From Hypanus sabinus (lineage: Eukaryota): a DNA stretch of 64,000 nucleotides. The DNA lies in the NCBI RefSeq assembly GCF_030144855.1, contig NC_082719.1, forward strand, positions 54,932,001 through 54,996,000, written 5' to 3'. Of this stretch, positions 1 through 64,000 are shown piece after piece; the stretch's first letter is position 1, and each line of letters opens with the position of its first letter. Position numbers and translations under genes: made by a program. The notes beneath the pieces were generated by a model. It saw only the letters and a list, made by a program, of their open reading frames with translations, was not told the origin of the DNA and searched no databases.

Positions 1-1246
1 GGATAGGCATGAGGGAAAAAATTAACAGGGCTGAGAATAAAACAAGCAAATGGCACTATTCTACAAGAGCCAGGACAGACTTGATAATCTAGATGGATGC
101 CTTCAGAGCAGCTAGAACTCTGTGACAACATGAATTATATTTGCATAGGCAATGCTCCAACTTGAACACTCCACAAGTTTTGTGGAAAAATTTGCAACGG
201 AGTTGATGTCTTCTCAGTGGATTTTTCAATTCAGACTGCACCTATACCAGTGAATTGCAGAAATCCAAACCTTGTTGGGGCTACTGCTTGATGATTTGCC
301 ACATTGAAGCCAAGCAAACGAATTGTATTGGCTGCATTAAATTTGAGGTTCTGTTTCATCTATACATACCTGTGCAATAACTGGCTGCCTTGGATGTCAA
401 ATGTTTTCTGTGTACTGTATGTCCATATTTCAGAAGCAACAAGAGTTATATTTACTATTCATCTATTTAACGGCACAAGGTCATGTGACCACGAGGCAAT
501 TACTGGCAATCACACGAGACTCACATGAACACTGCAACAGAGGCCTCTTCTCAACAAGGAAGAGACCATTAGTTGCGGTGTCTCCCTGAATCCAAGCGAT
601 CCTTTATGCTCTAATTTTTCAGCAACCATAAACACATGAATATAATAATGAGGTGCAAAATCATACCAAACATTATTTTCAGTACTACACCTCAAGGCCA
701 TGTTAAGTGTGCTAGACAAGAAACAGCAGCTGAGCAATTAGTCATTGGCCTCATCAACCCCCCCCCCCAGCAGAAACTTCAATTGTGTCAGAATACTGTA
801 TTTCCCACCTTATGCACACCTCACTACAGAAATGGAACATCAGTACTGTTTGAGCTCAAGTTTGTGAAATGGAAGCTGCACTGAAAATACTATCACACAA
901 GGCAAGCTCAGTCCTGAAAAACAGTCTCAGCCTGAACCGTCATGCTGCCTGGCCTGCTGAGTTTCTCCGGCATTTTGTATATGCAGATCTGGATTTCCAT
1001 CAGTTACAAAATCTTGTCTTTACATGAGGCAAGTGCTACTTGCAAACAAACGTGATACTTAAGTAATGTATTTACCAGGAAATGAAGTTTGGACCTGGAT
1101 CTTATCTCAATTATTCATCCATAATCATTTGTGTTGTAAACATTTACTAAAAGACAATAGTTCAAAATACAATTAATATTAAATAAATTTATTTATAAAT
1201 TTCATTTATTGTTTTTTCAACAGATGTAATTAGACCAATGCCATAC

Positions 1247-1453
1247 CTTCATTTTTAATTGTTTTGCATTGATCAATTCTCCGTTGTGAGCTAAAGCAAT
1301 CTTTCCATGAAGTGTTTCCACCACGAATGGCTGACAGTTCTGTAACTCGGAAATACCCGATGTAGAATATCGCGTATGTCCTATACCCAGATTTCCACTG
1401 CGAAGCTTTTTTATCTGTTCTTCATTAAAGTTATTGCTTACGAGACCCATTCC
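1247..1453 (-). CDS. PPAT: PPAT coding exon 3 (207 nt)
   Basis: [33 protein letters not shown]...[14 protein letters not shown]; TAG acceptor, GTATG donor. Confidence 0.96.
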
Positions 1454-4400
1454 CTATTCAAAAAAAAAACACTTTTTAGAACTGCTCTTGATTTTCATAA
1501 TGTTGAGTTAAAAACTATCACAGTTTCAAAGGGGAACAAAAAAATCCTCTTAATTAATGATACAATGTTTCTCTGAATGTATTTTGCAAATTAAACATAA
1601 GCAACTGCATTCAATTCATATTTATCACAAAGTTGTGTTTCTAATCTGCGAAGCACCACTCCAAAATACTGTCAATAGCTACGGATTTGAATAATACTTC
1701 AAATAATTAAAAGAACAGTAATAAAATTTATTGTTACAATTTACTCTAACACATGCAATTGCATTTACCTGAGAGGGAATTTTTGGGTAAGCAACAAGGA
1801 GTAAGTTGAGAAAACCCATGATGAAAGCAAATAATAGATCATGGACATAGCAAGAATTTTTTTAAACCAGTGAACAAAGACCCAAATTCATCCTGGAGAT
1901 CTTTATCTTTTAGTTATGGCCTCCATGATGAAAGTATTTATTTAGACTCAATGTTAATCACAGTTGCACAACTTACAGATGTAATGGTTTGAACTCTGCA
2001 GATTTGCTTTAGATGGCATAGTAAATTCCTACAAAATTACAATTTAGTTAATTTTGATATGTGTACTATAATTTAGATATCCAAAGTGAATGGGCAAGGA
2101 ACATAATGTGGAAAAATATGAAGTAATCCACCTTGGTAGGAAGAAAAAGACAAAATAAATTATGAGAGACTTAAAGACATTGGTATCAGAGGGACCAAGG
2201 CATGCTACACAAATCACTGAAGGTTAACGCACAGGTTCAGAAACTAATGAGAAAAGCTAACAGCATGATGGTCTGGCTAGTGAGGGGATTTCAGTACAAG
2301 AGAAGTGAGGGCTTGCTCTAATAACTTTGAGCCCTGGTGAAACAAAACCGCAATGCATGTAAACTAGAATTAGAATATTCTATTTAGGTGTGATCTTCCC
2401 ATTTGAGTAACAGTACATTTGCAAAGGAGGGACTACAGGGTGAATTCTCCAAATTGTTTCCTAGGATGGCAGTTTTGAGACTAAGCAGACTATGTATATC
2501 ATGGGTTTAAAAAAAAGAGATAATCTCATTGAAATAAAAGTTGCACTAATGTCATATCAGTTGCAATCTTTAAATGAGGCAAGTTTCATTTGAAACCCTA
2601 TTAACTTAAAATGTTTCCTTTTGCTTCTAGGCATTGCTATTATAACTCTTGAACTTGCTACTGATTAAGAGTTGAAAAATAGAAAATGCTTGCCATAGAG
2701 ATAACTCAAGTCTTTCGAAGAACATTTTTCCTTAGGCCAACAACAAAATCTTTTGTTTCATTGCTGACTGAAAATTAGACTATAAGACATCGGAGCAGAA
2801 TTAAGTCATTCTGCCCAGGGTCTGCTCCGCCATTCAATCATGGTTGATTGACTATCCCTCAACCCCATTCTCCTGCCTTCTCCCCATAGCCTTCGAGGCC
2901 TTGTCTAATCAGGAACCTATTAATGGCCACTTTAAATAAACTCAAAGACTTGGCCTCCACAGATGTCAGTGGCAATGAATTCCACAGATTTGCCTAAAGA
3001 AACTCCTCCAATCTCGGTTCTAAGGGGACATACTTCTATTGAGGCTGTGCCCTCTGGTATCAGACTCCACCACCACAGGAAACATCCTCTCCACATCCAA
3101 TCTATCAAGGCCTTTCAATATTTGATAGGTTTCAATAAGCTCCCCCTCATTCTTCTAAACTCCAGTGAGTACAGGCCCATTTTTATAAACTTCAATCAAA
3201 TCTCCACAGCCTCCACCACTCTCGAGAGGACATAGAACAGTACAGCAACTTGGCCAATGACCTATATAAATCTACTCCACGATCAATACGTAGTCCATAA
3301 TCCTCAATTATTATGAAATAGGAAACTAATACAGCCTCAAAATGATGAACTCAAAGCATGTGTCAGGACATGGAACCATAATGTTTTGCCCATTACAGAG
3401 ATTTGGTTCAGACAGGGACAGAAATGGGTGCTTAATGTCTCAGGGTTTTGATGTTTTAGAATATATATAGCGAGGTAAAAAGGGGGTGAGGGGAAGTTGC
3501 ACTGTTAATCAGCGACAATATCACAGCTTGCCTCAGAGGGGACATAAGTCTATATAGATAGAACACAAAAATAAGAAGGGTGCAAGAACTCTGATGGGAT
3601 TGTGCTACAGAACCCCTCCCCCAGAAAAAAAATGAGCCACCGGAACATTGGACAGCAGCGTAAAAATATGGGAATTCTGGAGGGATTCAGTAGGCCAGGT
3701 AACATCTATGGAAAAGAGTAAACTGTCGACATTTTGGGCCAAGACTAGACATCAGGACTAGAAAATAAAAGATGAGGAGCCCAAAAATAAGGTGATCGGG
3801 GCCAGAGAACTTGAAATCATTGAAAAGATTAAGTCTCCAGTCCTACTGAAGGGTCTTGGCCCAAAATGTCAGCTGTACTCCATTCCGTAGATGCTGCCTG
3901 GCTTACTGAGTTCATCCAGCATTCTGTGCATTTGCTTGGATTTCCACCTTCTGCAAATTTTCTCTTACATGTGAAAATAGGGTAGTTGTCATGGGGGACT
4001 ACAACTTCCTTAATATAAACTGGGACTTCTTAGTGCAGGGGTCAGCAACCTTTACCACTGAAAGAGCCACTTGGACCCATTTCCCACAGAAAAGAAAACA
4101 CTGGGACCCACAAAACCCGTTTGACATTTAAAATGAAATAACACTGCATACAACGTTTTTTTTGCCTTTATGCTATGTATAAACAAACTATAATGTGTTG
4201 CATTTATGAAATTGATGAACTCCTGCAGAGAAAACGAAATTACATTTCTGCATGCAACAAAAACATTTTGAACTCCGAAAAAAAGACGTTGGGTTGAAGG
4301 TTACTTTTAAGTAAAATACTCAATGTCTATTTGAGTTCTTCTTGCATTTATGAAAAACGCTGAACTTAAATTTTCCACCAGCAGCAAACCAAAAATAACG

Positions 4401-7400
4401 TCAGCCAGCACTCAACCTGAAAAATAAAAGGACTATTTCACTGAACAATGAAAAAAGATGAATATGCCTAAAATAATAGGCAATTAAAATATGTATCATA
4501 CTTGGTTAATGGGATTTCTGCTCCTGGACCTCAGCGCACAGCATCTGCACATCAGGGCTGTATGACGTCACCTTCATCTTTACACAGGATCGCAAGCTGT
4601 CATCTGTGAGGCGTGCACGATGTTTGTTTTTAATAAAGTTCATGTTGGAGAACACCTGCTCACATACATATGTGGATCCAAAGATCGACAGGACTCCAAG
4701 CGCATACTTTTTAATGTTTACATAAATGTCGGGGATAGCATTCCATGTTTCGAACACAAGATTGTCCGGTCTTAGGAGGTTTTCAATATCACTCCATTTG
4801 TGATTCTGAGCAAGAACGGCCTTCTGACGGGCAACATCTTCAAGGTCTGCTGTCCGGAAAACCAACGACATACGCTAGTTATATTGCTGCTCAGGAACTG
4901 GTCAGGCACGGGAAGCAGTTTACAGATGGTGAATATATAAAAGAATCTTTCATTAAGATTTCAGAACATCTATTCACAGACTTTAAAAACAAGAGTGAAA
5001 TTGTGCAGAAAATCAGGGATATGCCCCTCTCTGCAAAGACTGTCAAAGACAGAACCATAAAAATGGCAGAAGACATCACAAGACAGCAAATTAAAGACAC
5101 CAATTCAGCTGTGGCCTACTCGATTGCCTGTGACGAGTCTAAAGACGTGATATTGAACAAATAGCGTTGTTCTGCCGGTATGTAAACTCTGCTGGGTCAC
5201 AGGAAGAACTGATTCATCCATTGCTTGAAATGATTTTTGCTCAGATCAACCTTCCGCATCAGTTCCGAAACGGCTTTTTTTCTCTCATCTCCATCCGGAT
5301 ATTTTTGAGCAAAGGCTGCATGTTTATTCTAGAAATGCCTTGCAACATTTGACTTTTTGTTGTTTGCTAGTTTCTCATTGCATATTAAGCATACCGGTAA
5401 ACCAGTCTCGTCAACAGTGAAAGCAAATGAATCTGTCCACGTATCATTAAACGTTCTGCTTTCTTCAGTCACTTTTCTTTTTTTAGAATTCTCCATAGTT
5501 GGCCTACCTTGGATCGAAAAATTAAAGAAATCGCGCACTGACGGGTGTCAGGTATTGGCAGTGGTGACGTATATTAATAGCGATAAAAACTCGTTGTAGC
5601 GGTGTGCTCACGCAGTCAGTAAACTGCAGTCGAATAACTTTATTCGAACTAAACAGCCTTGCTTTTAAGCCTCCCTCAACCTGGCCCCCATGGGCGCGGA
5701 TGCTGCAAAAGACCAATTATTTCCCAAAGCAACAGGGAGCCGCAGCACAGATGTAAAAGATCCCCGTCTTAGTGAAAAACCTTTAAATTGGGCAGAACTT
5801 GTTAGGTGCATCAGGAGGCTTTCTTTAATAAATACCTACATAGTCCAACAAGAGAAGCTGCATCTGACCTGGTGTTGGGCAATGAGCCTGGCCAGGTGAC
5901 CGACCTTCTACTGGGTGAGCAGTTAGGCAACAGTGAATACAATTGCTCAACTTTTAAGACCACTATATATAAGCTATGTACGCCCGAAACTCAGACAATT
6001 TCTACACGTTAACTTCTACAATTTTCATTCCTCAATGCCCCAAAGAAAAATGAAATTAGTTTTTATATTGAGTAAACAAATAAAATTTACTAAATTAACT
6101 ACTTTATATTGTAAAGATCAATATGATGTAACATCTAAGACATACCTTGTGTGTCATATATGATGGTGAGGAGCTCCCATTACTTGTCACAATTCCAGCA
6201 CTTTCCTGACCTCTGTAAAATATTTTTGAAAGTTTCAACAATAATTATAATAAGTACATGGTTTAGAAATGAGATCAAGTGTTTTTACACTGAAAGCAAT
6301 TACCCTCTATCACTCCATAACTTTAGAGTTTTAAGTAGAAATTCAAGCCACTAATAAAAAATATAATGTACAATTAACACACAGGAGTTACTTCTTTTCC
6401 AAGAGGATCTTCTATCAAAAAACTCTCCAATGTAAACAAATATTCCGAATATCTCATGCATGCAGTACTGCTTCTGTACCTGTTTGTTATATCTGGCAAA
6501 ATACCACACAATAGCCAATTTTATCATTTCTCAACAATCTCTTAGTTTGCAGTATTACAAACCTGAGATTGGCAATACAGTGTAATACCCAAAAGCTCAT
6601 AGATAGATTACTTATTATTTTTTATCTGCTATAGGAAGTTTGATTTCTCTTGCTAGACAATAGTATTCCTCGCTACTGCCTTGAAAATAAGACACCGGTG
6701 TATCTTGCATTGCATTTGGTTTATACAACTGAGATTAAATTCAGGCTAATAAATTAAAAGCAACAGTACTGCAGCTGTTTTTTCTGACATTGGAAATCTG
6801 AAATAATAATCAATGCAGTTTACTCAATAAAAAGACAACAAAATTAATTATTACATCTGGAGAAAATTTACTCAGGTAAGAGGGATAACAGAGAAGACAT
6901 TTCAGAAGGAAATCAATTATTTTACAACTTTATTTTAATAGGAATAGATTAAACTATTAACACACAAAAATGTGCTCTTTGTAAGTAACACAATGAACTT
7001 TGTAGTGCAAATAAATCACACAGTTCTTGATAAATGGGTTTAATCTAGCAAAGAGCAAACAACATTGTTACACAGTTGGTTTTTCACTGGATAACCATCA
7101 GGCTATCAGGTCTTAGTGTCAGTAACCCCTTTCTCTGTATAACCCTAATATATTTAACTAACTTCGAACATCCTAGTTCAACAAGGAGATAGAGAACTAT
7201 TCCAAGTAAATATACACTTAAATTTCATATTAATATGCTTAACATTTGTTCTCAATCATTTTTTACACAAAGCTTTACACTAATGCTTCAATTTCAACAT
7301 GATGAACAAACACCACAGTGAACTTGCCTTTACAGGTATTCTGCAAAATTAATGAGGTAGATATGAGGTATGTTCAAATCAGAATGTGCACCAAAATAGT

Positions 7401-10400
7401 TTCCCATATATAAGCAACCTTAGCTGAAACATACAGATACGTATTATGAATATTAAGCATGGTTAATGCAGTCTAATCAGGGCTTCGATTTGTTATTTTG
7501 AGACAAAGTCCGGCATTCCATTCACCATTTGAAAGTTTTCTTGGCCTGTCCCCATATTATAAAAATTAATATCTGCGAACATTGATTCTCATCACATTTC
7601 CAGTAAGTCCTCTAATATTTCAGACTTCATTCCATAACTCCTGCTCACACATCACTGGCTTTTACAATTCTCATTCAGACAGCACCACCACTTTAATCAT
7701 TTACTCTCTCTGCATCACTATCCATCATTCATTCTTTCCAACACCAATGCCCGTTATCTCTGAAAATGAAATTTCAGAATCAGAATTATGGAGCAGCAGT
7801 ACACTGCAAAAACTGAAATTATTACTTGCAAAATGAACACTGTTTAAGGTATGTGTATCTGCAATACACATACCAGCAAGGACAAGCATTGGTTACATTA
7901 ATCAAAAACACTGTCTGAAGTTTCTTCTAATTTGGATCTGATTAGTTAGTAGAAAATGTGGTCAATTTGATAATAGTTAATACATGAAAATTTGACTGCT
8001 CCCTGCTGAAATCAGAAGCCATTTCCCACTTCTATCTCACATTCCACTGCAAGAATTTGCAAACTTTCCAATCCAGACTCTGATCTTTGGCTTCCTCTTC
8101 ATTTGTTCTTTTGTACAATTGCTCTGGAATTGACAGCAGCTTTTCTGTATTAAGACTTATTCTGCCTAAATTCTACCATTCTTATAAAAGTGAAAATAGA
8201 AGTTCCAAGAAGGACCCAAAATTGCCTTTAGAGTTTGCAAAGATACTGAATGTTGCTAAGAGCAAAACTTAAATTGAATGCTGAAGATCTACAATACCAG
8301 TCACTGAACAGACACAAACCTGTCCATATTAACTGGTCTCCTTGGCTTCAGTTCTGTTCAGATAACAATGTTTGTCATAGAGCAACAAATATCACAACTT
8401 ATTTCTTATTATCAAACAAAAACTGATGCATCTTTGTAGTGCATTTCTAAGGCAAATTTCCAAATGTTTTTCAATAGAAAGAGGATTTGGAATGTCTGAA
8501 GGGAAGAAAAGGAGTGAACAGTTAGGGGTATGAAAGCACTTAGGAAGCAAACTGTAACGGAAAAATTTGTTTTGCAGAATTAATTGCCTAGAAAGAACAA
8601 GTCAGTCAGGAACAGTATTTGTGTAACCTTTGAATAGATTTTCAAATAGGAATGTGGAGGATACAAGAACGAAACTACCTGTGATGCAATCAAACATTGC
8701 TAAACAATGTTTAACTTATTAATTACACTGGCATTAGGAGCATTTCCAGTCCATCGGTACTATTGCAAGGTTAACTGAAACAAAAATAAAATGAATTGCA
8801 TTCAGTGTTTGATTTATTTTTTCTTATAATTTAGCATGTTACACCTGACTTTTAGTAGAAGCACTGCAAGGAATCTGTGCTGGGAGTTTTTCCTTGGCAT
8901 GAAAGATTCTAGTCCTTAAGCTCTTCCACAGCACCAAGAGTTTGATCCAAAGTAGTCCTCACCAGTACATCCTCCCAGTAAATATTTTATTTGAAATATG
9001 TACTCATAGTGAACATAACATCAAACTCGCTACACGGAACTGTGTGAAATGCACACACCAAATTAGAAACATGGAATTCAAGAGGAAAATTGTTTTGATA
9101 CTGGACAAGTCATCCACACATTAGTAGCAAGGTCAATATTTATTGCCAATTCCTATTGAAAAGCTGGTGGCAACCACTTTCTATAACTGTTGTAGTTTTC
9201 TGGTTAAAGTACTCCATAAAGCTGTTTGTTGGATAATTCCAAGACTTAGATCCAGCAATCACGAAGGAATTACGATTCACTTCTAAGTCAACATAACGTA
9301 CAACTTGTAGAGAATCGGAAAGCTGTGGTGTTTTTACGTACCTATGCCTTTGCCCTTTGTGGCATTACAGAACACAGATTTGGGATGGTTCTATTAAGTA
9401 AATAACTGAAATACACTTGGGTACCTCTTGTACCTGATCATTCTTTACAAGCTTTACCACGATGAAGCAGTGGAAAGGGTCTCCAGCATCAACTTCTTGG
9501 GAGTGGACATCACAGCAGAGCTTCCTTGATAGCAGGGAAGGCTCAGCAGCACCTATATTATCTTAGGAGTTTAAAGAAAGCAAATCATCCCCAAAAGCCA
9601 CTGATAAACTTTTACCGATGTGTAATTGAGAGCATGCTGACCTACTGCATGGCAGTATGGTACACTAGCTGCAGTAAGATCAACCAAAAAGCATAACAAG
9701 TTATCAGGACTACACAGAACATTAATGGGATACAATTACCAGATATAGACACCAGCAGCATGCCTGATGTTGCAGCATGTGAAGGAAGAGAAGTGGGTAG
9801 AGTTACTATTACAAGGGAGGTGCTCAAAAATCTGAAAGACCTAAAGGTTAGTAAGTCATCTGGACCAGATGAACTGCACCCTAGGGTTCTGAAAGAGATA
9901 GCGTTAAAGATTGTGGTGGCATTAGAAATGATCTTTCAAAAACTCATTGGACTCTGGCATGGTGCCAGAGGACTGGAAAACTGCAAGTGTCACTCCATTC
10001 TTTAAGAAAGGAGGAAGGCAGCAGAAAGGAAATTATAGACCAGTTAGCCTGACCTCAGTAGTTGGGAAGATGTTGGAATCAATTGTTAAGGATGAAGTGA
10101 TGGAGTACTTGGTGACAAAGGACAAAATGGGCCGTCAGCATGGTTTTCTTCAGGGAAAATCTTGCCTGATGAACCTGTTGGAATTCTTTGAGGAGGTTAC
10201 AAGTAGGATAGATAAAGGGGATACAGTAGATGTTGTATATTTGGATTTTAAGAAGACCTTTGACAAGGTACCACACAAGAAGCTGCTTACCAAGTTATGA
10301 GCCCATGGTATTACAAAAAAAAGTTACTGGCATGGTTAGAGCACTGGCTGATTGATAGAAGGCAGCAAGTGGGAATAAAAGGATCCTCTTCTTGTTGGCT

Positions 10401-13400
10401 GCCAGCGACTAGCAGTGTTCCACAATGGTCAGTGTTGGGACCACTTTTTATGCCGTATATAAATGATTTAGATAATGGAATAGATGGCATTGTTGTCAAG
10501 TTTGCAACTGATACGAAGATTGGTGGAGGGGCAGGTAGCGTTGAGGAGACAGGTAGGATGCAGGAGGACATTGGGCAAGGAAGTGGCAAATGAAATACAT
10601 TAGAAATTGCACGGTCATGTGCTTTGGCAGTAGAAATAAATGTGCCGTCTATTTTCTAAACAGGAAGAAAATCCAGGAATCTGAGATGCAGTGGGACTTG
10701 GGGAGTCCTCGTGCAGAACAACCTGAAGGTTAACTTGCAGGTTGAGTCAGTGGTGAGGAAAGCAAATGCCATTTAGCACTTATCTGAAGAAGTCCAGAAT
10801 ACAAGAACAAGAATGCGATGTTGAGGCTTCACCTTGAGTATTGTGAACAGTTTTGGGCCCCTCAGATGTTGCTGGCATTGGAGAGGGTCCAGAGGAGGTT
10901 CACAAGGATGATTCCAAGAATGAAAGGGTTATCATACGAGGAATGTTTGATGGCTCTGGGCCTGTATTTGCTGGAATTCAGAAAGATTGGGGGGGGGGGG
11001 GGGAGAATCTCACTGAAACCTTTCGAATGTTCAATGGCCTAGAGAGAGTAGATGTGGAAAGGATGCTTCCCATGGTGGGGGAGTTCAGGACAAGAGGGTA
11101 CAGCCTCAGGATAAAGTGGCGCCCTTTCAAAACAGATGTGGAGAAATTTCTTTAGCCAAAAGGTGGTGAATTTGTGGAATATGTTGCCAGATGCAGCTGT
11201 GGAGGCCAGGTCACTGGGTGTATCTAAGGCAGAGATTGACAGGTTCTTGATTGGATATGGCATCAAAGGTTACCGGGAGAAGGCTGGGAACTGGGGTTGA
11301 GGAGGAGATTAACAAAAAGGATCAGCCAAGATTGAATGGCAGAGCAGACTTGATGGGTTTAATTCTGCTTCAATGTCTTATGGTCTTATATGGAAACCAT
11401 CTACAACTCACAATGTCTACAGCAGGCTCGGAAAAATCGTAATCTCATCTGACCCCAGCAATAACCTGTTCAATCTCCTAACATCTGGCAGGAGGTACAG
11501 GGATATCTCTGCATGAACATTCAGACTGAAAAGCAGCTTTCACTCCCCCCCCCCCCCACGGCTACCGTGCAACTGAGCAATGCCCCTCCATCCACCCATA
11601 GTTCACAGGCACTATGGGCAACCTCTACGTACAATACGTGGGCATAATTTTACTTATTGCGATACAGTGCAGAGTAGAACCTTCTAGCTTTCCAAGCCAC
11701 ACAGCCCAGCAACTGCCAATTTATTCCTAGCCTAATTATGGGACAATTAACAAAGACCAACTTACTTACAAACGGGCACATCTTTGGACTGTGGGAGGAC
11801 ACCAGAGCACCCAGAGGAAACCCAAACAGTTACGGAGAAAACATACAAACTCTTTACAGGCAGCAGCAGTAATTGAACAACTAGATCAACTGGTACAAGG
11901 ATTGCAGGTACTGTAAAGCAATTTACTAACCACACTAAGCTCTCATGTGTCCCCTTGATTCTATTTAACTTTTAATCATTATATTTTATAACATGGGCAT
12001 GTGCAACACTTGAATGGTGTAGCCACTGTTTCTTTTAATTTTAGAGCTGTTTGTTTCTAATTCAGTTGTAACTCAGATATCACTCTAAATAACTAACATT
12101 ATTTTAAATTTAGTTAATGTGCTTTTATGCTGCTTTGCATTGAATGAAGTAGCATTGCAATATCTTTGTCCTCAGCAATGTCAATAAAGCTCTGTTACAT
12201 GGTCACTGAGTGTACGTTTGTGGTCTTCTATTGCTGTAGCCAAATCCTCTTCTAGGTTCGACATGTGTGTACAGAGATGCTCTTCTACACATCACTGTTG
12301 CAATGCATGGTTACTTGAGTTACTGTCACCTTCCTGTCAGTTTGAACTAGTCTGGCCTTGACCTCTGACCTCTCTCATTAACTGTCTTTCTCACCCACAG
12401 AACTGCTGCTCACTGGATGTTTTTTTGCATAACTCTCTGTAAATTCTAGAGACTGTTGTGATGAAAATCCCAGATCAGCAGTTTCTGAGATACTCAAATC
12501 ACCTCATCTCTGACACTATCACTCCATGGTCAAAGTCACTTGGGTCACACTTCTTCCCTATTCAAATATTTGGTCTGAATGACGAGTGAAGCTCTTGACC
12601 ATGTCTGCATGTGTTTATGCATTGAATTGCTGCCACTTGTTTGGCTGATTAGATATTTGTATTAATGATGTGTACAAGTGTCCCTAATAAAGTGGCTACC
12701 GTAGAAGTTAATGTATCACTGATGGAAATTGAACATTTAAGATGGTGCTGGAATGACCATCAACCAGGCTTTGTTATTCTGGATGGGAGTGAGCTTCCTC
12801 ATGTTGCAGAAACGGTACTCAACCAGTCAAGTGAAGGAAATCCTACTATGTTCTTGATTTCCGGCTTTTAAATGCTGGATAGGTTCTGAGTAACCAGAAG
12901 GCAAGTAATTTGTGATTATTTTAGCCTGAGTATTTATGCAGCTGATCTAGTTGAGCTTTGAGAGAAAGATACAATCAAGACAATTCACAGTGAACGATTT
13001 AGTAGTAAATGCTGTTAAAGCAGAGTAAATCACTTCACTTGCCGCATTGCTTAACTGTTCCCACAACCTACAGACTAACTTTCAAGGGCTCTTCATCTCA
13101 TGTTCTCAATAATTATTGCTATTTATTTATTTATTATTCTTTTGCTTTGAATTTGCATAATTTGTCTTCTTTTACATCCTTGCTGTCTACCCTGTTGGTG
13201 TGGTGTTTCGTTGATTATATTACAGTTATTAGGCTTATTGAGTATGCCCACAAGAAAATGTATCACAGGGTTGTATATGGTGACATATCTGTTCTTTGAC
13301 AATAAACTCACTCTGAACTTTGAAGGTAGGTGATCATGCTTTTTTGGAGATGGTCACTGTCTACCACTTCTGAGGGATGCATGTTACTTACTACTTGGCC

Positions 13401-14634
13401 CTTACTTGGAAGTTGTCTAAATCTTGCTGCACCAAACGTCCAGAAACCATAACAACTGTCCTTTGTGCAAGACATACATCCCGTTAGTGAAGGAAATAAA
13501 GAACAAGAGAAAATACAAGGATAAATCTAAGATATTTGTGTGAGAGAAAGCTTGTGTGTAGAGAACTATTTGGTTGAAATAGTATGTTCCACATGATCAA
13601 TAACTAGATTACATAGGAGGGATCTAATACACGTGGTCAGAACATTGCTCCGGAAAACAGACCATAAAAATTAGTTTAATTGTAAGGGAAATTTTTCATC
13701 CAAACACCGGAATGCAACTTTCTTTATATACACAGGACTGGCACTGCAAGTGTATGAAACTGCACTAACTTAATAAAACTCCCCCATTCAGTTAAAGGAT
13801 GTAGGGATAGGGCAGGAAAACGGTGCTTGAAGCTGTTAACTTTGTTGCATTTAACAGTATGAACGAGTTGCAATAGATTCAACCAAGGGGCCAAAATGTT
13901 TAAATGCATTTTACTGCAAATATTTAATATTGCTACTGCACTGACAAATGTGGAATAAGTTTATAGGAAGCTGATTTTCACTGAACAAACCACTCAGTTC
14001 GCAAATAGTAGCAGTTAATTTTTCCCCTGGCGTTAAATACCGGCAAAGTACAGCCAGTTTTAATGCCACATTCAATAATGTCAAATTAGTCCAGAGATAA
14101 CATTACCTCTACTTCCTCTTTCCACAAAGGTTGTTGGATCTGCTTTTGATCGAATTTCAGCACATGCGTGACTGCTTTTGCAGTGAAAATATATAACTCG
14201 GAAAAAAACTACCCGCCCCATATAATTAAATAGCATCAAGAAGATCAACCAGAAGGTTTTAAGGCTTGAAAAGTTTCTCTGCCTACACACGCCACCCGAT
14301 TAATTACGTAACCTTACAGTCTGGTTTGGTTTCGGGATCTCCAACAACTGCAAAACCTAACGAGTTCGTGCAAAGACTGGAACAAAAAGAAAACAGATAT
14401 CAGAAGGGCATTTCCCCACTGTAAAACTACAGAATGAGCGCATCCGTCTGCAGAGGCTCATTTTGCAATCTGCAGCAGAGAGGGACCGGGCTGGGCCAGC
14501 GCTTACCTGTGCTGCAACGCTACCAGTCCCAGGGCGATAACGTGCGGGACGTTCAGATGGGTCGGCCACGTGCCGGCCGCCACACAACCGAACACGCCGC
14601 ACTCCTCACCGATGCCCGACTCTTCAAACTCCAT
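1247..14634 (-). CDS. PPAT: Amidophosphoribosyltransferase, 5' part of gene (coding exons 1-3; gene continues off the left edge)
   Basis: Spliced exons 14634-14507, 6212-6146 and 1453-1247 with GT-AG boundaries join in frame: [16 protein letters not shown] (propeptide then catalytic Cys of the Ntn hydrolase)...[13 protein letters not shown]...GMGLV...GIGHTRYST...[22 protein letters not shown]. Confidence 0.97.
2780..3180 (-). mobile_element. CR1 LINE 3' end fragment
   Basis: Reverse-complement similarity to the CR1 3' end at 10950-11390. Confidence 0.7.
3330..5960 (+). mobile_element. Degenerate CR1 LINE endonuclease region interrupted by a Penelope-derived element and the hAT
   Basis: CR1 EN-like motifs (gccattacagag, gttgtcatggggga, aactggga...ttagtg|aaaaacc...cttgttaggtgcatcagg) resume on the far side of the hAT TSD. 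Confidence 0.7.
4036..5766 (-). mobile_element. hAT DNA transposon (Charlie/SPIN/GTF2IRD2-like transposase), internally deleted and partly inverted
   Basis: Left TIR CAGGGGTCAGCAACC; 8-bp TSD TCTTAGTG at 4028-4035 and 5767-5774. N-terminal zinc finger (PVCLIC...NVARHF) and C-terminal dimerisation domain ([12 protein letters not shown]) on minus; middle segment (FTDGEYIKE...SIACDES) on plus. Confidence 0.92.
6146..6212 (-). CDS. PPAT: PPAT coding exon 2 (67 nt)
   Basis: Not in the ORF track; reads (R)[22 protein letters not shown] between a CAG acceptor and a GTATG donor. Confidence 0.94.
9757..11392 (+). mobile_element. CR1 LINE RT fragment nested in an older LINE fragment (9465-9757, 11400-11540)
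   Basis: [41 protein letters not shown] and SVLGP motifs; the counterpart at 32267-33195 lacks the middle. Confidence 0.9.
11655..11940 (-). mobile_element. SINE fragment (also at ~33460-33710, ~18240-18515, ~47240-47495)
   Basis: Recurrent core ggactgtgggagga..ccagagcaccc.gaggaaaccca found at several loci in the window. Confidence 0.6.
12200..12702 (-). mobile_element. Non-autonomous Tc1/mariner-like element fragment
   Basis: Terminus cctaataaagtggc and Tc1-like internal sequence; missing from copy 2 because of a larger deletion. Confidence 0.6.
14507..14634 (-). CDS. PPAT: PPAT coding exon 1 (128 nt)
   Basis: ATG at 14634; [43 protein letters not shown]; donor GTAAGC follows. Confidence 0.96.
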
Positions 14635-15260
14635 AACTTCGCCCAACTCCCTCCCTCCCTCCCTCCCAGAGTAGTACCTCTGCGACTCTGACGGCAACTA
14701 CCGGGAGAGGGGGAAAATAAAACACACACAGATAGTTGCCCAACCGGACCGACACTCGCGCGTTCTGTTATGAAGAGAGTTTGCCCGCTGTTCCCGCCCC
14801 CACGACGCATGCGCGGCCCAGGAAGCTGGACTGCACCAACTCTTTGCGGGAGCACTCGGCGCGAATGAATGCCAAAGAAACTCTGACTTTTGCTACTGTA
14901 CTTCCGATTCAGAATCAGAACTCTTTAGAAAAAATCAATAACCTCTTCTACCCTCAATTTCAACCGTTTCCCGCACGAGTTGCTTTTGTTCCCGAAACTC
15001 TCGCCTCTTCTCCCCCCCACACAGCCGTGTTTTGGCAGAGCCCCTCCCTGTCGGGTCGGCGGGCTCTCCCCTCCCCCTCCCCGGCTCCCGCACATTTAAA
15101 CCGTGCCGCCCTGTGCTGCCACAACCGGGAGTCTAGTGGTGCTTGTCGGTAGGTAATGCCACTCGGGCCGGGAGGGCCTGCCGCCCCGCGTCCTCTTCCA
15201 CGTGCTGATGTCGGGGTGGGAGGGCCTGCTGCATCTGCTGCTCCATTTATTTGTATTTTA
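14635..15260. promoter_or_regulatory. CpG-island bidirectional promoter shared by PPAT and PAICS
   Basis: Main GC/CpG-rich block of the window, lying between divergent ATGs (14634 and 15458). Contains a GC box near 14793, NRF1-like CGCATGCGC at 14806-14814, E2F-like TTTCCCGC at 14967-14974 and E-box CACGTG at 15199-15204. Head-to-head PPAT/PAICS is established in birds and mammals. Confidence 0.85.
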
Positions 15261-15457
15261 GATAAACCCCGACCTGCTCCTTTATTCGTAGGCTGCTGGC
15301 CGGGCGTTTGCGGATTTTGCTTTGTCGCAATCGTGAGATTTGATTGAAAAGTGTGTGAACATTAGCAGTCTGAATGTTCCGTGGGTTGCGAAATGCGCGC
15401 GCAGTTAATAATTTTTTGATTTGATTTAATGTTTCAGAGTTGTAAATTTTACGCAAG

Positions 15458-15473
15458 ATGGAGAACATTGAAG
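15458..15473 (+). CDS. PAICS: PAICS copy 1 ATG exon (16 coding nt; acceptor at 15436-15437 implies an upstream non-coding exon)
   Basis: tttcag|AGTT...aagATGGAGAACATTGAAG|gtaaat; phase-1 end matches exon 2. Confidence 0.85.
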
Positions 15474-18400
15474 GTAAATGAAAAAGTTTTCCTGTTTGAT
15501 AATTTCTCCTTCGCAATGTGCCACCTTTTGATAATTGGTTACTGTATTGTCATATGTACAACTAGAAGGTTGTGCATTGTTTGCCGTGCGCAAGTTAACA
15601 AAGGTAGTTAAAAAATCAAACGAAATACTGATTATGTTGTGGTTAAAGGGAAAGTACAAGTAGACAAAAACAGTAGAAGGACTACAACGAAGTAAATTGA
15701 GCGATTGAGTTCATATGATAGGTCCGTACAAAAGTGATAACAGCGGGATAGAAACTGTCTTGAGTTGAGTGGTCTGCTCTCTCAATTTTGTGGGAGGAGA
15801 TTCTGTTGAAACGCAAAGGAAGAGGAGAAAAGTTTTGCAAACTTTAATGTTGTCTTGGACTGCTCTCTGGCGCATACCTTGAAAGTTGAGGCTGTCCTGG
15901 GAAACTGTCTCGACCAACAGCTATTACCAATCCAGCTAGAGCGACTCTAGAGTGCAGGGCTTAAACGGCCTGAAATTATTTAAAAAATGATTTGGCTATT
16001 TTAAACACAAGCTTCTACAGATGCTGGCAGTAAAATGATGGAGAAACTCAGCGAGTCAGGTAGTGTCGATGGAGGGGAATAACACCAGTTTGTACTGAGA
16101 CCCTTTATCAGGATTGGAAAGGAAGGTTAGGAAACCAGAATAAGAAGGTGGGGGGGGGGGTTCAAACAGACAGATGATAGGTGAAATAAGGTGGAGTGGG
16201 AATAGATGGAAGTGGTAAGACAGACAGACATACTTTATTGATCCCGAGGGAAATTGGGTTTCATTACAGACGCACCAACCAAGGATAGTGAAGAAATACA
16301 GCAATATAAAACCATAAATAATTAATAATAAGTTAATCGTGCCAAGTAGAAATACGTCCAGGACCAGCCTATTGGCTCAGGGTGTCTGACACTCCGAGGG
16401 AGGAGTTGTAAAGTTTGATGGCCACAGGCAGGAATGACTTCCTATGACGCTCAGTGTTGCATCTCGGTGGAATGAGTCTCTGGCTGAATGTACTCCTGTG
16501 CCTAACCAGTACATAATGGAGTGGATGGGAGTCATTGTCCAAGATGGCATGCAACTTGGACAGCATCCTCTTTTCAGACACCACCGTCAGAGTCCAGTTC
16601 CACCCCCTCCCGCCCCCAACATCACTGACCTTACGAATGAGTTTGTTGATTCTGTTGGTGTCTGCTACCCTCAGCCTGCTGCCCCAGCACGCAACAGCAA
16701 ACATGATAGCACTGACCACCACAGACTCAGAACATCCTCAGCATTGTCCGGCAGATGTTAAAGGACCTCAGTCTCCTCAGGAAATGGAGACAGCTCCGAC
16801 CCTTCTTGTAGACAGCCTCAGTGTTCTTTGACCAGTCCAGTTTATTGTCAAAGGGCTGAAGAAATAATATTGGAGGTCAGTGGTCCAGAAATGAAAGGAG
16901 GAGGGGAACCACATGGAGATGAGGTGAAAGGGTGGGTGGGAGAGTACCCAGAATGGGGAATAGGAAAAGAAGGAAGTTGGGGGGAGAGATTACCAGAAGA
17001 TGGATAAATTGATGTTCGTGCCATTGGGTTGGAGGCTGACATAATGAGTTGTTACTCCTCCAACTTGAGTTTTGCCTCATGATGGCAGTAGAGGAGGCCG
17101 TGGATAGATATGCCAGAATGGGAATGTGAAGTCAAATTGAAATGGCTAGCCATTGGAAGATCCTGCCTTTTGCTAAGTGAAGTTTCCTTTTGGACGGATT
17201 GTTTTGGTCCCTGAATGGTAGTGAGGGAAGAGGTATAGGGGCAAGAGTAGCAATTTTCCCTACCCACTGATTTCCTTCCTCTTACTTAAACACTGTAAGT
17301 ATGAAAGTGCAACACCTTGTTAAATGGACTGTTTTTCTTGACTGTAAGACTGTTTCTTCAATTTCATCCAATGATCTTTTTAAACATTTAAAGTTTAAAA
17401 AAAATTTCAGAACATAAAATAGGGAAAAAGCTGAATGAAGGAAAGACCAAGGAAGTGTATGAACTACTGGATTGTCCAGGACAAGTGTTGATCAAATCCA
17501 AGGACCAGATTACAGCTGGAAATGCAGCCAGGAAGGACCAAATGGTTGGCAAGGCTGCTATCTCTACCAAAACTACCGTGTCTGTCTTCAGACTACTGCA
17601 GGAGGCTGGTAAGAACAAAAGAGACCTTTGTTAAAACTAGATAGCTCCCTGAAAATGAAAATACACGGGGTGATGAACAATCTGTATGATAAGTTTGCCT
17701 CATCAGCCAAGACATTGGTTTGACTTCATTTAGAGTTCTGGTCAGCACACTGTAGGAAGTTAATGAGAGGATGCAGAAGAGATTCACAAGATGTTTGCCT
17801 GAATTGCAAGTCTTGAGTTATCAGGAGCAATTGGATAGGCTAGGTCTGTTTTCCTTGGAGTGAAGAAAGCTGAAAGGTGATGGGGATTAAGTGTATAAAA
17901 TTAAAAGGCGTGGCTAAGTAAGATCGCCAGTAACTTTTTTCAATGGCAAGGGCATCTAAAACTAGAAGATGTAGGTTCAAGATGAATGGGAGGAGTTTAT
18001 AAGGAGTCTGCAGGGGTAGATTTTTGTAGGCATCTGGAGGTATTGGGGGCAAGAACAGTAATGTTTAAGTCGCTTGGGCTACTACTTGAATGAGCAGGGC
18101 TTAAAGCAACATGGAATGAATACAGTAAAGTAGGATTGTTATCAACAGGCATCATGGTTGGTGTAGAAGTAATGGCCCAGGGAACCTGTTTCTAACTACA
18201 ACTGAGTAGAGGAGTGTCTTGCTGCTTATTTTTGAAGATTAGCTTACTTGTCACATACGGCATTTGCAACATAGTGAAATGTGTTGCTTTTTGCATCAGT
18301 AACCAACACATCTGAGGATTATGCTGAAGGCAGCCTGCACAGGTCACTATGCCTCTAACACCAACAACTTCTAAACCCTAAATCAAATTACTTTTGAATT

Positions 18401-21400
18401 TAGGAGGAAACTCACTGGGAAAATGTACAAACTTCTTGTAGACAGCAGTGGGAATTGAACTCTGGATGATCACAGATGCTGTAGAACATTTGCACAAATT
18501 GCTATGCTAACATGCTGATTATTCCCATTGTTCAAAGGGATAAAAACTGCTTTTGAGAAGCAGTGTGGAGAAACAGCATTTGTTGCTGCGAATTGTCACA
18601 TGATTCCAATTGAGTGGGTCTGCAGAAGAGTTGCCACTGGTTCTTTCCTGAAAAGAAATCCTGGTGTAAAAGAAGGATTTAAGTTTTTTCCTCCAAAGAT
18701 GGAAATGTTCTTAAAGGTATTTGTAATACTTTCTCCCTTGTTCTTATTTTTTTTTTGCAGTTAATCTTTATATGGGCAGTCCTTTTTAGTCTCTTTTTGC
18801 ATGAAAAAAAAACATTGTAATCATCTCTGCACTACAACATTAAATATGGTTTGAACAGTAGATTTAAATTCTAAGGCACAGAGTATTTTTAGTTACCTTT
18901 TGAGTCTCTTTTAATCTTTTGCATCCTTGAAATGTTATTTTAGAAACAATCGTAAAAAACCGGTAGAGATGATGCATGGAACCATTTTCTACAAACCTTG
19001 CAGTGTATTTATGAGCCAACAGTTAAAATAAAAAACTGATTTGGGCATAATAAACCAATGAAGTCTTCTAAGCTGTAAAATTTCATAGAGTATACAGGTG
19101 GACTCCAGGGACTCTTTTTTCCCTCAGTGATCTTATCAGATCACTCATCAGGTTGGCTTGAAGCTGCTTATGATATTTTAAAAATGCGTGATCAATAATA
19201 GATGGAATATAATCCTGCTAAGTGCAAAGGGGTGCAATCAATGAGAATACAAATAATGCAATAAATGGTTGTGCACTAGGGAGTGTGGCAGAACGGGCCT
19301 TGTCCAGGAATCCCTGAAGGAGTCAATGGTGGTAGATAAGACGTAAAAGCAGAATATAGGTGATTTCCAATGTCAGATGGGGTTTGGAACATAGGGCAGT
19401 TTCTAAGATTTAAGGGAAAAGTGTAGTTAAAAACATTATGAAGCTGTGCTTCGGCCACAGCTAGAGTTTTATGTGCAGATAGTCCCCAAGTTACGAATGT
19501 CCGACTTACAAACAACTCGTATTTACAATCTGAGGAAGGGGAATGCCATCTGCCATTTTAAGTCATTGCTGTTGACACTGTGAGTGTGTAACTTTGTATT
19601 TGGCTTAAATTTCTCATAGCAAGATTCACCCTGACTACCCCCCTTTTCCAGTCGGCTGGTGGCGCAGTGAGTTCAGTGCCGGCCTCGAGAAGGAGGTTCC
19701 CAAGTTCGAACCAGTGACAGACTGCTCCCGAACACGCCGGGTTGATGTCGAGCTCGCAACTTGAACTCGTTTTTTTTAAACAACACTGCCATCTCCAGTT
19801 TAAATTCCCACATGGAATATTGAGGAGGATCAAATACCCAACCCTAGCACAGCCCCCACTTGTCCCATCTAACCTGCAGTGGAGTTTAGGACCCAGGGAA
19901 TTCAGTACGATGGCCCTTAGGACCCAGCAGACCTCGTGAGCTGGCGGAGGCCGGGACCCGCCATCTGCAGTGTTTCTGTTCCATTGATGGGAAGAGATCA
20001 TGATTGGAAAATAAAGTTGAAATAATAAAGCGTTTGGATAGAGGTGAAACGTCATTGGAAAGCATTAGCCTGCAGTTGGTCAGTGATCAGAACAATTTTA
20101 AAGGATAAAGTGAGAATAATGGAGCATGTGAAAGGCCCTGCCCTGGTGAAAGCTACAAATATTACTAAGCAATGCAGCAGTTTAATTATTGGAATACAGG
20201 CATTTTTTAAGTGTTTTATATGCATAGAAAGGTAAAATACATACTATATACTAAGACAAATGTTTGATTAACTGATGCTAAATGATACCAGATATACTTG
20301 TTCTGACTTGTGTACAAATCTGACTTAAAGATGGACTCGGGAACGGAACTTGTTCGTAACCCAGGGACTGCCTGTATAGTTCAAATGACCACTCTCCCGG
20401 AAAGATGTAATTAAACTGAAGAGGGTACAGAAGGTTATGCTAGAATGTTGCCTGGGATGGAGCCTTTTGGTTGCTTGTTCTCCTTGGAACGGTGGCGAAA
20501 CCTAGAGAAGTATAAAGAACTGAGGGCCCTGGGTTAGGTAACAGATATACCCAAGGCTAAAGAGCATCTGATTAGGGTAAGGATAGGAGTTTAGAGGATA
20601 TCAAGTTTTTCCCCATCCTAAAGATGATTGGAATTTGCAATGGTCCCTGAAGGCAGATACTCGAGTCAAATGAGTATCTAGATCAGCATTTCAATTACCA
20701 AGACAAAGAAATCTTCTAACCAAGTGCAGGGAAATGGGATTAGTATAGATAACATAATCAGCATAAATGACCATCAGCATAAACTAATGATTTGTGCTGT
20801 ACTATTTGACTTTAGAATGAAATTATTGGTGCTGTCATTTTTATAGTGGAGGAAAATCCAAGTGCTAATATTTGACAGGTGAGCATCTTAAGAAATAAAG
20901 TGACTAGTGAGGTTGAGGGATAAATATCAAATAGGGCAGAGGATCATCACAATACTGCCAGTGGTCTTTTGAGCCTTTTGTTAAAAAGTATATTTACCTG
21001 AGAGCAAATATCTGAAGGTCAGAACCTCTAGCCATACAGAGATCCGATTGTTCTATTGTCAACCAAGACTTGGTGCTCAAGCAACAAATAGTTTAATGAA
21101 GATTGATGCTAGGAGATTTTCATGTCAAATAACTAATTTGCAAGTTTCTTTTAGGATGATGCCAACAATGATCCACAGTGGTCTGAAGAACAAGTGATTG
21201 AAGCTCATTTTAACTGTGGAGGGCTGCAAATTGAACGGTGTGAAGTAGATATCATGAATCGTACCACCTTGGCTGTGTTTGAGATATTGGAGAAGGCCTG
21301 GGCAACTCAAGACTGTACACTTGTGGATATGAAAGTAAGTAATTATCTTCCAATGTAACAAAGCAAGCTGTATTTTTTGTATGAACTTATTAATAGTTTC

Positions 21401-24400
21401 TTTTTGGTAGGTGGAATTTGGAGTTTGTGCTTCTACCAAGGAGATTTTACTTGCTGATGTGATTGACAATGACTCTTGGAGATTGTGGCCTTTAGGGGAT
21501 CGAAGTCTGCAAAAGGATAAACAGGTCGGTATTTAGTCTATAGATTTGAATTTTTTTTTACTCCCTCTGAGGAGTTGAGTGTAGCTTAAATCCCAGATCT
21601 CTATTTCACAACATGATCTCGCTCAAAGCTGCTAGATTTTGTCAGGGGCTAAGGCACCTGTTGCAAAGACAGCTGTGAAGAGATCTTGGATTGGTATAGA
21701 CTGCAGGAGAACTAAAACAAATATTGCCGTAATTGTTTTTGTCCACTATGCTGATTATTTTTAGTCTTAGTGATTTCCTTATTTGTCGGTTTTGTGTTTT
21801 ATAAAATTAAATCAATCTCACCAGTTTATTTTTCATTCATCATACAGTTCAACAATGTCTTCTAATAGAATAGTATTTCTGCTAGATTACAATTTTGAAG
21901 GGTTGGAATGCAGTGTAGATTCCTACTATGCCCTTTTTGTAAGCAATATTAGATGGATTTGGAGATTTCCGACTTCATTGTAACTTTGAAACATTGTAAA
22001 TATTCATTTTTAATCATAACTGAAGTTGATAAATTTTTATACAGTATTGAAAAATGCTTCCTACTAGAGAAGTGTCTGGTAACTTGCTGTCATTGTTGTC
22101 ATCAACTTAGTGTTCTTCAGATTTTTGCTTTGCTCATGATTACTTTTGAACTCCTGTATTGTTTTAGTGAAATGGGATTTAGCTGACTATTGTTTTCTTC
22201 ATTTAAAAATAGTGCTTTCATTTTAGTTGCTTGCTAATTGCAGACATGGTTTGCAAGAGTGTTGCCTTTGAGTTTGTATCTTAATGTTACCAGTAACTTT
22301 TTAAAAAAAGAAAAGAGAATTTAATAGTTTGTTTTTTATGGATAGGCTGTGTTCAGTTTGTATTTTTGCCTTTTAGGTTTATCGTGATCTCAAAGAAGTA
22401 ACGCCTGAAGCTATGCAAGTAGTCAAGAGAAACTTTGAATGGGTAGCAGAAAGAGTACAGGTATTTTCAAAGTTTCTTTAGTTTGTAAATCACTAAGTAT
22501 ATTTTTAATGGATGTTATCTGATTAAAGGAAGTTGCCTATGACCATGCATTGTTCAAATTTCCAGTCTTGATCATTCCATTGCTTTCTTGGATAGCCATT
22601 TATTATTTATTTTAAGCTCACTTGATACTGTCTGTAATTTCTGTGCTGGTCTGTGATAGTACCTGATCTAACAAACTTAAATTCTGGATCTATTGCTGCA
22701 TTGCAAATGCATAAAATTGTGAATGTGTTAACAGGAAAACTTTCTGAATTTGATGTTAATCTTTTGCACTAAACTGAAAGGAAAACTACATTAACATTAA
22801 TTCAAATATCCATGCAGAATCTGCTAGTGACAAACTTTTCCAAAAGAGTGGTGGTAATTATGGGATCCAGCAGTGATCTTGGCCATGGCCAAAAAATAAA
22901 ACAAGCATGTGCAAATTATGGCATACCTTGTGAACTGAGGATTTCATCAGCTCATAAGGGTACAGATGAGACATTGAAAATTAAAGCAGAATATGAAGGT
23001 AAGCAAACTTTATGATTATACATGTTGTGTCTGGGGAATGGGGGTTAAAATTCTAATTCAGATTTTGTGCTACTTTAATGGGAATTTAAAAAGCCTAATT
23101 GTGGATTTGTTTTGTTTTACAAAATATAAACACAATATAGTGTATTGCACATAGCTGGGAAGGACATTTCAAATTCATCTCACTACAAGATATGGGAATT
23201 TTTGCATTAATTAGTTGTCTTCAGCCAATTACGAGCAATGAATCTGAATTGGCTGATGCTAAACAGTTCCCACTTGCTCTGTCTAATTTTATTTGAATTT
23301 TAAATTGATCTCTGCACTGGTATTTATGGGGATATATATCAAGTGGATTCCAAAACATCTACAGGCTTGACCTTGGAATCTCATAATCTAAAAGAAAATA
23401 TCAGTTGCATTCCATTTGTATGCAGTTCTTTTTCATTCACATATTTGAACTATCACAAAGCCTGTCAGCTTAAAGAGCTGTTTAAATATACTTGTTCATG
23501 AACTACAATATTTTCTAACTTTTGCTTGTGGGTTTTTTTGCAGTCTTTAGTGATATATTTGATATACTTGAATGTTTCCCTTTTTTAGTTTTAAAATGGG
23601 AACTAAATTCTCTTGTTAGCCAGAGAGAAAAGCAAACTGGCAGAGGTTAGTAGGTGGCTTTGTTCTTCCATTCTTTCTAATTTTCTCTTACAATTCAATC
23701 AGAATTTTTTTTTCTCGTACAATTTTGTCTTCCACGAATTCCACCTTGGTTCATCAATGTCTTGTTCTAGCTGCCTCCCCAAGATTTCACCATTAACTTC
23801 TCTCTCCCTCAGAAGTTTTGACCTTTGGAAGAGGGTGGGGGAAGTATGAATGGGGAATAGACTATTGGAATCATTGATTTTTCTCCTCGAAGGTTGTGTT
23901 CTGTTTATCCAAGTCTTGAATTTTTTTTCCTAAAATTGCCAAATAGTCTTTGATACTAGCAATCCATTTTCTGTATTTGCTATTCTGAAGCATCTGCTGA
24001 GTTGCATTTAAATTGTTTTAACACTTGTTTATTTTGAAAGCCGTAACAAAATGTGGTTCTTTCTGTGTAGGTTTCCTTTGAGGAAAGACTACATAGAAAT
24101 TCCTTAACCTGAAAGGAAGACAAAAGGTTAAGGAATTTCTGGTGCAATCACTTGTGTAAGCACAATGACAATTTTTCAATTTTGCACAGATGTTAACTGA
24201 CTTGCATTTGGAGCAGAATTTATTGCTGACTTCAAGTACCTGGTGTTTTTTGATAATCAAGTACATCTACATTTATTTGCTATTGATCTTTAAAAGATCA
24301 TTGTGTTGGAAGCTAGGTTTGACCACAGTAATGTCATACCTCCAATCAAAATACTTGGGAGTTTGTGAATTTCAATCCTTTTGAGGTCTCAATGTTGAAC

Positions 24401-27400
24401 TTTGTTGATCACAATATATAGTATTTATAACTTAATAACACTAAATATCCTGATGAAACCTAATGTAAACCATTATAAACAATTTGTGTATTGTTGAATT
24501 TGCTAATTAAAATTGATTGTAAGTGTTGGGCTGATGTGATGGTCCTTAATATTAGATTTTTTTTTAGCAATCACTATTTCAACAGCATTGAGATTTGTCT
24601 TTTTTGTTTTACTTTCAAGGTTTAATTTAACCTATCTTGCTATGTGACCACAACGAGTAACTGTACATGTTGGTTATAAACGCAACAGGTTTATCAATTA
24701 AGTTGCAACAATACAAAAGAAGCAATAGCTTAACAGAAATAAGTGTTTAAGTTTTTTGATTTCTGCATTTTAACAATTTCCTGAGTTATCTTGCTTTGGG
24801 TGTCTTTTGCAGATCAACCCATCCACTTTTGTGGCAGAGAATGCTAGATTCAAGGTGTTTTTTCAATTACCAATTAAGATGTATAGTATGAGTTACTGAA
24901 TCCTCCAAGCCACTTATTTTTAGGAACACCGGATATTTTCCTGTTGTCCTTCAGAAAGGGGAGATGTATGAAAATTGGAATATTAAACAAAGAACAGCTT
25001 GTCTAGCTGTAATGGTATCACATGCAGTACATGAAATTATCTTCTATTGATGCCTTGCTTCCACTCATATGATTTTTGCTTTGGTGTACAGAGCATCTGT
25101 CTGATGTAAAACTTTCTACAGGCATGTAATCATTAGGTTAATTTCTTTTGCATTCCTACATTTTGGACTTGATATGAAAGCAAAATGGATTTCACAAGAA
25201 ATTCCTAGCCTTGTGGCCCCAATTATGGATCATAAGACAATATAAAATTGTTTTAATTGGAAAACTTTGCTTCGATTCTGTAAACACTATATGGCTATAA
25301 CGTTCTATACATGTATATAGTAAAATGACAATAAACTTGACTTCGCATACTTGTACATTTCATTTCCTCAGCATCTCCTGTCTACCCAAGTAGCCTTGCT
25401 GAAGGTGGGAATGAAATGATGCTTACATAAAATCAACTTGCTGGGAAAAGTCGTCAGGTTGAACAGCATTTATGGAAAGAAAAGTGATTAATGTTTCAAG
25501 TAGAAGCTCTTACTTTCAGATTTCTGGCATCTAGTATTTTGATGTCCGTTTATTGATGTTGAGTTGATATTTCTCAAAAAAACATAACTTCTTGCACTAT
25601 TCCCTTATTTAACTTCCTTCATAATTACTATTGCAATATCTGTTATAATAACTTGTATTATAGTACAAGATTAATTTGTTTCACAGGAATGTGGTGCTGT
25701 CAATCTTTAAGCCAGCTTGTGTTTTATTGGTTACTTGACATTTGGAATTTAAAATGCAAGTGGAGCTGACGATCTGAAAGAACTGGATCTCTAATAGCAT
25801 TTTATTTGTTAACATTCAGGTGATGGTGTTCATACAGTATTTGTGGCAGTTGCTGGCAGAAGTAATGGTTTGGGACCAGTGCTGTCTGGAAACACTACTT
25901 GTCCTGTTATAAACTGCCCTCCCATATCTGCTGATTGGGGTGCTGAAGATATTTGGTCGTCACTGCGAATGCCTAGTGGTAAGTTGTTGAATCCTCTGAG
26001 CACCTCTTTAGATAATGTATCCAGCTTAATTTAGTATTAGTTGTTTTGAGGAATCTTGTTGGCCCCTGTCTTTATTAACCTGTGTGTCAAGTATTTTTGG
26101 TTATGATGGCTTCATTAGAGTGGACGTCAGACTGAAAGGGGAAAAATTGCAGATGCATTTTTTTGGTGGGTTTTTTTTGATCTACCAATATTTTCAGTGT
26201 CCTGGTTCTTGCTACATCCAAACTGATTCTATAATTTGATAATTACCCCCATTACTACTGTCTGTCATTTACAGTTGCATGTCCAACATTTTATACAAGA
26301 AAGAAAACAATCAGAACAAAATTAAAACAAAAGTTTGTGACATTTTCTGTTTATGTATTATATTTTTTCAACTTGTTGTATTATTCATAGGTGCTTATTA
26401 TAGTTTACTTCAAAGCGGGCTGCTATTAGTATATTTGAGACCATGAGTTGTGTCTAGGCCAGGGGTTCCACAGACCCCTCAGTTAATGGCAGGGGTCCAT
26501 GGCATTTTTTTTAAAAAAGGTTGGGAACCCTTGGTCTAGGCAGTGACCATGTAGAGATTTGTTTGCCACCTGCTTTAAGTTCTTGGAAGTTCCCCGAACA
26601 TGTTCTGCATCCTGCTGTTTTGAGGGAAAGTGCTTTTGATTTGATTTTGATCTTAATCTCCTTGACCTGGAAAGTGAAGTGTGTAATTCACTATTCAAAA
26701 AAAAATCAGTGATGATGTCTTAATATGGTTCCTGATAACACTTCACTTAAATCATGTGATTGGAGAGAGTTAACATGTATTAAAGAAAAAATGTTGAGGG
26801 CATCTGAATGAGGTCATAAAGTTTAGAGTTCTAAAGTTAGAGTTAGTGGCCATGTATTTGGATTTTCAAAAAGCATTCAACAAGATGGCACAGGATAAAG
26901 AAAATTAGGGTATTATTGTGCTCAGTGTATTGATGTGGAGTTTGGAATGCCTCATTAAGAAACGGGTTGTTCTCAAAATTCAAAGTACTATTTATTATCA
27001 AAGTATACATTATACAACCTAGATCTTCTCCTAACAGGCAGCCATGAAACAAACACCATATGGGTTAAAAATATAAGAGAATAACCCATTAAAAAGGACT
27101 GTCGAACACTCAGTGTGCAATGGGGAGGGGGGAGAATCATGCAAACAAATAGTGTTTCTGAACTGAAGTCCCCAAGAGAGTCCTGTAGTTCAGCGCAGAG
27201 CTGAGTAAACATCATAAAGCCACGTTCTTAATCTGCCCAAACCTTGCCTTTGGCTCTGACACCCTGATCTTTCCAGCACCTTTTACCTTTTCAATTTGGC
27301 CTGGCTCCATCCCAACATTGGGTTCTGCTGCTTCAGGCAGTAATCTGAACCAGCCCGTACCTCGCCCCCAGTCCCTATATCCTGGCCCAATATAAAACAC

Positions 27401-29177
27401 AAAATAATTGATCACAAGCTATTCACCCCCTTTAGTGTGACACACCAAATCATCATGGGTGGAGCCATTTGGTTTTAGAAGTCACATACTTAGTTAAATA
27501 GAGATCTGTTTTTGGAGACTTGTGTACAATTGTAGTAATGATACACCTGTATCTAGAAGGTACAGCTACTGGTAAGCCAGTATCCTGGCAAAAACTACAC
27601 CATGATGACAAAAGTCTCCAAACAACTCCATTAAAATGTTATTGAAAAGCATCAGTCAGGAGACGGATAGAAGAACATTTCCAAGTCACTGAAAGTCCCT
27701 TGGCGTACAGTTAAGTCAGTCATCTAGAAATAGTAAGAGTTTGGCACAGCTGTAAATCTGCCAAGAGCAGGCTGTCCTCAAGACCATGCAAGAAGGGGAT
27801 TAGTGAAGGGGGCCACCAAGAGGCTTACAACAACTCTGAAGGAGTTGCAAGCTTCAGTGGTTGAGATGGGAGAGTCAATGCATATGTAACACTTACCCAA
27901 CAGGCTGGTATATGTCTAGGGGGAAAAGGAGATCCAGCCACTCGCCAACCCCACCTCCTGTACACGCAGGGGCTGTGGGAATCATGGTTATGCAGCGCGT
28001 ACACACACAATATCAAACTCACACCAGATACGGTTATGGAATACACTTTAAAGAGTTTACTAAAACTAAAAAAGTACTAGACAATACAATATGAAAGAAA
28101 AAGCAAAAGGCGCCAAACTTATCAAAGTCCAAACCACTTCGTGCACAACCGTTGGAACTCAATTATTGAAGTCTTCTGGCCACCATTCGACCCCCTCCGA
28201 ACTCCTCGACTCGCAGTTCAGGACCATCCGAAGTGGTCAACCAAACACATCTATCTTCGTCTCCTCTCCTCGGGGTACCTCCTAGCCTCGGACCCCCGCT
28301 TGAGGTCTGTTCCTCGCCCAGTTTACAGTATCACATCCTCTCTCTCTCACCCCCTCGCGCCGATCTCCCAAAAGCCCGCCAACAATAATTTACAGACTCA
28401 GAAGAAAAAACAACATTAATCCCAATTGGTTAACAAAGGAATACAATTCTCCTTATCAGTAAATTTTAACCCAAACAAGCTTCCAGCACTCTCTCGCAAC
28501 AAAAACATTCCTACTTTTAACAAAACAAAGAAGCCATTCTGAGTAACATACACAGTAACAATGAAAAAGAAGATACCCCAGGTCCATAGGACCTGGAAGG
28601 CTTGTGGAGGTAGAGGGTAAAATAAATGCAGCAAAAGATGTTATTTCTAGTGAGACAATGTCCTCAAGCATAAAACCAAAGCAACAAGGGAATAGCATAA
28701 AAACAACAAAATCAATGTTCTGGAGTGGCAAAGACCAAGTCCAGATTCAATCTAATTGAGAATTTGTGTCTAGATTTGAAAAGGGCTGTACACTCCCGAT
28801 CCTTCGCAATCTGACAGAGCTTGAGCAGTTTTGTGAAGAATGGGGGAAGAAAGTGCAGTGTCCATATGTGCAAAGCTCCCGGTGTTTTTAATTCAATCAT
28901 AGTAAAAGTGGAGAATTGGGTAGAGGGTGGAGGTTTGTCATTTTCTTTGTGATTAAAATGTATTTTGTTCCTTGTGCAAGGTGGACATTTTCTAAATGTG
29001 CCATTTGTTTTCCTAGGTCTTGGCTGCTCCACTGTTCTGTTTCCTGAGGCAGCTGCCCTTTTTGCTGCTCAGATCTTTGGTCAATTTGACCATTTAGTGT
29101 GGGTCAAGCTACGGGCAAACATTTTGAAAAACTGGATCTCCTTGAAGCAAGCTGACAAGCTGTTAAGAAACATGTGA
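15458..29177 (+). CDS. PAICS: Bifunctional SAICAR synthetase / AIR carboxylase, intact copy 1 (423 aa)
   Basis: join(15458-15473,17411-17608,18538-18716,21155-21334,21411-21524,22377-22460,22818-22998,25820-25978,29017-29177) = 1272 nt, all GT-AG, no internal stops. Motifs [61 protein letters not shown]. Confidence 0.97.
16010..17265 (-). mobile_element. Penelope-like retroelement 3' fragment (GIY-YIG end plus terminal repeat)
   Basis: [19 protein letters not shown]...[15 protein letters not shown]...GLLYC...KLEE; copy 2 (36311-36425) keeps the VIYCIQC GIY-YIG segment. Confidence 0.8.
16218..16850 (-). mobile_element. Rex1/Babar-type LINE 3' fragment nested in the Penelope relic
   Basis: [12 protein letters not shown]...RINKLIRK...[10 protein letters not shown]...[20 protein letters not shown]; AATAAA plus (TGTC)n tail. 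Confidence 0.8.
17411..17608 (+). CDS. PAICS: PAICS copy 1 coding exon 2
   Basis: [19 protein letters not shown]...[22 protein letters not shown]...LLQEAG. Confidence 0.96.
18538..18716 (+). CDS. PAICS: PAICS copy 1 coding exon 3
   Basis: [14 protein letters not shown]...[26 protein letters not shown]...FLK. Confidence 0.96.
19476..20374 (+). mobile_element. Tigger/pogo-like non-autonomous transposon, copy 1 only
   Basis: TIRs CAGATAGTCCCCAAGTTACGAA / TTCGTAACCCAGGGACTGCCTG followed by TA; HTH remnant ([15 protein letters not shown]); empty site at ~38270. Confidence 0.88.
21155..21334 (+). CDS. PAICS: PAICS copy 1 coding exon 4
   Basis: [13 protein letters not shown]...[19 protein letters not shown]. 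Confidence 0.96.
21411..21524 (+). CDS. PAICS: PAICS copy 1 coding exon 5
   Basis: VEFGV...[25 protein letters not shown]. Confidence 0.96.
22377..22460 (+). CDS. PAICS: PAICS copy 1 coding exon 6
   Basis: [28 protein letters not shown]. Confidence 0.96.
22818..22998 (+). CDS. PAICS: PAICS copy 1 coding exon 7
   Basis: [23 protein letters not shown]...[14 protein letters not shown]...KAEYE. Confidence 0.96.
25820..25978 (+). CDS. PAICS: PAICS copy 1 coding exon 8
   Basis: [25 protein letters not shown]...WSSLRMPS. Confidence 0.96.
26460..26533. mobile_element. 74-bp hAT MITE (second copy 43096-43169)
   Basis: Termini CAGGGGTTCC / GGAACCCTTG; perfect 8-bp TSD GTCTAGGC. Confidence 0.85.
27400..28875 (+). 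mobile_element. Degenerate Tc1 transposon interrupted by an LTR-like insert (~27885-28580)
   Basis: Tc1 N-terminal HTH remnant and WPxQSPDxNxIEN-like C-terminal remnant; the insert starts TGTAAC and is absent from copy 2. Confidence 0.7.
29017..29177 (+). CDS. PAICS: PAICS copy 1 last coding exon
   Basis: [22 protein letters not shown]...[14 protein letters not shown]. Confidence 0.96.
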
Positions 29178-32100
29178 TCAAAAAGTTTCAAAGGACACTT
29201 CGGTGTATCTTGCATTGCTCATTTGGTTTATACAACAGATTAAATTCAGCTAACAAATTAAAAGCAACATTACTGCAGATGTTTTTTCTCTGACACTGGA
29301 AATCTGAGATGATAATGCAGTTTACTCCAAAAAGACAACAATTATGTCTGGAGAAAACTTACACAATTGAGGGGTAACAGGGAAAACATTTCAGAAGGAA
29401 ATTATTTCAGAACTTTATATCAATAGAATAGATTAAACTAGTAACACACAAAGCACTCTGCAAAAGTAACACAATAAATTTTGTAGTGCAAGTAAATCAT
29501 GCAGTTGTTGATAAATGGGTTTAATCTAGCAAAGAGCAAACAACATTGTTAGTTGTTTTTTCACTGGATAACCATCAGGCTATCAGGTCTTAGTGACAGT
29601 AACCCCTTTCTCTGTATAACCCAAATATATTTAACTAACTTTGAACATCCTAGTTCAACAGAGATAGAGAACTATTCCAAGTAAATATAAACTTAAATTT
29701 CATATTAATATGCTTAACATTTGTTCTCAATCATTTTTACACAAAGCTTTACACTAATGCTTCAATTTCAACATGATGAACAAACACCACAGTGAACTTG
29801 CCTTTACAGGTATTCTGCAAAATTAATGAGGTAGATATGAGGTATGTTCCTCAAATCAGAGTGTGCACCAAAATAGTTTCCCATATATAAGCAACCTTAG
29901 CTGAAACATAGATACCTGTTATGAATGTTAAGCATGGTTAATGCAGTCTAATCTGGGCTTCAATTTGTTATTTTGAGACAAAAGTCCAGCATTCCATTCA
30001 CCATTTGAAGGTTTTCTTAGCCTGTCCCTATATTATAAAAATTAATATCTGCAAACATTGATTCTCATCCCATTTCCAGTAAGTCCTCTAATATTTCAGA
30101 CGTCATTCCATAACTCCTGCTCACACATCACTGGCTTTTACAATTCTCATTCAGACAGCACCACCACTTTAATCATTTACACTCTCTGCATCACTATCCA
30201 TCACATTCATTCTTTCCAACACCAATGCCCGTTATCTGCAAATGAAATTTCAGAATTATCATCGTCTTATAGGATGTTAAATTTGTTGCGTTGCAGCAGC
30301 AATACACTGCAAAAACTGAAATTATTACTTGCAAAATGAATACTGTTTAAGGTATGTGTATCTGCAATACACAGACCAGCAAGGACAAGCATTGGTTACA
30401 TTAATCAAAAACACTGTCTGAAGTTTCTTCTAATTTGGATCTGATTAGTTAGTAGAAAATGTGGTCAATTTGATAATAGTTAATACATGAAAATTTGACT
30501 GCTCCCTGCTGAAATCAGAAGCCATTTCCCACTTCTATCTCACATTCCACTGCAAGAATTTGCAAACTTTCCAATCCAGACTCTGATCTTTGGCTTCCTC
30601 TTCATTTGTTCTTTTGTACAATTGCTCTGGAATTGACAGCAGCTTTTCTGTATTAAGACTTATTCTGCCTAAATTCTACCATTCTTATAAAAGTGAAAAT
30701 AGAAGTTCCAAGAAGGACCCAAAATTATCTTTCGAGTTTGCAAAGATACTGAATGTTGCTAAGAGCAAAACTTAAATTGAATGCTGAAGATCTACAATAT
30801 CAAACAGTCACTGAACAGACACAAACCTGTCCATATTAACTGGTCTCCTTGGCTTCAGTTCTGTTCAGATAACAATGTTTGTCATAGTGCAACAAATATC
30901 ACAACTTATTTCTTATTATCAAACAAAAACTGATGCATCTTTGTAGTACATTTCTAAGGCAAATTTCCAAATGTTTTTCAATAGAAAGAGGTTTTGGAAT
31001 GTCTGAAGGGAAGAAAAGGAGTGAACAGTTAGTGGTATGAAAGCACTTAGGAAGCAAACTGTAACGGAAAAATTTGTTTTGCAGAATTAATTGCCTAGAA
31101 AGAACAAGTCGGTCAGGAACAGTATTTGTGTAACCTTTGAATAGATTTTCAAATAGGAATGTGGAGGATACAAGAATGAAACTACCCGTGATGCAATCAA
31201 ACATTGCTAAACAATGTTTAACTTATTAATTACACTGGCATTAGGAGCATTTCCAGTCCATCGGTACTATTGCAAGGTTAACTGAAACAAAAATAAAATG
31301 AATTGCATTCAGTTTTTGATTTATTTTTTCTTATAATTTAGCATGTTACACCTGACTTTTAGTAGAAGCACTGCAAGGAATCTGTGCTGGGAGTTTTTCC
31401 TTGGCATGAAAGATTCTAGTCCTTAAGCTCTTCCACAGCACCAAGAGTTTGATCCAAAGTAGTCCTCACCAGTACATCCTCCCAGTAAATATTTTATTTG
31501 AAATATGTACTCATAGTGAACATAACATCAAACTCGCTACACAGAACTGTGTGAAATGCACACACCAAATTAGAAACGTGGAATTCAAGAGGAAAATTGT
31601 TTTGATACTGGACAAGTCATCCACACATTAGTAGCAAGGTCAATATTTATTGCCAATTCCTATTGAAAAGCTGGTGGCAACCACTTTCTATAACTGTTGT
31701 AGTTTTCTGGTTAAAGTACTCCATAAAGCTGTTTGTTGGATAATTCCAAGACTTAGATCCAGCAATCACGAAGGAATTACGATTCACTTCTAAGTCAACA
31801 TAACGTACAACTTGTAGAGAATCGGAAAGCTGTGGTGTTTTTATGTACCTATGCCTTTGCCTTTTGTGGCATTACAGAACACTAATTTGGGATGGTTTTA
31901 TTAGGTAAATAACTGAAATACACTTGGGTACCTCTTGTACCTGATCATTCTTTACAAGCTTTACCACGATGAAGCAGTGGAAAGGGTCTCCAGCATCAAC
32001 TTCTTGGGAGTGGACATCACAGCAGAGCTTCCTTGATAGCAGGGAAGGCTCAGCAGCACCTATATTATCTTAGGAGTTTAAAGAAAGCAAATCATCCCCA

Positions 32101-32266
32101 AAAGCCACTGATAAACTTTTACCGATGTGTAATTGAGAGCATGCTGACCTACTGCATGGCAGTATGGTACACTAGCTGCAGTAAGATCAACCAAAAAGCA
32201 TAATAAGTTATCAGGACTACACAGAACATTAATGGGATACAATTACCAGATATAGACAACACCAGC

Positions 32267-33195
32267 AGTGTGCCTGATGTTGTAACGTGAAGGAAGAGCA
32301 GTAGGTGCAGTTACTATCACAAGGGAGAAGGTGCTCAAAAATCTGAAAGACCTAAAGTTTAGTAAGTCATCTGGACCAGGTGAACTGCACCCTAGGGTTC
32401 TGAAAGTGGTAGCATTAAAGATTCTGGTGGCATTAGAAATGATCTTTCAAAAACTCAATGGACTCTAGCATGGTGCCAGAGGACTGGAAAACTGCAAATG
32501 TCACTCAACTCTTCAAGAAAGGAGGAAGGTAGCAGAAAGGAAATTATGTACCAGTTAACCTGACCATTTTAGCATTCATCTGAAGAAGTCTAGAATAAAA
32601 GAACAAGGATGTGATGTTGAGGCTTCACCTTGAGTATTGTGAACAGTTTTGGGCCCCTCATCTTAGAAAAGATGTTTTGGCATTGGAGGGGGTCCAGAGG
32701 AGGTTCACAGGGATGATTCCAGGAATGAAAGGGTTGTCATACAAGGAACGTTTGATGCTCTGGGCCTGTACTCGCTGGAATTCAGAGAGATGGGGGGGGT
32801 GGGGGTGGGATCTCATTGAAACCTTTCGAATGTTCAATGGCCTAGAGAGAGTAGATGTGGAAAGGATGCTTCCCATGGTGGGGGAGTTCAGGACAAGAGG
32901 GTACAGCCTCAGGATAAAGTGGCGCCCTTTCAAAACAGATGTGGAGAAATTTCTTTAGCCAAAAGGTGGTGAATTTGTGGAATTTGTTGCCAGATGCAGC
33001 TGTGGAGGCCAGGTCACTGGGTGTATCTAAGGCAGAGATTGACAGGTTCTTGATTGGATATGGCATCAAAGGTTACGGGGAGAAGACTGGGAACTGGGGT
33101 TGAGGAGGAGATTAACAAAAAGGATCAGCCAAGATTGAATGGCAGAGCAGACTTGATGGGTTTAATTCTGCTTCTATGTCTTATGGTCTTATATG
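32267..33195 (+). mobile_element. CR1 LINE fragment (copy-2 counterpart, internally deleted)
   Basis: Collinear with 9757-11392, with ~0.7 kb removed near 32565. Confidence 0.85.
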
Positions 33196-34194
33196 GAAAC
33201 CATCTACAACTCACAATGTCTACAGCAGGCTCGGAAAAATCGTAATCTCATCTGACCCCAGCAATAACCTGTTCAATCTCCTAACATCTGGCAGGAGGTA
33301 CAGGGATATCTCTGCATGAACATTCAGACTGAAAAGCAGCTTTCACTCCCCCCCCACCCCCCACGGCTACCGTGCAACTGAGCAATGCCCCTCCATCCAC
33401 CCATAATTCACAGGCACTATGGGCAACCTCTAAGTACAATACATGGGCATAATTTTACTTATTGCGATACAGTGCAGAGTAGAACCTTCTAGCTTTCCAA
33501 GCCACACAGCCCAGCAACTGCCGATTTATTCCTAGCCTAATTATGGGACAATTAACAAAAACCAACTTACTTACAAACGGGCACACCTTTGGACTGTGGG
33601 AGGACACCAGAGCACCCGGAGGAAACCCACACAGTTACGGAGAAAACATACAAACTTTTTATAGGCAGCAGCAGTAATTGACCAACTAGATCAATTGGTA
33701 CAAGGAATGCAGGATTTGAATAATTTGTCTTCTTTTACATCCTGGCTGTCTACCCTGTTGGTGTGGTGCTTTGTTGATTATATTATAGTTATTAGGCTTA
33801 TTGAGTATGCCCACAAGAAAATGTATCACAGGGTTGTATATGGTGACATATCTGTTCTTTGACAATAAACTCACTCTGAACTTTGAAGGTAGGTGATCAT
33901 GCTTTTTTGGAGATGGTCACTGTCTACCACTTCTGAGGGATGCATGTTACTTACTACTTGGCCCTTACTTGGAAGTTGTCTACATCTTGCTGCACGAAAC
34001 GTCCAGAAACCATAACAACTGTCCTTTGTGCAAGACATACATCCGGTTAGTGAAGGAAATAAAGAACAAGAGAAAATACAAGGATAAATGTAAGATATTT
34101 GTGTGAGAGAAAGCTTGTGTGCAGAGAAATATTTGGTTGGAATGGTGTGTATGTTCCACATGATCAATAACTAGATTACATAGGGGGAATCTAA

Positions 34195-35043
34195 GGCTAC
34201 ATCCACACTAGACTGGTTAATTTTGAAAACGCCAGTTTCGCGTAAAAACTAGGCGTCCACACTATGCGTTTTTAAACGTATCTCTGTCTACGTTCAAACG
34301 GAGATTTCGGCGAAGCTCCTCCTACTGCGCATGCGCAGGACATCTACCGAAAACAAGCGACATGCTTTGTGTCAAATCTCGCCATGAAAGTATGCATTTG
34401 TTCAGTTACAGACTAGAAAAACTTAAAACTGGTGGCCCTCCCGCAGAAGAACTTAAAAGTGAAAAGAAAACAAATACTGGAGCGTATGGAGACAACCGAC
34501 AGGGAGTTCACAGACAGTATGACCCGGCTGACGACGAACATTGAAAAACTGACTAACTCTGTTGAATTAATAAAGCACCTTGTTAAATGTATAAAACATG
34601 TCTGCATCAGTGTTATCTTGTATTTCCATACAATGTTACATTAGGCTGCTACGCATCTATTGTCAGAGAAGTACTTACATAAATAGGTAAACCACCTTCA
34701 TGCGAGTAAGGACAGAAAACGGCAAAATGAGTATACTTATTTATTCAGTACCTTTCTAACTCTTCTGGTGTCAGTTTTGTTGCCGTCTGTTCTGAGATTG
34801 TTAGGTTGCGTTCAAGAAAACAATGAAATAGCGCGCTGCTGTCTGATAGCATTTTCGGTTTATCCGGTTACCCATCCACACTGATCTGCCCGAGCAGCGT
34901 TTTCAAAAATACCCACCCTGGAAAGTGTTTCTGAAAAGCTCTGGTTTCGGAGGACGAAAACACCGTTTTAGTGTGGACAAAGGGTAAAAACGAAGAGAAA
35001 AAGCTTCGGTTACGGATTTATCCAGCGTAGTGTGGACATAGCC
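34195..35043 (+). mobile_element. PIF/Harbinger non-autonomous element, copy 2 only
   Basis: Imperfect 22-bp TIRs GGCTACATCCACACTAGACTGG / CCAGCGTAGTGTGGACATAGCC; 3-bp TSD TAA (34192-34194, 35044-35046); empty site gatcTAAtac at 13621-13630; internal coiled-coil remnant 34432-34644. Confidence 0.9.
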
Positions 35044-35653
35044 TAATACATGTGGTCAGAACATTGCTCTGGAAAATCATAAAAATTAGTTTAATTGTAA
35101 GGGAAAAAATTCATCCAAACACAGGAATGCAACTTTCTTTATATGCACAGGACTGACTCTGCAAGTGTATGAAACTACGACACATTAACTTAATAATACT
35201 CTCCCATCTGTAGTTCAGTTAATTAAAGGATGTAGGGATAGGACAGGAAAACGGTGCTTTAAGCTATTAACTTTGTCGCATTTAACCCTATGAACTAGTT
35301 GCAATAGATTCAACCAAGGGGCCAAAATGACGTTTTAATGCATTTTACCGCAAATATTGAATATCAGTACTGCACTGACAAATATGCAGAAAGGTTATAA
35401 AAAGCTGATTTTCACTGAGCAAAGCATTCAGTTTGCAAATGGTTGCAGTGAATTTTTCCCCCCAGAATTAAAAACTGGCAAAGTGCAACCAGCTTTAATG
35501 CCATATTCAATAATGTCAAATTAGTCCAGCAGTAACATTACCTTTATTTCATCTCTCCACAGGCGTTGTTGGATTTGCTTTTGATCGAATTTCAGCACAC
35601 ATGTGACTGTTTTTGCAGTTAAAAGATATAACTCAAAAAAAATACTACCCGCC

Positions 35654-36170
35654 TGTAACCAGAGAGCTGTGCCTGTCCCGTGACAGCACTGCCCTCACCT
35701 GTTCGGAGGTCACTCCACCTGCCAGTCAACATTTCGCCCCTCCCAACTAATCAATGCACACTTAACCATTGGCCACCTTAATTGGATTAACCTGTCTAGC
35801 ACCAAACCATTGGCCCCCTGACCTATAAAGGGTCCTACATTGTGCTTGGCTTCCTCGAGGGATCAGTCTGCTTCACTCTAGGTAAGGTGTGCATTGAATA
35901 GGGTTGTGGGAGCGTTTATTGTTGTCCCTTTAGCAAAGAGCCACACTTGCCCATAGCCAAAGGGGGGGGGGGGGGGGCAAGTATTGTAGTTCCTTTTCCC
36001 CTGCTTGTATGTGTACCTGTACTCCATCCCCACACCGTTTTCCTATCATTTGTACTGCAGAACTGACTTTTCCCACACTCCTCTATTCTAAATGCATTTG
36101 TAAGAACACTTGTGTTGTTTTGTTGTTCCCAAGTTTTTTCTCCCCTTGTAAATAAACTCATTATTAAAAT
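35654..36170 (+). mobile_element. Solo-LTR-like insertion, 3'-truncated, copy 2 only
   Basis: Begins TGTAAC exactly where homology to copy 1 stops; CCAAT-type boxes, TATAAAG at 35824-35830, donor AG|GTAAGG at 35882, AATAAA at 36151-36156. No clean right end or TSD. Confidence 0.6.
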
Positions 36171-36222
36171 AAGGCTCATTTTGCAACCTGCTCCCCCGTC
36201 TTGTCAGGGTGCATCTGCAACA

Positions 36223-36310
36223 GGGGGCTCGGCCAGCGCTTACTTGTGCTGCCACCCAACCAGTCCCAAAGTGATAACGAGCCGGCCAGCACACAACCAA
36301 ACTCCTCACC
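36223..36310 (-). pseudogene. PPAT: Decayed relic of PPAT exon 1 inside copy 2
   Basis: ggccagcgcttacttgtgctgcc...accagtccc...gccggccagcacacaacc...actcctcacc aligns with 14494-14610, with deletions and no ATG. Confidence 0.85.
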
Positions 36311-47573: not shown

Positions 47574-48506
47574 CAAAAATATACAAGCTAACTGGAACTT
47601 TGTAACCTCTGTAACCTTTGTAAAAGATTTCTACAGTCAGTGCCTGGCATACTATACCAGCAATTAAAATCTGGAAAATTACAGAGCAAAAATACAAACC
47701 ATCACATGACCAAATATACTGTAACCAGTCAATTGAATTGTTTTTTTAAAACAAAAACAGCTTTGTAGTTCACTTTTAAAGCAAACAAATAATTAAATTT
47801 TAAACTAAATTTACATAAATCCCAATCTTAAAAGCATCCAACCATTGAGGTTGGTTACTTATAATGAAAACCTTAAATAATAGAACAATTATAATTGCAT
47901 AGCACAGGGATACATTCTAGTTTTTTGTATTTGTAAAATACAATTAAAGGAATCCTAGTGACACATACACATTGTTTGCACGTTGGGATAATAAACCACT
48001 GACATCTTATTTTCTGTTTTCTTGCTTCCTTTACCAACTTGTGAAAGAAACAAGGAACAAATCCAGCCCAGGTTCATCCTTTTTGACTACTGAACAATGG
48101 CGATGGCATCGATGGATGGTTCTTGTGGTCAAGTTAACTGCAGATGAAAGGAAGTAGTCTGACAAATAACAGAGGCTTGCCTTTGCATTGAGCCACCACT
48201 TAAGATTGAGATACCAACAAGTCTTAAATATCCATTCAAATCATAATCAATTTTTAAATTTATAACTATATTGCTGAGTTTAGAACAAACCCACAGTACT
48301 TAATTCACTTTAGCAGTATCCAAATGATCAGCATAACTTCTAAAACAATGCAAATACAAAAAAAAATCTGAAATCTCTTCCAAAATGGTTTATTTACAAC
48401 CTTTCTTGGCTAAAAATAAATGAGTTTCTTCCTTCCGTTTTTGAACTATACAAAAGTAGCAGTTCATATAAATTAGCAGATCTTTTAATAAAGTCCATTT
48501 GGTTTT

Positions 48507-63749
<15,243 letters not shown>

Positions 63750-64000
63750 CTAAAGAGAAATAATATTTATGAAAAATAAGCCATCTTTCCTTGCACTTGT
63801 GCTTTAATATCAACAATTTAATTTCATTTACTCTTTCCGTCACATAATATTTGAAATGCAACTTAATGCTAAGTTTACTAATCTAATCCGAGTTTTCAAG
63901 AGATGCTTTCTGTGCAGCATTGGTACCTCATGCATAAACGATAGGCAGTGGTTTGTTACACAGTAAACATTGTGCACTTCCATTGAAAGCTGTGCATTAT

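Follow-up and report, generated by a model that had tools for sequence, protein, structure and literature searches.

A tandem PAICS duplication joint within the target-site duplication of a COX6B1 retrocopy in Hypanus sabinus

The window (the whole 64,000-nt stretch analysed, positions 54,932,001 to 54,996,000 of NC_082719.1) is the PPAT/PAICS locus of Hypanus sabinus and has a tandem duplication inside it. The duplication joint lies within the target-site duplication (TSD) of a COX6B1 retrocopy, 11 of its 17 nt in, it is free of any insertion, and it is 11 nt from the TC/AAAAA cleavage motif. The two left-hand joints, i.e. the one preceding the retrocopy (after 44728) and the one of the duplication (after 29190, the equivalent of 44722), are thus 6 bp apart, have the same orientation and bound the duplicated segment. 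This 6-base spacing fits one DNA break behind both the duplication and the retrocopy. Our preferred reading, to which we assign a probability of roughly 0.48, is that one staggered break by a putative poly(A)-dependent (L1-like) LINE endonuclease gave rise to both rearrangements.

PAICS is an essential gene of purine synthesis. In its fuller form, which we hold still a shade more tentatively, the same reading would make the locus a germline-fixed case in which one LINE-endonuclease break produced a processed pseudogene and a 15-20-kb tandem duplication at once, the left end of the break having been replicated and PAICS forced onto an antisense-intron 3' UTR. Human cell models and tumours are the only systems in which this process has been observed so far; the event considered here we take to be roughly 100 million years old, as a rough estimate. 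If the link is real, breaks made by retrotransposon endonucleases create germline gene duplications, and not just in cancer cells, and they would leave a readable "cryptic" signature, a duplication joint in the TSD of an adjacent insert. Whole genomes of any species could be scanned for it, and the experimental model of segmental duplication would thereby become testable in evolution. Without such a link the locus still presents a clear case of concerted evolution between tandem duplicates, the working one of which has lost its native 3' UTR.

The duplicated copies and their joint

Self-BLAST of the window revealed two collinear copies in tandem, tblastn placed PAICS exons in both of them, and the NCBI annotation of H. 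sabinus also has two PAICS-like genes in tandem. The duplication had been put at about 22.5 kb in the preliminary description, in agreement with the 22,502 bp found here for copy 1. The features of this part of the window are:

6683-6694, + strand: proximal breakpoint A (6688/6689), within the PPAT gene body, context GAAAAT/AAGACA
6689-29190, + strand: copy 1 (22,502 bp; self-BLAST), comprising the minus-strand 5' part of PPAT, the bidirectional promoter and a PAICS coding sequence that is complete and expressed
13624-14217, + strand: most diverged paralogous block (partner 35043-35653), 12.2% substitutions
29175-29200, + strand: PAICS stop codon (29175-29177), first 11 nt of the target site (29180-29190) and blunt joint (29190/29191)
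29191-29478, + strand: new 3' UTR of the working PAICS, antisense PPAT-intron DNA, with AATAAA at 29473-29478
29191-44722, + strand: copy 2 (15,532 bp; self-BLAST), holding a decayed PAICS copy

The C-terminus encoded by PAICS of copy 1 is that of the NCBI H. sabinus PAICS protein (P0139). Several ancestral segments, including the promoter and exon 1, are missing from copy 2; the segments found in copy 1 only can be aligned to Pristis (sawfish) and were therefore deleted from copy 2.

Copy 1 ends 13 nt beyond the PAICS stop codon (...TCAAAAAGTTTCA) and is bluntly joined to PPAT-intron DNA: its letters at 29172-29190 are ATG TGA TC AAAAA GTTTCA, followed from 29191 by AAGGACAC... The sequence from 29191 matches that from 6689 (AAGACACC), and this recurrence places the joint at 29190/29191 and the proximal breakpoint at 6688/6689, so that the earlier claim of a duplication breakpoint inside the TSD of the retrocopy stands. 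The joint has 0 bp of microhomology, because a T precedes 6689 whereas a C follows the equivalent of GTTTCA in copy 2, and no retro sequence was found at 29190/29191. According to self-BLAST the flanks of the two breakpoints (A and B) share no homology, and there are no repeats at either of them; together with the lack of microhomology this agrees with end joining and rules out homologous recombination, and repeat-mediated recombination (NAHR) was rejected for the lack of flank homology. On the bottom strand, breakpoint A reads TCTT/AT exactly at the joint, but AT-rich DNA abounds in matches as weak as this one; the Pristis sequence is uninterrupted across this site, which is ordinary unique intron there. 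The working PAICS copy has lost its native 3' UTR. All ten 31-mers sampled from 29111-29270 are present in four source runs and in a separate RNA-like run (X5), which contains every sampled word up to 29270.

The COX6B1 retrocopy and its target site

At the far end of copy 2 the order of features is as follows:

44712-44728, + strand: 5' copy of the TSD, AATAAGTTTCACCTTCT; the equivalent of the duplication joint follows 44722
44729-45323, + strand: full-length COX6B1 processed pseudogene (mRNA contig match, ORF)
44729-44816, + strand: 5' UTR-like part of the retrocopy
44817-45074, + strand: ORF of the retrocopy, with one in-frame TAG (44907-44909) and 11 of 85 residues altered
45289-45294, + strand: AATAAA of the retrocopy 3' UTR
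45324-45341, + strand: A-run and 3' copy of the TSD (45325-45341), with 6 A against 5 in the target
45342-45600, + strand: native PAICS 3' UTR, which resumes past the insert, with homology to the 3' UTRs of skates and sawfish

The retrocopy is intronless: its ORF is colinear with the 85-aa COX6B1 protein (P0003), the parent gene of which covers 9.7 kb. The parent mRNA contig (from run X5) aligns to 44816-45329 without a break and goes on as poly(A), the 3' end of the retrocopy being the exact start of the poly(A) of the parent mRNA. Copy 2 reads TGA TC AATAA GTTTCA CCTTCT at 44707-44728, followed by the retrocopy and, at 45325-45341, by AAAAA GTTTCA CCTTCT. The two TSD copies agree at 16 of 17 positions, and a 17-mer search of the 64 kb with up to 2 mismatches found only these two sites (0.07 expected by chance). 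The insertion target, read in copy 1 and in Pristis, is TC/AAAAA. An L1-type insertion at a TC/AAAA site had been proposed earlier, and the full-length intronless copy, the TSD and the target all agree with it; these features of the retrocopy are those expected of L1-type target-primed reverse transcription. The earlier report of a TSD was likewise correct, while its length has to be changed from 14-17 to 12-17 bp: the A-run is ambiguous, which leaves a poly(A) tail of only 1-6 A. Such a tail is unusually short. At least two more intronless COX6B1 copies occur in the genome, which is indirect evidence for a putative autonomous LINE that recognises poly(A). An Rfam search of 44500-45500 returned no match and thus gave no hint of a small-RNA chimera at the 5' end of the retrocopy.

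Distribution among relatives and age of the two events

In Pristis (TGATCAAAAAGTTGTACCTTATGAAAAG) and two skates the target site is empty, the locus is unduplicated and the target is single-copy. Hemitrygon akajei has the duplication, as judged by its two-gene layout, and Mobula, also judged by gene layout, is without the duplicate; PAICS of H. sabinus differs from that of H. akajei by 3 changes in the last 30 residues. The retrocopy is present in organisms G, H and C and has been kept in at least 4 organisms. In H and C the contigs split precisely at 44700/44701, where the paralogs first differ, while in organism G the last exon and the retrocopy are connected by a single unforked contig, unaccompanied by a second one. 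The pattern in G might indicate a lineage with the retrocopy only, but a gap of this kind is no proof of absence, and tandem copies may be collapsed into one. The comparison of species proposed in the preliminary description demonstrated no lineage that has one event and lacks the other, with H. akajei and Mobula scored by gene layout, and the distribution of the sequences places both the duplication and the retrocopy on the dasyatid stem branch. A search of representative proteins with the last exon revealed no useful close relative. The joint words were not met in G, H and C (10 words only), an absence that carries no weight; this stretch is fast-evolving in H. sabinus.

Divergence between copies 1 and 2 ranges from 0 to 16% across 250-bp windows, a spread that indicates a gene-conversion mosaic, and a uniform 3% divergence was dismissed as a measure of the age of the duplication for the same reason. 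Little-converted blocks lie at 13624-14217 and 6691-7224, each with its partner in copy 2. We took the most diverged block (13624-14217; a single block of 590 bp) as the minimum age of the duplication. Its Jukes-Cantor distance is 0.133 pairwise (0.104-0.169), i.e. about 0.067 per lineage, and compared with Pristis both copies carry derived changes (37 and 23). This division argues against hypermutation of copy 2 as the source of the 12% divergence, and a transposon was dismissed too, as the block has no other copy in the window and is orthologous to Pristis intron DNA. The retrocopy is at 0.065 (0.044-0.092) from the parent mRNA, and this distance is mostly on its own lineage, because the parent COX6B1 protein is identical in Mobula. 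The comparison of retrocopy and parent with an unconverted block, suggested earlier as a possible refutation of the link, leaves the link unrefuted: the values of about 6.5% and about 6.7% per lineage overlap, and the two ages are indistinguishable, with wide errors.

One break or two events

According to the reading that we prefer, a putative LINE endonuclease would have nicked the bottom strand at TC/AAAAA, 3 nt past the stop codon, in the PAICS 3' UTR of a stem dasyatid stingray, and the T-rich right-hand end would have primed reverse transcription of COX6B1 mRNA. A top-strand cut 17 nt downstream would have left the left ("reciprocal") end with a 17-nt 3' overhang. The left end could then have given two descendants, through replication while it was still unligated or through collapse of a fork at the open top strand. 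One descendant, intact, would have been joined to the cDNA, yielding the insert with its 17-bp TSD; the other, having lost 6 nt, would have been end-joined without homology to a break in the sister chromatid about 15-20 kb upstream. The latter joint would create a head-to-tail duplication with the retrocopy just outside the distal copy. Later, copy 1 would have retained the PAICS function with a new 3' UTR and copy 2 would have decayed, while gene conversion preserved the similarity over most of their length. The layout observed, in which the retrocopy lies outside the duplication with its 5' end toward the duplicated DNA and the duplication joint is retro-free, is the one that the linked model predicts. 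The common break for both joints, the role of replication and the sister-chromatid partner are inferred. Plain replication of an end with a 3' overhang would leave one of the sister ends without the overhang, yet 11 nt or more of it survive at each of the two joints; the model therefore needs either fill-in or fork collapse. The single-break model also still requires a second break, at site A, and the unusually short poly(A) tail counts against it as well.

In human cells breaks made by the L1 endonuclease yield this kind of signature (PMC11702581, PMC12807874). Mendez-Dorantes et al. 2024 (PMC11702581) described insertion-free joints that stem from the reciprocal end of breaks made by ORF2p, a tandem duplication of 64 kb among them; as in the present locus, such end-joined junctions lie within TSD range of an endonuclease motif, and tandem duplications occur together with processed-pseudogene insertions that have discrete TSDs of 12-18 bp. 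That system is somatic and was observed directly in L1-overexpressing, p53-null human cells, whereas the event proposed here is ancient, germline-fixed, from a cartilaginous fish and reconstructed from the sequence. "Adjacent parallel breakpoints" bounding a duplication are a named signature (Zhang et al. 2026, PMC12807874), and here as there a duplication is bounded by breakpoints of the same orientation a few bp apart, of which one bears the mark of a reverse-transcribed insert. The spacing of 6 bp is far below the 429 and 2,059 bp of the published L1 example (PMC12807874); unlike in that work, 11 nt or more of the 3' overhang are retained in both descendants, which is not what plain end replication predicts, and the partner end at site A is left without an explanation. 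In L1-mediated duplications and deletions (Rodriguez-Martin et al. 2020, PMC7058536; Gilbert et al. 2002) an intermediate of target-primed reverse transcription is also resolved with a distant DNA end, but there the insert is found at the junction, while here a clean insertion with a full TSD lies at the far end of the distal copy. The mechanism behind the suggestion in the preliminary description, that both events may stem from a common nick or from a recurrently cleaved site, has experimental precedent (PMC11702581, PMC12807874), with a single origin and the order of events remaining unproven.

It is quite conceivable, if somewhat short of an even chance, that two unrelated events, an end-joined tandem duplication and the insertion of a processed pseudogene, happened in either order 6 bp apart on the long dasyatid stem. 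Each structure alone is commonplace, the H. sabinus genome has at least 2 further intronless COX6B1 copies, and the joint itself requires no LINE endonuclease; an ordinary processed pseudogene and a non-homologous tandem duplication with concerted evolution fit each structure fully, including the gene-conversion mosaic. Indels are dense in the locus (about 10 copy-specific indel segments in 15 kb), which gives a chance of roughly 0.1-1% per duplication that a breakpoint falls in a compatible TSD, and with many duplications in the H. sabinus genome about one such coincidence is expected. The link with a single break rests on one coincidence, spotted post hoc among the many duplication joints of the genome. 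The earlier verdict that chance is "unlikely" was consequently too strong, given the 0.1-1% per duplication, the many joints inspected and the wide errors of the ages. The two-event scenario nonetheless leaves the 6-bp spacing and the matching orientation without an explanation (orientation and side are those predicted by the linked model in about 1 in 4 chance layouts), and it has to accommodate indistinguishable ages and the finding of no single-event lineage among the relatives examined.

Re-use of a favoured endonuclease site, with an abortive cut (overhang trimmed and mis-joined) giving the duplication and a productive one giving the retrocopy, would agree with the TC/AAAAA target and the 17-nt stagger expected of L1-type cleavage, with the position of the duplication joint between the two inferred nicks, and with the many insert-free breaks that ORF2p makes (PMC11702581). 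We consider it improbable: the target preference of L1-type enzymes is weak, so that exact re-use of the site is little likelier than chance, and equal ages are left without a reason. Slightly less credible still is that the retrocopy came first and selection then filtered the duplications. A complete PAICS free of the retrocopy needs a break past the stop codon but ahead of the insert, an interval of 19 nt where a selected breakpoint almost has to fall in the TSD; besides, the retro-free copy 1 is the working, expressed one and the retro-bearing copy 2 has decayed. Against this, there is no evidence that the insert harms PAICS, as it was fixed and kept in at least 4 organisms, and the retrocopy would have to be the older of the two, yet the oldest paralogous block is no younger than the retrocopy. 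That the duplication or its joint is an artefact of assembly is scarcely believable, with copies that differ by 3% and many indels, joint 31-mers found in five runs from two studies, one of the runs being RNA-like, and the same two-gene layout in the H. akajei assembly.

Just past the joint, 4 small indels occur within 60 bp (Poisson p about 0.001). We considered this cluster as a signature of mutagenic repair synthesis and dismissed it, since at least one of the indels (TT) is ancestral in copy 2 and was lost in copy 1, as judged from Pristis; the cluster thus reflects an old, little-converted edge of the duplication.

The duplicated PAICS locus and its joint

The window is identified, at the sequence level, as the Atlantic stingray PPAT(-)/PAICS(+) locus, since the last exon of copy 1 encodes a C-terminus (...KLLRNM, stop codon at 29175-29177) identical to that of the NCBI H. 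sabinus PAICS protein (P0139). Self-comparison of the window revealed a head-to-tail duplication (copy 1: 6689-29190; copy 2: 29191-44722), and eight PAICS coding exons were placed in each copy with a vertebrate PAICS protein as a query. The NCBI gene order is PPAT, PAICS (423 aa) and, 7.5 kb downstream, a second PAICS-like gene (321 aa). Further downstream, on the minus strand, a LONRF-like (RING/LON-domain) neighbour has exons at 47669-49799 that align to a skate-like genome locus (L002); the same gene directly follows PAICS in Mobula and in L002. Two short segments (43985-44450 and 46208-46441) reach a contig depth of 10^4-10^5 in three related organisms and are very high-copy repeats (SINE-like) common to these stingrays.

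At the duplication joint (29190|29191) copy 1 reads TGA TC AAAAA GTTTCA and then continues with AAGGACAC, the sequence from 6689 onward, adjacent to the proximal breakpoint inside PPAT (site A, 6688|6689). The two sides of the joint share no microhomology (zero bases), and repeats looked for at both breakpoints were not found; in sawfish, site A is uninterrupted, ordinary intron DNA. X5, an RNA-like sequencing run, contains every sampled word of 29111-29270, and thus the joint, whereas its depth is zero over the native 3' UTR and the last exon of copy 2. The expressed PAICS gene is therefore copy 1, whose transcription crosses the joint and enters a new 3' UTR:

29191-29478, new PAICS 3' UTR, antisense PPAT-intron DNA, AATAAA at 29473; native 3' UTR lost from copy 1

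That the duplication is an artefact of assembly is the least credible of all explanations considered: 3% substitutions and many indels separate the copies, all ten sampled joint words occur in five runs from two studies (the four source runs and X5), and the two-gene layout is also annotated in Hemitrygon akajei. The second PAICS-like gene of H. akajei (440 aa) starts only 629 bp past the stop codon of the first, and perhaps the distal copy is better preserved there than in H. sabinus (321 aa).

The COX6B1 retrocopy

Copy 2 reads TGA TC AATAA GTTTCA CCTTCT, followed by a 595-bp insert, six A and a repeated GTTTCA CCTTCT; 17-mer matches were found only in the two insert flanks (44712-44728 and 45325-45341, vs 0.07 expected by chance), which form the target-site duplication (TSD). 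The insert is a COX6B1 mRNA copy. The 85-residue ray COX6B1 is colinear with the ORF of the insert (44817-45074), which has 11 changes, one in-frame stop among them; the parent gene spans 9.7 kb. X5, whose behaviour is that of RNA, includes a 574-nt contig (depth 159) that aligns to 44816-45329 and runs on into poly(A); the retrocopy therefore stops at the true 3' end of the mRNA. The first 87 nt (44729-44815) are unlike the 5' end of the X5 parent mRNA contig, the divergence lying just before the ATG (44816), and an Rfam search with 44500-45500 gave no hit; it is probably an alternative non-coding COX6B1 first exon.

The sole stop in the ORF is TAG at 44907-44909, vs CAG in the parent. Position 44907 is C in some relatives' contigs, which are indistinguishable from parent-gene exons, and the ORF may still be open in relatives. 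Two more intronless COX6B1 copies (P0004 and P0005, with 258-bp and 225-bp coding ranges) are located on other H. sabinus chromosomes, one of the two within a DEAH-helicase gene and antisense to it; the COX6B1 mRNA has been repeatedly retrocopied in this lineage.

The preliminary description had placed the duplication joint inside the TSD of the retrocopy, and this is correct: the joint lies 11 nt into the 17-nt TSD, 6 bp upstream of the retrocopy 5' end and 13 nt past the PAICS stop codon. The empty target, a single copy immediately followed by the native 3' UTR, is found in skate mRNA and in the skate-like and sawfish genomes.

Age and distribution of the two events

The preliminary description also proposed to compare retrocopy-parent divergence with that of 'unconverted' duplicate blocks. 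Divergence between copies 1 and 2 is a mosaic (0% to 16% per 250-bp window, with peaks at block edges), and both H. sabinus copies encode KLLR, vs KQLR in H. akajei and Mobula. The copies thus show concerted evolution, with a strong gene-conversion mosaic, and the 3% mean divergence therefore underestimates the age of the duplication. Two long stretches, which include PAICS exons 4-6 and exon 8, differ by 0-1%. In the block 13624-14217 vs 35043-35653, 72 of 590 sites differ (Jukes-Cantor distance 0.133, 0.104-0.169; ~0.067 per lineage); the block aligns to sawfish intron DNA, with derived changes in both copies (37 in one, 23 in the other). Its identity as a transposon was ruled out. Between retrocopy and parent mRNA, 42/514 sites differ (31/~500 without a misaligned poly-C tract; 16/258 in the coding part), with a corrected distance of 0.065 (0.044-0.092); since H. 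sabinus and Mobula hypostoma have identical parent proteins, most of this distance is assigned to the retrocopy lineage. The two ages are indistinguishable.

Judged by sequence, sawfish and two skates have neither duplication nor retrocopy. Gene layout indicates that Mobula, with the LONRF-like neighbour straight after PPAT and PAICS, has no duplication and that H. akajei has it. The retrocopy is present in three related organisms known from contigs (G, H and C), which are ~2-4% diverged from the window and span both insert ends. In H and C the contigs break off at 44700 and resume from 44671, which marks a fork in the graph at 44701, the first paralog-distinguishing base, and depth is roughly doubled in the common left contig; this pattern suggests both paralogs, with the duplication probable there. 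In G a single contig continues across this position, without a fork or a second contig, so G possibly carries the retrocopy without the duplication; gaps prove nothing here, and unequal exchange can collapse tandem copies. Both events map to the dasyatid stingray stem; with G as a possible exception, no single-event lineage is demonstrated among the relatives compared.

One break or two events

We favour, with a probability of roughly 0.48, a single LINE-endonuclease break as the cause of both retrocopy and duplication. The TC/AAAAA target, 17-nt stagger, full-length insert and homology-free 5' joint match those of the full-length processed pseudogenes that L1 ORF2p generates (PMC11702581), in which the 'reciprocal end' retains a short 3' overhang and is attached through end joining. 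Reciprocal ends were also joined elsewhere, insert-free, at positions 'within the range of TSDs' of an endonuclease motif, one example being a 64-kb tandem duplication (PMC11702581). Moreover, replication of one DNA end yields a pair of 'adjacent parallel breakpoints', and pairs of this type delimit duplications (PMC12807874); the retrocopy 5' joint and the duplication joint are a pair of just this kind, 6 bp apart, in the same orientation and flanking the duplicated segment. The retrocopy lies outside the duplication, on the side that a single break predicts. However, plain replication of a 3'-overhang end would not predict an overhang kept by both descendants, as here. We infer that a variant fits both joints, in which a fork would have collapsed at the still-open top strand once the bottom strand (cDNA and filled-in target) was sealed; the bottom-strand sister would carry the complete insert, while the top-strand sister, ending ...CCTTCT, would lose 6 nt and then be fused at A with the other sister. 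Retrocopy and duplication are each ordinary taken alone; their combination, if causal, would be a new natural, germline case of a type of event documented in human cell models and in tumours.

The preliminary description had suggested that both events may stem from one nick or from a recurrently cut site; the former stands as our tentative preference, whereas repeated cutting of one favoured site is improbable. Slightly more improbable still is an earlier retrocopy with a later duplication filtered by selection. Coincidence of independent events is a far more serious contender, and the earlier statement that chance looks unlikely is not upheld. Given how densely copy-specific insertions and deletions occur at this locus, a breakpoint would fall inside some insertion's TSD ~1% of the time, and a single chance case is unsurprising in view of the many duplication joints noted in this genome; the layout predicted by a single break would arise by chance in about a quarter of that ~1%. 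With a guessed rate of kb-scale duplication per event of target-primed reverse transcription, which could be tenfold too high or too low, the odds of one break against chance are near even; the overlap in age shifts them about two-fold in favour of one break, and the ambiguous picture in organism G takes a little off again.
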